Part shown: positions 1 through 64,000 of the stretch, one piece after another
Position numbering within the stretch: the stretch's first letter is position 1
How the letters are laid out: the number at the start of each line of letters is the position of its first letter
Assembly: GCA_031381645.1 (NCBI GenBank)
Contig: JANMYB010000044.1
Location: forward strand, 8,842 to 72,841
Reading direction: 5' to 3'
DNA length: 64,000 nt
Source: Methylotenera sp.
Lineage (GTDB): Bacteria > Pseudomonadota > Gammaproteobacteria > Burkholderiales > Methylophilaceae
The notes under the pieces: model-generated
Database searches by the model: none
Told to the model about the DNA's origin: nothing
What the model saw: only the letters and a program-made list of their open reading frames with translations
Made by a program: the position numbers and the translations under genes

Positions 1-466
1 TTGCATTCTCTTGTTGCTTGGCGGGCGCTTGCCTAGGATGACCTAGCAACAACTTAATGACCCGCTCCACTACTTGCACTACATCATGCTTACGCTCGCG
101 CAGATATTCGTCTTCAATCGCTTCAAACTGCTCAACAATGTCATCCATTTGCTGCTTAATCGCCCATTCTGCATTGCAGTGTTCTTTGCGGATAATTTCC
201 TTTGGTACTTCAGAAAGCGATTTGTCCGCCAACATGCTCAAATGCGTGCTAATAAAGGCGGCTAGTTCTGCGGGTGCATTTTTTGAAAGCGAACTGCGGA
301 TGACTTCTAAATCTTTTTTAACAGTGAGAATGGCGTCACTAAAGCGTTTGATTTCATCATCAACTAGATTTTCAGGTAGCACGTAATGCACTACTTCTAG
401 GATCGCATTCGAGACTAAATGCGCCTGACCAATGGCAATGCCGCTAGATACGCCGATGCCATGCAT
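1..466 (-). CDS. ptsI: PTS enzyme I (PEP-protein phosphotransferase), N-terminal part; 3' end lies outside the window
   Basis: Absent from the ORF track because it is open at the window edge. Minus-strand translation from the ATG at 466 gives MHGIGVSSGIAIGQAHLVSNAILEVVHYVL...EDEYLRERKHDVVQV, a typical EI N-terminus with no GAF domain. An in-frame TTG at 520 is an alternative start. Confidence 0.8.
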   Translation of the reverse strand, partial: MHGIGVSSGIAIGQAHLVSNAILEVVHYVLPENLVDDEIKRFSDAILTVKKDLEVIRSSLSKNAPAELAAFISTHLSMLADKSLSEVPKEIIRKEHCNAEWAIKQQMDDIVEQFEAIEDEYLRERKHDVVQVVERVIKLLLGHPRQAPAKQQENA

Positions 467-522
467 GCTAAAGCTTGAAGCGCTAAAGCTGGATTGCTGG
501 CTAGGCGCTATATTGGACAAGG

Positions 523-792
523 TTATTCACCCTCGCCAAAATAATCGTTAATTAGCGCTTTTAAGGTATCCATTGCAGCCTGTTCGTCCGCGCCATTGGC
601 TTCGAGCGTAATGGTAGATCCCATGGCAGCAGCCAACATCATTACGCCCATAATGCTTTTAGCATTTACTTTGCGGCCGTTTTTTTCTATCCAAATTTCG
701 CTGGTGAATTGGCTAGCGATTTGTGTGAGTTTACTGCTGGCGCGTGCGTGCAGGCCAAGTTTGTTGATGATTTCTAGGTCTTGTCTAATCAT
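523..792 (-). CDS. ptsH: HPr-family phosphocarrier protein
   Basis: 89 aa. Has the GLHARAS active-site His motif and a KSIMGVM regulatory Ser region. Confidence 0.9.
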   Translation of the reverse strand: MIRQDLEIINKLGLHARASSKLTQIASQFTSEIWIEKNGRKVNAKSIMGVMMLAAAMGSTITLEANGADEQAAMDTLKALINDYFGEGE

Positions 793-805
793 GGCTGGTT
801 TTTAG

Positions 806-1231
806 TTATTCTTTAGTTGGTTTTTTGTCATGATGGTCGCAACCAGTCTTGGTAAAGTGAACTACACCGTCACGTCCGCCGCTAATGGCTTTTTCTACGC
901 AGGTTTTAATAGGTTTATCGCGATAATTGAGTACGCGCACTAACATAGGCAAATTAACCCCAGCAACACCTTCTATTTGGTTAGGAGCAAGCAATTTAGC
1001 CACTAAATTGCACGGTGTGGCACCATACATATCCGAGAGTACGATAACACCATCGCCAGTATTGAGTTTACTCACAATTTGCTGCGCTTGTGGCAATAAA
1101 TCGCTAGGGTCGTCATTGGTGCCCACTGCAAAATGGCTGAGCTGAGGGGGATTTTTACCTAGCACATGACTAACACAATGAACTAGGCTTTCACCCAAGC
1201 CGCCATGCGCAATAATTAAAACACCTATCAT
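806..1231 (-). CDS. PTS EIIA component, mannose/fructose family
   Basis: N-terminal MIGVLIIAHGGLGESL with the conserved His. Size and layout fit EIIA-Man. Confidence 0.85.
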   Translation of the reverse strand: MIGVLIIAHGGLGESLVHCVSHVLGKNPPQLSHFAVGTNDDPSDLLPQAQQIVSKLNTGDGVIVLSDMYGATPCNLVAKLLAPNQIEGVAGVNLPMLVRVLNYRDKPIKTCVEKAISGGRDGVVHFTKTGCDHHDKKPTKE

Positions 1232-1262
1232 ATTACTTTTGCTTTCTTAAAATTAATACCAA

Positions 1263-2129
1263 TCAATTTAACTCTCGGTGTCGGATAATCACTTTTTGTT
1301 TTTGTTGTTTAAAATACACGCTTAATTGTTCTACAAAATACACAGACCGATGCTGGCCGCCAGTACAACCAATCGCCACAGTAAGATAGCTACGATTGTC
1401 TGCATCAAAGCTTGGTAGCCATTTTTCAACATAATGCTGGATGTCGGCCAGCATTTCAATGGCTTCAGGCTCTTTTTCCAAGAATGCTTTTATAGGCGCA
1501 TCTTTTCCTGTCAGTGGTCGAAGAGTGGGGTCGTAATGCGGGTTGGGTAAGCTACGCACATCAAACACAAAATCTGCATCTAGCGGTAAACCGTTTTTAA
1601 AGCCAAATGAAGTGAATAATAATACTAGGCAACTGCTACTTTGGTGATTGTTAGGTTGTGAAATAAAATCAAGTATGTAATTACGTAGTGTGTTGGCGCT
1701 CAGATTGCTGGTGTCAATATGATGCCCGAGGTCGGTTATATCTGACAATAGCTCGCGCTCGCGCGAGATACTTTCGGCCAAGGTGGTGGTGGTGTCGCTC
1801 AGCGGATGTTTGCGGCGCGTTTCGGAGAAGCGTTTTACCAGCGTTTCTACAGAAGATTCTAAAAATAATACTTGTACAGAAATGTCGCTACTTTTTAGCA
1901 TTTCAATAGCGTTGGGAAGTGCTTCCAGGGCGGCACTACGACTATCGATGCTAATAGCGACCTTGTCATTATTAGCTTCTTTGTGATTTGTAGCATCCAA
2001 ATGATGCGAAATTTGTGGCAAAAGTGTGGCGGGTAAATTGTCGATGCAGTAATAGCCACTGTCTTCCAGCACGCGTAGCGCAATACTTTTACCAGAGCCA
2101 GAAAGGCCTGTGACAATAATAAGTTCCAA
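1263..2129 (-). CDS. rapZ: RNase adapter protein RapZ (P-loop NTPase)
   Basis: GLSGSGKS Walker A motif and C-terminal CTGGQHRSV motif. Sits after hprK as in rpoN clusters. Confidence 0.92.
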   Translation of the reverse strand: MELIIVTGLSGSGKSIALRVLEDSGYYCIDNLPATLLPQISHHLDATNHKEANNDKVAISIDSRSAALEALPNAIEMLKSSDISVQVLFLESSVETLVKRFSETRRKHPLSDTTTTLAESISRERELLSDITDLGHHIDTSNLSANTLRNYILDFISQPNNHQSSSCLVLLFTSFGFKNGLPLDADFVFDVRSLPNPHYDPTLRPLTGKDAPIKAFLEKEPEAIEMLADIQHYVEKWLPSFDADNRSYLTVAIGCTGGQHRSVYFVEQLSVYFKQQKQKVIIRHRELN

Positions 2130-2131
2130 GT

Positions 2132-3100
2132 CTAACCAGCCTTTCTTTCAGTTTTTTTTAGGCTTTCTTTTTGCATCATTTGTTTTTGTCGTTTGCTAAA
2201 TTGCTGCGTCGCGTTGATGCCGCGCAGCAATAATATATGGTTACGTACCGCCACTTCAACAAGCACTGCAATATTGCGCCCCGCCGCGATGGGTATTAGC
2301 ACTTTGCTAATATCCACCTCTAGCACGCGTTCATACTGTGTTTTGGCGTTAAGTCTATCCAATGTTTTTGGGTTAAGCGTATCAGCTAATTCTAACTGAA
2401 TAATCAAATCTAAAGGTTTGGTTGGTTTAACTGAATTATCGCCAAATAGTGCGCGAATATTCAATATGCCCAGCCCACGCACCTCTAAAAAATCCTGTAG
2501 TAAAGCAGGGCAGCGACCTTCAATACGTTCTGGCGAAATGCGGTAAAAATCGACGATATCATCGGCAATTAAGCGGTGACCGCGCGTAATCAGCTCTAAG
2601 GCCAGTTCACTTTTACCAATCGCAGCATTGCCTTTTACTAGCACGCCAAACCCCTGCACCTCAATAAAAACGCCATGCAGACTGATGCTTTCTGCCATCG
2701 CTTGTTTTAAATAATGGCTTAATAAATCCATCAATTGTGGGCTCTGCATGGGTGAGGTAAACAGCGGCGTATTATATGTATTGGCTGCAAGAATAAGTTC
2801 TTTTGGTGGTTTTTCGCCATTGGCGACAACGATAGCGGCCAAATCTGTCGAATACAAATTACCAATAGCTTGCTGCATGGCGATGATGCTTAAACTACGC
2901 AAATAATCCATTTCGGCGCAACCCAGTACTTGTACACGATTGGGGTGCACAAAATTTAAGTGACCAATTAAAGCCAAAGATGGCTTGGTAACATTTTCGG
3001 AATTGAGTTGATTAGTGCCGCCGTCAAGCCCAGCAACCCAGTTGAGTTTGAGCTTGAGGCGGGTTTCTTTATAGAGTTCGGCTACGTTAATTTGAGCCAT
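2132..3100 (-). CDS. hprK: HPr kinase/phosphorylase
   Basis: GNAAIGKSELALELITRGHRLIADD P-loop and signature region. Confidence 0.92.
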   Translation of the reverse strand: MAQINVAELYKETRLKLKLNWVAGLDGGTNQLNSENVTKPSLALIGHLNFVHPNRVQVLGCAEMDYLRSLSIIAMQQAIGNLYSTDLAAIVVANGEKPPKELILAANTYNTPLFTSPMQSPQLMDLLSHYLKQAMAESISLHGVFIEVQGFGVLVKGNAAIGKSELALELITRGHRLIADDIVDFYRISPERIEGRCPALLQDFLEVRGLGILNIRALFGDNSVKPTKPLDLIIQLELADTLNPKTLDRLNAKTQYERVLEVDISKVLIPIAAGRNIAVLVEVAVRNHILLLRGINATQQFSKRQKQMMQKESLKKTERKAG

Positions 3101-3111
3101 AAAAAGTAGAT

Positions 3112-3438
3112 TTAGTTAGGAGCTTGGTGCTTAACCGCGCCATTGGTTTTATTATGATTGCCATGTTTTTCTTTATGTTTTACTACTTGACGGTCTAGTT
3201 TATCCGTCAACATATCAATCGCGCTATACATATTTTCATCTGCGCACTCGGCATGTAAGTCATTGCCTGGCACGTGTAATGTAGCCTCAACCTTTTGGGC
3301 GAGTTTTTCTACGCTCATGGTAATTTTCACATCAATCACATGATCAAAATGATTGCTGATCCTAACAAGCTTGCTTTGTACATAATCGCGTAATGCAGGA
3401 GTAATTTCTAAGTGGTGACCAGTTAATTGTAAATTCAT
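3112..3438 (-). CDS. hpf: Ribosome hibernation promoting factor
   Basis: MNLQLTGHHLEITPALRDYV matches HPF N-termini. I chose the internal ATG at 3438 (AAGGAG 7 nt upstream) over the ORF-track start at 3477. Confidence 0.9.
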   Translation of the reverse strand: MNLQLTGHHLEITPALRDYVQSKLVRISNHFDHVIDVKITMSVEKLAQKVEATLHVPGNDLHAECADENMYSAIDMLTDKLDRQVVKHKEKHGNHNKTNGAVKHQAPN

Positions 3439-3604
3439 GACTTGCTCCTTTTGAAATTGTTCTAAGCGATTTATCATCCAAAAAAGTAGGTCAATTAAAT
3501 CTCATCGAACAATTTTAGTGTACACCTTTGGCAATTACGCGCAACTAGCCAAGCGAGCTATTTATGTAAATATTGCAAATATTTTTTGGCCATTAAAAAA
3601 ACAC

Positions 3605-3648
3605 TGCCTGCAGACCTTATGGATATTGGCTTGCAGGGCATTTATTTT
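3605..3648. repeat. Conserved hairpin element, copy A (bidirectional terminator-like, between rpoN and hpf)
   Basis: TGCCTGCAGACCTTATGGATATTGGCTTGCAGGGCATTTATTTT. An A-run precedes it and a T-run follows. Related to copies at 28661 and 34614. Confidence 0.6.
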
Positions 3649-3670
3649 AGCATTTTAAATGCTACTGAGC

Positions 3671-5248
3671 TTACAAAGACTTCCTTAAATTGGCAGGCGG
3701 AATGTTTAATGATTCACGATATTTCGCAATGGTACGCCGCGCAACCACAATGCCTTGTTTGGCCAAAACCTCGCTGAATTGATTATCAGAAAGCGGTTTT
3801 TTAATATTTTCTTCTGCTACCAATTGTTTAATTAGCGCGCGAATCGCGGTGGCTGAGCATTCGCCACCCGCATCGGTTGCCACATGGCTGCCAAAAAAGT
3901 ATTTGAGTTCAAAAACGCCGCGTGGTGTGAGCATATATTTATGTGTGGTGACGCGGGAAATAGTGGATTCGTGTAATTCAAGTTCTTCAGCAATTTCACG
4001 TAAAACAAGCGGCCGCATGGCAATTTCGCCATGTTCAAAGAAGTTGCGCTGCCTATCCACAATCGCTTGGCTGACTCGCAAAATGGTTGAAAATCGCTGC
4101 TGGATATTTTTAATCATCCATTTGGCTTCTTGCATTTGCGTCTGCAAATATTGATTCGAGTTCTCGCGGTTGCGCTTCAAAATATCTGCATAAAGCTGAT
4201 TAATGCGCAATTTTGGCACGACGCCATCGTTCAAGGTGGCAATCCAAATCCCTTTTACTTTTTTAACAATCACTTCATGCTGAATAAAGTGATCTTTACT
4301 CAGTTGCGCGTAATCGCTCCCAGGGCGTGGATTTTGCTGCTTAATGAGTGTTTGCGCGCTTTTCAGAGTGGCTTCATCACAATTAAGTAACTTACGTAAC
4401 TTAACAAAATCTTTGTTAGCTAACATCGCTAAATGTTCACTGACAATACTTTTGGCAACGCTTAAATATTCAGTTTCTTTTGGTAGCGCATTGAGTTGAA
4501 ACATAATGCACTCTTGTAAATTGGTCGCGCCTATGCCTGGTGGGTCAAGATTTTGAATGTGTTTTAATGCAGTTTGCAGCTCGACTAGTTCTATTTCAAG
4601 CTCTAAAGGTAGTGACTCTTCTAATTCTTCTAGCGATTCTTCCAAATAGCCATCTTCGTTAATGCTATCAATCAGCAAGAAAACTAAATTTTGGTCACGC
4701 TCAGAAAGCGGCATCAGTTTTAGCTGGTTGAGCAAATGATCTCTAAGACTTTCGGCGATGATTTCTTGGCGTGAGTAATCTCCGTCATCATCGTCACTAT
4801 TATTTTGACGGCTACCTTCATCCCAATTGCTAGCGCTGCCGTATTCTTCATAATCTTCATCAAAATCGGTAGCAGAAAAATCCTCTTGCTGGCTGGTGAT
4901 TTCCTGTGGCGTTTCTTCGCTTGATGGCACTGGGTTTGCGATCTCTTGGTAATCAATATTACTAAAAGCGTCAAAATCATCACTGTCAGGCGAAGACTCG
5001 CCATCAGCGCCAACTTGGTCGTTATCCGCTTCATTTACTTGTTCTGGAAGTGCAAGTTCGTCGTCTAAGTCCGCATCAGGGTTATCACCATCCACCAACT
5101 CCAACAAAGGATTCTCTTGCAGAATAACATCTAGCTCTTGGTTAAGCTCGAGTGAAGATAATTGCAACAAACGGATAGATTGCTGTAACTGCGGTGTAAG
5201 CGCTAAATTTTGTGAGATACGTAATTGTAAATTTTGCTTCATGGCCAT
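3671..5248 (-). CDS. rpoN: RNA polymerase sigma-54 factor
   Basis: Gln-rich N-terminus, acidic region, and C-terminal RpoN box ARRTIAKYRESL. Confidence 0.95.
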   Translation of the reverse strand: MAMKQNLQLRISQNLALTPQLQQSIRLLQLSSLELNQELDVILQENPLLELVDGDNPDADLDDELALPEQVNEADNDQVGADGESSPDSDDFDAFSNIDYQEIANPVPSSEETPQEITSQQEDFSATDFDEDYEEYGSASNWDEGSRQNNSDDDDGDYSRQEIIAESLRDHLLNQLKLMPLSERDQNLVFLLIDSINEDGYLEESLEELEESLPLELEIELVELQTALKHIQNLDPPGIGATNLQECIMFQLNALPKETEYLSVAKSIVSEHLAMLANKDFVKLRKLLNCDEATLKSAQTLIKQQNPRPGSDYAQLSKDHFIQHEVIVKKVKGIWIATLNDGVVPKLRINQLYADILKRNRENSNQYLQTQMQEAKWMIKNIQQRFSTILRVSQAIVDRQRNFFEHGEIAMRPLVLREIAEELELHESTISRVTTHKYMLTPRGVFELKYFFGSHVATDAGGECSATAIRALIKQLVAEENIKKPLSDNQFSEVLAKQGIVVARRTIAKYRESLNIPPANLRKSL

Positions 5249-5260
5249 AAGTTTCTGTAA

Positions 5261-5983
5261 TTACAACCTGAAATCTTTACCTAAATACACTTCGCGCACC
5301 GCTTCATTACTTACAATTTCTGCAGGTTTGCCTGAGGCAAACACAGTGCCATCATTCACAATATAGGCGCGATCGCAGATGCCTAAAGTTTCGCGTACAT
5401 TGTGGTCGGTAATGAGTATGCCAATATTTTTTGCGCTTAAAAAGCGAATAATTTTTTGAATATCCAATACTGCAATGGGGTCAATGCCTGCAAAGGGTTC
5501 ATCGAGTAAAATGAAGCTGGGATTAGTAGCTAAGCAACGTGCAATTTCAACGCGACGTCGTTCGCCGCCAGAAAGGCTGACTGCCGCGCTATTGCGAATA
5601 TGCACGATGTGTAATTCTTGCAACAGCGATTCTAGCTGCTTATGCATTTCAACTTCGGTTAAATTTTGTAGCTCTAGCACCGCCATAATATTCTCTGTAA
5701 CGGTGAGCTTACGAAAAACTGAAGGCTCTTGTGGCAAATATGCCAAGCCTAGGCGCGCACGGCTATGGATAGGTAAGCGACTTAAATCTTTGCCATTAAG
5801 TAAGATGCGTCCAGCATCCAGCGGCACCAAGCCTACCATCATATAAAAGCTAGTAGTTTTGCCTGCACCGTTGGGGCCAAGCAAGCCAACTACCTCTCCG
5901 CTATTGATGCGCAACGAAATATCCTGTACTACGGTGCGGGTTTTGTATGATTTACGCAGATTTTCTACAACGAGTTCGCTCAT
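5261..5983 (-). CDS. lptB: LPS export ABC transporter ATP-binding protein
   Basis: GPNGAGKTT Walker A and [13 protein letters not shown] signature. Located immediately upstream of rpoN. Confidence 0.95.
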
Positions 5984-5988
5984 CTAAT

Positions 5989-6609
5989 TTACTCGCTTGG
6001 TTGTAGCTCAAGTTTATTGGTAAATCTTAAGTTTTTAGTCACGCTGGGAGCAGCCTTAGTTAGCGTATCGGAAGCTGGCGCCTCTGATTTAGATGCAGGT
6101 TTGTTTTTTGGCTGAATAATGGCTTTTACGCGACCACTGCCGGGTGTGCCATCAGTTTTTGTGCCACCAATCACTTCTGCATATTCGGCATTGGCGTCGT
6201 AGCTGATGTAATCGCCATGCACAATATCTTCGCCACGTTTTACCCACGCCTTGGTATAAAGTTGTACTTTGTCCATGCGGCCATCGTATTCAATGCGTTG
6301 CGCACTACCTTCCATGTACTCGTTTTTGCCTTCGCGTTTTTGCTTGAAAGTAGTTGGGTTGCCAGTAGAAGTGCTATGCTGAAAGCCTTCTTTATCTTCG
6401 CGCACTATTAGCTTATCGGCGCGGATAACGAGTGTGCCTTGGGTTAAAATAACTGTACCAGAGTAAGTGCTGATTTTTTTTGCATCGTTTACAGTGACTG
6501 TATCGGCTTCTAACTCAATTGGTTTGTCGCGGTCAGCTGCTTCGGCAAACACATTCAGGCTGATTGAGAAGCCAATAATTAACAAGCTGAGGCGAATGAG
6601 ATTATTCAT
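5989..6609 (-). CDS. lptA: LPS transport periplasmic protein LptA (OstA-like)
   Basis: Signal peptide and OstA-like beta-jellyroll sequence. Synteny lptC-lptA-lptB. Confidence 0.85.
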   Translation of the reverse strand: MNNLIRLSLLIIGFSISLNVFAEAADRDKPIELEADTVTVNDAKKISTYSGTVILTQGTLVIRADKLIVREDKEGFQHSTSTGNPTTFKQKREGKNEYMEGSAQRIEYDGRMDKVQLYTKAWVKRGEDIVHGDYISYDANAEYAEVIGGTKTDGTPGSGRVKAIIQPKNKPASKSEAPASDTLTKAAPSVTKNLRFTNKLELQPSE

Positions 6610-7361
6610 TTTTTACTCCGTGTAGCCTTTTTTAAAGTTTTTCGTTTTTTTAACGATTTTTTCTTAGTTGTGGTATTTGGTTTGGCAACCGTATTTTTTT
6701 TAGAAGTACTTGCTGAAATCGCACTTAAAGGTTTTGCGATTGGTTTTGTAATCATAGGTTTAGTTTTTGTGATTTTAGAGGCAGCACCAATTGGCCGTTC
6801 GTAATGTGCTTTTACTCTTTTATTCAGCGTTAGCGTTTGTTTTTTCTTGTCGAAAACCATGCCAGTGGCGTGAATCACTGTTTTTGGCGCTTGTGTAATT
6901 ACTACTGGACTATCGGTTTTCACTAAATCTTTGTTGGGCAAAATAAGCAATTTTTCGGTCAGAATCTGCAATTCACCTTTGCCGTTAAATGCCTGACGCA
7001 CCACTTTTACATTGTCCACCAGCTCAATTTCCTCGCCATCGCTAGAAACATAAGCACGCAAGCCTTCAATCTGAGTGTAAGGCTTATCAGTTGTGTATTG
7101 TGTAAAGCGCGGGCGCTGTAGTACAGTGCTGTCGTCATCTGGATAATGCACCATCTCGGCCGCAGCTAAAACGTAGCGCAACTTTCCTGTGACATCTGTT
7201 TGTGTAGTGACAAAATTATTCATTGTGTAATCTGGGTCATGCCGATTGCTGCCATCAATTTTAGGGCCTTGTTGCTCCACGGTTAGATTGATCCAAAACG
7301 TAACAATTGCCAGCGCAGTTGCTAACACTAGCGGAAAAAATATGGTGGAGCGCGCTAGCAT
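6606..7361 (-). CDS. lptC: LPS export system protein LptC with a Lys/Thr-rich C-terminal tail
   Basis: N-terminal membrane anchor. Positioned between kdsC and lptA, with a 4-nt overlap onto lptA. Confidence 0.75.
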   Translation of the reverse strand: MLARSTIFFPLVLATALAIVTFWINLTVEQQGPKIDGSNRHDPDYTMNNFVTTQTDVTGKLRYVLAAAEMVHYPDDDSTVLQRPRFTQYTTDKPYTQIEGLRAYVSSDGEEIELVDNVKVVRQAFNGKGELQILTEKLLILPNKDLVKTDSPVVITQAPKTVIHATGMVFDKKKQTLTLNKRVKAHYERPIGAASKITKTKPMITKPIAKPLSAISASTSKKNTVAKPNTTTKKKSLKKRKTLKKATRSKK

Positions 7362-7374
7362 AGTTCAACAATAG

Positions 7375-7923
7375 TCACTCAAAAAATTGTGCCATCTGTG
7401 CTTCAAAAGTCCCTTGCGCCTGCATGATCAGTTCGCAGACTTCACGCACTGCGCCGCGCCCTGCACTAGCCTTGGTAATATAGTGCGCATGTGGTTTTAA
7501 TAAACGATGCCCTGTAGGCACCGTCAATGCTAGGCCACAGCGCCGCATCGCTGGCGCATCCACTACGTCATCGCCCATAAAAGCTACTTCATTTGCCTGC
7601 AAATGCATTTTTTGTAGCAAATCGTTAAAGGCTTTCAGTTTGTCTTCGACGCCTTGATAAAAATGCGCAATACCCGTGCTATCGGCGCGTTGTTTCACCA
7701 CATTGCTAGTGCGGCCTGTAATAATTGCCATTTGCACGCCAGAAGCCTTAAGTAGTTTCATTCCTAGGCCATCTAAGCTATGAAAATTTTTGTATTCTTG
7801 CCCATCATCGCCGATACCAAGCGCGCCGTCTGTCATCACGCCATCTACATCAAAAACGACACATTTAATTTTTTTCGCTCGCGCTAAAACTTCTGCAGTA
7901 ATGATTATTTTTTTTGTATCCAT
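7375..7923 (-). CDS. kdsC: KDO 8-phosphate phosphatase (HAD-IIIA)
   Basis: FDVDGVMTDG HAD motif I and GDD motif. Synteny with kdsD. Confidence 0.9.
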   Translation of the reverse strand: MDTKKIIITAEVLARAKKIKCVVFDVDGVMTDGALGIGDDGQEYKNFHSLDGLGMKLLKASGVQMAIITGRTSNVVKQRADSTGIAHFYQGVEDKLKAFNDLLQKMHLQANEVAFMGDDVVDAPAMRRCGLALTVPTGHRLLKPHAHYITKASAGRGAVREVCELIMQAQGTFEAQMAQFFE

Positions 7924-8942
7924 TAAAGAATTTTCGCTTTCAGTAAATCGTGCATATTAAATGCGCCCACCAGCCTCTCACTATCATCCACCACTAACAA
8001 GCCATTAATTTTTTTCTGCTCCATCATTTCTAGTGCTTCTATGGCAAGTTGTTTGGCATTGATTGTATTCGGGTGAGCATGCATCACATCGGCAATTTTG
8101 GCGCTGTTAGTATAAATTCCCTTAGCAAAAGTACGGCGTAAATCACCATCAGTAAAAATGCCAATCGGCTGCTTAGCATCATTAACAATAGCTGTCAGAC
8201 CCAAGCCTTTTTTGGTCATTTCGGTGAGTGCAACAGATAATAATTCGCCATCTTTCACTTGAGGAATGGCGTTCCCCGTGCGCATGACGTCTTTTACACG
8301 CACAATTAAACGTCTGCCAATGTTGCCGCCAGGGTGTGAGCGCGCAAAATCTTCGGCAGAAAACTCACGTAAATCCAACACACAGACAGCTATTGCATCC
8401 CCAAGCGCCAGCGCAGCCGTAGTACTGGCGGTAGGCGACAATCCCAAAGGGCAAGCTTCTTGTGATACCTCTGCGCTTAAATGCACGTGCGATTCTTTAG
8501 CCAAAGTGGAATTTTTAGCGCCTGTAATACTAATAATTTTTGCGCCTAGGCGTTTAATGGTAGGTACAATATTGAGTAGCTCATCGCTCTCGCCTGAGTT
8601 GGAAAGCGCAATTACCACATCCCCCGCGGTAATCATGCCTAAGTCGCCGTGGCTAGCCTCGGCCGGATGCATAAAAAAGGCTGGAGTGCCTGTGCTGGCA
8701 AGGGTGGCGGCGATTTTGCCGCCAACATGGCCAGATTTACCCATGCCGCTTACCACAACACGACCTTGGCAATGTAGAATTAGCTGCACAGCAGCCTCAA
8801 AATTTGCATCTAATCGCGCTGCTAAAGCGCTAATTTCGTGTGCTTCAATGTTTAAAACATTGCGCGCAAGCTCTAAAGTGCTCGGCTTTATATGGTCTGA
8901 AGGAGTATGTGAGCGACCTGACTGTAGTAATGTTGGTGACAT
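7923..8942 (-). CDS. kdsD: Arabinose-5-phosphate isomerase (SIS + tandem CBS)
   Basis: GMGKSGHVG SIS motif and C-terminal CBS pair. Start placed at the ATG at 8942 (MSPTLLQ...); the hydrophobic 32-aa extension in the ORF track looks spurious. Confidence 0.9.
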   Translation of the reverse strand: MSPTLLQSGRSHTPSDHIKPSTLELARNVLNIEAHEISALAARLDANFEAAVQLILHCQGRVVVSGMGKSGHVGGKIAATLASTGTPAFFMHPAEASHGDLGMITAGDVVIALSNSGESDELLNIVPTIKRLGAKIISITGAKNSTLAKESHVHLSAEVSQEACPLGLSPTASTTAALALGDAIAVCVLDLREFSAEDFARSHPGGNIGRRLIVRVKDVMRTGNAIPQVKDGELLSVALTEMTKKGLGLTAIVNDAKQPIGIFTDGDLRRTFAKGIYTNSAKIADVMHAHPNTINAKQLAIEALEMMEQKKINGLLVVDDSERLVGAFNMHDLLKAKIL

Positions 8943-9086
8943 ATGCGCTAAGTATAGAAGGGAATGCACCAGTAATAAAGTAAAAAAAGCTATTCTTAGG
9001 TAAAATACTAAAAGTAGGCACAATTTTTGCCTGAACACATCAATAACAAGAATAATCTCAATGAAAAATAGTGAAAAATAACCTAT

Positions 9087-11057
9087 ATGTTTGACTCTTT
9101 AACCAGCGTTTTACTTCTATTAACCAGTTCGGTATTGGCAGTTGCGCTGTTTCGCGCCATGCGTTTGCCTGCAATGCTGGCGTATTTTATGGTGGGCATT
9201 CTGTTTGGCCCATTTGCGCTTAACTTATTACCCAGCACAGAATCTGGCCGCCATGTGGCCGAGTTTGGTATCGTATTTTTAATGTTTAGCATTGGTTTAG
9301 AGTTTAGCTTGCCTAAACTTTATGCCATGCGCAAAACCTTGTTTGGCTTGGGCGGCGCGCAGGTGTTGATTACCTTGTTTGTGACCATTTTACTAAGCTG
9401 GCTAGCTGGCTTCAGCCTGCCCACGGCGTTTGTGGTGGGCGGTGCGCTTACCATGTCATCCACAGCCATCGTGTCTAAAGTGTTAATGGAGCGCGTCGAC
9501 TTAAACTCGCGCCATGGTCGCTTAAGTATTGGTATTTTGCTGTTTCAAGATTTAGCAGTGATTCCTATTTTGGTGCTGTTTCCCGCATTAGGTGCGCAAA
9601 CAGGTGATTTAGCCACCACTTTAGGCATGTCGTTTATCAAATCTGCCGTGTTGTTATTTATATTATTTAAGTTTGGCAAGGGTATCATCAATTTTTGGTT
9701 TAGCTTGGTGGCCAAACAACGCTCGCGCGAGTTGTTTGTGATGAACGTGCTCACAGTCACTTTGTTGCTGGCGACGGTGACCAAAATTGCGGGCTTGTCA
9801 TATGCGCTAGGCGCCTTTATTGCAGGTATGTTGATATCCGAAACGCGTTACCGCTATCAAGTGGAATCTGATATTGCGCCCTTTCGCGATATTTTGCTTG
9901 GCTTATTCTTCATCAGCATTGGCATGCTGCTCGATTTTAATTATTTGTTGCAAAACATTGGTTTGGTTTTGCTACTGTTGGCTGGCTTTGTATTGTTTAA
10001 GGCTGTGGTTGTGGCAGTCTTAGTGCGTGCGTTTGGCTTTGAAACAGGCGTAGGTATTCGCACTGGCATTGTGCTGGCGCAAGCGGGTGAGTTCAGTTTT
10101 GTGATTCTAGCGCTGGGGTTAGAACAAAAACTAATCGGCGGTAACGAGCTACAACTGGTGCTGGCAGCATCTTTATTATCGATGGCGCTTGCTGCGCTTA
10201 TCATTCCATACAACGGCCGCATTGCACGCAAGCTGGTAAAAAGCTATACCCGCAATAGTAGCCAAGTGGTCGAGGCGCTAGATGGTGTGAGTAAAGATTT
10301 AAAAGATCATGTGATTATTTGTGGTTATGGTCGTAGCGGGCAGTACTTAGGACGCTTTTTAAAAGAAGAAAATATTCCTTTTATTGCCTTAGATATTGAT
10401 CCGACGCGCGTACACGAGGCGGCAACAGCAGGGCAGCACGTGATGTATGGCGATGCAGGCCGACGCATTGTGTTGGAAGCCGCTGGCGGCGAGCGTGCTA
10501 AGGCATTAATCGTCAGCTATTCTGATTTGCGCGCTTCGATGAAGGTGCTACATGTTGCGCAAGAGGCTTACCCAAATTTGCCAGTCATTGTGCGCACTTA
10601 TGATGAAACGCACATGGATGAATTTCGTGAGGCGGGGGCGACTGAAGTGGTGCCTGAAGTGTTGGAGGGCAGTTTGATGTTAGCTTCGCACGCTTTGGTT
10701 TTATTGGGTGTTCCGTTGAATCGAGTGATAAAACGTATTAGAGTATTTCGAGAAGAGCGTTACAAGATTTTTAAAGGCTACTTCCGTGGTGTTTCAGATA
10801 TGGATGCGGCAAACGAACAGCGCGCTAGGTTGCATTCGGTTGAAATTAGCAAAGATTCATATGCCAAAAATCTGCGTTTAGATCACATTGATTTGGCGAA
10901 ATTTAGTGTAGAAGTGCAATTAATACGCCGCCCCAATATGCTTGAAGATATTACTCCGCGTGGCGATATTATGCTGGCCGATGGCGATGTGTTGGTGTTG
11001 TTCGGCAGTCCACAAAGTTTAATTGCAGCAGAAATTTACTTGATTACAGGCAAATAA
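9087..11057 (+). CDS. CPA2-family monovalent cation:proton antiporter with RCK (TrkA-N/TrkA-C) domains
   Basis: About 12 TM helices followed by ICGYGRSGQ Rossmann-like RCK and a C-terminal TrkA-C-like region. Confidence 0.85.
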   Translation: MFDSLTSVLLLLTSSVLAVALFRAMRLPAMLAYFMVGILFGPFALNLLPSTESGRHVAEFGIVFLMFSIGLEFSLPKLYAMRKTLFGLGGAQVLITLFVTILLSWLAGFSLPTAFVVGGALTMSSTAIVSKVLMERVDLNSRHGRLSIGILLFQDLAVIPILVLFPALGAQTGDLATTLGMSFIKSAVLLFILFKFGKGIINFWFSLVAKQRSRELFVMNVLTVTLLLATVTKIAGLSYALGAFIAGMLISETRYRYQVESDIAPFRDILLGLFFISIGMLLDFNYLLQNIGLVLLLLAGFVLFKAVVVAVLVRAFGFETGVGIRTGIVLAQAGEFSFVILALGLEQKLIGGNELQLVLAASLLSMALAALIIPYNGRIARKLVKSYTRNSSQVVEALDGVSKDLKDHVIICGYGRSGQYLGRFLKEENIPFIALDIDPTRVHEAATAGQHVMYGDAGRRIVLEAAGGERAKALIVSYSDLRASMKVLHVAQEAYPNLPVIVRTYDETHMDEFREAGATEVVPEVLEGSLMLASHALVLLGVPLNRVIKRIRVFREERYKIFKGYFRGVSDMDAANEQRARLHSVEISKDSYAKNLRLDHIDLAKFSVEVQLIRRPNMLEDITPRGDIMLADGDVLVLFGSPQSLIAAEIYLITGK

Positions 11058-11071
11058 ATAGGTTTTAGTCG

Positions 11072-12079
11072 TTGGCTAGAAAAATAATAGTGGTAGGTGG
11101 CGGCATTGTTGGCTGCATGACAGCGCTGGCATTGGTTGAGCGCGGTTGTGATGTCACCATTGTGGAGCGTAATATTATCGCTGCGCAAACCTCGGGCGAA
11201 TCGTCATGGGCAGGCGCAGGTATTTTGTTTCCGCTACTACCGTGGATGTATCAAGATGCAGTGAATCAACTCGCTATGGCAGGCGCTGGCATGTATGAAA
11301 GACTATGTGAGCGCTTACTCACCGCCACGGGAATTGACCCAGAATACACACAAAGTGGTATTCAGATTTTGTCGCCTCCAGATGAAAAGGCCGCGATTGA
11401 TTGGTGTGAAAAAAATAAAATTCCCGTAGAAAAAAACGCCCAAGGTTTGTTTTTGCCTTCTGTTGCGCAAGTGCGGCCGCCAAATTTGCTGCAAGCCTTA
11501 CGGCAAATACTCATACAACAAAATGTCACTTTGCTAGAAAACACGCAGCTTGAACCGCTTAAAAATGTGAATAAAATAGATGGCTGGAAGACCAATACTG
11601 GTGAGACTCTCAAGGCAGATGTATTTGTAGTGACTTCGGGCGCTTGGAGCTTTGAATTACTCAAAGATACCGCTGCAAATCTCAACATAAAACCCATGCG
11701 TGGGCAGATTTTGCTTTATGAAAATGTGCCAGAAATACCGCAAAATATAATCTACCAAAATGGCTTCTACCTAGTACCGCGGCGCGATGGCTTGCTGCTG
11801 GCGGGCAGCACGCTAGAGGATGTGGGCTTTGACCCGCGCACCACAGAAGTGGTGAAACAGGCACTTAAAACCAAAGCCGAAAGCATTTTACCCAGCTTAA
11901 AGAATGCCGCTATACGCAAGCACTGGAGCGGCCTGCGGCCTGGTACGCCGGATAATTTACCGACAATTGCCGCGCATCCAACCATTCAAAACTTGTACTT
12001 AAATACGGGGCATTTTAGGTATGGTTTAACCATGGCGCCCGCCAGTGCGGAACGTATTACTGCACAAATTTGTGACTGA
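11072..12079 (+). CDS. thiO: FAD-dependent oxidoreductase, ThiO-like glycine oxidase
   Basis: VVGGGIVG dinucleotide-binding motif. DAO-family length and C-terminal HFRYG motif. The specific substrate is inferred. Confidence 0.6.
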   Translation: MARKIIVVGGGIVGCMTALALVERGCDVTIVERNIIAAQTSGESSWAGAGILFPLLPWMYQDAVNQLAMAGAGMYERLCERLLTATGIDPEYTQSGIQILSPPDEKAAIDWCEKNKIPVEKNAQGLFLPSVAQVRPPNLLQALRQILIQQNVTLLENTQLEPLKNVNKIDGWKTNTGETLKADVFVVTSGAWSFELLKDTAANLNIKPMRGQILLYENVPEIPQNIIYQNGFYLVPRRDGLLLAGSTLEDVGFDPRTTEVVKQALKTKAESILPSLKNAAIRKHWSGLRPGTPDNLPTIAAHPTIQNLYLNTGHFRYGLTMAPASAERITAQICD

Positions 12080-12151
12080 CGCCAAGTTCTGCGGCAGTTT
12101 GTAAACTGTGATTTTGTGGGAAACTTTTGCATAGCAAAACCACAAAAGCGC

Positions 12152-12205
12152 GATTTACAAAATGTCCAGCACGCGAAGCGTGCGAGCTGCAACGATTTGT
12201 TAGCC
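12152..12205 (-). other. attC-like site 2 (terminal, partly degenerate)
   Basis: Minus strand reads GGCTAAC-AAATC-GTTGCAG..GCACGC-TTC-GCGTGC..TTTT-GTAAATC. The stop codon TAA of the upstream ORF lies inside GGCTAAC. The R' end reads GTAAATC rather than GTT. Confidence 0.5.
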
Positions 12206-12829
12206 TTTTTCAATATATTCAAGTGATATGTTTTCAAAGTTAATGATTTCCGTGGTTTCAAAATTGCACTGCTGCCACATAATTTCTTCATTGTTTTTTA
12301 AAAAATCTAATTGCTCTGAAATGTCACCACCTTGCTCTGTCCGAAGACTAGAAGCCAAAACATTGCTAATAGTTAATACAATGGGAGACGGTTCATTAAT
12401 TAAAATAGAGCGTAACTCATGGGAAGAAGGAAACACTTTTAAGGCGGAATCTTCGGATATTTCCTTTAGCGCTTCGTAAGCAGATATGAAAATTGATAGA
12501 TATTCTGACCCATAATGATTTAACTTTGCATAGTTTGTCGCTGTGCATTTGGATGGAGTCAAATACACAGAGCCATAGCGAAAATTCATTCCGCTGTTTG
12601 TAACTCTGCCATTTAGCATAGTATTACAAATATAACCATTATTCGCCCACCACTCTGACTCAGAAAAACGTTCCGAAAAAACCTCGCAGATATTTTGAAA
12701 TAGACTTTCAATGTTGTACTTTTTCAGTACGTTAATACCTCCTAACCCTTCTTTCTTTATTGATGAAAGAAAAATACTGGATGTACCATGATACAGATCA
12801 GTTTTTAAAATTCCCGAGTTGTCAATCAT
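12200..12829 (-). CDS. Cassette-borne hypothetical protein, possible PARP-like (H-Y-E) ADP-ribosyltransferase fold
   Basis: AAGGA RBS 7 nt before the ATG. Motifs DLYHGTSS (His14), FRYGSVYLTPS (Tyr89) and NFETTE (Glu191). AT-rich relative to its neighbours. Confidence 0.75.
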   Translation of the reverse strand: MIDNSGILKTDLYHGTSSIFLSSIKKEGLGGINVLKKYNIESLFQNICEVFSERFSESEWWANNGYICNTMLNGRVTNSGMNFRYGSVYLTPSKCTATNYAKLNHYGSEYLSIFISAYEALKEISEDSALKVFPSSHELRSILINEPSPIVLTISNVLASSLRTEQGGDISEQLDFLKNNEEIMWQQCNFETTEIINFENISLEYIEKG

Positions 12830-12842
12830 GTGCGTCCTTTAT

Positions 12843-12912
12843 GGCTAACGTAGAAGTCACCGGCGCTGCGCGGCTTTATCGCGCAGCGTCCGTGTGGACT
12901 GCCAGGTTGGAG
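12843..12912 (-). other. attC recombination site 1 (70 bp)
   Basis: Minus strand reads CTCCAAC-CTGGC-AGTCCAC-A-CGGACGCTGCGCG-ATAAAGC-CGCGCAGCGCCG-GTGACT-TCTAC-GTTAGCC. It has R/L boxes, unpaired spacers, and extra bases on one arm only. Confidence 0.75.
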
Positions 12913-12916
12913 ATGT

Positions 12917-13657
12917 TCATCGTAACTTAGCTTTTTCACTATCAATTACTGCGAGTTCGGCATCGCGCTTTGAAAGGATTGACTTGTATTGAGCAGATTC
13001 TTTCGCTTTTTCTTCGGAGTCGCCCTTGACAAACGGTGTGATTACGAATGATCCGATTGTCCACCACATAAATATTTCAGCATTAATCTTTGAAAAAAAC
13101 ACAGCAAGTAGCATCCCGAGTGCAAGGAAAACGCCAGCAAAATAGGCCCAGAAATTTGTACATGGTAGTGCCGCTTTCAATGATGGCTCGTATCGTGAAA
13201 TGATTTCTTGACGTCTGTCATTCAATGCGGATATTCGTTTTCGCCGATCCTCTTCGGCCGCACGCCTTGCGCGTTCCTCACCTTCTTCGGCCGCACGCCT
13301 TGAGCGTTCCTCAGCATCTCTCTGCCGTTTGATTGCTTCAACTTTCGCCCTGTCAGCACGTTTGAAATTCTCAACTTGCATTTTTGTGCCAACAACCCCC
13401 TTTATTGATATGATTGCTTCTTCAGTAGTGCAGCGAAACCACTCTTTCCCCTCCCTGTGATTTCTCAAGCGACCGTGAACTGTTTGCTCGACGTCACGCG
13501 GTTCGTCAACCAATACCTCATAGTCAACGGCGTATGGGTGAGGTGACCCAGTGTGATTTAACTCTGCCGCCCGCAGCTCTGGGTCTTTCATGGAAAAGCC
13601 AACCTTGATGAGGCCAGGCATGGCTTTGTTTGTGATGACGTAAACCCAACCCTTCAT
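12917..13657 (-). CDS. Cassette-borne T5orf172/MUG113 (GIY-YIG-like) domain protein with charged coiled coil and two C-terminal TM helices
   Basis: GWVYVITN..GLIKVGFS..DPELRAAEL..HGRL..REGKEWF pattern. Start placed at the ATG at 13657 (AGGAGAG RBS) rather than the TTG at 13681. Confidence 0.75.
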   Translation of the reverse strand: MKGWVYVITNKAMPGLIKVGFSMKDPELRAAELNHTGSPHPYAVDYEVLVDEPRDVEQTVHGRLRNHREGKEWFRCTTEEAIISIKGVVGTKMQVENFKRADRAKVEAIKRQRDAEERSRRAAEEGEERARRAAEEDRRKRISALNDRRQEIISRYEPSLKAALPCTNFWAYFAGVFLALGMLLAVFFSKINAEIFMWWTIGSFVITPFVKGDSEEKAKESAQYKSILSKRDAELAVIDSEKAKLR

Positions 13658-13756
13658 GGCGATAACTCTCCTAATCTCCAACGTAAAGTAGAACCCAAAA
13701 ATGAACTTAATCTTTTATTGGGGCTGGTGTATAAAACATTAAAGTTTAGCATTAGC

Positions 13757-13963
13757 TTATTTCGCTTCATCTGCTGGTGCTTCAATATTTTCTAATGCTT
13801 TCTGTTGCTCTGCAGCCAGTGCTTCGGCAGCGTTAATATCATTGGTGGCTTTATCGATAATCGTTTTAGGAATAGCACCCACTTCGGCGGAGGCTTGTTT
13901 TTGCTGCTCGCAGGCGCTTAATGTAACGGCGCACAAGGTACAAATTAGCAACCATTTAACCAT
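13757..13963 (-). CDS. Small lipoprotein (68 aa)
   Basis: Lipobox LSAC after a signal peptide. Only 20 nt downstream of the OMP gene, so probably in the same operon. Confidence 0.6.
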   Translation of the reverse strand: MVKWLLICTLCAVTLSACEQQKQASAEVGAIPKTIIDKATNDINAAEALAAEQQKALENIEAPADEAK

Positions 13964-13983
13964 CTTATTCTCCTAAAAGTAAC

Positions 13984-14772
13984 TTAGAAATAGTGCACTA
14001 TCACAAAGCCAGAACCCCAATTTGGGCTGGCATCGCTATAGCCTGTGAGCAGGTAAAAGTTAAGTTTATTGTTGTCGTTAAGATAGTAGTTTGCGTAAGC
14101 TGAGGCTTCTTGCGCATTTTGCGAGAATTGGGTGACTTTTTGTTGCCAATCGTAACTCGCTCCAAGCGTTAAATCGCGATTCACTAGATATTCAAAGCCA
14201 AGCGAAGTGGACCACATATTTTTGTAATTAATGCCGCTTGGGTCACCTTTCCATTTGTAGCCTACGTTCCAATAGGGCGTCCAATGGCTGATGGTTTTAA
14301 AAACTTCTAGATTTAAGCCATAGTCAGTTTTTCCCGAACCTAAAAATTTATTTTCGTCCGCAGTGGGGATTTTAATTTTACCGATGATATCAAGCCCGAC
14401 AAGGTAATCACGGTCATCCAGCAGGGCGTAAGCGGCCGATAAATGGACATCGCCAATGCCTGTCTCTGTATTTTTTTTGCCACCACTGCCAATAAAGTTA
14501 CCGTCTGCATCTACGTTGTTGGGGCTTGTGACGTGTAGCCAAGAGGTGGAAGCTCCAAAGCGCCAAGCGCCTGTTCTGTACTTTAAACTAATCGGAATTG
14601 CCCATACATCGGTATCTTCGCTTGCTCCATAATTGCCAGAAGAATAATCAGCGCCGACAGAAACTGAAAACCTGCCGCTAGAAGGCTTGTTTGATTGGGT
14701 TGGCTCGGCAGCCAAGCAGGCTTGGCTAATTAAAGCCAAGAGCCCGAAAGTATAAATAAAGTGCATAGCCAT
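13984..14772 (-). CDS. Outer-membrane beta-barrel protein (MetA-pathway/transporter-like family)
   Basis: Signal peptide, alternating beta-strand pattern, and C-terminal aromatic residue (..VIVHYF). Confidence 0.7.
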   Translation of the reverse strand: MAMHFIYTFGLLALISQACLAAEPTQSNKPSSGRFSVSVGADYSSGNYGASEDTDVWAIPISLKYRTGAWRFGASTSWLHVTSPNNVDADGNFIGSGGKKNTETGIGDVHLSAAYALLDDRDYLVGLDIIGKIKIPTADENKFLGSGKTDYGLNLEVFKTISHWTPYWNVGYKWKGDPSGINYKNMWSTSLGFEYLVNRDLTLGASYDWQQKVTQFSQNAQEASAYANYYLNDNNKLNFYLLTGYSDASPNWGSGFVIVHYF

Positions 14773-14845
14773 TCTTTCTAATCGAATTATTTTAAGGGCA
14801 GTAGCTAATAGTTAAATCCTAGCACAAAAAAATATAAAATAATAC

Positions 14846-14904
14846 TTGACACGGGATTATATCCCATTTAATCTACATACATAAAAAGGGATTATATCCC
14901 ATTT
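14846..14904 (+). promoter_or_regulatory. Putative sigma-70 promoter flanked by two identical 17-nt operator-like repeats
   Basis: TTGACA (14846-14851), 17 nt, then TAATCT (14869-14874). GGGATTATATCCCATTT occurs at 14853-14869 and again at 14888-14904; each copy contains the inverted arms GGGAT-N3-ATCCC. Confidence 0.4.
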
Positions 14905-14939
14905 TATTAATTTTTAACTTAATTGTTGAGGAGTTTGAA

Positions 14940-15236
14940 ATGAATAAATTACTTTTATCTTTAATGTTAGCTTTGGGTGTGGCAATGGTTTCTACACCTG
15001 CAATGGCAAGACAAGGCGCAGATGGCCCTGTTGGTCATGTGCGTGGTGCAGATCATGCTGATGGACATGTAAGCGGTCGGGATCGCGTAAGAGTTGGTGG
15101 CGGAGGCCGTAATGATCGTACTGGTGACGCACCTCGTGTTAATGGCGAAGATGGTGGTGTACATCAATGTCGCGGTTGCGATGATCCAACGAGTGGTCGT
15201 AACCGTAATCGTTCTATCCCAAGTACTGACGATTAG
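14940..15236 (+). CDS. Small secreted Gly/Arg/Asp/His-rich protein (98 aa)
   Basis: GAGGAG RBS, signal peptide ending AMA|RQ, and a low-complexity mature region with GHV/DHADGH motifs and a CRGC pair. Confidence 0.6.
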   Translation: MNKLLLSLMLALGVAMVSTPAMARQGADGPVGHVRGADHADGHVSGRDRVRVGGGGRNDRTGDAPRVNGEDGGVHQCRGCDDPTSGRNRNRSIPSTDD

Positions 15237-15301
15237 TTGCGAAAGTATTAGGGGCTAATTAGGTAATTGCGTATTAGTTTGATAGTGTGATTTTTTAGTA
15301 C

Positions 15302-15358
15302 AAACCACTCGTTTATTTAACTGATAGTCATAATCAGAGACGAGTGGTTTATTTTGTT
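15302..15358 (+). terminator. Hairpin terminator
   Basis: AAACCACTCGT ... ACGAGTGGTTT followed by ATTTTGTT. Confidence 0.55.
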
Positions 15359-15408
15359 ACCCAATCGCCAGATTTCCCACCGTATTTTTCTAGCAGTCTA
15401 TAATAGCT
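15349..15408 (-). pseudogene. Displaced duplicate of the moaC 3' end
   Basis: Translates ..LLEKYGGKSGDWVTK*, versus ..[15 protein letters not shown] in moaC. About 45 of 60 nt match 16476-16535. Confidence 0.6.
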
Positions 15409-15413
15409 AACAT

Positions 15414-16433
15414 CTAATTAAGTTTAATCCATATTCTAGAGCCTGGGGAGTGATAAAACATATCTCCTTCAACATCAATCTTTAGGAGCAGTCTATGATA
15501 TCCGAGCGCAAAATCCGAGATAGGTATATTGGCATCAAAGCCACTATAAAGATAATCCGGATTATTAAAATGCGTGGCAACATCTTTACGTTCGATACCG
15601 TAATGAACAGAGTAATCTTTGCCACCTAAACTTAGCCGGATATTTTTTATATTATCTGCGCTTGCAACCCAGCCTCTCACTAAAATACTATTTTGTTTAT
15701 GACTTACCTCTACATCTGAGGTATCTTTAATCTTAAAAAGTTCTATATGATTAACGCTGTCAATGTAACCATATACAGAATCCTGATTTTTAGACCATTT
15801 GCCAGGATCAGCTTCTGGCCCTACCACTTCATACATAAGCAATACAAAAGAACAAAAAATTCCCAATACTGAGTGAAATATCGTGATGGTGAAAAGATTG
15901 GGATATTTGTGATAAATACTCGTCCATACAATGCCCGCGACAAAGCAGAATATGATGAGCGGTGGTGATGGAATGTGTATCATGGAGAAAGTGAATGCTG
16001 AAAAAATAATAGCAATATTGGTATGGGGAAAAAATATTTTTCTGTAGCGCCTAAAGAAAAAAGCTAGAAAAATATATGCTTGGCATAACACCACAAACGG
16101 GTAGATAGCAAGTCTTTTCCAGAAAGCATAATCATGATAAAAAAAATTGTTTACTGGTAAAAAGTGCTGCCATACCACATATAAAATTGGAATAACTATT
16201 GATATGAAAATAAGCAGTAATTTAAAAGAGTCATGCCAGTTTTTCAGGCTTAAGCCGATGTTTTCTAAGCTTTCCTTATTACTGAAATCTGAATAAATTA
16301 AAAATAAAAGGATTGGTATTACGGAGAAAATTTTTACCCACTGAGAATGCAGTGGAATTATTAGCCATACATAACCAAAAATAAATATAATTCCAGCCAA
16401 AACTTCTAATAGTGGTTTGATTTTTTGAGGCAT
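15414..16433 (-). CDS. Polytopic membrane protein, CPBP (CAAX protease/Abi)-like with degenerate catalytic motifs, plus a C-terminal soluble domain
   Basis: At least 7 TM helices. FSMIH and FHSVLG motifs resemble CPBP motifs 2 and 3, but the Glu-Glu motif is absent. Very AT-rich. Confidence 0.6.
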   Translation of the reverse strand: MPQKIKPLLEVLAGIIFIFGYVWLIIPLHSQWVKIFSVIPILLFLIYSDFSNKESLENIGLSLKNWHDSFKLLLIFISIVIPILYVVWQHFLPVNNFFYHDYAFWKRLAIYPFVVLCQAYIFLAFFFRRYRKIFFPHTNIAIIFSAFTFSMIHIPSPPLIIFCFVAGIVWTSIYHKYPNLFTITIFHSVLGIFCSFVLLMYEVVGPEADPGKWSKNQDSVYGYIDSVNHIELFKIKDTSDVEVSHKQNSILVRGWVASADNIKNIRLSLGGKDYSVHYGIERKDVATHFNNPDYLYSGFDANIPISDFALGYHRLLLKIDVEGDMFYHSPGSRIWIKLN

Positions 16434-16475
16434 ACTATTTGCTCTTTTCTTTTGGGTAAAGACGGCACATAGAAT

Positions 16476-16952
16476 TTATTTCGCAGACCAATCGCCAGAC
16501 TTTCCACCGCTTTTTTCTAGCAATTTAATATCGCTCATCGTCATGCCGCGGTCAACGGCTTTGCACATATCGTAAATCGTCAGTAAACCCACGCTCACAG
16601 CGGTAAGCGCCTCCATCTCGACACCAGTTTGGCCAGTGGTTTCGGTGGTAGCGGTGCAAGTAATCGAAGTCGTCTTTTCGTCGATCTCAAACGTTATGGA
16701 TACCTTAGTGAGCGCAATGGGATGGCACAATGGAATTAAATCAGCGGTTTTTTTACTGGCTTGAATTGCTGCAATACGCGCGATGCCAAGCACATCACCT
16801 TTCTTGGCATCACCTTGCAAAATGAGCTTTAAAGTACTTGGCAATATGGAAATAATGCCGCTGGCAACCGCTTTGCGCTTGGTCTGTAGCTTGTCGCCTA
16901 CATCTACCATGTGCGCTTGGCCGCTAGAGTCGAAGTGCGTGAGTTTGCTCAT
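16476..16952 (-). CDS. moaC: Cyclic pyranopterin monophosphate synthase
   Basis: [29 protein letters not shown] motifs. Confidence 0.92.
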
Positions 16953-17014
16953 TGCTTACTTTCTATTTATCATTCGGCGTGAACTTGCCGCCTAAAGGCA
17001 TTATCATAACAATA

Positions 17015-18514
17015 ATGAAATTAAAGACCATCATATTTATCACTCTACTGAGCGCAAACTTTGCATTTGCTGAAAACGCGACAAAGCCGTCATTAACTGG
17101 TAAGCCTTACGAAAGTCCGACCAATTTAGACACCAGCCTGCCCGATTTGGGTGATGTTTCGCAAACTGTGCTGACGCCGCAAGATGAGCAATACATTGGG
17201 GATCAGATCATGCGCGAAGTGGCCGTGAGCGACGAAGTGTTGCAAGATGTTGAAGTGAATGATTACTTGCAAGCGTTAGGCAATAAATTAGCGGCTGCCA
17301 GTCCAGATAAGCAACAAAAATTCACTTTTTTTGTGGTGCGAGATAATTCAATTAACGCCTTTGCCATGCCAGGAGGTGTGGTTGGCGTGCATACAGGACT
17401 GATATTAGCAAATAATAGCGAATCGGAACTCGCGAGTGTGCTTGGGCATGAAATTGGCCATGTGACTCAAAGACATTTGGCAAGAATGTTAGCAAAGCAA
17501 AAAACCGATATGTTTAAAAATATTGGCAGTATTGCACTGGCCTTGCTGGTTGCGCGCGCAAATCCTGAGCTGGCTACAGGCGCGCTAACGGCGGCGTCGG
17601 CTGCAGGTGTGCAGCGCCAGCTAGATTACACGCGCGAGCATGAGCGCGAGGCCGACCGCGTAGGTTTAAGCATTTTAGACAGCGCAGGTTTTGATGTGCG
17701 CGCCATGCCTGCATTTTTTACCACATTGCAACGCGGCACACGCTTTAGTGATGGTGCTGCACCTAGCTTTTTGCGTACCCACCCACTCAATGCCGAGCGC
17801 ATTGCAGATGTGTCGAATCGTGTCGAAACCATGCCCTATAAACAAGTGGCGGATAGCTTAGAGTTTAATTTGGTAAAGGCTAAATTGCGCGCAGGCAATG
17901 GCTTGGCGCAAGATGCGATAGACCAATTTCAAGATAATCTTAAAGAAAGGCGTTTTGCCAGCGAAACCGCCGAGCATTATGGCCTAGCATTGGCGATGTT
18001 GCGCAAAAATGACTTGGTAGGCACGCAAAATCAAGTGAAATGGCTAAAAACTAATGCGCCTAAAAATGCGTATATCGAGAATTTAATCGCGCGTCTAGAG
18101 GTGGCGCGCAATAATCCACAAGCCGCTGCTAGTCAATATGCGAAAAGTCTAGCGCTTTATCCAAACTATCGTTCGCTCATTTACGGTTATTCAGAGCACT
18201 TTTTGGCGATTAATCAGCCCGATAAAGCCATCAAATTGGTACAAGATAAGCGCGCGCTGTATCCAAATGATGCATATTTTTATACGATTTTAGCTAAAGC
18301 ATATACTGCAAAAAACAAAAATTTATTGCGTTTTCAGGCGCAAGGCGAGGCATATTATCGACAATATAATTTGAAAAAAGCCATAGAACAAATGGAGTTT
18401 GCCACCAAAGCCAAAGATGGTAACTTTTATGAGCAGTCGATTGTGGAGGCGCGTTTGAAGGAGCTACGCCGCTTGCAAGAAAACGAAAAGCTCGCTGAGG
18501 AAAGACTAAGTTAA
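17015..18514 (+). CDS. bepA: M48-family periplasmic metalloprotease with TPR repeats (BepA/YfgC-like)
   Basis: HEIGH zinc motif, signal peptide starting at MKLKTIIFITLL, and a TPR-like C-terminus. The internal start at 17015 is preferred. Confidence 0.85.
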   Translation: MKLKTIIFITLLSANFAFAENATKPSLTGKPYESPTNLDTSLPDLGDVSQTVLTPQDEQYIGDQIMREVAVSDEVLQDVEVNDYLQALGNKLAAASPDKQQKFTFFVVRDNSINAFAMPGGVVGVHTGLILANNSESELASVLGHEIGHVTQRHLARMLAKQKTDMFKNIGSIALALLVARANPELATGALTAASAAGVQRQLDYTREHEREADRVGLSILDSAGFDVRAMPAFFTTLQRGTRFSDGAAPSFLRTHPLNAERIADVSNRVETMPYKQVADSLEFNLVKAKLRAGNGLAQDAIDQFQDNLKERRFASETAEHYGLALAMLRKNDLVGTQNQVKWLKTNAPKNAYIENLIARLEVARNNPQAAASQYAKSLALYPNYRSLIYGYSEHFLAINQPDKAIKLVQDKRALYPNDAYFYTILAKAYTAKNKNLLRFQAQGEAYYRQYNLKKAIEQMEFATKAKDGNFYEQSIVEARLKELRRLQENEKLAEERLS

Positions 18515-18957
18515 TGCAGCGTAGAGACTTTTTAAACGTTTTAGTTGTCAGTTTGGGAGGCTCTCTATTACTGCCTCTCAGAGCTATTGCTGTAGTATGG
18601 AACAAAGCCGCTTTTGAAGCGATTAAACTGGAAGAAGCTGAGAAAATATTAGCAGTTAATGGCGAAGTTTTAAGCAAAGATATTCAAATTATCGCGCCAG
18701 ATAAGGCTGAAAACGGCGCGATAGTGCAGTTGGAAGTTTTAAGTCGCATTCCAAATACCGAGGCGATTGCAATATTTGTTGAGAAAAATCCAACTGCACT
18801 CATAGGCAATTTTATGTTCAGTAATGGTGCGCTACCACAATTGGTAACTCGCATCAAAATGGCCGAAACAAGCGATATTAAAATTGTTGTAAAAGCTGGT
18901 GAGCAATATTATACCGCTTCAAAAAATGTTGTTGTGCTGGAGAATGGGTGCGGCTGA
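18514..18957 (+). CDS. soxY: Thiosulfate-oxidation carrier protein SoxY
   Basis: Tat-type signal MQRRDFL and the diagnostic C-terminal ..ENGCG swinging-arm motif. Confidence 0.8.
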   Translation: MQRRDFLNVLVVSLGGSLLLPLRAIAVVWNKAAFEAIKLEEAEKILAVNGEVLSKDIQIIAPDKAENGAIVQLEVLSRIPNTEAIAIFVEKNPTALIGNFMFSNGALPQLVTRIKMAETSDIKIVVKAGEQYYTASKNVVVLENGCG

Positions 18958-19274
18958 TGGATAACAATATGAAAATGCGTGCTAAGTTAAAGGGTGAAAT
19001 TACAGAAGTGAAAGTAATTATCAGCCACTCCATGGAAACAGGGCGCAAAAAAGATGATTTCGGCGCGTTTATTCCTGCACATTTTATTCAATTAGTGACC
19101 GCTACTTTAAACGAAAAACCTGTGTTAGAAATGCAGTGGGGGACGGGAATTTCTAAAAATCCTTATCTCACTTTTTACCTAAAAGGCGCAAAAGTTGGAG
19201 ATAGAATTAGCGTGACTTGGCACGACAACTTAGGTGAAACTGCTTCTAGCGAGATTGCTATTGCACTAGCTTAA
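18957..19274 (+). CDS. soxZ: SoxZ
   Basis: About 105 aa with a TGATG overlap onto soxY. The KMRAKLKGEITEVKVIISHSMETG pattern is typical of SoxZ. Confidence 0.75.
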   Translation: MDNNMKMRAKLKGEITEVKVIISHSMETGRKKDDFGAFIPAHFIQLVTATLNEKPVLEMQWGTGISKNPYLTFYLKGAKVGDRISVTWHDNLGETASSEIAIALA

Positions 19275-19287
19275 AGAGCCGTCTATT

Positions 19288-19476
19288 CTATTGTTTGACT
19301 TTGCAGGTATTGATGCCCAGTAAACTCCAAGCCCCGCAAAATCCCATCAAGCCAGTTGCCAGTATCACAACACCTATCCAAGCCCATACTGGGCCACCAA
19401 GTAATGCCCAGGCGATTAAAGCTAGTCCTGCCACAATACGTATTACACGATCAATACCACCCACATTTGCGTTCAT
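19288..19476 (-). CDS. DUF2892 (YgaP-like) small membrane protein
   Basis: MNANVGGIDRVIRIVAG followed by two TM helices. The start at Met12 is chosen from AAGGA spacing and is uncertain. Confidence 0.7.
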   Translation of the reverse strand: MNANVGGIDRVIRIVAGLALIAWALLGGPVWAWIGVVILATGLMGFCGAWSLLGINTCKVKQ

Positions 19477-19568
19477 TTTCATTTCCTTATCAATAAAGAA
19501 ACTCATCATTAAAATAGCACTTCCGTATTATGCTTTTATAATGGCGTTAAACAGTGATTTTAGTTACA

Positions 19569-21221
19569 TTAAACAGGCTTGCAGATACTTAAAGCGACCG
19601 CTTCGGCTACTTTTATGCCATCGACGCCAGCCGATAAAATTCCGCCTGCGTAACCTGCACCTTCGCCGCATGGATACAAGCCTTTGGTGTTGATGCTTTG
19701 TAGCGTTTCATCATCGCGCTTGATGCGAATGGGGCTTGAAGTGCGCGTTTCCACGCCCGTTAAAAGGCCATCGGCCAAATCATAACCTTTTATTTGCTTG
19801 GCAAATGCGGGAATCGCTTCTCGAATCGCGCTAATAGCAAATTCTGGCAAGGCAGTTTCTAAGTTAGTTAAATGCACACCTGGCGTGTAACTTGGCTGCA
19901 CTTCGCCAAATGTTGTACTTGGTTTATTGGCTAAAAATTCACCAATCAATTGCCCAGGAGCCTCATAGCTATTGCCTCCTAGGGCATAGGCTTTTGCTTC
20001 TAATTCGCGTTGTAAATACATACCAGCTAGTGGACCATATTCACTAGAATCAGCTGGAAAATCCACTTCTGGCGTAATGCCCACCACAATGCCAGCGTTG
20101 GCATTACGCTCGTTTCGGCTGTATTGGCTCATGCCGTTGGTCACCACGCAACCCACTTCAGAGGCAGATGCCACAACTGTGCCACCAGGGCACATGCAAA
20201 AGCTATATACGCTGCGGCCGTTGCTGGCGTGATGCACCAATTTATATTCTGCCGAGCCTAATTTGCTTAATATATCTTCAGAATAGCTCTTGCCGTAACG
20301 CGCTTTGTCGATGAGGCTTTGCGGATGCTCGATGCGAAAACCGATTGAAAACGGCTTGGCCTCGATGTAGATATTTTTACGATGAATCATTTCAAATGTG
20401 TCGCGCGCGCTGTGGCCGACAGCCAAAATTAAATGATTCGTCGTAATCCGTTCGCCGCTGGCCAGCACCACACCCTGTACTTCACCATTTTCTATTTCAA
20501 TATCATCCACGCGGGCTTCAAAACGAATCTCACCACCCAGCGATTCAATGGTTTTGCGCATTTCTTCCACCATGCCGACTAATCTAAAAGTGCCGATATG
20601 CGGATGGCTGACGTACATGATTTCTTCTGGCGCACCCGCTTTTACAAACTCTTGAATCACTTTGCGGCCGTAATGTTTCGGGTCTTTAATCTGGCTGTAA
20701 AGCTTGCCGTCAGAGAATGTACCCGCACCGCCTTCGCCAAATTGCACGTTCGATTCTGGATTGAGTTTGCCTTTACGCCAAAAATCCCAGGTGTCTTTGG
20801 TGCGCTCGCGTACAGCTTTACCGCGTTCTAGCACAATCGGCTTAAAGCCAGATTGCGCCAAAATCAGTGCCGCAAAAATACCCGCAGGGCCAAAGCCGAT
20901 GATGACAGGACGTGATTTAATTGAGGCCAGTGCAGTTGCAACAAATTTGTAAGAAATATCAGGGCTTGTCTTTACATGCGGGTCACGGCTTAGTTTGGCC
21001 AACACTTTAGCTTCGTCATTTACCGTTACATCTAGCGAATAAACCAATAGTATCGAATTGGTTTTGCGTGCATCCACACCACGTTTGAAGATTGAAAAAT
21101 CAAGTAAATCAGACGCGTTAATGGCCAATTTTTTGATGATAGCCGCTCTGATTTCGGCATCTGTGTGCCCTTTGCCTGTAGCGGAAGTGAGTGGTAATTT
21201 TATTTCTGTAATGCGTAACAT
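19569..21221 (-). CDS. FAD-dependent dehydrogenase (COG2509-like)
   Basis: IIGFGPAG dinucleotide-binding motif. About 550 aa, an architecture typical of this family. Confidence 0.8.
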   Translation of the reverse strand: MLRITEIKLPLTSATGKGHTDAEIRAAIIKKLAINASDLLDFSIFKRGVDARKTNSILLVYSLDVTVNDEAKVLAKLSRDPHVKTSPDISYKFVATALASIKSRPVIIGFGPAGIFAALILAQSGFKPIVLERGKAVRERTKDTWDFWRKGKLNPESNVQFGEGGAGTFSDGKLYSQIKDPKHYGRKVIQEFVKAGAPEEIMYVSHPHIGTFRLVGMVEEMRKTIESLGGEIRFEARVDDIEIENGEVQGVVLASGERITTNHLILAVGHSARDTFEMIHRKNIYIEAKPFSIGFRIEHPQSLIDKARYGKSYSEDILSKLGSAEYKLVHHASNGRSVYSFCMCPGGTVVASASEVGCVVTNGMSQYSRNERNANAGIVVGITPEVDFPADSSEYGPLAGMYLQRELEAKAYALGGNSYEAPGQLIGEFLANKPSTTFGEVQPSYTPGVHLTNLETALPEFAISAIREAIPAFAKQIKGYDLADGLLTGVETRTSSPIRIKRDDETLQSINTKGLYPCGEGAGYAGGILSAGVDGIKVAEAVALSICKPV

Positions 21222-21286
21222 AATTCACCTTAAGGATAGTATTTATCTATCATTTGGTTTATTGTAGGGAAACATTCTACAGGATA

Positions 21287-21892
21287 TTAAATATTTAATT
21301 CCAGTTGCAACAACTTCTTCAGCATCGGCACCGTGATCGGTTTGTGAGCAGTCAGCGACCACTCATCTAATGCATCTAAAATCGCCATCAGCGTGGGTAA
21401 ATCGCGGCGTAAATAGCGTAAACAATATTCAGTGACTTCGTCGGGCAGCTTCATGCCGCGTTCTTTGGCGTGCTGTTTTAAGGCTTGCGCTTTTTCTTCG
21501 TCATTGAGCGGATGCAGCTGATACACCAAGCCCCAAGCCAGTCGGGTGGCTAAATCATCGCGCAAATTCATCTGATTTGGTGCGTGCAAACCTGCGGTTA
21601 TCAAAATACCGTCTTCAGCTTTTATTTGATTGTAGGTATTAAATAATGCAATTTGCGCATCATTATCGAGTAAATTAACATCGTCTGCAACCCGCATGGA
21701 TATTGCCTCACAGGCCGATAATAAATGACTTTTCCCACTGCCTTTTTCGCCCCAAAGGTAGATAAAATGAGATTGAGCAGTGTTATTTATTAGGGCTTGC
21801 AAGCTGGCAATCGCTTCGGTGTTGCGTCCAGCGACAAAGTTTTGTAGCGATGGCGCTGCGGCTGGTTTTATGTCTAAAAGTAATTGCTTCAT
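21287..21892 (-). CDS. hda: DnaA regulatory inactivator Hda
   Basis: AAA+ core GEKGSGKSHLL. Short, DnaA domain III-like length. Confidence 0.8.
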   Translation of the reverse strand: MKQLLLDIKPAAAPSLQNFVAGRNTEAIASLQALINNTAQSHFIYLWGEKGSGKSHLLSACEAISMRVADDVNLLDNDAQIALFNTYNQIKAEDGILITAGLHAPNQMNLRDDLATRLAWGLVYQLHPLNDEEKAQALKQHAKERGMKLPDEVTEYCLRYLRRDLPTLMAILDALDEWSLTAHKPITVPMLKKLLQLELNI

Positions 21893-21898
21893 GCTGCG

Positions 21899-22993
21899 CT
21901 ATTTTAAATAGGCATCGCTACCCAAATAATTGTCTTTGGTGTGGCGCAAACCTACTGCAATTGCGGCGCTAACAGGTAAAGCTAGTAATACGCCCGCAAA
22001 GCCAAACAATTGGCCACCTGCCAGTAAAGAGAAAATCACAACAACAGGATGTAAGCCAATACGGTCGCCGACCAGCTTGGGGGTGATAAAATTGCTCTCA
22101 ATTAACTGGCCAATGCCAAATACCAGCAAAACAGGGATTAACTGGTCAAAACTGTTAAATTGTAATGTTCCCGCCAATAACGCCAAGCCCATGCCTATGG
22201 CCGGACCTAAATAAGGCACAAAACCTAATAGGCCTGCAATTAAGCCAATTGGTAGCGCCATATCTAAGCCAGCTAGCCACAATCCCGCGGCATAAAAAAC
22301 ACTCATTAACATCATCACCGTAAGCTGCCCGCGTAAAAATTCTGCCAGCATTTGGTCGATTTCTTGTGTAATTTCTGTGGCTTTGCCTATGATGTCGCGT
22401 GGAATTAGCTGACCAATACCCGCTATTACCTCATCCCAGTCGCGTAGCAGATAAAACAGTACAACAGGTAGCAACAAAATATTAGCAATAATGCCAATAA
22501 GCGCCATGCTATTGTTGCCCGCTGTTTGCAGCACATCCGCAAGAATATTGCCTGCAGTTTTCCAATTTTTGGTAATCACGTCTTGAATTTGCGTGCTATC
22601 AATGGCCAAGCTAATACCCAGCTTGGATTGTAACCAAGGCTCAATAGTGGCGCGCAGGTTGCTGATAACTCCTGGCAAACGTTCCACAATCAGCATCGAT
22701 TGCTTTTGTAGCAAAGGAATTATAATGAGTAACAGCAGCGTAATAATGCCCAAAATCACCAGCATGACCAGCACTGTGGCGGGTGTGCGGCCTAGCTTAT
22801 TTTTGTGTGTGCCCCACAGACTAATTTTATCGACCAGCGGATCACAAATATAAGCCAAAATCGCCGCAACTAAAAACGGCGTCAGCACGGGCAGCAGAAA
22901 ATAAAATACCACTAAAAAAATCGCGCTTAAAATTAGCCAGCGATTATTTGTAAGCAGATTGCCAGAATTGTTGTTTTGGGGTTTATTGACCAT
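21899..22993 (-). CDS. AI-2E family transporter (PerM-like)
   Basis: Eight TM helices with a family-typical C-terminal region. Confidence 0.85.
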   Translation of the reverse strand: MVNKPQNNNSGNLLTNNRWLILSAIFLVVFYFLLPVLTPFLVAAILAYICDPLVDKISLWGTHKNKLGRTPATVLVMLVILGIITLLLLIIIPLLQKQSMLIVERLPGVISNLRATIEPWLQSKLGISLAIDSTQIQDVITKNWKTAGNILADVLQTAGNNSMALIGIIANILLLPVVLFYLLRDWDEVIAGIGQLIPRDIIGKATEITQEIDQMLAEFLRGQLTVMMLMSVFYAAGLWLAGLDMALPIGLIAGLLGFVPYLGPAIGMGLALLAGTLQFNSFDQLIPVLLVFGIGQLIESNFITPKLVGDRIGLHPVVVIFSLLAGGQLFGFAGVLLALPVSAAIAVGLRHTKDNYLGSDAYLK

Positions 22994-23076
22994 ATGAGTT
23001 AAAATTATACTTTAAGTTAAACCATTCACTAAAGTTATACCAATTGTTAACGCATTAAATTGAATCGAGATTAGTT

Positions 23077-24126
23077 TTGAACACAAATACTCCCAATACA
23101 AGCTCAATTAGCTACCGCGATGCGGGTGTAGATATTGAAGCGGGCGACGTGCTGGTTGAACAAATTAAACCGTTCGCTAAGCGCACTATGCGGCCAGAAG
23201 TGCTGGCGGGCATTGGTGGTTTTGGCTCACTTTTCGAGATGCCGAAAAAGTTTAAAAATCCAGTGTTGGTTTCTGGCACCGATGGCGTGGGTACTAAGCT
23301 TAAACTGGCTTTTGAGCTGAATAAGCATGATACTGTGGGCATTGATTTAGTCGCCATGAGTGTCAACGATATTCTCGTGCAAGGCGCAGAGCCGCTATTT
23401 TTCCTCGATTATTTCGCTTGCGGCAAGTTAGAAGTGGGCGTGGCGGCGCAAGTGATTAAAGGCATTGCCGAAGGTTGCGAGCAATCTGGCTGCGCCTTAG
23501 TGGGTGGCGAAACCGCAGAAATGCCTGGCATGTACCCCGCGGGCGAGTATGATTTGGCGGGCTTTGCGGTGGGTTGCGTGGATAAAGAAAAAATCATTAA
23601 TGGTTTAAGCATTGCTGCGGGTGATGTGCTGCTGGGCTTGGCTTCTAGTGGAGCACACTCTAATGGCTATTCGCTGATTCGCAAACTGATTGCGAATTCT
23701 GGCATCGATTTTGATTCAGACTTTTATGGCAGAAAATTTAAAGACGTGGTGATGGCACCGACTAAAATTTACGTGAAATCGCTGTTAAAATTGATTGATG
23801 CGTTGCCTGTAAAAGGCATGGCGCACATTACTGGCGGCGGTATTACCGAGAATATTCCGCGCGTATTACCTGCTGGCTTAATAGCTGAAATTAACGGTAA
23901 AAGCTGGCAGCTGCCGCAATTGTTTCAATGGCTGCAGGTGCAAGGTAATATTACGCACAGAGAAATGTACAAAACCTTTAACTGCGGCATTGGCATGGCG
24001 GTGATTGTAGCTAAAGAAGATGCTGCACAGGCAATCGCCTTATTGCAAGTCAATGGTGAAACCGTGTACGAAATTGGCCTAATTCGCGCTCAAAACGCGG
24101 GTGAAGCGCCGACTATTATTGTTTAA
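23077..24126 (+). CDS. purM: Phosphoribosylformylglycinamidine cyclo-ligase
   Basis: [12 protein letters not shown] and GTDGVGTKL motifs. TTG start. Confidence 0.95.
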
Positions 24127-24181
24127 TTGACAACTTGTTTTGTGTCCAAGCGTTAAGTGCTTTTAAACTTGAAAGAAACGC

Positions 24182-24863
24182 ATGTTAAAACTAACGCAGT
24201 TCATTGTTTTATTTTTTCTAGGGACAAATCTAGCATTTGCATATCCTAAAAACATTCAACTTGAGTACGATGTAGCGCGAAATGGCAAATTGTTTGCCAA
24301 GGTGAAAGAAACCTTCGCGCAAAATGGCAAGCAATACCGTATTAAATCTATAACCAAGGGCATTGGTGTTTATGCACTAATGGGTGAGCGCACGCTTACC
24401 AGCATTGGCACGGTTACCAAAGACGGTTTAAAGCCAAGCCGCTTTGAGTTACATCAGGGGAAAAGTGCAAAAAAAACACTGATTGCTGATTTTAATTGGG
24501 CGAAAAGCACGCTCAATATGCAAGTAAAAGGTGAGAATAAAACTGAGCCTTTAGAAAAAGGTACACAAGATTTAGCCAGCTATTTGTATCAGTTTATGTT
24601 TAATCCGCCCACAAAAGATGAAGTAAATGTGACGATGACCACGGGCAAAAAGCTTCATGCTTACCAATATAAAGTGATGGCGCGCGGTTTAAAGTTGAAT
24701 ATCGCGAACGCGAGTTATAAAGCCTTGCATATTTCTAACGAGGCCGCGGCTGGTGACGACAAAAAACAGCTATGGTTGGCACAAGATCAGTATTATTTAC
24801 CTGTGCGTTATAAGCTAACGGATGAAGATGGTGATAATTTCGAGCAAACGCTAACGAAAATTC

Positions 24864-24874
<11 letters not shown>
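24182..24874 (+). CDS. DUF3108-like secreted protein
   Basis: Signal peptide. The C-terminal region is paralogous to the next gene (..QDLASYLYQFMF.. versus ..QDLLSFMYQFMY..). Confidence 0.7.
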
Positions 24875-25997
<1,123 letters not shown>

Positions 25998-26023
25998 TAA
26001 ATTAATTTTAATAAAGACAAACA

Positions 26024-27424
26024 ATGAATGCAAACTTAATCCGTCAGGCCGCTGTGGTGCTGGCAAATCTACTCGATTTTAACAGCCCAGCTGATGCTAA
26101 ACTGAGCGACTTTTTTCGCAATAATCGCGATTTAGGTACAAAGGATCGCGCTTTTGTGGCCGAGAGCGTTTATGGAGTTTTACGTCGTTTGCGTTTTCTA
26201 AGCACGGTTGCCGCGAATGAAGAAAATGACCCAGATGATGCGCGTAAGCTCATATTGGCGTGGTTGCTACGTGTGCAAGGTAAAAGCATACGCGAGATGG
26301 AATCGGTATTGAACGAGCAGCAAACTGAGTGGGCGCACACCATTAAAGCTAAATCTACTGAGAATTTACCTCTAGCGGTGCAGGCTGATGTGCGGGATTG
26401 GCTGTGGGAAAAGCTGGTGGCGCAATATGGTGAGGCGGAAGCGCTGACTATTTGCCGTAGCATGCACGAGCAAGCGAGTTTAGATTTACGGGTGAATACT
26501 ATTAAAAGTAACCGCGAAGATACACTAAAACGCATGTTGGCAGAAAATACTTCTAACGAAAACACCATAGAAATTACCCCACATGCGCCCTGCGGCATTC
26601 GCATGCCAGGGCGCATGAATATTAGTAAGCACGTACTTTTTACCGAAGGCAAGATTGAGGTGCAAGATGAAGGTAGCCAGCTTTTAAGTTATTTAGTTGC
26701 GCCAAAACGTGGGCAAATGGTGGCCGATTTATGCGCAGGCGCAGGTGGTAAAACGCTGGCCATTGGCGCGTTGATGAAAAATACCGGTCGACTTTATGCG
26801 TTTGATGTGTCAGAAAAACGCTTAATGAATTTGGGGAAACGCCTTAAACGTTCGGGCTTATCTAACCTGCATGCACAAGTGATTAGTGGAGAGACCGACC
26901 CAAAACTCAAACGCCTCAATGGCAAATTTGATCGCGTGTTGGTTGATGCACCATGTAGCGGTTTTGGCACATTGCGTCGAAATCCTGACCTTAAATGGCG
27001 CTTTGAACAAAAAGATATTGCAGAGCTGAGTATTAAACAAACTGCTATTTTAGCGCGCGCTGCCAAGCTCACTAAAGCTGGAGGACGCTTAATCTACGCC
27101 ACTTGTAGCTTATTACAGGACGAAAATGAAAATATCGCAGAAGCATTTTTAGGCGCACATCCTGAGTTTAGTTTAATGCCAGCCAGCGAGATTTTGAGTC
27201 AACAACAAATTAAATTGAATACTGGAAAATATTTAAAACTATTACCGCATTTACACGGCACAGACGGTTTTTTTGCGGCAGTGTTTGAGCGCAATGCAGA
27301 AAATGCTAAAGCAAAACCTGAGGCTAAATTAACTGGCGTAGAAGGCAGTTTCCATGCGGCTTCTGGCGTATCTGCTACAAAGACAAAAATTGCTAAAGTT
27401 AAGAAAATAAAAGCTACGCCATGA
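26024..27424 (+). CDS. rsmB: RsmB/NOP-family SAM-dependent rRNA m5C methyltransferase
   Basis: DLCAGAGGKT SAM motif, DAPCSG and ATCS catalytic Cys motifs. Lys-rich C-terminal tail. Confidence 0.8.
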   Translation: MNANLIRQAAVVLANLLDFNSPADAKLSDFFRNNRDLGTKDRAFVAESVYGVLRRLRFLSTVAANEENDPDDARKLILAWLLRVQGKSIREMESVLNEQQTEWAHTIKAKSTENLPLAVQADVRDWLWEKLVAQYGEAEALTICRSMHEQASLDLRVNTIKSNREDTLKRMLAENTSNENTIEITPHAPCGIRMPGRMNISKHVLFTEGKIEVQDEGSQLLSYLVAPKRGQMVADLCAGAGGKTLAIGALMKNTGRLYAFDVSEKRLMNLGKRLKRSGLSNLHAQVISGETDPKLKRLNGKFDRVLVDAPCSGFGTLRRNPDLKWRFEQKDIAELSIKQTAILARAAKLTKAGGRLIYATCSLLQDENENIAEAFLGAHPEFSLMPASEILSQQQIKLNTGKYLKLLPHLHGTDGFFAAVFERNAENAKAKPEAKLTGVEGSFHAASGVSATKTKIAKVKKIKATP

Positions 27425-28656
27425 AACTACCCAGCCTGAACGTTCAAATTTTATTAGGTGCGATTTTTGGCGTTGCAATTGGTTTGTATTTTCACTCTTT
27501 AGGTGCAGAAAATAGTGTTGCCAAAGGCAGCTTATATGCGTCCAGCCTAATAGGCACAATGTTCATCGACCTGCTCAAAATGATTTTAATTCCGCTGGTG
27601 TTTTGCAGCATTGCGGTGGGCATTGCCAATTTGCGGCAACATCAACAAATGCATCGCGTTTGGAAAACCACACTCATCTTTTTTATGTTCACCATGGCGA
27701 TTGCAATCACTTTGGGCATGGCCGCCAGTTTATATTTTAAGCCAGGCGCAGGCATGCAAATTTCTATGTTTGTCGATGCCATGGGCAACTTTAAAATGCA
27801 AGAATTAACGCTGTCAGAATTTTCTAGCCAATTTTTGCATGGCTTGTTTATCAATCCATTCAAAGCTTTAGCCGAAGGCAATGTGCTAGCGGTGGTGATT
27901 TTTGCGCTTATTTTAGGTATCGCGTTGGTGATGGGTGGCGAGCGCTATAAAAATATTCTCGCGCTACTACAAGAAGGCCTAGAAATTACCATGCGCATTG
28001 TAGGCTGGGTGATGGTGCTGGCGCCATTCGGCATTGCCGCGCTACTCATTAAACTGGTCGCCACGCAAGATACCTCCATGCTAGGCACCATGGGCAAATT
28101 TATGGCGGTGGTGATTGGCACTACTTTGTTACATGGCGTGGTCATTTTGCCACTATTACTTTATTTAATTACAGGTAAAACGCCGATATGGTTTTGGCGC
28201 GGCGCGCGCGAGGCCTTGGTGACGGCGTTTGCGACTAGCTCCAGCAGCGCGACTTTGCCAGTCACCATGCGTTGCACCACGCAACATCTGCACGTTAAGC
28301 CAGAAATTGCGGGCTTTGTCGTGCCGCTTGGGGCTACGGTGAATATGGATGGAACTGCGCTCTACGAAGCCGCCGCCGCCTTATTTATTGCTAATTTGGT
28401 TGGCGTAGAGCTGAGTTTTGTGCAGCAACTCATTGTATTTTTTACTGCCATGATAGCCGCCATCGGCGCGCCAGGCATCCCAAGTGCGGGCATGGTCACC
28501 ATGGTGATGGTGTTGCAAAGCGTTGGTTTACCAGCGGAAGCGATTGCGATTTTACTACCGATTGATAGGCTGCTAGATACTTTGCGCACTACGGTGAATG
28601 TAGAAGGCGATATGATAGGCAGTTTGGTTGTGCAAAAGCTTGTTAGTAGCAAATAA
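27421..28656 (+). CDS. Dicarboxylate/amino acid:cation symporter (SDF family)
   Basis: SSSATLP and NMDGTALYE motifs. Confidence 0.85.
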   Translation: MKLPSLNVQILLGAIFGVAIGLYFHSLGAENSVAKGSLYASSLIGTMFIDLLKMILIPLVFCSIAVGIANLRQHQQMHRVWKTTLIFFMFTMAIAITLGMAASLYFKPGAGMQISMFVDAMGNFKMQELTLSEFSSQFLHGLFINPFKALAEGNVLAVVIFALILGIALVMGGERYKNILALLQEGLEITMRIVGWVMVLAPFGIAALLIKLVATQDTSMLGTMGKFMAVVIGTTLLHGVVILPLLLYLITGKTPIWFWRGAREALVTAFATSSSSATLPVTMRCTTQHLHVKPEIAGFVVPLGATVNMDGTALYEAAAALFIANLVGVELSFVQQLIVFFTAMIAAIGAPGIPSAGMVTMVMVLQSVGLPAEAIAILLPIDRLLDTLRTTVNVEGDMIGSLVVQKLVSSK

Positions 28657-28660
28657 TGTA

Positions 28661-28705
28661 TGCCCTGCAACCCTCATGGATATTAGCTTGCAGGGCATTT
28701 ATTTT
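28661..28705. repeat. Conserved hairpin element, copy B
   Basis: TGCCCTGCAACCCTCATGGATATTAGCTTGCAGGGCATTTATTTT. Perfect 11-bp stem ATGCCCTGCAA/TTGCAGGGCAT. Lies between convergent genes. Confidence 0.65.
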
Positions 28706-28725
28706 CAAATATTTTAGCTTGAAAT

Positions 28726-31700
28726 TTAACTATTAGTTTTAAATTTTCGGGCTTTAAATTTTTCTTGTGCACTCATTACTAACGAATACGCGGCTGGTAC
28801 AACGACTAAAGTCAGCAAGGTGGATGAAATCATGCCGCCGATAATCGCGACAGATAAGGGTTTATTAGTTTCAGAGCCAGCGCCTAAGCCAATCGCGGCG
28901 GGCAGTAGCGCCAAAATAATGGTGAGCGAAGTCATCAATACAGGGCGTAATCTGATTGGGCAGGCTTCTCTTAGAGCATCGTTAATACTCGCGCCTTTTT
29001 CACGCAGCTGATTAGTTAAATCGACTAGCAGAATTGAGTTTTTGGCGACCAAGCCAATGAGCAATATCAAGCCTATCATCGAGAAAATATTCAGCGTATT
29101 GCCAGTCATGAGTAGCGCGATAAGCCCGCCGATAATGGCGAGCGGCTGTGCCAGCATAATAATGAATGGTTGAATAAATGAGTTGAATTGGCTGGCTAGC
29201 ACCATATAAAGCAACACAAAAGCAAGTGAAAATACAAATTTCATATTTTTCATCGTTTTGCCTAGTTCCTCCGCTTGGCCAGTAAACTTTACTTTGTAAC
29301 TTGGCGGTACCAGCTTGGCGGTAGTTTCATTTACTAAATCTACCGCTTCGCCCAGTGGTACATTCGGATTTGCGTAAAAATTCACTGCATATTGTAAATC
29401 ATAGCGACCGATCACGGCGGCACCTAGCACGGGTTTAAAGCTGGCGACTGCGTCCAGCCGTATCAGTTCGCCACTACTACTGCGCAAGTAAATTTGTTTT
29501 AAATCAGTCGTGTGCTTAAGCGCGTTCTCGCTGGTTTTCAGGCGAATGTCATAGCGCTGGCCGTCGCTGATGTTGTCGTTGTATTTGGCCACATTGATGC
29601 CGCCCGCATACAGTGAAACCGCAGATGCGATGTCATTCGCAGTTAGGCCAAGATTCGCCGCGCGTACGCGGTCAATTTTGATGTCCAATTGTGGTAGATC
29701 TAGTTGCACATCCACGTCGACTTTACCAATTGCTGGCTCTGCACTTAGTGCGCGTTGTAGTTCTGCTGAAATACGGCCAATCTCCTGCAAATTAGCGCCA
29801 GTCAGGTTAAATTGCAATTTCTCGGAGCGTTGCCCACGAATAATCGATGTGGGCGACGGAATGGCGCGCACACCTGGGATATTTTCGAATTCTTTTTTAA
29901 GCTCTTTTGTGAGGGTTTGCTGGCTTTTATCGCGATCTTCTTTGGGTTTTAACCGCACATTAATATTACCTTGATTGACCTGTCCGCGAGAGCCAGAACC
30001 AATGCTGGAGTAGTAACTTGCCACTTCATCTTTGTGGCTGGCAAGTATCGCTTCCACCAATTTCATTCTCGAGTCGGTGTACTCCAAGCTTGAACCTAGG
30101 GGCGTTTTAATGCTGATGCTAAAGCTGCCTTCGTCTGTTTCTGGCACAAAGTCTTTATCAACATTTTTAAGCGTGTAATAGCCGCTCAAACCAACGAATA
30201 AGGCAGTGAACAGCAATACCAAGCCTCGATGTGTGAGTGATAAATTCAGTATTTTTTTGTATGTATTATCTAAGCTGGCTAAACCACTACCAAAAAATCG
30301 GTAAATTGCATTTTCTTTATGCGTCACACTTAAATAGCGTGAGCACAGCATGGGCGTAAGTGTGAGTGAAACAAACAGTGAAACCAACACACCAAATGTC
30401 ACTACCACGGCAAAAGATTTAAAAAACATGCCGATAACACCATCCATAAATATCACTGGAGCGAATATGCACACCAGCGAGAGTGACGATGCAAGCACTG
30501 CAAAAACCACTTCGCGGCTGCCAGCAATGGTGGTTTGGGTGCGATAAGCGGCAACTGCATTCTTGTCGTTCAAATTAAGATTTTTTAGCCCAACACCAAC
30601 TTCGCCAGACATGTGGCGTAAGATGCTCTCTCGTACCACAATCGCGTCATCCACTACCACGCCAATAAGTAGTAGCAAGGCCAGCAGCGTCATGCTGTTA
30701 AAGGTGTAGCCAGAAAAATACATCACCGCAATGGCACCTAACAGCGAGACGGGAATCTCTAAGCAGATCATTAATGTTGAGCTAAAAGAGCGCATAAAAA
30801 TGAGCACAATTAGCGCGGCAAATAGCGTGCCTTCTACCAAATGCTCTTTAAGGCCGGCGACCATTTGATTGATAAAGGTTGAGTCATTGGTGGAAATTTC
30901 TAGCGTCATGCCCGCTGGCAGGTTGGGGCGCACTTCGGTTTCTAATTTGTGTAATACTTCATTGATAATTTCTACCGTGTTGGCATTGGCAATTTTTACC
31001 ATGCCGATGCCTACTGTGGGTTTGCCATTGTAGCGTGCCACTTGACGATTATCTGTGATGCCATCTTCAATGGTCGCGACGTCTTTTAAATAGATAGGTG
31101 CGCCAGCTCTTGATACCACAACTAAATTGGCGAGTTCTTTTACATTATGAAATTCGAGATCCAGCTTGAGCAGTTGTTCGGCTTGTTGGCTGACTAAAAA
31201 TCCACCTGGCAATTGCACGTGCTCGCGGTCGAATGCTGTGATTAAATCGTTGGCCGTGAGTTTGTAAGCCGCCATGCGTTCTGGATTGACGTTCACTCGA
31301 ATCACGCGATCACGCCGCCCGCCCAATTGCACTTCACCCACGCCTTGAATCGTTTCAAACTTTTTCTTGAGTATATTATTGGCGTATAAGTTGAGTTGCT
31401 GGATGGTGCGATCGCCGCTTAAAGCCAACCAAATCACAGGTGAGGCATTGGTATCTACTTTTTGAATCGTGGGTGGATCAGTATCGGTTGGCAAACGCCG
31501 CAATACTTGGTTTACCTTAGCTTGCACTTCGTTATAAGCCACATCGATATCCTTGCCCAGCGCAAACGTAATCGTTACGCTAGAAACACCAGGCGACGAG
31601 GCGGATTGAATATGATCGATACCAGCTGTGGTGTTAATGGCGGATTCGATAACGCTGGTGATGGAGGCGTCGACCACATCAGGGTCGGCGCCGCGCAAAG

Positions 31701-31848
31701 TGGTGGTGACCATAATCACCGGGAAGTCAATGGACGGAATGCGATCTACGCCGATGCGCTGGTAGGCAATGAGGCCAAATAAGATAATAATGCCAGACAG
31801 CATCCAAGCGAGAACGTGACGCTTAATTGATAGTTCAGGGAGTGACAT
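28726..31848 (-). CDS. RND efflux transporter permease (AcrB family)
   Basis: 1040 aa with 12-TM RND architecture and a typical N-terminus. Confidence 0.92.
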   Translation of the reverse strand: MSLPELSIKRHVLAWMLSGIIILFGLIAYQRIGVDRIPSIDFPVIMVTTTLRGADPDVVDASITSVIESAINTTAGIDHIQSASSPGVSSVTITFALGKDIDVAYNEVQAKVNQVLRRLPTDTDPPTIQKVDTNASPVIWLALSGDRTIQQLNLYANNILKKKFETIQGVGEVQLGGRRDRVIRVNVNPERMAAYKLTANDLITAFDREHVQLPGGFLVSQQAEQLLKLDLEFHNVKELANLVVVSRAGAPIYLKDVATIEDGITDNRQVARYNGKPTVGIGMVKIANANTVEIINEVLHKLETEVRPNLPAGMTLEISTNDSTFINQMVAGLKEHLVEGTLFAALIVLIFMRSFSSTLMICLEIPVSLLGAIAVMYFSGYTFNSMTLLALLLLIGVVVDDAIVVRESILRHMSGEVGVGLKNLNLNDKNAVAAYRTQTTIAGSREVVFAVLASSLSLVCIFAPVIFMDGVIGMFFKSFAVVVTFGVLVSLFVSLTLTPMLCSRYLSVTHKENAIYRFFGSGLASLDNTYKKILNLSLTHRGLVLLFTALFVGLSGYYTLKNVDKDFVPETDEGSFSISIKTPLGSSLEYTDSRMKLVEAILASHKDEVASYYSSIGSGSRGQVNQGNINVRLKPKEDRDKSQQTLTKELKKEFENIPGVRAIPSPTSIIRGQRSEKLQFNLTGANLQEIGRISAELQRALSAEPAIGKVDVDVQLDLPQLDIKIDRVRAANLGLTANDIASAVSLYAGGINVAKYNDNISDGQRYDIRLKTSENALKHTTDLKQIYLRSSSGELIRLDAVASFKPVLGAAVIGRYDLQYAVNFYANPNVPLGEAVDLVNETTAKLVPPSYKVKFTGQAEELGKTMKNMKFVFSLAFVLLYMVLASQFNSFIQPFIIMLAQPLAIIGGLIALLMTGNTLNIFSMIGLILLIGLVAKNSILLVDLTNQLREKGASINDALREACPIRLRPVLMTSLTIILALLPAAIGLGAGSETNKPLSVAIIGGMISSTLLTLVVVPAAYSLVMSAQEKFKARKFKTNS

Positions 31849-32939
31849 TATTTGGCCTGCTGAATGCTAACAGGCGCTTTATCCGTTAAGAAGCCCGCGC
31901 CATCCACAACAATCGTGTCGTTTGGCTGCAATCCTTCTATCAGCTCAATTAAACCATTTTGACGCACGCCAGTTTTTACTATAGCTTGATATGCCACGTT
32001 GTCGCGTACCACGTACACCACTTCGCCTGCGGGGCGTAGCACTAAACTTTGTTCGGGAATCATCAAGGCGGCAGCTTGTTCGCCCAAAATGACGGTGCCC
32101 GCTACGCTGGCACCAGGTTGCCAGCCAGACGCATCAATCACATCAGCAATGACGTCAATAGTACGGCTGCCTTCTGTTACCATGGGTTTCAGTTCGTGAA
32201 TCACCGATTCCACCGTTTTATTGCTTGTTGGAGTGCTTAGGCGTACTTTTAGCCCAGGTTTAAGCTGGGCGCTAATCTGTTCGGGGAAAGGCAAATGTGC
32301 GCGCAATTTTTGTTTAGAAACAATTTGTACAATGGGGTCGCCTACACGCACAAATTCGCCAACACTCACCAGTCTTTTCTCAATAATGCCGCCCACAGGC
32401 GCAATAACTCGGGTTTTGCTGCTATCATGATTAATGCTACCCACACGTGCTCTGGCACCTTCTAATTGTTGTTTCAGCACATTTTGCTGCGCAACATCGT
32501 TATCCACCGCGTTTTGCGAGATAAATTTTTTATCGACCAAAGCTTGATTGCGTGCAACTGTTTTAGCTTGATTTTCAATTAAAGCCTGAATGCGTGCCAC
32601 TTCTGCTTGCGCTTCTCTGCGCTGCATACCGAAATCTGATGCATCTAAGGTGGCAATTAGCTGACCTTCTTTTACATGCATTCCAGCAGTCACATGCATT
32701 TTAACAATGCGTCCCGCCACCTCTGCTGCTACTGTTGGTATGATCAGGCCTTCAAGTGAGCCAATAGTCTCTTCAGTCGTTTCGATGGCTTGATTTTTAA
32801 TTTGCGTGACGGTGACTAATGTTGGTTTTTGGCCTTTTTTCTCGCCATCTTTTTCTGCGAATTTGTCACTAGATGCTCCGCAAGCCGCGAGTAGAAAGGT
32901 AAGCAGGCCAATGAGTAAATTAGAAGAGATTTTTTGCAT
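31848..32939 (-). CDS. RND efflux periplasmic adaptor (MFP)
   Basis: Lipobox LAAC and biotinyl-lipoyl/coiled-coil hairpin pattern. 1-nt overlap with the permease gene. Confidence 0.88.
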   Translation of the reverse strand: MQKISSNLLIGLLTFLLAACGASSDKFAEKDGEKKGQKPTLVTVTQIKNQAIETTEETIGSLEGLIIPTVAAEVAGRIVKMHVTAGMHVKEGQLIATLDASDFGMQRREAQAEVARIQALIENQAKTVARNQALVDKKFISQNAVDNDVAQQNVLKQQLEGARARVGSINHDSSKTRVIAPVGGIIEKRLVSVGEFVRVGDPIVQIVSKQKLRAHLPFPEQISAQLKPGLKVRLSTPTSNKTVESVIHELKPMVTEGSRTIDVIADVIDASGWQPGASVAGTVILGEQAAALMIPEQSLVLRPAGEVVYVVRDNVAYQAIVKTGVRQNGLIELIEGLQPNDTIVVDGAGFLTDKAPVSIQQAK

Positions 32940-32969
32940 GTTTAACTTTTTCTATTTTTAAATAGCGAT

Positions 32970-33521
32970 TTAAATTTTGGCCCACTCAAAATATGGGCCA
33001 GGATCTGTTTTACGGCCTGGCGCAATATCTGAATGCCCTACAATATGTTGAATTGGATAAGCTTTCCGTAAACTATTGAGCAGTGACTTTAACGTTTGAT
33101 ATTGCGCTGCCTCAAACGCTTCAAAGTCACTACCTTCCAGCTCTATTCCGACTGAAAAATCGTTACAACGTTCACGATTTTGCCATTGTGACACGCCCGC
33201 ATGCCAAGCGCGCTGTAGGCAAGACACAAATTGCATCAGCTCACCATCGCGACGAATGAAAAAGTGCGAGGAAACTTTGCGCGTGTGAATCTCCGCATAA
33301 TAAGGATGTTCGTTGGGATTCAGCTGATTAGTAAATAATTGCACTACGCCAGAACCCTTATAAATATTGGGAGGCAGGCTGATGTTGTGAATAACAATTA
33401 ATTCAATTCTAGTGTTTTCAGGTCTTGCATCAAAGTTTGGTGAAGCAATTTGCTTGGCGGATTCGATATAGCCAGCAGCATTTAATTTTAATGGCTGAAT
33501 TTTTAATTTTGGATTTGCCAT
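32970..33521 (-). CDS. ampD: 1,6-anhydro-N-acetylmuramyl-L-alanine amidase
   Basis: Amidase_2 motifs: IVIHNISLPP, AWHAG, GHSDIAPGRKTDPG. Confidence 0.88.
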   Translation of the reverse strand: MANPKLKIQPLKLNAAGYIESAKQIASPNFDARPENTRIELIVIHNISLPPNIYKGSGVVQLFTNQLNPNEHPYYAEIHTRKVSSHFFIRRDGELMQFVSCLQRAWHAGVSQWQNRERCNDFSVGIELEGSDFEAFEAAQYQTLKSLLNSLRKAYPIQHIVGHSDIAPGRKTDPGPYFEWAKI

Positions 33522-33584
33522 GCAAGTGATGATGTTATCGGCTAAAATTGACCTTATTGAAGTAGTTTATTGTAAAGGTAAAAA

Positions 33585-34586
33585 ATGGTTTTTGCGCAGC
33601 TTTTGGTGATGTTGGTGGTTATTTTAATTGCAGCGGAGGTGTTTACCAATGCGTTGGAGCATTTAGGCGAGAAACTCGGCATTTCAGAAGGCGTGACTGG
33701 ATCTTTATTTGCCGCCGTGGGTACAGCCCTGCCAGAAACTATGGTGCCATTATTGGCATTGTTAGCGGGCACACAAAACGTCGCGACCAATGAAGAAATC
33801 GGTGTAGGGTCTATTTTAGGTGCGCCGCTCATGCTGGCCACACTTTCTATTTGCCTCATGGCCATATCTGTATGGAAGCGTCGCGGCACTCAAGGACATT
33901 TACGCCCAGAACGTACAGGTTTGGTGCGAGACTTGAATTTTTTTCTAATCGCTTTTACGTTCGCTGCCGTCGCTATGTATGTGCCGCATACATTAACAGC
34001 GGTGCGTTATGCTATAGCTGCTTGCATGGTGATGATTTATTTTGTGTACGTGATGATGACATTGCGTGCATCAAAAGCGTTGGTCGATGACGGTCATGCG
34101 ACTGAGGCCGGTAGCGATATGTTTTTATGCAAACTAGGTTTGCCAAATAATATGATAGTGATTGTGATTCAGTTAGTACTTGGGTTGATTTTGCTAGTAG
34201 CCGGCGCAAAAGGCTTTATTCATGGCGTTGAGGCAGCAGCTCAGATTATTGGTATTTCCGCCTTGTTGTTATCTTTGTTAATTATCCCAATTGCCACTGA
34301 GTTACCCGAAAAAGTGAACAGTATTTTGTGGATACGTAAAGGTAAGGATACGTTGGCATTTGGCAACATTACAGGTGCGATGGTGTTTCAAGGTACGTTG
34401 CTGCCAGCGATTGGTATTATGCTCACCCCATGGGAGCCGCGTAAAGAGGTGGTTTGGGGTATTGCCATTACCTTAATTGCCGCAATGTGGTTACGTTATT
34501 TAATTGCCAAGGGCGGCATTCGGGTGTGGCATATGTTGGTGAATGGCCTTTTATACGTGACATATTTGGCGATAGTTTTATTGTAA
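33585..34586 (+). CDS. Ca2+:cation antiporter (CaCA/YrbG-like)
   Basis: Two alpha-repeat regions (GTALPE / ATELPE) within 10 TM helices. Confidence 0.8.
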   Translation: MVFAQLLVMLVVILIAAEVFTNALEHLGEKLGISEGVTGSLFAAVGTALPETMVPLLALLAGTQNVATNEEIGVGSILGAPLMLATLSICLMAISVWKRRGTQGHLRPERTGLVRDLNFFLIAFTFAAVAMYVPHTLTAVRYAIAACMVMIYFVYVMMTLRASKALVDDGHATEAGSDMFLCKLGLPNNMIVIVIQLVLGLILLVAGAKGFIHGVEAAAQIIGISALLLSLLIIPIATELPEKVNSILWIRKGKDTLAFGNITGAMVFQGTLLPAIGIMLTPWEPRKEVVWGIAITLIAAMWLRYLIAKGGIRVWHMLVNGLLYVTYLAIVLL

Positions 34587-34613
34587 TTATTATTAATGTA
34601 CTTAATTTAAATA

Positions 34614-34660
34614 TGCCCTGAAAACCTTGTGGATATTGACTTTCATGGCATGTTGATTTA
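34614..34660. repeat. Conserved hairpin element, copy C (diverged)
   Basis: TGCCCTGAAAACCTTGTGGATATTGACTTTCATGGCATGTTGATTTA. Stem changes relative to copy B are compensatory (C:G becomes A:T). Confidence 0.55.
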
Positions 34661-34661
34661 A

Positions 34662-36074
34662 TTAATTTTCACTTTCAACTTCTTCGTCCGACTCACCCTC
34701 GCCGTCTTTAGACAAGCCCAATTTAACGAGCCTGTATCTTAAGGTTCTAAAGCTGACGCCTAACAATTTTGCTGCCGCAGTTTTGTTGTTATTGGCTTTT
34801 TCTAAAGCTTTCAAAATTGCGCGCTTTTCGATTTCTTCCAAGTATTCTGGCAAGCCTATTTCTAAAGTTTTACTAGGGTTAAAGTTAGTTTCTTCACCCT
34901 CGTTTTTGCTTTTATGTTCGCTAGCCATCACTTCTTCACCCATAAATAAATCATTGGTGCTGATTTTTTTGCCATCACATAAGGCCAGCGCACGTTCGAG
35001 CATGTTTTCCAGTTCGCGTACATTACCAGCAAAATGCAGCTCAGAAATAAGTTTATTGGCACTATCTTCTAGCACTGGCACTTCAATAGATTGTGACTGA
35101 CAAAGTTTTTGTAACAATTTTTGCGTTAGCTCAGGAATATCTTCAGGCCGATCACGCAGCGCTGGCATTTTGAGTTGAATCACATTCAGGCGGTAATATA
35201 AATCTTGCCTAAATAATCCTTGCGCCATTAAAGTGCTCAGGTTTTTGTGCGTTGCGCTAATAATGCGTGCATCTACGGCTTCTTCGGCAGTGCCGCCCAC
35301 TGTACGCACTTTTTTCTCCTGAATCGCACGCAATAATTTTACCTGCATGGCAAGTGGTAAATCAGCCACTTCGTCCAAAAATAAAGTACCGCCATTGGCT
35401 GCTTGAAATAGGCCGATGGTATCTTGAGATGCGCCCGTAAACGCACCTTTTTTGTAGCCAAAAAACTCACTTTCCATTAAATTTTCAGGTATCGCGCCAC
35501 AGTTGACTGCGATAAAGGCTTTATCGCAGCGTGAGCTATTGCTGTGAATCAGTCGCGCTGCAAGTTCTTTACCGCTACCCGATTCACCGCTGATATAAAC
35601 AGGTGCTTGGCTACGCGCCAGTTTTTCTATCATGGTGCGTACGTAATCTATGGCTGGAGAGTTGCCGATTAAGTCCGCCGTATTTTGTGTTTCCTTGATA
35701 TCTGTGCTGGAGAGTTTAAGCGCGGATTCCACCAACGGCCGTAGTTGTTTGAGTGAAATGGGTTTGGTTAAATAATCAAACGCGCCAGCTTTTAATGCAG
35801 AAACTGCGTTTTCGGCGCTACCATAGGCAGTAATGACCGCTACGGGTAAATCGGTATAATTAGCAGAGATATGCGCTACTAAATCTAAGCCTAAGCCATC
35901 GGGCAAACGCATATCGGTTAGGCACAAATTGTAGTTTCTTTGCGCCAACATTTCTTTGGCTTCTTCTACGTTGCTGGCGCTATCTGCTCTAATATCCATA
36001 CGTTCCAGCGTCAATACCACTAATTCGCGAATATCGGTTTCATCATCCACCACCAAGCAATTAAAATGCGCCAT
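34662..36074 (-). CDS. pilR: Sigma-54-dependent response regulator (PilR/NtrC family)
   Basis: REC domain, AAA+ domain with the GAFTGA motif (KKGAFTGA), and a C-terminal Fis-type HTH. Confidence 0.8.
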   Translation of the reverse strand: MAHFNCLVVDDETDIRELVVLTLERMDIRADSASNVEEAKEMLAQRNYNLCLTDMRLPDGLGLDLVAHISANYTDLPVAVITAYGSAENAVSALKAGAFDYLTKPISLKQLRPLVESALKLSSTDIKETQNTADLIGNSPAIDYVRTMIEKLARSQAPVYISGESGSGKELAARLIHSNSSRCDKAFIAVNCGAIPENLMESEFFGYKKGAFTGASQDTIGLFQAANGGTLFLDEVADLPLAMQVKLLRAIQEKKVRTVGGTAEEAVDARIISATHKNLSTLMAQGLFRQDLYYRLNVIQLKMPALRDRPEDIPELTQKLLQKLCQSQSIEVPVLEDSANKLISELHFAGNVRELENMLERALALCDGKKISTNDLFMGEEVMASEHKSKNEGEETNFNPSKTLEIGLPEYLEEIEKRAILKALEKANNNKTAAAKLLGVSFRTLRYRLVKLGLSKDGEGESDEEVESEN

Positions 36075-36080
36075 TAAAAT

Positions 36081-37742
36081 TTAAGCCTTTTTGACGTGCA
36101 TGATAAATTGTGAGCCTGATTCTTGGTTTAGGGTTTTATAAAGCAATTTTGCGCCGTTGGCATCGGCCAGCTCGCGCGCGATGTATAGACCAAGCCCAGT
36201 ACCAGATTTTTCGGTAGTAAAAAATGGTTCAAATAAATTACTACGCACACTTTCAGGAACGCCTTCGCCATCATCGTTAATTTCGATATGTACATTTTTT
36301 GTGTTTCCAGTCGGAGCAATTGCTAATTCTAGGCTATTTTCTAATTTTTTACAGTGACGCCAACCATTTTTACACAGATTCCATAGAATTTGATTCAAAT
36401 GCCTACGATCAAATGAAATGTGAGTATCGGAGTTGATCAGTGTGAGTTTAAAACCAGTTTCGGGGATTTTTTCCACAGCACAAAATTGTGTATAAAAATC
36501 CTGCATGAAATTCTCTAAATGTAACACTTCTTGATTGGTGCGATCACGCCGATTCAGCTCTAATACATCTTTAATAATTTGATCCACCCGCTGTACATTA
36601 TCACTAATAATTTGTAGCATGCGCTTGGTGCTTGGGTCGGTGTCGTCTTCTTGCAAAAGTTGATTTGCGTGGCTAATAGCGCTAAGTGGGTTGCGAATTT
36701 CATGTGCAATATTGGCAGTTAAACGGCCTAGTGCCGCCAGCTTTACCTGATGTGCTTGTGTTTGCATTTGTGACCAATCTGAAATGAAAATTACCGAGCC
36801 TTGTTTGCGATTATTAGGTGACCTATCTTCTGAAATGGGCAAAAAACGAAGCCTGAGTTCGCGTGATAATGCAGTTAATTTTAAAAAGTTTGCCGCTGCA
36901 CTATTGGTGGACACAAACCCATGTGCGGGCTCTGTTTCCTCTTGCCAAAGCCGCATCAAGTTAGCGACTTCAGGGGAAATTTCGGTAAGGGATTTTCCTT
37001 GCCAGTTGGCGGATTCACTGTAATTATCCCCTAGACCGAGCAGTTTTTCTGCTTGCAAGTTGTAGTGTTTGATTCGAAAGTCTTGGTCTACCACCAGCAC
37101 GCCATCTTGCATTTCTTGGGTAATCAGCGCATTAATCTGCGCTAGATTTTGTACATCTAAGCCACGTTGCGAGGCTAATAACTCACTTTCTTTTGCACGT
37201 TTGGCCAAGCTGTAAGCGAGCCAAGCCGTGGCGAAACAACCCAAGCATAATAGTACGGCAGGCGTGTAACTGCTGGCAGAGGTATCGAATTTTAGCATGC
37301 GATAGGATTGTTCGAGCAGTATTCCGATACTTGCAATAGCTGCATAGAATAAGGCTAAGCGGCCTTCGCTAATTAAACTGGCGCTAGCGATGGCAATAAT
37401 TAAAAGCAAGCCAATACTACTCTGGCTGCCATCTTGTGCGTGCATCATTAGCACAATAAATACGATATCTAAGAGTATTTGAATCGGCAAGTTGATGTTG
37501 ATAATGGGTTTTTCAACCCAGGTAAAAGTGGCCGAAATAACACTAAACACAAAATAGCCGAGCGCTAATGCCGAAAAGAGATCTGTACTTGCGTTTTGCA
37601 ACCAAGCTTCAGTATTTAACATGTCTTGTATTACCAAAAGTAGTAGCGCAACGACCAATCGGTAAACGTTATAAAGCTTAAGACTTCGCCAGCGCGTGGC
37701 GCTTAAGTTAGCGTCAGAGGTAGCGGTTAAATCAATCAGCAT
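36081..37742 (-). CDS. pilS: Membrane sensor histidine kinase (PilS-like)
   Basis: Six N-terminal TM helices, PAS-like region, H-box AHEIRNPL, and HATPase motifs. Confidence 0.75.
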   Translation of the reverse strand: MLIDLTATSDANLSATRWRSLKLYNVYRLVVALLLLVIQDMLNTEAWLQNASTDLFSALALGYFVFSVISATFTWVEKPIININLPIQILLDIVFIVLMMHAQDGSQSSIGLLLIIAIASASLISEGRLALFYAAIASIGILLEQSYRMLKFDTSASSYTPAVLLCLGCFATAWLAYSLAKRAKESELLASQRGLDVQNLAQINALITQEMQDGVLVVDQDFRIKHYNLQAEKLLGLGDNYSESANWQGKSLTEISPEVANLMRLWQEETEPAHGFVSTNSAAANFLKLTALSRELRLRFLPISEDRSPNNRKQGSVIFISDWSQMQTQAHQVKLAALGRLTANIAHEIRNPLSAISHANQLLQEDDTDPSTKRMLQIISDNVQRVDQIIKDVLELNRRDRTNQEVLHLENFMQDFYTQFCAVEKIPETGFKLTLINSDTHISFDRRHLNQILWNLCKNGWRHCKKLENSLELAIAPTGNTKNVHIEINDDGEGVPESVRSNLFEPFFTTEKSGTGLGLYIARELADANGAKLLYKTLNQESGSQFIMHVKKA

Positions 37743-37743
37743 G

Positions 37744-37968
37744 CTATTTTTTCGAGCTTTCGTTTTTAATACACTCAGGATTGTTACAAATGATTTTGCT
37801 ATCGATCATTTGACTTTCACTTGCTGGCACATGGCAGCCGCAGTGTGCGCATTGCACAAAGTTTTCTTCTGATTTAGAAGTGTTTTCAGACTTGGTGGTT
37901 GCAATTAATCGCTTAGCAATTTGGTACAAAATCCAAACTAAAATAATCAGTATTAGAATGCGAGTCAT
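37744..37968 (-). CDS. Small membrane-anchored Cys-rich protein (PP0621-like)
   Basis: One TM helix followed by a CAHCGCH...CNNPEC zinc-ribbon-like motif. Directly upstream of the kinase gene. Confidence 0.55.
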   Translation of the reverse strand: MTRILILIILVWILYQIAKRLIATTKSENTSKSEENFVQCAHCGCHVPASESQMIDSKIICNNPECIKNESSKK

Positions 37969-38120
37969 AAGTGTTTATCAATTCCAAATTGAACCAAGTA
38001 TAGGGATTGTAACCAAAAGCAGGACGATTACAAACTGCCTAGGAATGAAGCTTAAAACTGCTATACTTAGTGCTAGTAATTTAATAACACTCTTGCATTA
38101 CCAATTAAATAAGTACATAC

Positions 38121-38717
38121 ATGGCAAGTTCACAAGAATTATCAGATTTTTTGCGGGATGTAGAGCGACGCGCGTTTAAGCAGACGGTATATGCTGTGCG
38201 CGATGATCACGCCGCATTGGATATTGTGCAAGATGCTATGTTAAAGCTAGCGGAAAAATATGCCGATAAGCCTGTCAGCGAATATCCAATGCTGTTTCAG
38301 CGTATTTTGCAAAATACCATGCGTGATTATTGGCGCAGACAAAAAGTACGCAACCTGTGGACAACTCTGCTTTCTTCCTTTGGTGCGGGTAAGGATGGCG
38401 AAGATGACCATGACCCGCTTGACTCGATTGATGTGGAAGATGAAGGCACGAATCCAGCCATTCAGCTTGAGCGCAGCCAAACTATGAAAATCATTGAAAA
38501 AGCGCTTGAAAGGCTACCCGCGCGTCAACGAGAAGCCTTCGTATTGCGTTATTGGGAGGACATGGATGTTGCAGAAACCGCCGCAATGATGGGTTGCTCT
38601 CAAGGCAGCGTTAAAACGCACTGTTCGCGCGCTGTGCATAGCTTGGCGGCTATATTAGAAAAGCAGGGCTTAGGTAGTAGAGCTATAGCGCAATTAGGAG
38701 TAGAAACATGGGCATAG
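38121..38717 (+). CDS. ECF-type RNA polymerase sigma factor
   Basis: Sigma-70 regions 2 and 4 (DIVQDAMLK; REAFVLRYWEDMDVAETA). Confidence 0.85.
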   Translation: MASSQELSDFLRDVERRAFKQTVYAVRDDHAALDIVQDAMLKLAEKYADKPVSEYPMLFQRILQNTMRDYWRRQKVRNLWTTLLSSFGAGKDGEDDHDPLDSIDVEDEGTNPAIQLERSQTMKIIEKALERLPARQREAFVLRYWEDMDVAETAAMMGCSQGSVKTHCSRAVHSLAAILEKQGLGSRAIAQLGVETWA

Positions 38718-39115
38718 GCAATTTACAAGAAAATCAAATCGACGTACAAAATATAGATTTGCAGGCTAAGCAAATTGCTGGCTTGCTAGACGCGCATGCT
38801 AAACGTTTAAGCATGCGTACGCTCAAGCAGCTTGAAAATGGCCGTGAGCGCGCTGTAAAAGTGCATGCTCAACAAATTTCTGGTGCTAGCGTGAATCGCG
38901 ATGGCACATTAAGCAGTATTTCCTCGTGGGCAGAACATCATCGCATAGCAAGCACTGGTTTGGTATTGGGTGCGACTATTGTTGGTTTTGTGCTGATGCA
39001 ATCCCTTAACAAAGAACCAAGCGACGCGTTTTTATTGAGTGCGGATTTGCCACCGGAAGCATTTGTAGATAGAGGTTTTGAACCTTTTCTCAATGATTCG
39101 CAAGCTAAGTTATAA
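38708..39115 (+). CDS. DUF3619-like membrane protein (candidate anti-sigma partner)
   Basis: Overlaps the sigma gene by 10 nt. Single TM helix. Confidence 0.6.
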   Translation: MGIGNLQENQIDVQNIDLQAKQIAGLLDAHAKRLSMRTLKQLENGRERAVKVHAQQISGASVNRDGTLSSISSWAEHHRIASTGLVLGATIVGFVLMQSLNKEPSDAFLLSADLPPEAFVDRGFEPFLNDSQAKL

Positions 39116-39143
39116 TTAAATACTTTTGAACTTAATATAATCG

Positions 39144-39653
39144 ATGAACAAATTTTTATTATTGTTAGCCTTAGTTACGACTAGCCTATGTGCGGAGGAG
39201 TTTGCCAATTTGGCGCTACACACACAATTAGCAATGGGAGACATTGGTAGCATGAAATCATCGCTTAGCGATGGTGCCAATAGTGAAGTGCCCGCCCAAA
39301 CTTGGCAACAACTCTCTAACGATGAGCGTAAGGTTTTAGCACCATTAGGCACTGAGTGGGATACTCTAAGGTCTTGGCAACGTGAAAAAATGCTGGATAT
39401 TGCTAAAGACTATCCAAAAATGGATGCACAAAAACAACAGCGTGTGCAAAAACGTTTGAATAGCTGGAGTCGCATGACTCCGTATGAGCGCGAAAATGCA
39501 CGTAAACGTTATCAGCACTTTCATTCATTAAGCCCTGAAAAAAGAGACGAAGTGCGTAAAAAATGGGCAGAGCATCAAAAATTACCTGAAGTTGAGCGTG
39601 AAAAATTACGTAAAGAATCAATCGATTGGGATTATGAGCCAGATTTGGAGTAA
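39144..39653 (+). CDS. DUF3106-like periplasmic protein
   Basis: Signal peptide and repeated W..L...ER/EK helical motifs. Confidence 0.6.
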   Translation: MNKFLLLLALVTTSLCAEEFANLALHTQLAMGDIGSMKSSLSDGANSEVPAQTWQQLSNDERKVLAPLGTEWDTLRSWQREKMLDIAKDYPKMDAQKQQRVQKRLNSWSRMTPYERENARKRYQHFHSLSPEKRDEVRKKWAEHQKLPEVEREKLRKESIDWDYEPDLE

Positions 39654-39672
39654 TTTTTGCATAGCAAGTTAA

Positions 39673-39700
39673 AGCCCGCTGTTTTATAGTGGGTTTTTTT
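39673..39700 (+). terminator. Rho-independent terminator
   Basis: GCCCGCT-GTTTTAT-AGTGGGT stem (includes G:U pairs) followed by T7. Confidence 0.5.
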
Positions 39701-39716
39701 ACGCTTAGAAAAATGG

Positions 39717-40130
39717 ATGATGGTTCAAAATGCGACTCGCTTTAAACTTTTTGCAGCTTGCGTTTACGAGCTGCTATTGCTACTAGCGTTATGGATGCTG
39801 TGCACTTGGATTTTTGTGCGCTTATTTGGTGACGCGACAGGCGGCTATAAACGCTCTGTTTTACAGACCTATTTATGGTTGGTCACTGGCATTTATTTTG
39901 TGTGGTGTTGGCACAAAACAGGACAAACTTTAGCTACTAAAACTTGGAAAATTAAGCTTGTAAATCAGCAAAATACAATGTTAGGCACGCAACAAGCTTT
40001 AATTAGATATGCTCTGGCAAGCGCTTCTTTATTGGCTTGTGGGGCAGGTTATTTTTGGGCTTTATTCGATAAAGATGGTTTATTTTTACACGACAGATTA
40101 CTGAAAACGCGCTTTATTCAGATGGTTTAG
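39717..40130 (+). CDS. RDD-family membrane protein
   Basis: Three TM helices and a terminal ..LHDRLLKTR motif typical of RDD proteins. Confidence 0.7.
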   Translation: MMVQNATRFKLFAACVYELLLLLALWMLCTWIFVRLFGDATGGYKRSVLQTYLWLVTGIYFVWCWHKTGQTLATKTWKIKLVNQQNTMLGTQQALIRYALASASLLACGAGYFWALFDKDGLFLHDRLLKTRFIQMV

Positions 40131-41215
40131 CGACGTTCGATTACAAATAACAGGCTCAAGCCAGCGATTAAAAATAGTATAGTTGGTGCAATCGCGCTCA
40201 TCAAGGGTGGCCAATCATTTAATACGCCCAAGTGAGTAAACACTCGATTCATAATTTGGTAAGATACGCCCAGCAAAATACCAATAAAAATTTTAGCGCT
40301 GGTGCCGCCAGAACGTTGTTGCAAAAAGCCAAATGGTAGCGCCAAAATCACCATCACTATGCAGGCCAATGGGTACACCATTTTTGACCAGAGCGCGACT
40401 TCATAGCGCGTAGTTTTTTGTTTGTTGGTTTCTAAGTGGTTGATAAATGAGTATAAATTCCAAGCTGACATTTTCTCTGGGGCGACTAATAATACGTTGA
40501 GCAATTCTGGGCGAATCAGCGATTTCCAATTTGCCTTGTTAAAAAAGTGGGTTTGTATATTGTTATCCTCAATTTTTTTAAAGGTATTAAATTTGGTTTG
40601 TGTAACTTCGCTTAAACTCCAGCGTTCCTCTTTGTAATCGCCTTTTTTGGCGATACTAATGCTACGTAATTTAAAGTTTTCATCAAACTCATAAATATGC
40701 AGATTCAATAAACTCGCGTCTGGCAGCACAGTTTCCACGTTCACAAAACTTTTGCCATCTTTCACCCATAAGCCAGATCTAAAATCTTGAGCGACGACAG
40801 AGTCCGTGGCTTTAATGCGCATACGCTGCGCCATTTTTTCGCTAATTGGCGTAATTAGTTCGCCTACAAAAAACGTGATGACAGTGAATAATAAGCCCAC
40901 TTTTATTAGGCTAAAGCCAATATCAGCTAGAGATAAGCCGCTTACCCGCATTACAATTAGTTCAGAATTGCGTGCAAGCGTGCCTAAGCTATACATCATA
41001 CCTACCAGCACCGCCACGGGCACCACTTCGTAAATGTGTCCTGGAATGCTTAATAGTACAAACACTAGCATTTGGCTGAGACCGTAATTGCCTTGACCAA
41101 GACTATCAAGTTCTTGAATTAAATCAAAAAACGAGAACATGGCAAGCAAACCCAGCATAATCATCAAAATATTGACACTGGTTTCCTGCCAAAAATAACG
41201 GTTAAAAATCTTCAT
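40127..41215 (-). CDS. lptG: LPS export ABC permease LptG
   Basis: YjgP/YjgQ permease family. 4-nt overlap with lptF. Confidence 0.88.
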   Translation of the reverse strand: MKIFNRYFWQETSVNILMIMLGLLAMFSFFDLIQELDSLGQGNYGLSQMLVFVLLSIPGHIYEVVPVAVLVGMMYSLGTLARNSELIVMRVSGLSLADIGFSLIKVGLLFTVITFFVGELITPISEKMAQRMRIKATDSVVAQDFRSGLWVKDGKSFVNVETVLPDASLLNLHIYEFDENFKLRSISIAKKGDYKEERWSLSEVTQTKFNTFKKIEDNNIQTHFFNKANWKSLIRPELLNVLLVAPEKMSAWNLYSFINHLETNKQKTTRYEVALWSKMVYPLACIVMVILALPFGFLQQRSGGTSAKIFIGILLGVSYQIMNRVFTHLGVLNDWPPLMSAIAPTILFLIAGLSLLFVIERR

Positions 41216-42372
41216 CGCGTTTTAAGTTTTTTCCACAAACCAGTGATGTTGACAGAAATTTTTGGCAACAGAGGTAGTAAATGGTTTCGCCTATAAAACA
41301 TATAAAAAGTAAGCGTCAAAAAAAACAAATGTACTGGCCACAGGCCAATTGCGGCGCTAAGTCTACCTTGTGTTACCCAAGCTTGAAATACGCTGAGAAT
41401 ATTGTTGTAGATAATGTAAATGACAATCGCAAAGATTAAGTTGAGTGAGCGCCCAGCACGAGGGTCTACAAAACTTAAAGGAATTGCTAGCAACACCAAT
41501 ACCAGCGCGGAGATAGGAATAGCCAAGCGCCACTGTAGCTCCGCCTGATTGCCAGAATCGGCATTCAGTAACAACTCTTTAGTAGACAGTGCTTGCTTGG
41601 TATAGGGCTCTGGCACAGCCTCTTTGGCCTGCACACGAATCGCATAACGCTCGAATTCGGTGGTCGAAACCTCGGCCGTATTTGGCTTTCCCTCATAGCG
41701 GCGACCTTTTTCTAGTACTAAAAAATTATCGCCATTATTTACTTTTTCCCGACTGCCTTGGCTGGCTACGATGACACCCGTTTTTTGGTGTTGTGTAGAT
41801 TGTACGAATATGTTTTTAACAACATTACCAAGCTCATCAAAACTTTCTACAAAATAGACGCGATCGCCGCCATTCGATTCTTTAAATACGCCTGGACTAA
41901 TGGATGACAGCTCGTCTCGAGCTTTAAGCTGCACTTTGTAATCTTGACCTTTTTGCGTTGCCCACGGCATCACCCATAAACTTAGCAAGGTGATCACCAC
42001 TAGCACGGGCGCGGCAAAATTTAAAATAGGGCGTACCCATTTACTCAGTCCAAGGCCAGAGCTAAACCAAATTACCATTTCAGAATCGCGGTGCCAACGA
42101 GTTAAGGTTAGTAAAACTGCTAGAAAAATACTAAGCGATAAGATCATGGGTAAAAATTTCACCATGTTAAACCCAAGCAAAGTATTAATTGCGTCATTTG
42201 GCAAAATGCCTTTGGCGGCAAGACGCACCAAGTTACCAGCGCGCTGGGCAATGACAATACCGATAAGTATCAAGAACATCGCCCCAGCAGTGTTGATAAG
42301 CTCATGCGATAAAGATTTTTTGAATATTTTCAATTTAAATTTTGTGCAATTTGCGCTTTGATTTCGAGTCAA
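41212..42372 (-). CDS. lptF: LPS export ABC permease LptF
   Basis: YjgP/YjgQ family, divergent from pepA as in many proteobacteria. The true start may be the internal TTG at 42333. Confidence 0.85.
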   Translation of the reverse strand: MTRNQSANCTKFKLKIFKKSLSHELINTAGAMFLILIGIVIAQRAGNLVRLAAKGILPNDAINTLLGFNMVKFLPMILSLSIFLAVLLTLTRWHRDSEMVIWFSSGLGLSKWVRPILNFAAPVLVVITLLSLWVMPWATQKGQDYKVQLKARDELSSISPGVFKESNGGDRVYFVESFDELGNVVKNIFVQSTQHQKTGVIVASQGSREKVNNGDNFLVLEKGRRYEGKPNTAEVSTTEFERYAIRVQAKEAVPEPYTKQALSTKELLLNADSGNQAELQWRLAIPISALVLVLLAIPLSFVDPRAGRSLNLIFAIVIYIIYNNILSVFQAWVTQGRLSAAIGLWPVHLFFLTLTFYMFYRRNHLLPLLPKISVNITGLWKKLKTR

Positions 42373-42430
42373 AACGCTAGATAATTAGTTATTAAAGTAA
42401 TCACCAATTAAAAAAGTTAAAAGGACTAAA

Positions 42431-43924
42431 ATGGAATTTAGCATAATAAACGGAAATCCAGAAAAACTACGCACTGATTGTGTGATTGTAGGTGTATTTG
42501 AGGGCGGAAAATTAAGCGATGCTGCAAAAAATTTGGATGTGGCTTCAAATAAAGCCGTTAGTGTGACGGTAAAAAGCGGCGATATGGATGGAAAACTCAA
42601 TAGCACATTAGTGTTGCATCATGTTGCTGGCGTAGCCGCAACCCGTGTTTTGTTAGTGGGCTTGGGCAAATCAGCCGAGTTTACAGAGAAACAATATTGC
42701 CAAGTTGCGCGCGCAGCCGTTAAAGCGTTGCCTAAAGGCGTTGCTAGCGCGAGTTTTTGCTTGGCAGAAATTGTCATTAAGAAATCGGATATTCATACTA
42801 AAGTAGCGCAATTGGTCGAAGTGGTGATGGACGCGACTTACCAAGTGAACGCGATAAAACTTAAAAAAGCCGAGCCAAAAGCGCTGAAAAAAATAGCGAT
42901 TTGTGTTGAAAAATCTGAGACCACACAAGCTGAAGCTGGCGTAAAACATGGCTTAGCGATTAGTGCTGGCGTGAGTTTAGCCAAAGACTTAGGCAATTTG
43001 CCACCTAACATCTGCACGCCTACTTATTTAGGCGAACAAGCTAAAAAACTCGCTAAAGCTTATGGTTTTAAAGTGGAGGTTTTAGAGAAAAAGGAAATCG
43101 AAAAACTCGGCATGGGTTCATTTTTGGGCGTCGCGCAAGGCAGTGTAGAGCCCCCCCGCTTCATTATTTTGCAACATTTAAAAGGTAAAAAAGGTAGCAA
43201 ACCAACAGTACTTGTGGGCAAAGGCATTACCTTTGATACGGGCGGCATTTCGTTAAAACCAGGTGCTGACATGGATGAAATGAAATATGACATGTGCGGT
43301 GCGGCTAGCGTTTTAGGCACGTTCAAGGCGATTGGCGAAATGAATTTGGCGATTAATGCGGTGGGTTTAATTGCTACCTGCGAGAATATGCCCGACGCTG
43401 GTGCGATTAAGCCTGGTGACATTCTTACCAGCATGTCTGGTCAAACGATAGAAGTATTAAATACCGACGCAGAAGGACGACTGATTTTATGCGATGCGCT
43501 GACCTATGCGGAGCGTTTTGAGCCGAGCGCTGTGGTGGATATCGCCACGCTGACAGGCGCGTGCGTCATCGCACTTGGACATCATCCAAGTGGCTTGTTT
43601 AGTAACAAAGATGCGCTTGCCAAGGAATTGTTAGAAGCTGGCGAAAAGTCACATGATCGCGCTTGGCACATGCCATTGTGGGAAGAATTTCAAAGCCAGC
43701 TCGACAGTAACTTTGCCGATATGGCTAATATTGGCGGGCGTGCTGGCGGCAGTATTACCGCCGCTTGTTTCTTGTCGCGGTATGCAAAAAAATATGATTG
43801 GGCACACTTGGATATTGCTGGTACAGCTTGGAAAAGCGGTAAAGAAAAAGGCGGAACTGGGCGCCCTGTGCCGTTATTGACCACATTTTTAGTGCAACGC
43901 GCCGCCAAAACTCAGCAGGATTAA
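42431..43924 (+). CDS. pepA: Leucyl aminopeptidase
   Basis: NTDAEGRL signature and M17 metal ligands. Confidence 0.95.
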   Translation: MEFSIINGNPEKLRTDCVIVGVFEGGKLSDAAKNLDVASNKAVSVTVKSGDMDGKLNSTLVLHHVAGVAATRVLLVGLGKSAEFTEKQYCQVARAAVKALPKGVASASFCLAEIVIKKSDIHTKVAQLVEVVMDATYQVNAIKLKKAEPKALKKIAICVEKSETTQAEAGVKHGLAISAGVSLAKDLGNLPPNICTPTYLGEQAKKLAKAYGFKVEVLEKKEIEKLGMGSFLGVAQGSVEPPRFIILQHLKGKKGSKPTVLVGKGITFDTGGISLKPGADMDEMKYDMCGAASVLGTFKAIGEMNLAINAVGLIATCENMPDAGAIKPGDILTSMSGQTIEVLNTDAEGRLILCDALTYAERFEPSAVVDIATLTGACVIALGHHPSGLFSNKDALAKELLEAGEKSHDRAWHMPLWEEFQSQLDSNFADMANIGGRAGGSITAACFLSRYAKKYDWAHLDIAGTAWKSGKEKGGTGRPVPLLTTFLVQRAAKTQQD

Positions 43925-43933
43925 TTTCAAGCC

Positions 43934-44365
43934 ATGACACGCATCGAGTTTTATTTTAACGTGGCTGATAAACAGCAAGCCATCGCAAACTTGGTGCAAT
44001 CTGCGTTAATAAAGTGCCGCCAAGTCATGATATTTGCTATGGACGAAAAAATGGCGAGTGATGTGAGTATGAGTTTGTGGCAAAATAAGCCTGAAAGTTT
44101 TTTGCCTAATGTAGAATTAAACCATTTACATGCCTCTGCAACGCCTGTGCTTATTGGCTTGCAGGGCGACGATTTAACGCAAGATGATATGTTGATTAAT
44201 TTAACAATAAAAGAACCTAGTTTTTTTAGCCGATTTACGCAGTTGGTCGAGTTGGTAGGCGATGATGAGCAAGATAAGTTTGCTGCTCGAGCGCGATTTA
44301 AGTTTTATCGCGATAGAGGCTACGAAATTAAGAGTATAGACCATACTCAACATAAGATTGAATAG
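43934..44365 (+). CDS. holC: DNA polymerase III chi subunit
   Basis: MTRIEFYFN start, about 143 aa, classical pepA-holC synteny. Confidence 0.85.
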   Translation: MTRIEFYFNVADKQQAIANLVQSALIKCRQVMIFAMDEKMASDVSMSLWQNKPESFLPNVELNHLHASATPVLIGLQGDDLTQDDMLINLTIKEPSFFSRFTQLVELVGDDEQDKFAARARFKFYRDRGYEIKSIDHTQHKIE

Positions 44366-44373
44366 AGACTATT

Positions 44374-45624
44374 TTGCCAGAAAAAAAAATACCATTACTG
44401 ACTGATGTTTACCAACCCAAAGCCAGCGAATCAAAAGCTAACGAAGTAAAACCTAGTGAACTAAAGCCTAGTGATTGGGTAGACCTAAAACCCAGGCAGG
44501 ATGATGCCACTTTAATTACGCCAGAGCTGATTGCGCGCATTGCCTCACACATCAAGCCTAGGTTAGAAGTGGATATTACGAAATCTGTGACTGAAAGAGT
44601 GCGTGACGCCCTTAAAAATGATTTAATTCAGGCGCTGCAAGATGAGATTGTGACGACGCAAGCGGTTATTGAATCTAGAACGGTAGATTTTGTCGATAAA
44701 ACTAAGGCAGATCTCAAAACTGAATTGCCGCGTATGTATCAGGACAGTGCTGAGCGGGTGTTTGGTAGTCTTTCAGAAAATATAAACGCCTTACAAACAG
44801 AAGCAGTTTCAAAATTTGAGGCGACGCTTTCTGATGCCATGGAAACTGCTCTGCAAGCCGCAAACGCGCAAATCAGTACGCATGTGGAAACACTGCAGGT
44901 CGACACTAGCACGCGAATTGCACATGATCTAAATCAAGAAATGCACGCGTTTCAAACACTAGCTTTAGGCAATCATCAATCGCTTTTGGGTGAAGAGCTG
45001 AATACTGTTTTTCAATCTATCAGTCAAAGCGCAAAAACTGAGTTGCAACAACAGTTAGATGCGATGCAGGCTGAGGCACTTACACAAATGCGAGCGACGT
45101 TTAATGAGGCAATGCCGTCTATTTACACCTCTGCGGTAGCCGAGCAGCAGGAGGAGATTACCACCCAAATTGGCGAGAGTTTAAACCAAGAATTGCAAGC
45201 TTTCCAAGCGCAAGCGTTAAGTGAGAACCAAGCGCAATTGAGTGAGGCGCTGGCAGAAAGCTATCAGACATTAAATCAAACTTTCAAGCAAGAGTTAGCG
45301 CAGCATATGAACTTGCTTCAGGCTGATATTTTATCGCAAATGGGTACCACGTTTAATGACGCTATTCCTAGTATCTATGCGGCTGCAGTTGATGATGTTA
45401 AAGCTAAGTTTGCTGATGAAATGACAGCGCAAAGTCTGCAGTTGCGGGAGGATTTCTTAGCCACTATTAACGCCGATTTGCCTGCGGTGCAAGAGGTGAT
45501 GCGTGAAAATATTCAACAAATTTTAGCGACATCGTTACCAAGTCTAGAGCTCGATTTACGCAATCAATTAACGAGTGAATTGCAAGATTTACTGTTAAAA
45601 GTGAAGTTTGTACTACCTAAATAA
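44374..45624 (+). CDS. Hypothetical protein with three internal helical repeats of roughly 85 aa
   Basis: Repeating unit ..LQ.EA...M..TFN.AMPSIY..A......LNQE..AFQ..AL...Q..L.E.. TTG start. Confidence 0.55.
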   Translation: MPEKKIPLLTDVYQPKASESKANEVKPSELKPSDWVDLKPRQDDATLITPELIARIASHIKPRLEVDITKSVTERVRDALKNDLIQALQDEIVTTQAVIESRTVDFVDKTKADLKTELPRMYQDSAERVFGSLSENINALQTEAVSKFEATLSDAMETALQAANAQISTHVETLQVDTSTRIAHDLNQEMHAFQTLALGNHQSLLGEELNTVFQSISQSAKTELQQQLDAMQAEALTQMRATFNEAMPSIYTSAVAEQQEEITTQIGESLNQELQAFQAQALSENQAQLSEALAESYQTLNQTFKQELAQHMNLLQADILSQMGTTFNDAIPSIYAAAVDDVKAKFADEMTAQSLQLREDFLATINADLPAVQEVMRENIQQILATSLPSLELDLRNQLTSELQDLLLKVKFVLPK

Positions 45625-46026
45625 TCAATCGTCATTAATCAAAGTTTTGTAAGCTTCAGCGCTTAAAAAGTGCCTAGTTTCGTTCGCATCATCTGGCTTA
45701 AATTTAAATATCCATGCCGCATACGGCTTATCGTTGATGCCTTCTGGCGCGCTCAATAAATCTTCATTTATTTCCGTGACAACGGCATTCATCGGCGCAT
45801 GCAAATCAGAACCAGTTTTTACTGATTCAACTATTCCGCAAGGTTTGCCGTTAATAATATGGGAATCAATTTGAGGTGGCTCGATAAAAACAATATCACC
45901 AAGCAAATCTTGTGCATAATCGGTAATGCCTGCAAGCCAATATCCATGCGGCTCTTCGAGCACCCATAAATGTTCGTCAGTATATAATAAATTTTCAGGG
46001 AATTTCATCGCGGGTAGTGGGGTCAA
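45625..46026 (-). CDS. gcvH: Glycine cleavage H-protein family (lipoyl carrier)
   Basis: VESVKTGSDLHAPM lipoyl-Lys motif. No gcvT or gcvP adjacent. Confidence 0.75.
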   Translation of the reverse strand: MTPLPAMKFPENLLYTDEHLWVLEEPHGYWLAGITDYAQDLLGDIVFIEPPQIDSHIINGKPCGIVESVKTGSDLHAPMNAVVTEINEDLLSAPEGINDKPYAAWIFKFKPDDANETRHFLSAEAYKTLINDD

Positions 46027-46202
46027 TTATGTTAGGTATATTTTCTCATAAAGTAAGGTCACTTGGAATGTTATAAGCACTTGTACCAAAATTGTCACAA
46101 AATATGAATCTTAATACTGATTTTATATATGAGCGCTAAGTAATTGACAAATAACTATTATCTATATAAAATTAATTCTAATATTAACGAGGTTTTGCAG
46201 TA

Positions 46203-47270
46203 ATGGTAAAGTTAATTTTTAAAAGAATGATGCTATTTTATATAGCGCTAACTTTGGTTGCTTCGCCAGTTGAGCTTTTGGCTGCGCATAAAAAATCGCA
46301 TAAACGTATTCATGCTAGTCAAAAAAACGCATTAACTAAATATCGTATTTCTAGCCGCTACAAGGGTAAAAGGCAAAAAGTTAGCCTCAGGTTGCGGGCG
46401 GCACGTCAGTTGCAAATTCAAAATCAGCAAAGAATTATGCTAGGTGAAGACTACAATGGCAGTGGTGCTTTGCAGTTAGCTTCAAGTAAAGCATTGATTG
46501 TTAATCAAAATACTGGCGAAGTTATTTACGCCAAAAATACCAATTTGCCAACGCCAATTGCTTCCATCACCAAACTGATGACGGCGATGGTGATGCTGGA
46601 TGCGAAACTATCATTGGATGATGAAATCTACGTCTCCGATGAAGATGTTGACTATCTCAAAGGCACAGGCTCTAGGTTATCGGTGGGCTCTAAGCTTAGC
46701 CGTAGCGATATGTTGCAATTAGCATTGATGGCTTCAGAGAATCGCGCAGCATCGGCGTTGGCGCATAATTACCCAGGCGGCAGAGTCGGATTTGTGAAAG
46801 CGATGAACTACAAAGCGCAAGAATTGGGCTTAAAAAATACGCATTTTGCCGACCCTACTGGACTTGATAGTGGAAATGTCTCTACGGCTGAAGATTTGGC
46901 CAAATTGGTGCAGGCGGCTTATCAGTATGCTGAGATTCGTTTAGCTAGCACTAGCCCATCGCATGATGTGTACGTAGAAGGTCGTGAGTCTCCTGTTGGA
47001 TTTGTGAATACGAATGGTTTAGTGCGCGCTGGTGAATGGCAAATTGGCTTATCTAAAACTGGCTTTATTAATGAGGCAGGACGTTGCTTGGTGATGCAAG
47101 CGATTATTGCTGGTGAGCCAATGATTGTAATATTGCTAGATTCTAACGGCAAATTGTCGCGTATAGGCGATGCAAATCGCATTCGCAAATGGATGGAATA
47201 CAATAGTGAGCCTAGTACTACAACGACTGGCCAATCTCCTAATGAAATTGTAGCTGGCAGAATTTCTTAA
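46203..47270 (+). CDS. pbpG: D-alanyl-D-alanine endopeptidase (PBP7/PbpG-like)
   Basis: SITK (SxxK), SEN and KTG motifs, plus a signal peptide. Confidence 0.85.
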   Translation: MVKLIFKRMMLFYIALTLVASPVELLAAHKKSHKRIHASQKNALTKYRISSRYKGKRQKVSLRLRAARQLQIQNQQRIMLGEDYNGSGALQLASSKALIVNQNTGEVIYAKNTNLPTPIASITKLMTAMVMLDAKLSLDDEIYVSDEDVDYLKGTGSRLSVGSKLSRSDMLQLALMASENRAASALAHNYPGGRVGFVKAMNYKAQELGLKNTHFADPTGLDSGNVSTAEDLAKLVQAAYQYAEIRLASTSPSHDVYVEGRESPVGFVNTNGLVRAGEWQIGLSKTGFINEAGRCLVMQAIIAGEPMIVILLDSNGKLSRIGDANRIRKWMEYNSEPSTTTTGQSPNEIVAGRIS

Positions 47271-47273
47271 GTA

Positions 47274-47320
47274 ATTTAGCAATAAAAAAGCAGCTTATAA
47301 CGGCTTTTTTATTGCTAAAT
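47274..47320. terminator. Bidirectional hairpin terminator between the convergent pbpG and topA genes
   Basis: ATTTAGCAATAAAAAAGC - 11 nt - GCTTTTTTATTGCTAAAT. Perfect 18-bp stem. Confidence 0.6.
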
Positions 47321-47329
47321 CGAATAGAA

Positions 47330-49879
47330 TTATTTTTTGCCAGTTACTTTTTTTACAGCAGGCTTTTTACTAGAAGGTTTTTTAGCAACAGTTTTTTTAG
47401 CGAATGTTTTTTTACCACCAGTTTTACCACTAGTTTCATCTTTTGCTGCTTTTTCAGCCAACAATCCTAGTGCTTCTTCCATTGTCAAGCTTTCAGGCTC
47501 TATGCTTTTTGGTATGGTTGCACGAGTTTTGGCATGTTGCACATAAGGTCCATAGCGACCAGCAAACACTTCAACGCGGCCTTCGCCACTAGGATGTGCG
47601 CCTAGCTCTAGTATCGGCGCGGGGCCAGTATTGGTGGCGGCTAGCAGGGCAACAGCGCTTACGTTATCAATGCGAAACACACTTTCAGATTTCGGGATAG
47701 ATTTAAACTTACCATCGTGATTCACATAAGGGCCAAATCGGCCAATATTCGCCACGATTTTTTTGTTAGTCTCAGGATGTAAGCCTAAATCACGCGGCAG
47801 TGATAGCAGCATATTAGCAGTGTCAATATTGATATCTGCTAGCGCAATTTCTTTGGGAATACTTACACGTTTTGGTTTTTTCTTGTCGCCTTCAATTGCC
47901 AAGCCAAGCTGTAAATACGGGCCATACGGACCATTCATTAAGTAAATTTCTTTGCTAGAGTCTGCATCTACACCGATTGTCACAGGGTCTGCACCTGCTT
48001 GTGCCGCGCCATTCATACTGCGCTTGTAATCACATTTTGGCTCGTCGTTATAACCGGTACAGCCAATAAATGTACCGTAGCGACTTAATTGTTTTTGCAG
48101 TGACTTGCCACATTTTGGGCAAGCTTCGTCAATGAGTTCGTTGCCAGGTCTGTCAACGTTCGCTTTGCTGAGCAATTGCGTGTTGAAACCTTGCCAAAAT
48201 TCGTCCATAAGCGGAATCCACTCGCGCGAGCCATCTGCCACGCTATCCAGCGCATTTTCTAGGTTTGCAGTGAAATCATAATCCACATATTTGGTGAAAT
48301 GCTCGGTTAAAAATTTGTTTACAACTCGGCCAACATCGGTCGGCGTAAAGCGTTTTTTATCTAATAGCACATATTCACGGTCTTGTAGTGTGCTGATAAT
48401 GCTGGCGTATGTAGAAGGGCGGCCAATACCGTATTCTTCTAAAATTTTCACCAAACTTGCCTCACCATAACGCGGTGGCGGTTCGGTAAAATGCTGGTCG
48501 CCATAGATTTTCTCTACGTTCAAGATCTCGCCAGTTTCTAAATGCGGTAGTTTGCTTTCACCTTCTTCTTCCTCATCATCGCGGCCTTCCATATATACCG
48601 CGATAAAGCCTGGGAATACAAGCGTTTGGCCAGTGGCGCGAAATAAATTGGCCTCAGAGCTAACCGCTAAATCAACACTCACCGCATCAAATTTGGCAGG
48701 TGACATTTGGCAAGCCAGACTGCGTTTCCAAATCATTTCATAGAGCTTAAATTGCTCGTCGTTCAAGTATTGACGCATCTTAGCAGGCGCGCGGTTAATG
48801 TCGGTCGGGCGAATCGCCTCATGTGCTTCTTGCGCATTTTTGGCTTTGGTTTTGTACATAATGGGCGATTTTGGTAAATAATCCGCCTCAAAATTCTTCT
48901 TCACATAATCGCGAATGCTCATCACTGCTTCGGTCGCCAAACTAAACGAATCGGTACGCATATAAGTAATCAAGCCAACCGTGCCAGAGCCAATATCCAC
49001 GCCCTCGTACAACTGTTGGGCGACTCTCATCGCGCGTGAGGTCGTAAAGCCAAGTTTACGCACCGCCTCTTGTTGCAGCGTAGAAGTCGTAAACGGCGCG
49101 GCGGGGCTGCGGCTACGTTGTTTCTTTTCAACACGCGAAACTGTGGTTTTGCCCGCACTTGCAATCAATAGCTTGCCAACAATCTCAGCTTGTCGGTCGT
49201 GATTGATGACCGTAAATTGTTCAACTTTTTCACCATTAAACTGAATCAATTTGGCATTAAAGCTGTGTGCGTGTTTTAACGCATCTAGATGAATTGTCCA
49301 ATACTCCTGACTTTTAAAAGCTTCAATTTCCAGTTCTCGCTCGACTATCAGGCGTAGCGCAGGACTTTGTACTCGACCTGCAGAAAGACCTCGGCGGATT
49401 TTTTTCCAAAGTAGCGGAGACAAGTTAAAGCCGACCAAATAATCTAATGCACGGCGCGCTTGTTGCGCATTCACCAAGTTCATCGCAATATCGCGCGGAT
49501 GATCAATCGCATGTTTTACCGCGGTTTGCGTAATCTCGTTAAACTCTACGCGCTTGAGTAATTTATTTTTAAGTAAGTTTTTGGATTGCAGAATTTCCGC
49601 AATATGCCAAGAAATCGCCTCACCTTCGCGGTCTGGGTCGGTTGCAAGGTAAATGCTATCAGCACTTTTTACCGCTTTGGTAATCGCATCCATGTGCTTG
49701 GCATTGCGCTCAATAACGTCGTACTTCATGGCGAAATGATTGGCAGGATCAACTGCTCCATTTTTGGGGATTAAGTCACGAACATGCCCATACGAAGCCA
49801 ACACCTCGAAATCATTGCCGAGATATTTTTTAAGCGTTTTAGCTTTAGAAGGCGATTCAACAATCAATAATTTGGACAT
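47330..49879 (-). CDS. topA: DNA topoisomerase I
   Basis: TOPRIM N-terminus, catalytic Tyr region (ITYMRTDS), C-terminal zinc fingers, and a Lys-rich tail. Confidence 0.95.
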   Translation of the reverse strand: MSKLLIVESPSKAKTLKKYLGNDFEVLASYGHVRDLIPKNGAVDPANHFAMKYDVIERNAKHMDAITKAVKSADSIYLATDPDREGEAISWHIAEILQSKNLLKNKLLKRVEFNEITQTAVKHAIDHPRDIAMNLVNAQQARRALDYLVGFNLSPLLWKKIRRGLSAGRVQSPALRLIVERELEIEAFKSQEYWTIHLDALKHAHSFNAKLIQFNGEKVEQFTVINHDRQAEIVGKLLIASAGKTTVSRVEKKQRSRSPAAPFTTSTLQQEAVRKLGFTTSRAMRVAQQLYEGVDIGSGTVGLITYMRTDSFSLATEAVMSIRDYVKKNFEADYLPKSPIMYKTKAKNAQEAHEAIRPTDINRAPAKMRQYLNDEQFKLYEMIWKRSLACQMSPAKFDAVSVDLAVSSEANLFRATGQTLVFPGFIAVYMEGRDDEEEEGESKLPHLETGEILNVEKIYGDQHFTEPPPRYGEASLVKILEEYGIGRPSTYASIISTLQDREYVLLDKKRFTPTDVGRVVNKFLTEHFTKYVDYDFTANLENALDSVADGSREWIPLMDEFWQGFNTQLLSKANVDRPGNELIDEACPKCGKSLQKQLSRYGTFIGCTGYNDEPKCDYKRSMNGAAQAGADPVTIGVDADSSKEIYLMNGPYGPYLQLGLAIEGDKKKPKRVSIPKEIALADINIDTANMLLSLPRDLGLHPETNKKIVANIGRFGPYVNHDGKFKSIPKSESVFRIDNVSAVALLAATNTGPAPILELGAHPSGEGRVEVFAGRYGPYVQHAKTRATIPKSIEPESLTMEEALGLLAEKAAKDETSGKTGGKKTFAKKTVAKKPSSKKPAVKKVTGKK

Positions 49880-49982
49880 TTAAACCTTGAATTTAAGTGC
49901 GACTCATTTGAAATTGGCTAGATAATAGCAAGCTAATTGGTGATAAGACAATAAGCCTTTGAATAAATATGGTGTTTGATGA

Positions 49983-50885
49983 TCAATTACGGGTAAATTC
50001 TATGCGCTTTCCATCGTTGCTGGCAATGCTCAACGCCGCGCCATCATTGGCAATATCCCCAAATAGCGGATCATCATCTTCAGCTTTTGCCTGACTTAAG
50101 CCCTTAAAGTCATACAAATCAAAATCAGCCAAGTGAGAGGGTTCGACATTAGCGATGGCACGGAAGATATTATTGATGCGGCCGGGTTGCTCACGTTCCC
50201 ATGCTTGCAACATGTCTTTCACTTTTTGGCGCTGAAGATTTTCTTGGCTGCCACATAAATCGCACGGAATGATGGGGAACTCCATTTGTCGCGCATAGCT
50301 GGCAATATCTTTCTCACTGCAATATGCCAACGGGCGGATGACGATATTTTGCTTGTCATTAGTCGCCAATTTAGGTGGCATGGCTTTGAGTTTTGCGCCA
50401 AAAAACATATTTAAAAAAAGCGTTTCCACAATATCATCCCTATGATGCCCAAGAGCTATTTTATTAGCACCCAGTGCTTTGGCGGTGGTGTATATAATGC
50501 CGCGCCGCAAGCGGCTGCAAAGACTGCAAGTTGTCGCGCCTTCAGGAATTTTCTCTTTCACAACCGAGTAAGTGTCAGCCTCGACTATGCGGTAATCGAT
50601 ACCTAAACTTTTAAAATATTCTGGCAAAATATGTTCAGGGAAATTTGGTTGTTTTTGATCTAAATTCATCGCGATGAGTTTAAAGTCAATTGGCGCACGC
50701 TCTTGCAGTGCCAGCAATATCATCAGCATAGTGTAACTATCTTTGCCGCCGCTCATGCACACCAAAACCGTGTCGCCGTCTTCAATCATGTTGTAATCAC
50801 CAATGGCCTTGCCCGTGGCGCTTATTAAGCCGTTGCGCAACTTGATGAAGTTGTTAGAGTGATTGTCGGGTAAATGTTTGATCAT
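49983..50885 (-). CDS. ttcA: tRNA 2-thiocytidine(32) synthetase
   Basis: SGGKDS PP-loop and CSLCSR / CDLCG Cys motifs. Confidence 0.92.
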
Positions 50886-50978
50886 TTTCGATAAGTTTTT
50901 ATATTTAGAAATAACTGTACGCCAAGTTAAGCTATTGCATACAAAATATAACTATGTTAGCTTTATCCAATTGATTAT

Positions 50979-51069
50979 AAAAGGGAAAGCCCAGCACTAG
51001 GCTGGGCTTGGATACAGAATCTTTCGATTCTTTATTGTAACAACGGCTCTCACCCCAGATGGCTACAAC
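50979..51069 (-). ncRNA. tracrRNA: tracrRNA (type II-C)
   Basis: Minus strand reads GTTGTAGCCATCTGGGGTGAGAGCCGTTGTTACAAT (anti-repeat; 18 contiguous bp plus 8 bp pair with the lone repeat). It continues AAAGAATCGAAAGATTCTGT (GAAA-loop hairpin), then GCCCAGC-CTAGT-GCTGGGC, then TTTCCCTTTT (terminator). Confidence 0.75.
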
Positions 51070-51075
51070 AGCCTA

Positions 51076-51104
51076 ATAATAAGGAAGAACAACATGCAAA
51101 GCAA
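51076..51104 (-). promoter_or_regulatory. Predicted tracrRNA promoter overlapping the cas9 RBS and start codon
   Basis: On the minus strand: TTGCTT (51104-51099), 17 nt, TATTAT (51081-76), 6 nt, then the G of GTTGTAGCC. Prediction only. Confidence 0.35.
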
Positions 51105-54100
51105 GCAGAATTTTGGCAACCTTACTTTCGGTTTTGATATTGGCATTGCTTCGGTGGGTTGGGCGGTGTTGAGTGAAACACGGATTGTGGACTTGGGTGT
51201 ACGGGCTTTTGATAAAGCCGAAACCGCCAAAGAGGGCGAATCGCTTAACTTGGCAAGGCGCACTGCAAGGCTGATGCGCCGCCGTTTGCGCCGCAGGGCG
51301 TGGCGATTAACCAAAGTTGCACGTTTGCTAAAAAAGCATGATGTTATTAGCGATGTTGCGTTGTTTAGACCCGAAAATCCATTTGCAACTTCATTGTGGG
51401 AGTTACGTAAACAAGGTTTAGACCGATTATTAGATGCTGAAGAATGGGCGCGGGTGATTTATCACTTATGCAAGCATCGTGGTTTTCATTGGGTGAGTAA
51501 AGCCGAAAAACTAAAAGATGACGATAGTGCAGGTGAAACTGGCAAAGTTAAAAAAGGCTTAGCAGCAACCAATAGGTTAATGAAAGATAAAGGTTACCGT
51601 ACGGCGGCTGAAATGGTGCTGGCAGAGTTTCCACAAGCGCAGCGCAACAAACAAGGCGAGTACAGCAAGGCGCTTGAGCGTGAGTTATTAAGCCTTGAGT
51701 TTACAGAGCTGTTCAGACAGCAACGTGCATTTAATAATTCACATGTTTCTGCTGAATTAGAAGCTAAATTATTAGACCGCAAAACAGGTTTGTTTTGGGC
51801 GCAAAAGCCATCGTTGTCGGGTGAAGATTTGCTTAAAATGTTGGGAAAATGCACGTTTGAGAAAGCCGAATATCGTGCGCCTAAAGCCAGCTTCACGGCG
51901 GAGCGGCATGTTTGGCTTACTGTATTAAACAATAATATCAAAATTACAGTTGATGGCATCACGCGCCTACTTAACGAGGCAGAACGAAAAATTGCCTTAT
52001 CTTTACCTTATAGCTATGCCGATGGTGAGTTAACTTATAAGCAGTTGGGCGCAGCACTTGTTAATGAGTCACTTCTTAGCAAAGGTCAATTTACATTTGC
52101 AGGTTTAGCTTATCCCAGTGAAAAGCAGAAAACCGAAGAAAAAGCTAAAAACCCTGAAGAAAAAACAATCATTAAAATGACTGGGTGGAAAGAGTTACAA
52201 AAAGCTTTAAAAGATGGCTTAGAAACCGAATGGCAAGGCATGGTGAATGCCGCAATGGCTGGTGATGCAAGCTTGCTAGACCAAATTGCATGGGTGCTAA
52301 GCATTTATAAAGAAGACGATGAGGTTGAGCGTGAGCTGAATAAGCTCAACCTGCCCAATAAAGCCAAAATGGTAGAAGCATTATTAGGTGTTCGCTTTGA
52401 AAAGTTTAGCAATTTATCACTCAAAGCACTTTGTAAAATTGTGCCACACATGCAGCAAGGCTTGCGCTATGACGAAGCTTGCTTGCTGGCGGGTTATCAC
52501 CATAGCCAGCTGGTTAAAGCAGATGATGAAAAGCTGCATTATTTACCACCGTTTTATAGCACACGAGATAAAACAGGCAAGTTACTTTTTAACGAGGATT
52601 TAGATATTCCGCGCAATCCCGTTGTGCTTCGTGCTTTAAATCAAGCCCGAAAGGTAATGAATGCTTTAATCAAAACTTACGGCGCACCACATCAAGTGAA
52701 TATTGAAATGGCGCGAGACTTGTCACGACCCTTGAATGGACACTGGACTGATGCTGGGGATTACATAGACGGTCGTAGAGATATTCAGAAAAAACAAGAA
52801 GAGTTTAGAGACCGAAATGCAAGAGACCGTGCAATGTTTAATGTGGAATTTAACACCACAGGCGAGTTAAAAGGTAAAGATTTTGAAAAATATCAGCTAT
52901 ACCGCGAGCAACAAGGTAAGTGTGCTTATTCCATCGAGCCAATTGATTTAAATAACTTATTTGATTTAGGTTATGTGGAGATTGACCACGCACTGCCTTA
53001 CTCTCGTAGCTTTGATGACAGCAAAAATAACCGCGTATTGGTGCACGCAAAAGAAAATCGTAACAAAGGTAATCGCACGCCTTTTGAGTATCTTGATGGC
53101 GTGAATGATAGTGAGCGCTGGCGCAATTTTGCAGCATTTGTAAACACCAACAAAACGTATCGCCAAGCCAAGCGCAACAAGCTTTTGCGTAAAGATTTTG
53201 GTGCAAAAGAAGCAGAGGCCTTTCGTGACCGCAACCTTAACGACACACGCTATATTTGCAAATTCTTTAAAAATTACGTTGAGCAATTTTTGCAACTGAG
53301 CGACGCCAGCGAATCTAAACGCTGTGTGGTACTAAGCGGGCAAATGACAGCCTTTTTACGTAATCACTGGCGTTTAACAAAAGTCCGCGCTGAAAGTGAC
53401 CGCCACCATGCGCTAGATGCTGCTGTAGTGGCGGCTTGTAGCCATAGCATGGTGAAGCGTTTATCTGATTATTCACGCCGCAAAGAGTTAGACAAAGTGA
53501 GCGAAGGCTTTGTAGATGTGGAAACAGGCGAAATAGTGAATTCAGCCATGTATCAGCAGTTAAAAGAACACTTCCCTAAACCTTGGGCGCGTTTTAGTGA
53601 AGAGTTAGAAACAAGACGGTTGGTTGATGATGTAGAAGCAATGCGAGCTGAAATAGCCAATTTAGGCACGTATTCTAAGGATGACATTGCCGCATTAAAG
53701 CCTTTATTTGTATCGCGCGCACCACAACGCCGAAACAGTGGTGCAGCGCACAAAGAAACTATCTATGGGCAAACCGAGCGTTTGGCAAAAACCAATAGCG
53801 TCACGCAAAAAGTTGCCGTTACTAGTTTGACGCTGAAAGACATAGATAAGCTTATAGACCCGCACCGTAATGAAAAACTTTATGCGGCGATTGCAAAATG
53901 GTTAGAGGGTAAAGATGCACGCGAAAAACATGCTAAAGAGATAGAAGCAAGTTTAGGGCGAGGAAAAGAAAAGCGTTCGATGACGGCGGAAGAACAAGCA
54001 GAGATTACACGCTTACGTGAGTTGCCGCGCAAACCCACTAACGACGACAGGTTAGGCCCCATTGTGCGTACCGTGACTACGGTGATTGATAAGTTGTCTG

Positions 54101-54558
54101 GTATTCCGATTCGTAACGGCGTGGCTAAGAATGACAGCATGCTGCGGGTGGATGTGTTTACTAAGGCGGGTAAGTTTCACCTAGTGCCTGTTTATGTGCA
54201 TCATGCACTAGCAAAAGACATAAAGGACTTACCTAATCGGGCGGTTGTGGCGTTTAAAGACGAAGCAGAGTGGACGTTGATAGATGGCAGCTTTGCATTT
54301 TGTTTTTCGCTTTATCCTAATGACTTTGTTCGCATTAGCCAAAAAGGTAAACCGCCAATTACTGGTTATTACAGCAGCTGTCATCGAGGCACAGGTAGTT
54401 TAAATATCTGGGCGCATGACCGCAATAAGCTAGTTGGTAAAGAAGGAATAATTGAAGGGATTGGCGTTAAAACTGCGCTGGCACTAGAAAAATTTAACGT
54501 TGATGTCTTAGGCAATCTCTACCCATCCCCCAAAGAAGAACGTCGTGGTCTGGCGTAG
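51094..54558 (+). CDS. cas9: Cas9 endonuclease, type II-C (1154 aa)
   Basis: RuvC-I FGFDIGIASVGWAV (Asp15); Arg-rich bridge helix ARRTARLMRRRLRRRAWRL; HNH EIDHALPYS..NNRVLV..NRNKGNRTPFEY (His codon at 52987-52989); RuvC-III DRHHALDAAVVA. Followed only by cas1 and cas2. Confidence 0.95.
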   Translation: MQSKQNFGNLTFGFDIGIASVGWAVLSETRIVDLGVRAFDKAETAKEGESLNLARRTARLMRRRLRRRAWRLTKVARLLKKHDVISDVALFRPENPFATSLWELRKQGLDRLLDAEEWARVIYHLCKHRGFHWVSKAEKLKDDDSAGETGKVKKGLAATNRLMKDKGYRTAAEMVLAEFPQAQRNKQGEYSKALERELLSLEFTELFRQQRAFNNSHVSAELEAKLLDRKTGLFWAQKPSLSGEDLLKMLGKCTFEKAEYRAPKASFTAERHVWLTVLNNNIKITVDGITRLLNEAERKIALSLPYSYADGELTYKQLGAALVNESLLSKGQFTFAGLAYPSEKQKTEEKAKNPEEKTIIKMTGWKELQKALKDGLETEWQGMVNAAMAGDASLLDQIAWVLSIYKEDDEVERELNKLNLPNKAKMVEALLGVRFEKFSNLSLKALCKIVPHMQQGLRYDEACLLAGYHHSQLVKADDEKLHYLPPFYSTRDKTGKLLFNEDLDIPRNPVVLRALNQARKVMNALIKTYGAPHQVNIEMARDLSRPLNGHWTDAGDYIDGRRDIQKKQEEFRDRNARDRAMFNVEFNTTGELKGKDFEKYQLYREQQGKCAYSIEPIDLNNLFDLGYVEIDHALPYSRSFDDSKNNRVLVHAKENRNKGNRTPFEYLDGVNDSERWRNFAAFVNTNKTYRQAKRNKLLRKDFGAKEAEAFRDRNLNDTRYICKFFKNYVEQFLQLSDASESKRCVVLSGQMTAFLRNHWRLTKVRAESDRHHALDAAVVAACSHSMVKRLSDYSRRKELDKVSEGFVDVETGEIVNSAMYQQLKEHFPKPWARFSEELETRRLVDDVEAMRAEIANLGTYSKDDIAALKPLFVSRAPQRRNSGAAHKETIYGQTERLAKTNSVTQKVAVTSLTLKDIDKLIDPHRNEKLYAAIAKWLEGKDAREKHAKEIEASLGRGKEKRSMTAEEQAEITRLRELPRKPTNDDRLGPIVRTVTTVIDKLSGIPIRNGVAKNDSMLRVDVFTKAGKFHLVPVYVHHALAKDIKDLPNRAVVAFKDEAEWTLIDGSFAFCFSLYPNDFVRISQKGKPPITGYYSSCHRGTGSLNIWAHDRNKLVGKEGIIEGIGVKTALALEKFNVDVLGNLYPSPKEERRGLA

Positions 54559-55459
54559 CGTTGTTATCTCGCAGCCCGCCAAGCTTAAACGCGAGCATTT
54601 TTCGCTGGTGATTGAGCAGGCGCAGTCTGCCCGCGTGCCGTTTGAAGATATTGCGGTGATTGTGCTGAATAATCGTGAAATAACGCTTACGCACCCCGTA
54701 TTATCTGCCTGTGCAGAATATGGCATTGCGCTGTATTCCACGGGTGATAATCATCAGCCCAATGGCGTGTTTTTGCCGTTTTTAAGCCACAGCCGTGCTA
54801 CTCGTATGATGCGTTTGCAGTTAGGTATTGATAAACCGCAAACTAAACGTGCGTGGGCAATCGTTGTAAAAGTTAAAATTAGTAACCAAGCAATCTGCTT
54901 AAAATTAGCCAAAAAAGGAGATTTTGAGCGGCTAGAATCTTACGCTAGCCGTGTGCGCTCGGGTGATACAGAGAATATGGAGGCGCAAGCCAGCAGCTAT
55001 TATTTTCCGCAATTGTTTGGCAAAGGTTTTAATCGCGCGCAGGAGTGCTGGGTAAACGCCATGCTAGATTATGGTTATGCCATTATGCGCGGCGCAATTA
55101 CTCGTGCATTGGTAGCGCATGGCTTTCAGCCCAATATTGGCTTGTTTCACCGCAGTGAGCAAAATGCCTTTAACTTGGCCGATGACGTAATTGAGCCTTA
55201 TCGCGCCCTGGTGGATTTGCACGTATTTAGTGTGTTAAATCCGCATGCAGACCCGTTAGCTGAATTAAAGCCCACCGATAAAACCGCCTTAGTGGCACTG
55301 TTAAACACAGATATAAAAATGCCGCGCGGCAATATGAGCGTGCTGGCAAGCATAGAGCAAGTGACAGAATCGTTGCTAAGGCTTTTTGAGGGCGGTAATG
55401 AGAGTGTATTAGAGTTGCCAACTTTAATTGGCTTGCAGCAGCATGAGTTTGAAATGTAG
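54545..55459 (+). CDS. cas1: Cas1 integrase
   Basis: GTG start overlapping the cas9 end by 14 nt. Type II Cas1 pattern (..NAMLDYGYAIMRG..GLFH..NAFNLADD..EPYR). Confidence 0.92.
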   Translation: MVWRSVVISQPAKLKREHFSLVIEQAQSARVPFEDIAVIVLNNREITLTHPVLSACAEYGIALYSTGDNHQPNGVFLPFLSHSRATRMMRLQLGIDKPQTKRAWAIVVKVKISNQAICLKLAKKGDFERLESYASRVRSGDTENMEAQASSYYFPQLFGKGFNRAQECWVNAMLDYGYAIMRGAITRALVAHGFQPNIGLFHRSEQNAFNLADDVIEPYRALVDLHVFSVLNPHADPLAELKPTDKTALVALLNTDIKMPRGNMSVLASIEQVTESLLRLFEGGNESVLELPTLIGLQQHEFEM

Positions 55460-55470
55460 CGCAGTTTAAA

Positions 55471-55803
55471 ATGGGTAGTGAGACCAGAAGATATATGCGC
55501 TTAATGGTATTTTTTGATTTACCAACAGTGACTAAAACTGAGCGCCGTGCTTATACGCTATTTCGTCGTTTCTTGCTTAACGATGGTTTTGATATGATTC
55601 AATTTTCTGTGTATGGGCGCATTTTAAATGGCCGCGATGCTGAAACTAAGCATTTACAGCGTTTAGTAAGTAATTTGCCACCAGAGGGTTCAGTGAAGGT
55701 TTTAACGGTAACCGAAAAGCAATACGCCAGCATGAAGCTATTGGTTGGTTTACCACTTTTTCAAGAAAAAACCGTTAAAGCGAATCAAATGTTGCTGTTT
55801 TGA
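55471..55803 (+). CDS. cas2: Cas2
   Basis: YMRLMVFFDLP..FSVYGRIL ferredoxin-like Cas2 pattern. About 110 aa. Confidence 0.9.
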   Translation: MGSETRRYMRLMVFFDLPTVTKTERRAYTLFRRFLLNDGFDMIQFSVYGRILNGRDAETKHLQRLVSNLPPEGSVKVLTVTEKQYASMKLLVGLPLFQEKTVKANQMLLF

Positions 55804-55811
55804 AGTGGGTT

Positions 55812-55851
55812 TTAGCAAAAGAAAACCGCGCTAAGCTAAGCCTAACGCGGT
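55812..55851 (-). terminator. Minus-strand intrinsic terminator immediately downstream of the lone repeat
   Basis: On the minus strand: ACCGCG-15 nt-CGCGGT followed by TTTTCTTTT. Confidence 0.5.
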
Positions 55852-55865
55852 ATCTGTGAGAGCCT

Positions 55866-55902
55866 ATTATAAGCCATCTGGGGTGAGAGAGGGAGCTACA
55901 AC
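55866..55902 (-). CRISPR. Single orphan type II-C CRISPR repeat (no spacer, no second repeat)
   Basis: Minus strand reads GTTGTAGCTCCCTCTCTCACCCCAGATGGCTTATAAT. It is complementary to the tracrRNA anti-repeat. Its first 12 nt equal the Neisseria meningitidis II-C repeat as I recall it. It ends in TATAAT. Confidence 0.75.
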
Positions 55903-55915
55903 CTTGGCATGCCAT

Positions 55916-55959
55916 GCCCAATTAATTTTTTGAGATTTATCTCTAAAAATTAATTGGGC
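55916..55959. repeat. 44-bp near-perfect palindrome (hairpin/terminator) between the repeat and the reductase gene
   Basis: GCCCAATTAATTTTTTGAGAT TT ATCTCTAAAAATTAATTGGGC, with one mismatch. A T-run follows on the plus strand. Confidence 0.65.
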
Positions 55960-55966
55960 TAATTTT

Positions 55967-56713
55967 TTAAAGGTTCAAACTTCTGCCGCCATCCACCGCC
56001 AGTACATGTCCTGTAATAAACGGTGCATCGGCGACCAAAAACTTTACCGCTTTGGCAATGTCACTAGCTTCACCGACGCGTTTCAGCAAGGTTTGCGAAA
56101 TCACGCGTTGGCGATACACTTCGTCAAATTGCGGGTTATTTTCTGGCCATTGCACTGGCCCTGGCGCGACTGCATTCACCCGCACTTCGGGGCTAAGCTC
56201 TTGCGCGAGCGATTTTGTGAGCGTCACTAACCCCGCTTTGGCCACGCTGTAAACCACATAACTTTTCTTCGGACGTTCAATATGCATATCGGTAATATTA
56301 ATAATACAGCCGTGGTTTTTGCGCAACTCTGCCGCCGCTGCTTGCGCCAAAAACATCGGCGCTTTCAGGTTGCTGCCCATTAAATCTTGCCAATTTTCCT
56401 CGTTAATGTGACCTATTTCAGTCGGGTAATAAGTAGATGCGTTATTAATTAGCACATCTAAACGAGTAAATTGATTTATGGTTTCGTGTACCAAGCTTGG
56501 CAACACCGCAATATTGAGTAAGTCGCCCTGGGTAATCGCCACAGAATTAGCACGTTGCAAATTAAGTTCGGCCTGCAAAGCGCGCGCTTCCTTAATGCTG
56601 GTATTGTAATGAATCATCAAATTAGCGCCGTTAGTATGTAGCTCACGACAAATCGCCGCACCCACGCGCTTGGCGCCGCCAGTAATTAACACGACTTTAT
56701 TAGTTAGGTTCAC
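55967..56713 (-). CDS. Short-chain dehydrogenase, pteridine reductase (FolM)-like
   Basis: TGGAKRVG cofactor motif and YSVAK catalytic motif. Confidence 0.8.
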   Translation of the reverse strand: MNLTNKVVLITGGAKRVGAAICRELHTNGANLMIHYNTSIKEARALQAELNLQRANSVAITQGDLLNIAVLPSLVHETINQFTRLDVLINNASTYYPTEIGHINEENWQDLMGSNLKAPMFLAQAAAAELRKNHGCIINITDMHIERPKKSYVVYSVAKAGLVTLTKSLAQELSPEVRVNAVAPGPVQWPENNPQFDEVYRQRVISQTLLKRVGEASDIAKAVKFLVADAPFITGHVLAVDGGRSLNL

Positions 56714-56752
56714 AATTTGCTCATTTCCATAGTGCCGACATTATAATAGCGA

Positions 56753-57958
56753 ATGGCATCTCTTCCTATTCCCTCACCCGAGGCGCAAGCGCAAAGCGCG
56801 CAGCTTGCCACTTTAATTCGCGCAAAAATCGCACAAGCGGGCGGTTGGATCTCATTTGCAGAGTTTATGCACATGGCGCTTTACACGCCAGGTTTGGGCT
56901 ATTACGCGGGCGGCGCGAAAAAATTTGGGCAAGGTGGAGATTTTGTCACCGCGCCAGAAATTTCACCGTTATTTGCACAAACACTTGCCCGTCAATATGC
57001 ACAGCTGGAAGCCGCATGGGTATTGGATTGCAGGGCAGATGTTTTAGGCTTTAATATCTTAGAACTTGGCGCCGGAACGGGTAAATTGGCAGCAGATTTA
57101 TTGCTGGAATTAAATGATTTAAACCAACTGCCAAAGCAGTATTTTATTCTGGAAGTGAGTGATTACTTACGCCAAATTCAGTGCGAAACCTTGCAGAAAA
57201 AATTATCAGCAGAATTGTTTAAGCGCTTAGTTTGGCTGGAAACTTTGCCAACCACATTCAATGGTTTGATTTTGGGCAACGAAGTGTTGGACGCTATTCC
57301 TGTGCATATTTTGCACAAAACTCAACTAGATAATAATAAAGTCGGCTGGCGCGAGCGCGGCGTAGGTTTTCAAATGAATTTAGACGAAAAGTTTGAATTT
57401 ATTTGGCAAGATAGTGATTTAAGTGCGCCAAATTTAGCGCAACATTTGCCAGAAACGTTACCCGAAAATTATATTACAGAAGTCTGTCCAGCCTCGTCTG
57501 CATTGGTTTATAGCCTTGCCGAAACGTTAGAAGCTGGCGCGATTTTGCTCATCGATTATGGTTTCGGCAAGAAAGAATATCATCATCCGCAACGCAGTCA
57601 AGGCACCCTCATGTGTCATTATCAACACTTGGTGCATAGCAATCCGCTCATTAATATTGGGCTGCAAGACATTACTGCGCATGTGAATTTTACACAAATA
57701 GCACTAGCCTGTGAGCCAATATCCATGAAGATTGCAGGCTACGTCAATCAAACCCAGTTTTTAATGAATTGCGGTATTTTGGATATTCTCGCGCAGCACT
57801 CACCCGATTCGCCGCAATTTATGCAGCTAGCCGCAGCGGCGCAAAAATACTTATCTCCAGCCGAAATGGGTGAGTTGTTTAAGGTGATTGCTTTCACCAA
57901 AAATGTTGAGCTAGATTTAATTGGCTTTAAAAGTGGCGATAAAACACATACTTTGTAA
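56753..57958 (+). CDS. SAM-dependent methyltransferase, DUF185/MidA (NDUFAF7-like) family
   Basis: GDFVTAPEIS and ELGAGTG motifs. Confidence 0.8.
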   Translation: MASLPIPSPEAQAQSAQLATLIRAKIAQAGGWISFAEFMHMALYTPGLGYYAGGAKKFGQGGDFVTAPEISPLFAQTLARQYAQLEAAWVLDCRADVLGFNILELGAGTGKLAADLLLELNDLNQLPKQYFILEVSDYLRQIQCETLQKKLSAELFKRLVWLETLPTTFNGLILGNEVLDAIPVHILHKTQLDNNKVGWRERGVGFQMNLDEKFEFIWQDSDLSAPNLAQHLPETLPENYITEVCPASSALVYSLAETLEAGAILLIDYGFGKKEYHHPQRSQGTLMCHYQHLVHSNPLINIGLQDITAHVNFTQIALACEPISMKIAGYVNQTQFLMNCGILDILAQHSPDSPQFMQLAAAAQKYLSPAEMGELFKVIAFTKNVELDLIGFKSGDKTHTL

Positions 57959-57974
57959 CGTATAATCCCGCGCC

Positions 57975-58664
57975 ATGACTGAAACTGAAGATATTAAATA
58001 TCGCCGCATTCGTAGTTTTGTGTTGCGCCAAGGTAGGCTGACTAGAGGCCAAGAGCGCGCATTAGAAACTATTTGGCCACAATTTGGTATTGATTACTCA
58101 GAAAATCTGCTAGATTTAAGCCAAGTTTTTAGTAGAAAAGACTCTAAAAAAATCCTTGAAATTGGTTTTGGCATGGGTGAAAGTACCGCTAAAATTGCCC
58201 AAGCTTTGCCTGACTGCGACTTTTTGGCAGTAGAGGTGCATACACCTGGCGTTGGTGCTTTACTTAAGCTTATCGAGGAGCAAGCGCTCACTAATATCCG
58301 CATAATTCAGCATGATGTCGTAGAAGTTTTGCAAAATATGCTGACTGACGAAAGTTTGGATGGTGTGCATATTTTCTTCCCAGATCCGTGGCATAAAAAG
58401 CGTCATCATAAGCGCCGCTTGATTCAAGCCGAGTTTGTAAAATTGCTGTGCAGAAAGCTCAAAACTGGCAGCTATTTACACGTGGCGACTGATTGGCAGG
58501 AATATGCAGAATGGGTTTTAGAGGTTTTAAATGCTGAGCTGCAGCTGCAAAATACGGCTAAAGATTATGCAGAAAAACCAAGCTACCGACCACTGACTAA
58601 GTTTGAAAATCGTGGAGTAAAGCTAGGCCACGGTGTTTGGGATTTAGTTTTTATCCGTAAATAA
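57975..58664 (+). CDS. trmB: tRNA (guanine-N7)-methyltransferase
   Basis: EIGFGMG and [14 protein letters not shown] motifs. Confidence 0.92.
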
Positions 58665-59249
58665 CCACGCACCAATAATTTTCTCCGCCTCTTCCACGCC
58701 CAGTTTTTTAGAGCTAGAAAATAATTGCACGGTACAACTTTCGCCCCAAGTTGCCAGAAGCTCTTTGCGCACCTTAGCTAGTGTTAAGCTCGCTTCGCCG
58801 CGCGACAATTTGTCAGATTTTGTTAGCAACACATGCACAGGTTTACCGCTCGGGCAAAACCAATCCAACATTTGTTTGTCTAGCGGTTGTAGCGGGTGGC
58901 GGCTATCCATTACCAATACTAAGCCGCCTAGGCTTGTGCGCTCACTTAAATAGCGAGCCAACACGCTTTGCCAATGCGCGCGCATGGCTTCCGGTACTTT
59001 GGCGTAGCCATAGCCTGGTAAATCCACCAAGTGCCTATCGTTACCTAACGTGAAAAAGTTAATCAGTTGTGTGCGGCCAGGTTGTTTGCTGACGTAAGCC
59101 AAGCGATTATGGTTAGCGAGTGTGTTAAGCGCGCTAGACTTACCTGCATTAGAGCGCCCTGCAAAGGCGACTTCAATTCCCGAAGCAGGCGGTAAATCGC
59201 GCAAGTGATGAGCGGAAATAAAAAAAGTAGCGTTTTGAAACAAAGGCAT
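58644..59249 (-). CDS. engB: Ribosome biogenesis GTP-binding protein YihA/EngB
   Basis: [10 protein letters not shown]1 motif, DLPGYG G3 motif, TKSDK G4 motif. Confidence 0.9.
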
Positions 59250-59362
59250 TTAATTCTCTCAAATTCAAGTTTTAACAGTGTTGGCTTTATGCTTAAATGT
59301 ATCATGAACAGGTAATGTTTGATAAAATATTAGGATAATTAAATAGTTAGGAAAAATTTTCA

Positions 59363-59998
59363 ATGATTAAGCAATTGAGTTTTGTAGCTCTGGTGATGTT
59401 GAGTTTGTTGATTTCATCTGCGTTTGCAGCGAATGATGAGGTTAAAAAAGTGCCGCCTACAACAGTAAAAAGCGCGGCAGAAAATACAGTACAAACGGTC
59501 TGTGCTGCTTGTCACGGTGCGGATGGTAACAGTGCAATCGCGCTGAACCCAAAACTGGCTGGGCAACATCCAGAATATTTGTTGAAGCAGCTCAATAACT
59601 TTAAGGAAGGTAAGCGTGCAAACGCGGTGATGGCACCAATGGTGGCTAATTTAAGCGCGGTTGAGATGAAAGATTTAGCCACTTATTTTGCGAGTCAAAA
59701 AATTTCTTTAGGAAAAGCAAAAAGCAACGGCGTAGGTTCGTTGGGCGAAAAAATTTATCGTGGAGGCGTCGCTACAAGTGGTGTGCCTGCTTGCGCTTCG
59801 TGTCATGGCGCAAATGGCGCAGGTATTCCTAAGCAGTTCCCGCGTTTGGCTGCGCAACATGCAGATTACTCGCTAGCGCAAATGCGTGCATTTCGCTTAG
59901 GCGAACGTGCTAACGCGCCGATGATGATGGTGATTGCCGCAAAAATGACCGATGCAGAGATGCAGGCGGTATCAGACTATATGCAAGGCTTACGCTAG
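59363..59998 (+). CDS. Dihaem cytochrome c4
   Basis: Signal peptide and two CxxCH motifs (CAACH, CASCH). Confidence 0.88.
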   Translation: MIKQLSFVALVMLSLLISSAFAANDEVKKVPPTTVKSAAENTVQTVCAACHGADGNSAIALNPKLAGQHPEYLLKQLNNFKEGKRANAVMAPMVANLSAVEMKDLATYFASQKISLGKAKSNGVGSLGEKIYRGGVATSGVPACASCHGANGAGIPKQFPRLAAQHADYSLAQMRAFRLGERANAPMMMVIAAKMTDAEMQAVSDYMQGLR

Positions 59999-61707
59999 AG
60001 CTTCTTGATTGGGTGTAGTTCAACTCTAAAGCACACTGCGCCATTTACATTGCTGGCTAAACTCAAGCCGTAGCCAGCCTGTTTGCTGTCTTGCGCGGCA
60101 TGAAATAAACCAACGCCTAAGCCATTGGGTGATGCGATATGTTTTTTAAATAAATTGCTGGCAATAGCGCCATCCATGGCCTTGCCAGTATCGGTTACAT
60201 CAATACAGAAGCTACTTTCAGCGTCATCGTACATTTCTACTTTAATTAATGTATCGGGCTGATATTTAGCTTTTTCAAGCGCATTGTTCAACAAATTATC
60301 CAAGACACTATCTAGCACTTCAGCATTAATTTCTTCTGTTGGTAATTTGTTCGCTATAAATTCAATGTCGTGTTGATTGTGGCGTAGTTGCAAGTTTTTC
60401 CACCAAGCGGACATTTTTTCGAGGCGCTTTTTCTCTTCGCTAGGTGCTTTAAGTTTATCCAGCGTTGTGGCGATGCGCTGGTTAAGCACGGGTAATTGCT
60501 TGCGAATAAGCTGCAATAATGCTTCATCATCTTTCTTGTTGCTTTGCTCTGCAGCAGATACCAGTGTCCCTACTGATTGTAAAATATTTTTAATGTCGTG
60601 CGTAAGGCGCGATCCTGTCTCGTAAAATGCCTGCATATAAGCGTTCTGGCGCAAGGTTTCCTCACGGCGTTTGGCCTCGTAAAATTCGCCCATAATTTGT
60701 GTGAGCAGTTTTACGTGCACATACAGCGCGGGCGAAATTTGCCAGCGTGAATGCATAGTCACGTGCAGGTCTTTAAAATTAAAATTGGTGGAATGATTAG
60801 AGGTTTCGCCAACCTTGCCTTGCGATTCATCGGCTAACCAAGTTACGCCAGACACCCAAGGCAATGCGGTCATCTCGTGCATAGCAGCCTGAATAAAACC
60901 ATTAGGAGTAGATTCTATTTCACCCATCGCGGCAATATTCCTCACCCATTTTTCAAATGGCATACCAATACTTAATAAGTAACGCGACATTAAAAGCTCA
61001 ATGCCTGAAAAGCGTGTGTTTGGCTTCCAAAAAAAACTAAAAATAATCAGCCCGAAAGCCAAGCCAAATATCGTCATAAATAGAACTTGCACATAATTAA
61101 TGGCTTGTATCGTACCAATAGCATAACTAGAAAGCGCTAGAATAAACGCCATCATCATTAGTAATAAGGTATAGAAAAAATCTAATATGGGTAATTGGCC
61201 AGCACTTGGTGCCTGAGTGCGAATAAATAAAATAGCCAGTGGCAACAGTGGCGCTAAGTAGCGAATAACAAAGTTGGCCGCCTCTAAATCATTGTTTGCG
61301 CTTAGTAGTTTGGGCACAACCCAAAGCAAGAGCATGGTCAATAGGTAGCTGGCTGCAAGTATGTGAACGATTCGATTCGATTTAGAATCATCAGAGAAAA
61401 TGCGTCCGCCCAAGAGACCGAACAAAATAGATAGCCAAATCGCACTAAGCCACCAGTTCATATAAAAATAGGCGATGAAACCAACACCCAAGAATAGCAC
61501 TATAGCTGTTTTAGTGAGTTTTTCTGTGCTGCGCCATATTGGCTGCCACATTAAAAACAAACCATAATGGCACATAAAAAATGCACGTTGCAGTTGGGTA
61601 GCACCATCACCCCAAATTAAAAAGGCATGCAAGGCTAGTAGCATTAACGCCAGTATGCGTTGCGAATTGGCGGCTAGAAGTTGATTAATTTTAGTGAAGT
61701 TAAGCAT
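59995..61707 (-). CDS. Polytopic membrane sensor histidine kinase with no adjacent response regulator
   Basis: About 9 TM helices, H-box LTHDIKN, and a HATPase N/G-box at the C-terminus. Confidence 0.8.
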   Translation of the reverse strand: MLNFTKINQLLAANSQRILALMLLALHAFLIWGDGATQLQRAFFMCHYGLFLMWQPIWRSTEKLTKTAIVLFLGVGFIAYFYMNWWLSAIWLSILFGLLGGRIFSDDSKSNRIVHILAASYLLTMLLLWVVPKLLSANNDLEAANFVIRYLAPLLPLAILFIRTQAPSAGQLPILDFFYTLLLMMMAFILALSSYAIGTIQAINYVQVLFMTIFGLAFGLIIFSFFWKPNTRFSGIELLMSRYLLSIGMPFEKWVRNIAAMGEIESTPNGFIQAAMHEMTALPWVSGVTWLADESQGKVGETSNHSTNFNFKDLHVTMHSRWQISPALYVHVKLLTQIMGEFYEAKRREETLRQNAYMQAFYETGSRLTHDIKNILQSVGTLVSAAEQSNKKDDEALLQLIRKQLPVLNQRIATTLDKLKAPSEEKKRLEKMSAWWKNLQLRHNQHDIEFIANKLPTEEINAEVLDSVLDNLLNNALEKAKYQPDTLIKVEMYDDAESSFCIDVTDTGKAMDGAIASNLFKKHIASPNGLGVGLFHAAQDSKQAGYGLSLASNVNGAVCFRVELHPIKKL

Positions 61708-61767
61708 GGATTTGGCGCTCGTTATAATTGGGCATAAGCATAATATAAAAAATGGGCTAAAAATAGG

Positions 61768-61783
61768 GTGTCAATAATCTGTC
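61768..61783 (+). promoter_or_regulatory. Possible PilR-type enhancer repeats (GTGTC-N6-CTGTC)
   Basis: Two (C/G)TGTC motifs 11 nt apart, about 90-100 nt upstream of the sigma-54 promoter. Confidence 0.3.
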
Positions 61784-61868
61784 ACAAACGATGAAATTTC
61801 ATCTTTATTTTATTTATAATTGTTAGTAAATTTAGTACAACACCGTTATAAATAAGGTTTTACTTGCT

Positions 61869-61884
61869 TGGCACGACATTTGCA
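61869..61884 (+). promoter_or_regulatory. Sigma-54 (-24/-12) promoter
   Basis: TGGCAC-GACAT-TTGCA, an exact match to TGGCAC-N5-TTGCW, 69 nt upstream of the pilin-like gene ATG. Confidence 0.7.
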
Positions 61885-61952
61885 TACTCTTGGTTAAGTG
61901 TGACCAAACTAACTAAAATTGTCACAATAACTATTGGTAAAGGATACCACAA

Positions 61953-62600
61953 ATGAACAAACAAACAGGGTTTACGCTTATCGAGTTGGCGATTGTGCTG
62001 GTGATTATAGGCCTGTTGCTGGGTGGCGTATTGAGGGGGCAAGAGCTGATTAATAGTGCCAAGGTTAAAAACATGGCGCGCGACTTCCAAAATGTACAAG
62101 TATATATTTATGGCTATCAAGATAAATTTAAGGCATTGCCAGGCGATGATCATTCAGCAGCGGCTCATATAAATGGCACAAACCCTGCAAATGGCACCCA
62201 AAATGGTGTTATAGAGGGCGCTTGGAACACAGCCACTAATGCTGATGAGTCATGTGCATTTTGGCAGCATGTTCGCCTTGCGGGTTTGGCACCTGGAGCA
62301 ACCGCAATAAGCTGTGTAGCAGGTAACACTTATCAGCCTCGAAATGCTGATGGAGGCTTAGTTGGTGTGCAAAGTGCGTCTACATTAGCTACAATTACTG
62401 GAATGACTGGCGCGTATGCTATTTGTTCTGATGCGATTTTAGGTACTTTTGCAACTCAACTAGACACCACTTTGGATGATGGTGAAACATCAACAGGTTC
62501 AGTTAGGGCAATTACTACTGGTACTACTGGTGCTGGTATGACAACAGCTGCTGTTAATGCGGCGCCATCGGCTAGATATACAGTTTGTATGACCATCTAA
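61953..62600 (+). CDS. Prepilin-type N-terminal cleavage/methylation domain protein (type IV pilin-like)
   Basis: MNKQTG|FTLIELAIVLVIIGLL class III signal with Glu+5. Confidence 0.8.
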   Translation: MNKQTGFTLIELAIVLVIIGLLLGGVLRGQELINSAKVKNMARDFQNVQVYIYGYQDKFKALPGDDHSAAAHINGTNPANGTQNGVIEGAWNTATNADESCAFWQHVRLAGLAPGATAISCVAGNTYQPRNADGGLVGVQSASTLATITGMTGAYAICSDAILGTFATQLDTTLDDGETSTGSVRAITTGTTGAGMTTAAVNAAPSARYTVCMTI

Positions 62601-62620
62601 GTAATAAATGGATAAAACAA

Positions 62621-62649
62621 AAAGCCCGCCTTGTGCGGGCTTTTGTTTT
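62621..62649 (+). terminator. Rho-independent terminator
   Basis: GCCCGC-CTTGT-GCGGGC followed by TTTTGTTTT. Confidence 0.7.
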
Positions 62650-62722
62650 GGGTAACCCATCTTAGCTATTGCTTGTTGTGTGTTTTGATTTAGAATAGTT
62701 GCAAAATTAGAATGCACAACAA

Positions 62723-63574
62723 ATGACTCCAAGTAACGTTACAAATAGCATTGTCGAAATTGACAATCTCTCCTTTGGCTACAAAGGCCGCATGTTGCAT
62801 CAGGGCATCAATATGGTGTTTCCGCGCGGCAAAGTGGTAGCTATTATGGGCGGTAGCGGTAGTGGCAAAACCACGTTGTTGCGCCTCATTGGCGGGCAGA
62901 TTAAGCCCAACAAAGGCGAGGTGCGCGTGGATGGTCAAGTAGTGCACAAGCAAAGTCGTGAGGGCATGTACCAATTACGCCGCAAAATGGGTATGTTGTT
63001 TCAGCACGGGGCGCTCTTCACCGATTTGTCGGTGTATGAAAATGTCGCTTTCCCCATGCGCGAGCTTACCGATTTGCCCAATAGCATGATTCATGATTTG
63101 GTGTTGATGAAGTTACAAGCAGTCGGTTTGCGCGGTGCATATAGATTGATGCCAACAGAGCTTTCTGGCGGCATGGCGCGGCGCGTGGCTTTGGCGCGCG
63201 CCATCGCGCTAGACCCGGATATTGTGATGTACGACGAGCCTTTTGCGGGACTAGACCCAATCTCCATGGGCGTAATTTGTAGTTTAATTCGCACCTTAAA
63301 CGACGCACTTGGCGCGACTTCGATTATTGTTTCGCACGACGTTAAAGAAACTTTTTTAATTGCAGATTATGTTTATTTTGTAGCTAGTGGTGTGGTGGCT
63401 GCAGAAGGCACGCCTGAAGATTTGAGTAAATCTAGCTTGCCATTTGTACATCAGTTTGTACACGGTGATAAAGATGGTCCAGTGCCGTTTCATTATGCTG
63501 CAGGCGATTACAAACAAGATTTGCTGGGTGTTGAAGATAACAAGCGGCCAGAAAATAAAAGGCGTGTAGCATGA
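62723..63574 (+). CDS. mlaF: Phospholipid ABC transporter ATP-binding protein MlaF
   Basis: GGSGSGKTT Walker A and LSGGMARRVALAR signature. Followed by mlaE. Confidence 0.9.
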   Translation: MTPSNVTNSIVEIDNLSFGYKGRMLHQGINMVFPRGKVVAIMGGSGSGKTTLLRLIGGQIKPNKGEVRVDGQVVHKQSREGMYQLRRKMGMLFQHGALFTDLSVYENVAFPMRELTDLPNSMIHDLVLMKLQAVGLRGAYRLMPTELSGGMARRVALARAIALDPDIVMYDEPFAGLDPISMGVICSLIRTLNDALGATSIIVSHDVKETFLIADYVYFVASGVVAAEGTPEDLSKSSLPFVHQFVHGDKDGPVPFHYAAGDYKQDLLGVEDNKRPENKRRVA

Positions 63575-64000
63575 TAAAGCGCTCTCGTCTTCGTATATTT
63601 CGCAATATTGGCCATCGTTTTACCAAGCGCATATGGCGCCTAGGCGCGGGCGCAAGATTATTTTGGTTAACGCTAATTTCGTCTGGCGAAAGCTTGCGCA
63701 GACCAAGCTTGGTGGTGCGCGAAGTGTATTTCACGGGCGTGATGTCGCTCATTATTATTATTGTTTCCGCGTTTTTTGTGGGCATGGTGTTGGCATTGCA
63801 AGGTTATAACACGCTGCAAAAATATGGCTCATCAGAAGCCATTGGCGTGCTCGTGGCGCTAGCACTGGTGCGCGAGTTGGGGCCTGTTGTCACTGCCTTA
63901 CTATTCGCGGGTCGCGCAGGCACGGCGATTACAGCTGAAATTGGTTTAATGAAGGCCACCGAGCAACTCTCTGCCATGGAGATGATGGCGGTTAGTCCAA
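63571..64000 (+). CDS. mlaE: MlaE permease, N-terminal part (continues beyond the window)
   Basis: ATGA overlap with mlaF. Translation ..VREVYFTGVMSLIIIIVSAFFVGMVLALQGY..GPVVTALLFAGRAGTAITAEIG.. Not in the ORF track because it is open at the window edge. Confidence 0.85.
   Translation, partial: MIKRSRLRIFRNIGHRFTKRIWRLGAGARLFWLTLISSGESLRRPSLVVREVYFTGVMSLIIIIVSAFFVGMVLALQGYNTLQKYGSSEAIGVLVALALVRELGPVVTALLFAGRAGTAITAEIGLMKATEQLSAMEMMAVSP

What the first reader, a model, noticed from the sequence alone, without database searches (positions are those of the whole stretch)
50979..55959. Intact type II-C tracrRNA-cas9-cas1-cas2 locus whose CRISPR array is one repeat and zero spacers
cas9 retains all of its nuclease motifs: RuvC-I Asp15, the HNH DH..N..N motif, and RuvC-III HHALD. 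cas1 and cas2 are full length, and a well-formed tracrRNA is present.

The only crRNA-type repeat I can find is one 37-nt copy (55866-55902, minus strand) located 62 nt after cas2. The next gene, a conserved reductase, starts its 3' end 64 nt beyond the repeat, so there is no room for an array.

The repeat's orientation is opposite to the cas genes. It also resembles the Neisseria II-C repeat (GTTGTAGCTCCC...), a comparison I am recalling from the literature. Both points fit known II-C loci.

Three explanations are possible: a naive leader-repeat state never observed to hold spacers, an array collapsed by repeat-repeat recombination, or a Cas9 retained for a function that needs no spacers. A single repeat is in principle enough for Cas1-Cas2 to begin acquiring spacers.
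Basis: partly seen in the sequence, partly recalled or inferred. Interest (0 to 1): 0.72.

Follow-up and report, generated by a model that had tools for sequence, protein, structure and literature searches.

The report
Cas9 locus with a lone repeat
This is an ordinary, intact Neisseria-type CRISPR-Cas9 system in a Methylotenera-like bacterium whose spacer array has shrunk to a single repeat, a state already built and studied in the laboratory, so it is a nice natural example and not a new kind of system.

Summary
The window carries tracrRNA, cas9, cas1 and cas2, all intact, followed by exactly one 37-nt CRISPR repeat (55866-55902, minus strand). No second copy, even a degenerate one, exists in the 64 kb.

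The repeat is 37/37 identical to the repeats of real arrays in related Methylotenera-type loci. Relatives with the same chromosomal site (ttcA ... pteridine reductase) hold at least 3 to 26 repeats there. One relative (L002) has both array flanks homologous to the two flanks of the lone repeat. The locus therefore looks like a normal II-C locus minus all spacer-repeat units, which favours array collapse by repeat-repeat recombination over a never-filled array.

Among about 37 related loci whose array end is visible, only this one and one Propionivibrio MAG have a single repeat.

In Neisseria, an engineered single-repeat allele (R26; Zhou et al., Nature 2025) makes no crRNA. It leaves Cas9 RNA-free and strongly stimulates spacer acquisition. 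The leader, repeat, Cas1 and Cas2 are all intact here, so I infer the same state.

Two caveats remain. The window appears to come from a metagenome-type contig (94 kb), so assembly collapse or population heterogeneity cannot be excluded. The rest of the genome could not be searched.

Interest is modest: a new member of a known kind.

The parts
50979..51069 (-). tracrRNA (predicted). The anti-repeat lies at about 51035-51069. It is followed by a nexus-like stem-loop (GAAUCGAAAGAUUC) and an intrinsic terminator (stem 51009-50987 plus U-tract). A -10-like TATTAT lies at 51081-51076.
   Evidence: An 18-nt exact and 30-nt 83% inverted match to the lone repeat (I1). A minus-strand terminator is called at 51009-50987. 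Cofolding of repeat and tracr gives -71 kcal/mol. The element is conserved upstream of cas9 in 33 related loci, and 13 of 20 predicted pairs show compensatory changes. The transcription start is inferred from the -10 box, not measured.
51094..54558 (+). cas9 (1154 aa), type II-C, NmeCas9-like, with catalytic residues intact.
   Evidence: TIGR01865 at 733 bits. NmeCas9 structures match at E 3e-208, with D15, HNH and HHALD aligned. No stop codons or frameshifts, and no consistent rate acceleration compared with relatives.
54545..55459 (+). cas1 (304 aa), type II.
   Evidence: cas1_NMENI at 273 bits, full length. Active-site E/H/D(E) residues align with 5xvn. It is 96.7% identical to the Cas1 of L082, which sits next to an array.
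55471..55803 (+). cas2 (110 aa).
   Evidence: TIGR01573 at 77 bits, full length. It is 99% identical to the Cas2 of L081 and L082.
55804..55865 (-). Putative leader on the cas2-proximal flank of the array. It contains a minus-strand intrinsic terminator (55851-55825 plus U-tract) and a conserved junction, CTGTGAGAGCCT, abutting the repeat.
   Evidence: Terminator call. The same flank and the same 62-nt spacing occur in L001, L002, L057, L066, L082-L084 and L086. Degenerate terminal repeats in relatives occur only at the opposite, cas-distal end, so this side is probably the leader end (inference).
55866..55902 (-). Lone CRISPR repeat, GTTGTAGCTCCCTCTCTCACCCCAGATGGCTTATAAT. Its 3' end is a perfect -10 hexamer (TATAAT, 55871-55866).
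   Evidence: The repeat-embedded promoter is inferred by analogy with Neisseria II-C.
55916..55959 (+). A 21-bp hairpin followed by a T-run on the + strand, in the cas-distal flank of the array. It is probably the terminator of the cas operon.
   Evidence: Inverted repeat I2, 95% complementary. The hairpin is 44/44 identical at the distal end of the L002 array. Structurally equivalent hairpins with compensating changes occur in L057/L084 and L083. Function is inferred.

Best explanation
This is a standard Neisseria-type (II-C) CRISPR-Cas9 cassette in the core chromosome of a Methylotenera-like betaproteobacterium. Its array has been reduced to one repeat, most likely by recombination or slippage between the first and last direct repeats, which removed every spacer-repeat unit and left both array flanks in place.

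What is shown: all protein genes, the tracrRNA, the putative leader and the repeat are intact. Relatives carry arrays at the same position.

What is inferred from the Neisseria work:
- crRNAs of this family start at a promoter inside each repeat and need the next repeat downstream to pair with tracrRNA. A lone repeat therefore yields only a short leader RNA that stops at the leader terminator, and no crRNA.
- Cas9 is then largely RNA-free, and interference is off.
- Because leader, repeat and Cas1-Cas2 are intact, the locus can still take up spacers. RNA-free Cas9 should even stimulate uptake, so the array can regrow.
For: 1. The repeat is 37/37 identical to the repeats of arrays in L001, L002, L066 and L086-L088.

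2. Relatives share the chromosomal site (ttcA - tracr - cas9 - cas1 - cas2 - array - pteridine reductase) and hold arrays there. L086, L087 and L088 are three separate assemblies, each with 26 repeats. L083 has 10 repeats (10 matches; full array and its distal end read). L085 shows the distal end of an array next to the reductase, and L082 has at least 3 repeats. L082 is the closest relative at Cas1 and Cas2 (96.7% and 99% identity).

3. L002 has the cas2-side flank (TTCTGTGAGAGCCT) and the distal flank plus hairpin (96% identity over 102 nt) on either side of 6 repeats and 5 spacers. The window has those same flanks on either side of 1 repeat.

4. In a census of related loci whose array end lies inside the contig, arrays hold 4-69 repeats. 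Only the window and L058 have 1.

5. Cas9, Cas1 and Cas2 are full length with catalytic residues intact. There is no consistent excess of changes on the window's branch.

6. The tracrRNA is typical of the clade, and its anti-repeat matches the lone repeat, including the lineage-specific T/A position.

7. PMC12477760 reports the following for N. meningitidis. A single-repeat allele (R26) produces no crRNA or crRNA mimic, and tracrRNA becomes undetectable. Acquisition rises from about 5% to 31-44% in a Cas9-dependent way. Array collapse through repeat-repeat recombination and through escape from self-targeting is frequent.
Against: - The window appears to be a metagenome-type contig: its Cas9 is on record on a single 94-kb contig, and all close relatives are MAGs or metagenome contigs. 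A collapsed assembly path, or a minority allele in a mixed population, would look identical.
- The rest of the genome could not be searched, so a second array with the same repeat cannot be excluded.
- No expression or acquisition data exist for this organism. The crRNA-null and RNA-free Cas9 steps are carried over from Neisseria Cas9, which matches strongly but with a gapped alignment.
- No conspecific genome is available. The nearest relatives are 87-88% identical in DNA, so the time of the collapse is unknown.
- No cause for the collapse was found. Spacers of relatives do not match the window.
Confidence: 0.6

Rival explanations
1. Assembly or population artefact. The organism, or most cells of the population, carries a normal array. 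The assembler threaded from the leader through one repeat copy into the distal flank, either because spacers were heterogeneous and low in coverage, or because a minority spacer-less allele was chosen as the consensus path.
For: The window appears to come from a metagenome-type contig. Contigs of close relatives commonly break exactly inside the first repeat (L081, L089, L094, L095), which shows that these arrays disturb assembly graphs. The single-repeat junction was found in no other public metagenome contig. No identical Cas9, Cas1, Cas2 or reductase is on record elsewhere, so there is no independent replicate.
Against: A 37-nt repeat is shorter than the final k-mers of common assemblers and far shorter than a read, so a contig passing leader-repeat-distal flank normally needs real reads with that junction. 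Short-read metagenome assemblies resolve full 26-repeat arrays of this same repeat in three separate samples (L086-L088). A second single-repeat locus exists in a long-read-style assembly (L058).
Confidence: 0.2
2. The locus is spacer-less, but the system is not guide-less. A second, orphan array with the same repeat elsewhere in the genome supplies crRNAs in trans.
For: Only 64 kb of the genome could be inspected. Multiple arrays per genome are common in general (background knowledge).
Against: There is no other copy in the window. In JGI metagenomes the repeat was found in only four stretches, each next to cas2 or next to the reductase at the cas locus, and never as an orphan array. In 80 related loci with up to 10 kb of flank, second arrays are rare (L021, L047).
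Confidence: 0.1
3. Naive state or array neogenesis. The cassette arrived or arose with a leader and one repeat and has never held a spacer.
For: The sequence cannot by itself distinguish a never-filled locus from an emptied one. A single repeat is a valid starting point for an array.
Against: The cassette sits at the same chromosomal site as in relatives whose Cas9 is 74-94% identical (site shown for L001, L081, L083, L086), and wherever the post-cas2 region can be read those relatives carry arrays (L001, L083, L086-L088). An ancestral array with a later loss is therefore more parsimonious. The distal flank matches the distal flank of a filled array (L002).
Confidence: 0.05
4. The lone repeat is a regulatory element, and Cas9 is kept for a spacer-independent, RNA-guided job, like scaRNA, tracr-L or cr-like RNAs. 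For example, a read-through transcript of the reductase gene could carry the distal flank plus the repeat, pair with tracrRNA and guide Cas9 to a fixed target.
For: On the minus strand the distal hairpin has no U-tract, so reductase transcripts could run into the repeat and stop at the leader terminator (inference). Standalone repeats with regulatory roles are known in other CRISPR types.
Against: The 30 nt upstream of the repeat have no other match in the window. This holds for 19 nt at up to 3 mismatches, 15 nt at up to 2, and exact 11-nt seeds. Nothing lies near the cas9/tracrRNA promoter. The single-repeat arrangement is not conserved, because relatives have arrays. The Neisseria single-repeat allele gave no crRNA mimic on northern blots.
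Confidence: 0.05

Closest known systems
Neisseria meningitidis type II-C CRISPR-Cas9 (NmeCas9 locus, strain 8013)
   Same: - Gene set is tracrRNA, cas9, cas1 and cas2 only.
- Cas9 matches the NmeCas9 structures best (E 3e-208).
- The repeat starts with the same GTTGTAGCTCCCT and ends in a -10-like hexamer (TATAAT here, TACAAT in Nme).
- The array position is downstream of cas2, with the crRNA sense opposite to the cas genes.
- The tracrRNA core ...GAGAGCCGUUGUUACAAUAA... resembles the Nme tracrRNA. This last comparison is from memory and was not tested here.
   Different: - The host is a methylotroph lineage (Methylotenera-like).
- Cas9 is about 70 residues longer (1154 versus 1082 aa).
- The repeat is 37 nt instead of 36.
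- Most important, the window has no spacers.
Engineered single-repeat allele R26 of N. meningitidis 8013 (Zhou et al., Nature 2025, PMC12477760)
   Same: One leader-adjacent repeat with intact cas9, cas1, cas2 and tracrRNA. The window is the natural counterpart of this construct.
   Different: R26 was made in the laboratory and its phenotype was measured: no crRNA, undetectable tracrRNA, and 31-44% acquisition with Cas1-2 overexpression. Here nothing is measured. The natural short arrays used in that paper had 2-3 spacers, not zero.
Array-bearing loci of related Methylotenera-type genomes (L001, L002, L066, L082, L086-L088)
   Same: Identical 37-nt repeat, the same leader and the same 62-nt spacing from cas2. 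Where the flanks can be read, the chromosomal site is also the same: L001 on the ttcA side, L086/L087 on both sides, L088 on the reductase side. L002 lies in a different context, and L066 and L082 could not be checked. L002 has the same distal hairpin.
   Different: They hold between at least 3 and 26 repeats with 30-nt spacers. The window holds 1 repeat and 0 spacers.
Standalone repeats: cr-like RNAs and mini-arrays in cas loci, and viral solitary repeat units (Racrs)
   Same: A single CRISPR repeat outside a multi-spacer array.
   Different: Those elements sit apart from the main array, or in viral genomes, and carry a conserved target-matching pseudo-spacer or act as decoys. Here the repeat occupies the array position itself, with array flanks on both sides, in a housekeeping neighbourhood (topA, ttcA, reductase, trmB-like). 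It has no detectable target.

Membership tests
Type II-C CRISPR-Cas (Nme-like) | Effector Cas9 with RuvC and HNH nuclease motifs. | tested here: met
   TIGR01865 at 733 bits. D15, HNH and HHALD align to NmeCas9 6kc8.
Type II-C CRISPR-Cas (Nme-like) | Minimal adaptation module of cas1 and cas2, with no csn2 or cas4. | tested here: met
   The ORF map shows only cas9, cas1 and cas2 between ttcA and the reductase.
Type II-C CRISPR-Cas (Nme-like) | A tracrRNA with an anti-repeat complementary to the repeat. | tested here: met
   Conservation and covariation in 33 loci. Expression was not tested.
Type II-C CRISPR-Cas (Nme-like) | A CRISPR array, meaning two or more repeats separated by spacers. | tested here: not met
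   One repeat only. No second copy, even a degenerate one, in 64 kb. The rest of the genome was not searchable.
Type II-C CRISPR-Cas (Nme-like) | A repeat-embedded crRNA promoter, with crRNAs transcribed towards cas2. | tested here: inconclusive
   The repeat ends in a perfect TATAAT, and a minus-strand terminator lies between the repeat and cas2. This is consistent with the Neisseria mechanism, but transcription was not measured.
Single-repeat, crRNA-null, acquisition-ready state (R26-like) | The leader and leader-adjacent repeat are retained, and Cas1-Cas2 are intact. | tested here: met
   The cas2-side flank is conserved with array-bearing relatives. Degenerate repeats occur only at the distal end in relatives. 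Cas1 and Cas2 are intact.
Single-repeat, crRNA-null, acquisition-ready state (R26-like) | No crRNA, RNA-free Cas9 and elevated spacer acquisition. | not testable with these tools
   Needs RNA and acquisition experiments. Known only for Neisseria and the II-C orthologues tested in PMC12477760.
Regulatory cr-like RNA (scaRNA, tracr-L, crlRNA or CreR type) | A standalone repeat next to a pseudo-spacer that partly matches a promoter or gene, with the arrangement conserved in relatives. | tested here: not met
   No match of the flanking 30 nt or its seed elsewhere in the window. Relatives have arrays instead. Targets outside the window were not testable.
Viral solitary repeat unit (Racr) | A solitary repeat carried by a phage or mobile element. 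| tested here: not met
   The neighbours are housekeeping genes. The repeat sits in the canonical array position.

The most novel reading that the evidence does not exclude
The lone repeat may not be silent. On its own strand the distal hairpin lacks a U-tract, so transcripts of the pteridine-reductase gene could read through the repeat and end at the leader terminator. That would give a 3'-UTR-derived RNA (hairpin, 14 nt, repeat) able to pair with tracrRNA and load Cas9 with a fixed pseudo-guide. A collapsed array would then become a natural single-guide regulator or a sensor of reductase expression.
Probability: 0.06. Interest if true: 0.6.

Novelty: new member of a known kind. Interest (0 to 1): 0.3.

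Why it matters
If the single-repeat allele is real, it is a natural instance of the fully emptied array that the Neisseria work could only mimic by engineering. It would show that complete memory loss with an otherwise intact II-C system does occur in environmental bacteria.

Standard CRISPR finders need at least two repeats, so such loci are scored as "cas genes without an array" and are probably under-counted. A survey that looks for a single cognate repeat, using the tracrRNA anti-repeat as the probe, could measure how often arrays reset to zero.

This changes nothing about how Cas9 systems are understood. It supports an existing model.

Tried and rejected
- Exact-protein look-ups of the window's Cas9, Cas2, Cas1 and reductase found no other contig. 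The same strain could therefore not be examined in another assembly.
- A metagenome scan for the single-repeat junction (leader end + repeat + distal flank) found nothing.
- I tried to infer the direction of spacer addition from spacers shared between loci. This failed because only L057 and L084, which hold the same array, share spacers. Terminal-repeat degeneracy was used instead.
- I looked for a reason for the collapse. None of 832 spacers from related arrays matches the window beyond chance.
- I looked for a target of the pseudo-spacer next to the repeat and found none in the window.
- Relative-rate tests for relaxed selection on cas9 and cas1 gave conflicting, outgroup-dependent results. 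This reflects mosaic relationships and not decay, so they were not used as evidence for or against function.
- Zhang et al. 2013 (PMC3694421) is not held in the library, so the position of the Neisseria leader relative to cas2 could not be read from the source.
- The Rfam match of the distal hairpin to a microRNA family (23 bits, cutoff 50) is a chance hit to an A/T-rich hairpin.

Full report
**1. What is in the sequence**

Between ttcA (49983-50885, minus) and a pteridine-reductase gene (55967-56713, minus) lies a compact cassette:
- cas9, 51094-54558
- cas1, 54545-55459
- cas2, 55471-55803

All three are on the plus strand, uninterrupted, and covered end to end by the NCBIfam models for Cas9, type II Cas1 and Cas2. 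The best solved-structure match of Cas9 is NmeCas9 (E 3e-208). The alignment keeps RuvC-I D15, the HNH motif and RuvC-III HHALD. The Cas1 active-site residues align with E. faecalis Cas1.

The 37-nt repeat starts 62 nt after cas2, at 55866-55902 on the minus strand. It is the only copy in the window at up to 3 mismatches. A full Hamming scan finds nothing closer than the tracrRNA anti-repeat (11 mismatches) and noise at 15 or more. No tandem or CRISPR-like array exists anywhere in the 64 kb.

**2. The tracrRNA**

The minus strand immediately upstream of cas9 carries three elements:
- an anti-repeat at about 51035-51069, with an 18-nt exact and a 30-nt 83% match to the repeat;
- a short stem-loop;
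- an intrinsic terminator at 51009-50987.

Repeat and tracrRNA cofold at -71 kcal/mol. The same element lies upstream of cas9 in all related loci inspected. In an alignment of 33 of them, 13 of 20 predicted pairs show compensatory changes. The anti-repeat also tracks the lineage-specific base of the repeat: T/A in the window, L001 and L002, and C/G in L057. The tracrRNA is therefore well formed and cognate to the lone repeat.

**3. Relatives**

The closest Cas9 proteins (up to 94% identity) come from Methylotenera and other Nitrosomonadales/Burkholderiales MAGs and metagenomes.

In nearly every related locus with enough DNA after cas2, an array starts at the position where the window has its lone repeat. 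L001, L002, L066 and L086-L088 use a repeat identical in all 37 positions, with 30-nt spacers.

Loci at the same chromosomal site hold arrays:
- L086, L087 and L088, three separate ENA assemblies with a Cas9 83% identical to the window's, each have 26 repeats. L086 and L087 show ttcA on one side and the reductase on the other. L088 shows the reductase end.
- L083 has 10 repeats, followed by a hairpin and the reductase gene (10 matches; sequence read).
- L085 shows an array end next to the reductase.
- L082 has at least 3 repeats. Its Cas1 and Cas2 are 96.7% and 99% identical to the window's.
- L081 has a Cas9 94% identical to the window's and the same ttcA flank. Its contig ends inside the first repeat, which is the usual sign of an array in a short-k assembly.

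**4. Both flanks are array flanks**

In L002 the sequence between cas2 and the first repeat matches the window's 62-nt spacer region. That region includes a minus-strand terminator and the junction TTCTGTGAGAGCCT. The sequence after the last L002 repeat matches the window's distal flank at 96% over 102 nt, including a 44/44 identical hairpin, although the cas genes are only 78% identical.

The window therefore equals an L002-type locus with all spacer-repeat units removed. This is the product expected from recombination or slippage between the first and last repeats. It argues against a locus that never had spacers.

Where terminal repeats are degenerate in relatives, they lie only at the cas-distal end. 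At the cas2 end the first repeats differ from the array's commonest repeat by at most 1 base, apart from one aberrant second hit in L031. The cas2-side flank is therefore probably the leader, and it is intact.

**5. How rare is the state?**

Among roughly 37 related loci whose array end lies inside the contig, repeat counts run from 4 to 69. Only the window and L058, a Propionivibrio MAG, have one. The cas9 of L058 has a single frame change at an A5 run, which could be a sequencing error.

A scan of JGI metagenomes for the single-repeat junction found nothing. The repeat itself was found in four stretches, all multi-repeat and all at the cas locus.

**6. How it most likely works**

The repeat ends in a perfect TATAAT. 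A terminator with its U-tract on the minus strand lies between the repeat and cas2. This fits the Neisseria II-C mechanism, in which each repeat carries the promoter for the downstream spacer and crRNAs run towards cas2.

With one repeat, this promoter can only produce a short leader RNA, so no spacer-repeat RNA is made. Zhou et al. (PMC12477760) built exactly this allele (R26) in N. meningitidis and reported the following:
- no crRNA or crRNA mimic, and undetectable tracrRNA;
- unchanged Cas9 protein levels;
- a Cas9-dependent rise in spacer acquisition from about 5% to 31-44%;
- arrays that collapse readily by repeat-repeat recombination or under selection against a targeting spacer.

I infer the same state here: interference off, acquisition machinery ready, and the array able to regrow. 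These steps are inference. None is measured in this organism.

**7. Rivals**

- Artefact. The window appears to come from a metagenome-type contig: its Cas9 is on record on a single 94-kb contig, and all close relatives are MAGs or metagenome contigs. A collapsed assembly path or a minority allele would look the same. Against this, the repeat is shorter than typical final k-mers and reads, and full 26-repeat arrays of this repeat assemble well elsewhere. I put this rival at about 0.2.
- An array elsewhere in the genome. This could not be tested.
- A regulatory role for the repeat. The adjacent 30 nt have no other match in the window, and the arrangement is not conserved.
- A cause for the collapse. 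None was found, because the spacers of relatives do not hit the window.
- Decay. Rate tests on cas9 and cas1 depend on the outgroup and show no decay.

**8. Verdict**

The locus is a new member of a known kind, a Neisseria-type II-C system. It sits in a state that has been engineered and explained but, as far as the searchable literature shows, has not been described in nature. Interest is modest.

Noticed in passing
L096 4220-4308, L098 12007-12095, L097 730-752, L099 886-908 (IMG/VR viral contigs): Viral contigs carry the conserved core of this II-C repeat family. L097 and L099 each have a solitary repeat. L096 and L098 each have a two-repeat, one-spacer mini-array. They resemble the phage-borne solitary repeats (RNA anti-CRISPRs) and mini-arrays described in the literature, here aimed at this Cas9 clade.
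   Followed up: partly
L058 14635-14671 (Propionivibrio sp. MAG, 613-kb contig): A second II-C locus of the same Cas9 clade with exactly one repeat after cas2 and 8.7 kb of non-repeat DNA beyond it. Its cas9 reading frame shifts once at an A5 run near codon 166. This could be a long-read sequencing error or the start of decay.
   Followed up: partly
window 55916-55959 versus L002 9613-9656: The 44-nt hairpin at the cas-distal end of the array is 100% identical between the window and L002, although their cas genes are only 78% identical. L002 also lacks the ttcA and reductase neighbours. L057 and L083 keep the hairpin through compensating changes, and L086 lacks it. It is probably the cas-operon terminator travelling with the cassette, or a recently exchanged segment.
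   Followed up: partly
L093 1077-2718, L094 582-1153, L095 56-3536: In some close relatives (Cas9 84-86% identical), extra genes sit directly upstream of cas9. L093 and L094 have ParE-toxin-like and Fic-domain genes there; in L093 they lie between a ttcA-like gene and cas9. L095 has a phage-type integrase gene upstream. The cassette neighbourhood is therefore a hotspot for mobile genes in this lineage.
   Followed up: no
window 25094-25165: A tandem hexanucleotide repeat, (ACCAGA) x 12, 92% matches. Its coding context was not examined.
   Followed up: no
window 47348-47436: Nested 12/15/30-nt tandem repeats at the 3' end of the topoisomerase I gene (47330-49879, minus). They probably encode a lysine-rich C-terminal tail.
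   Followed up: no
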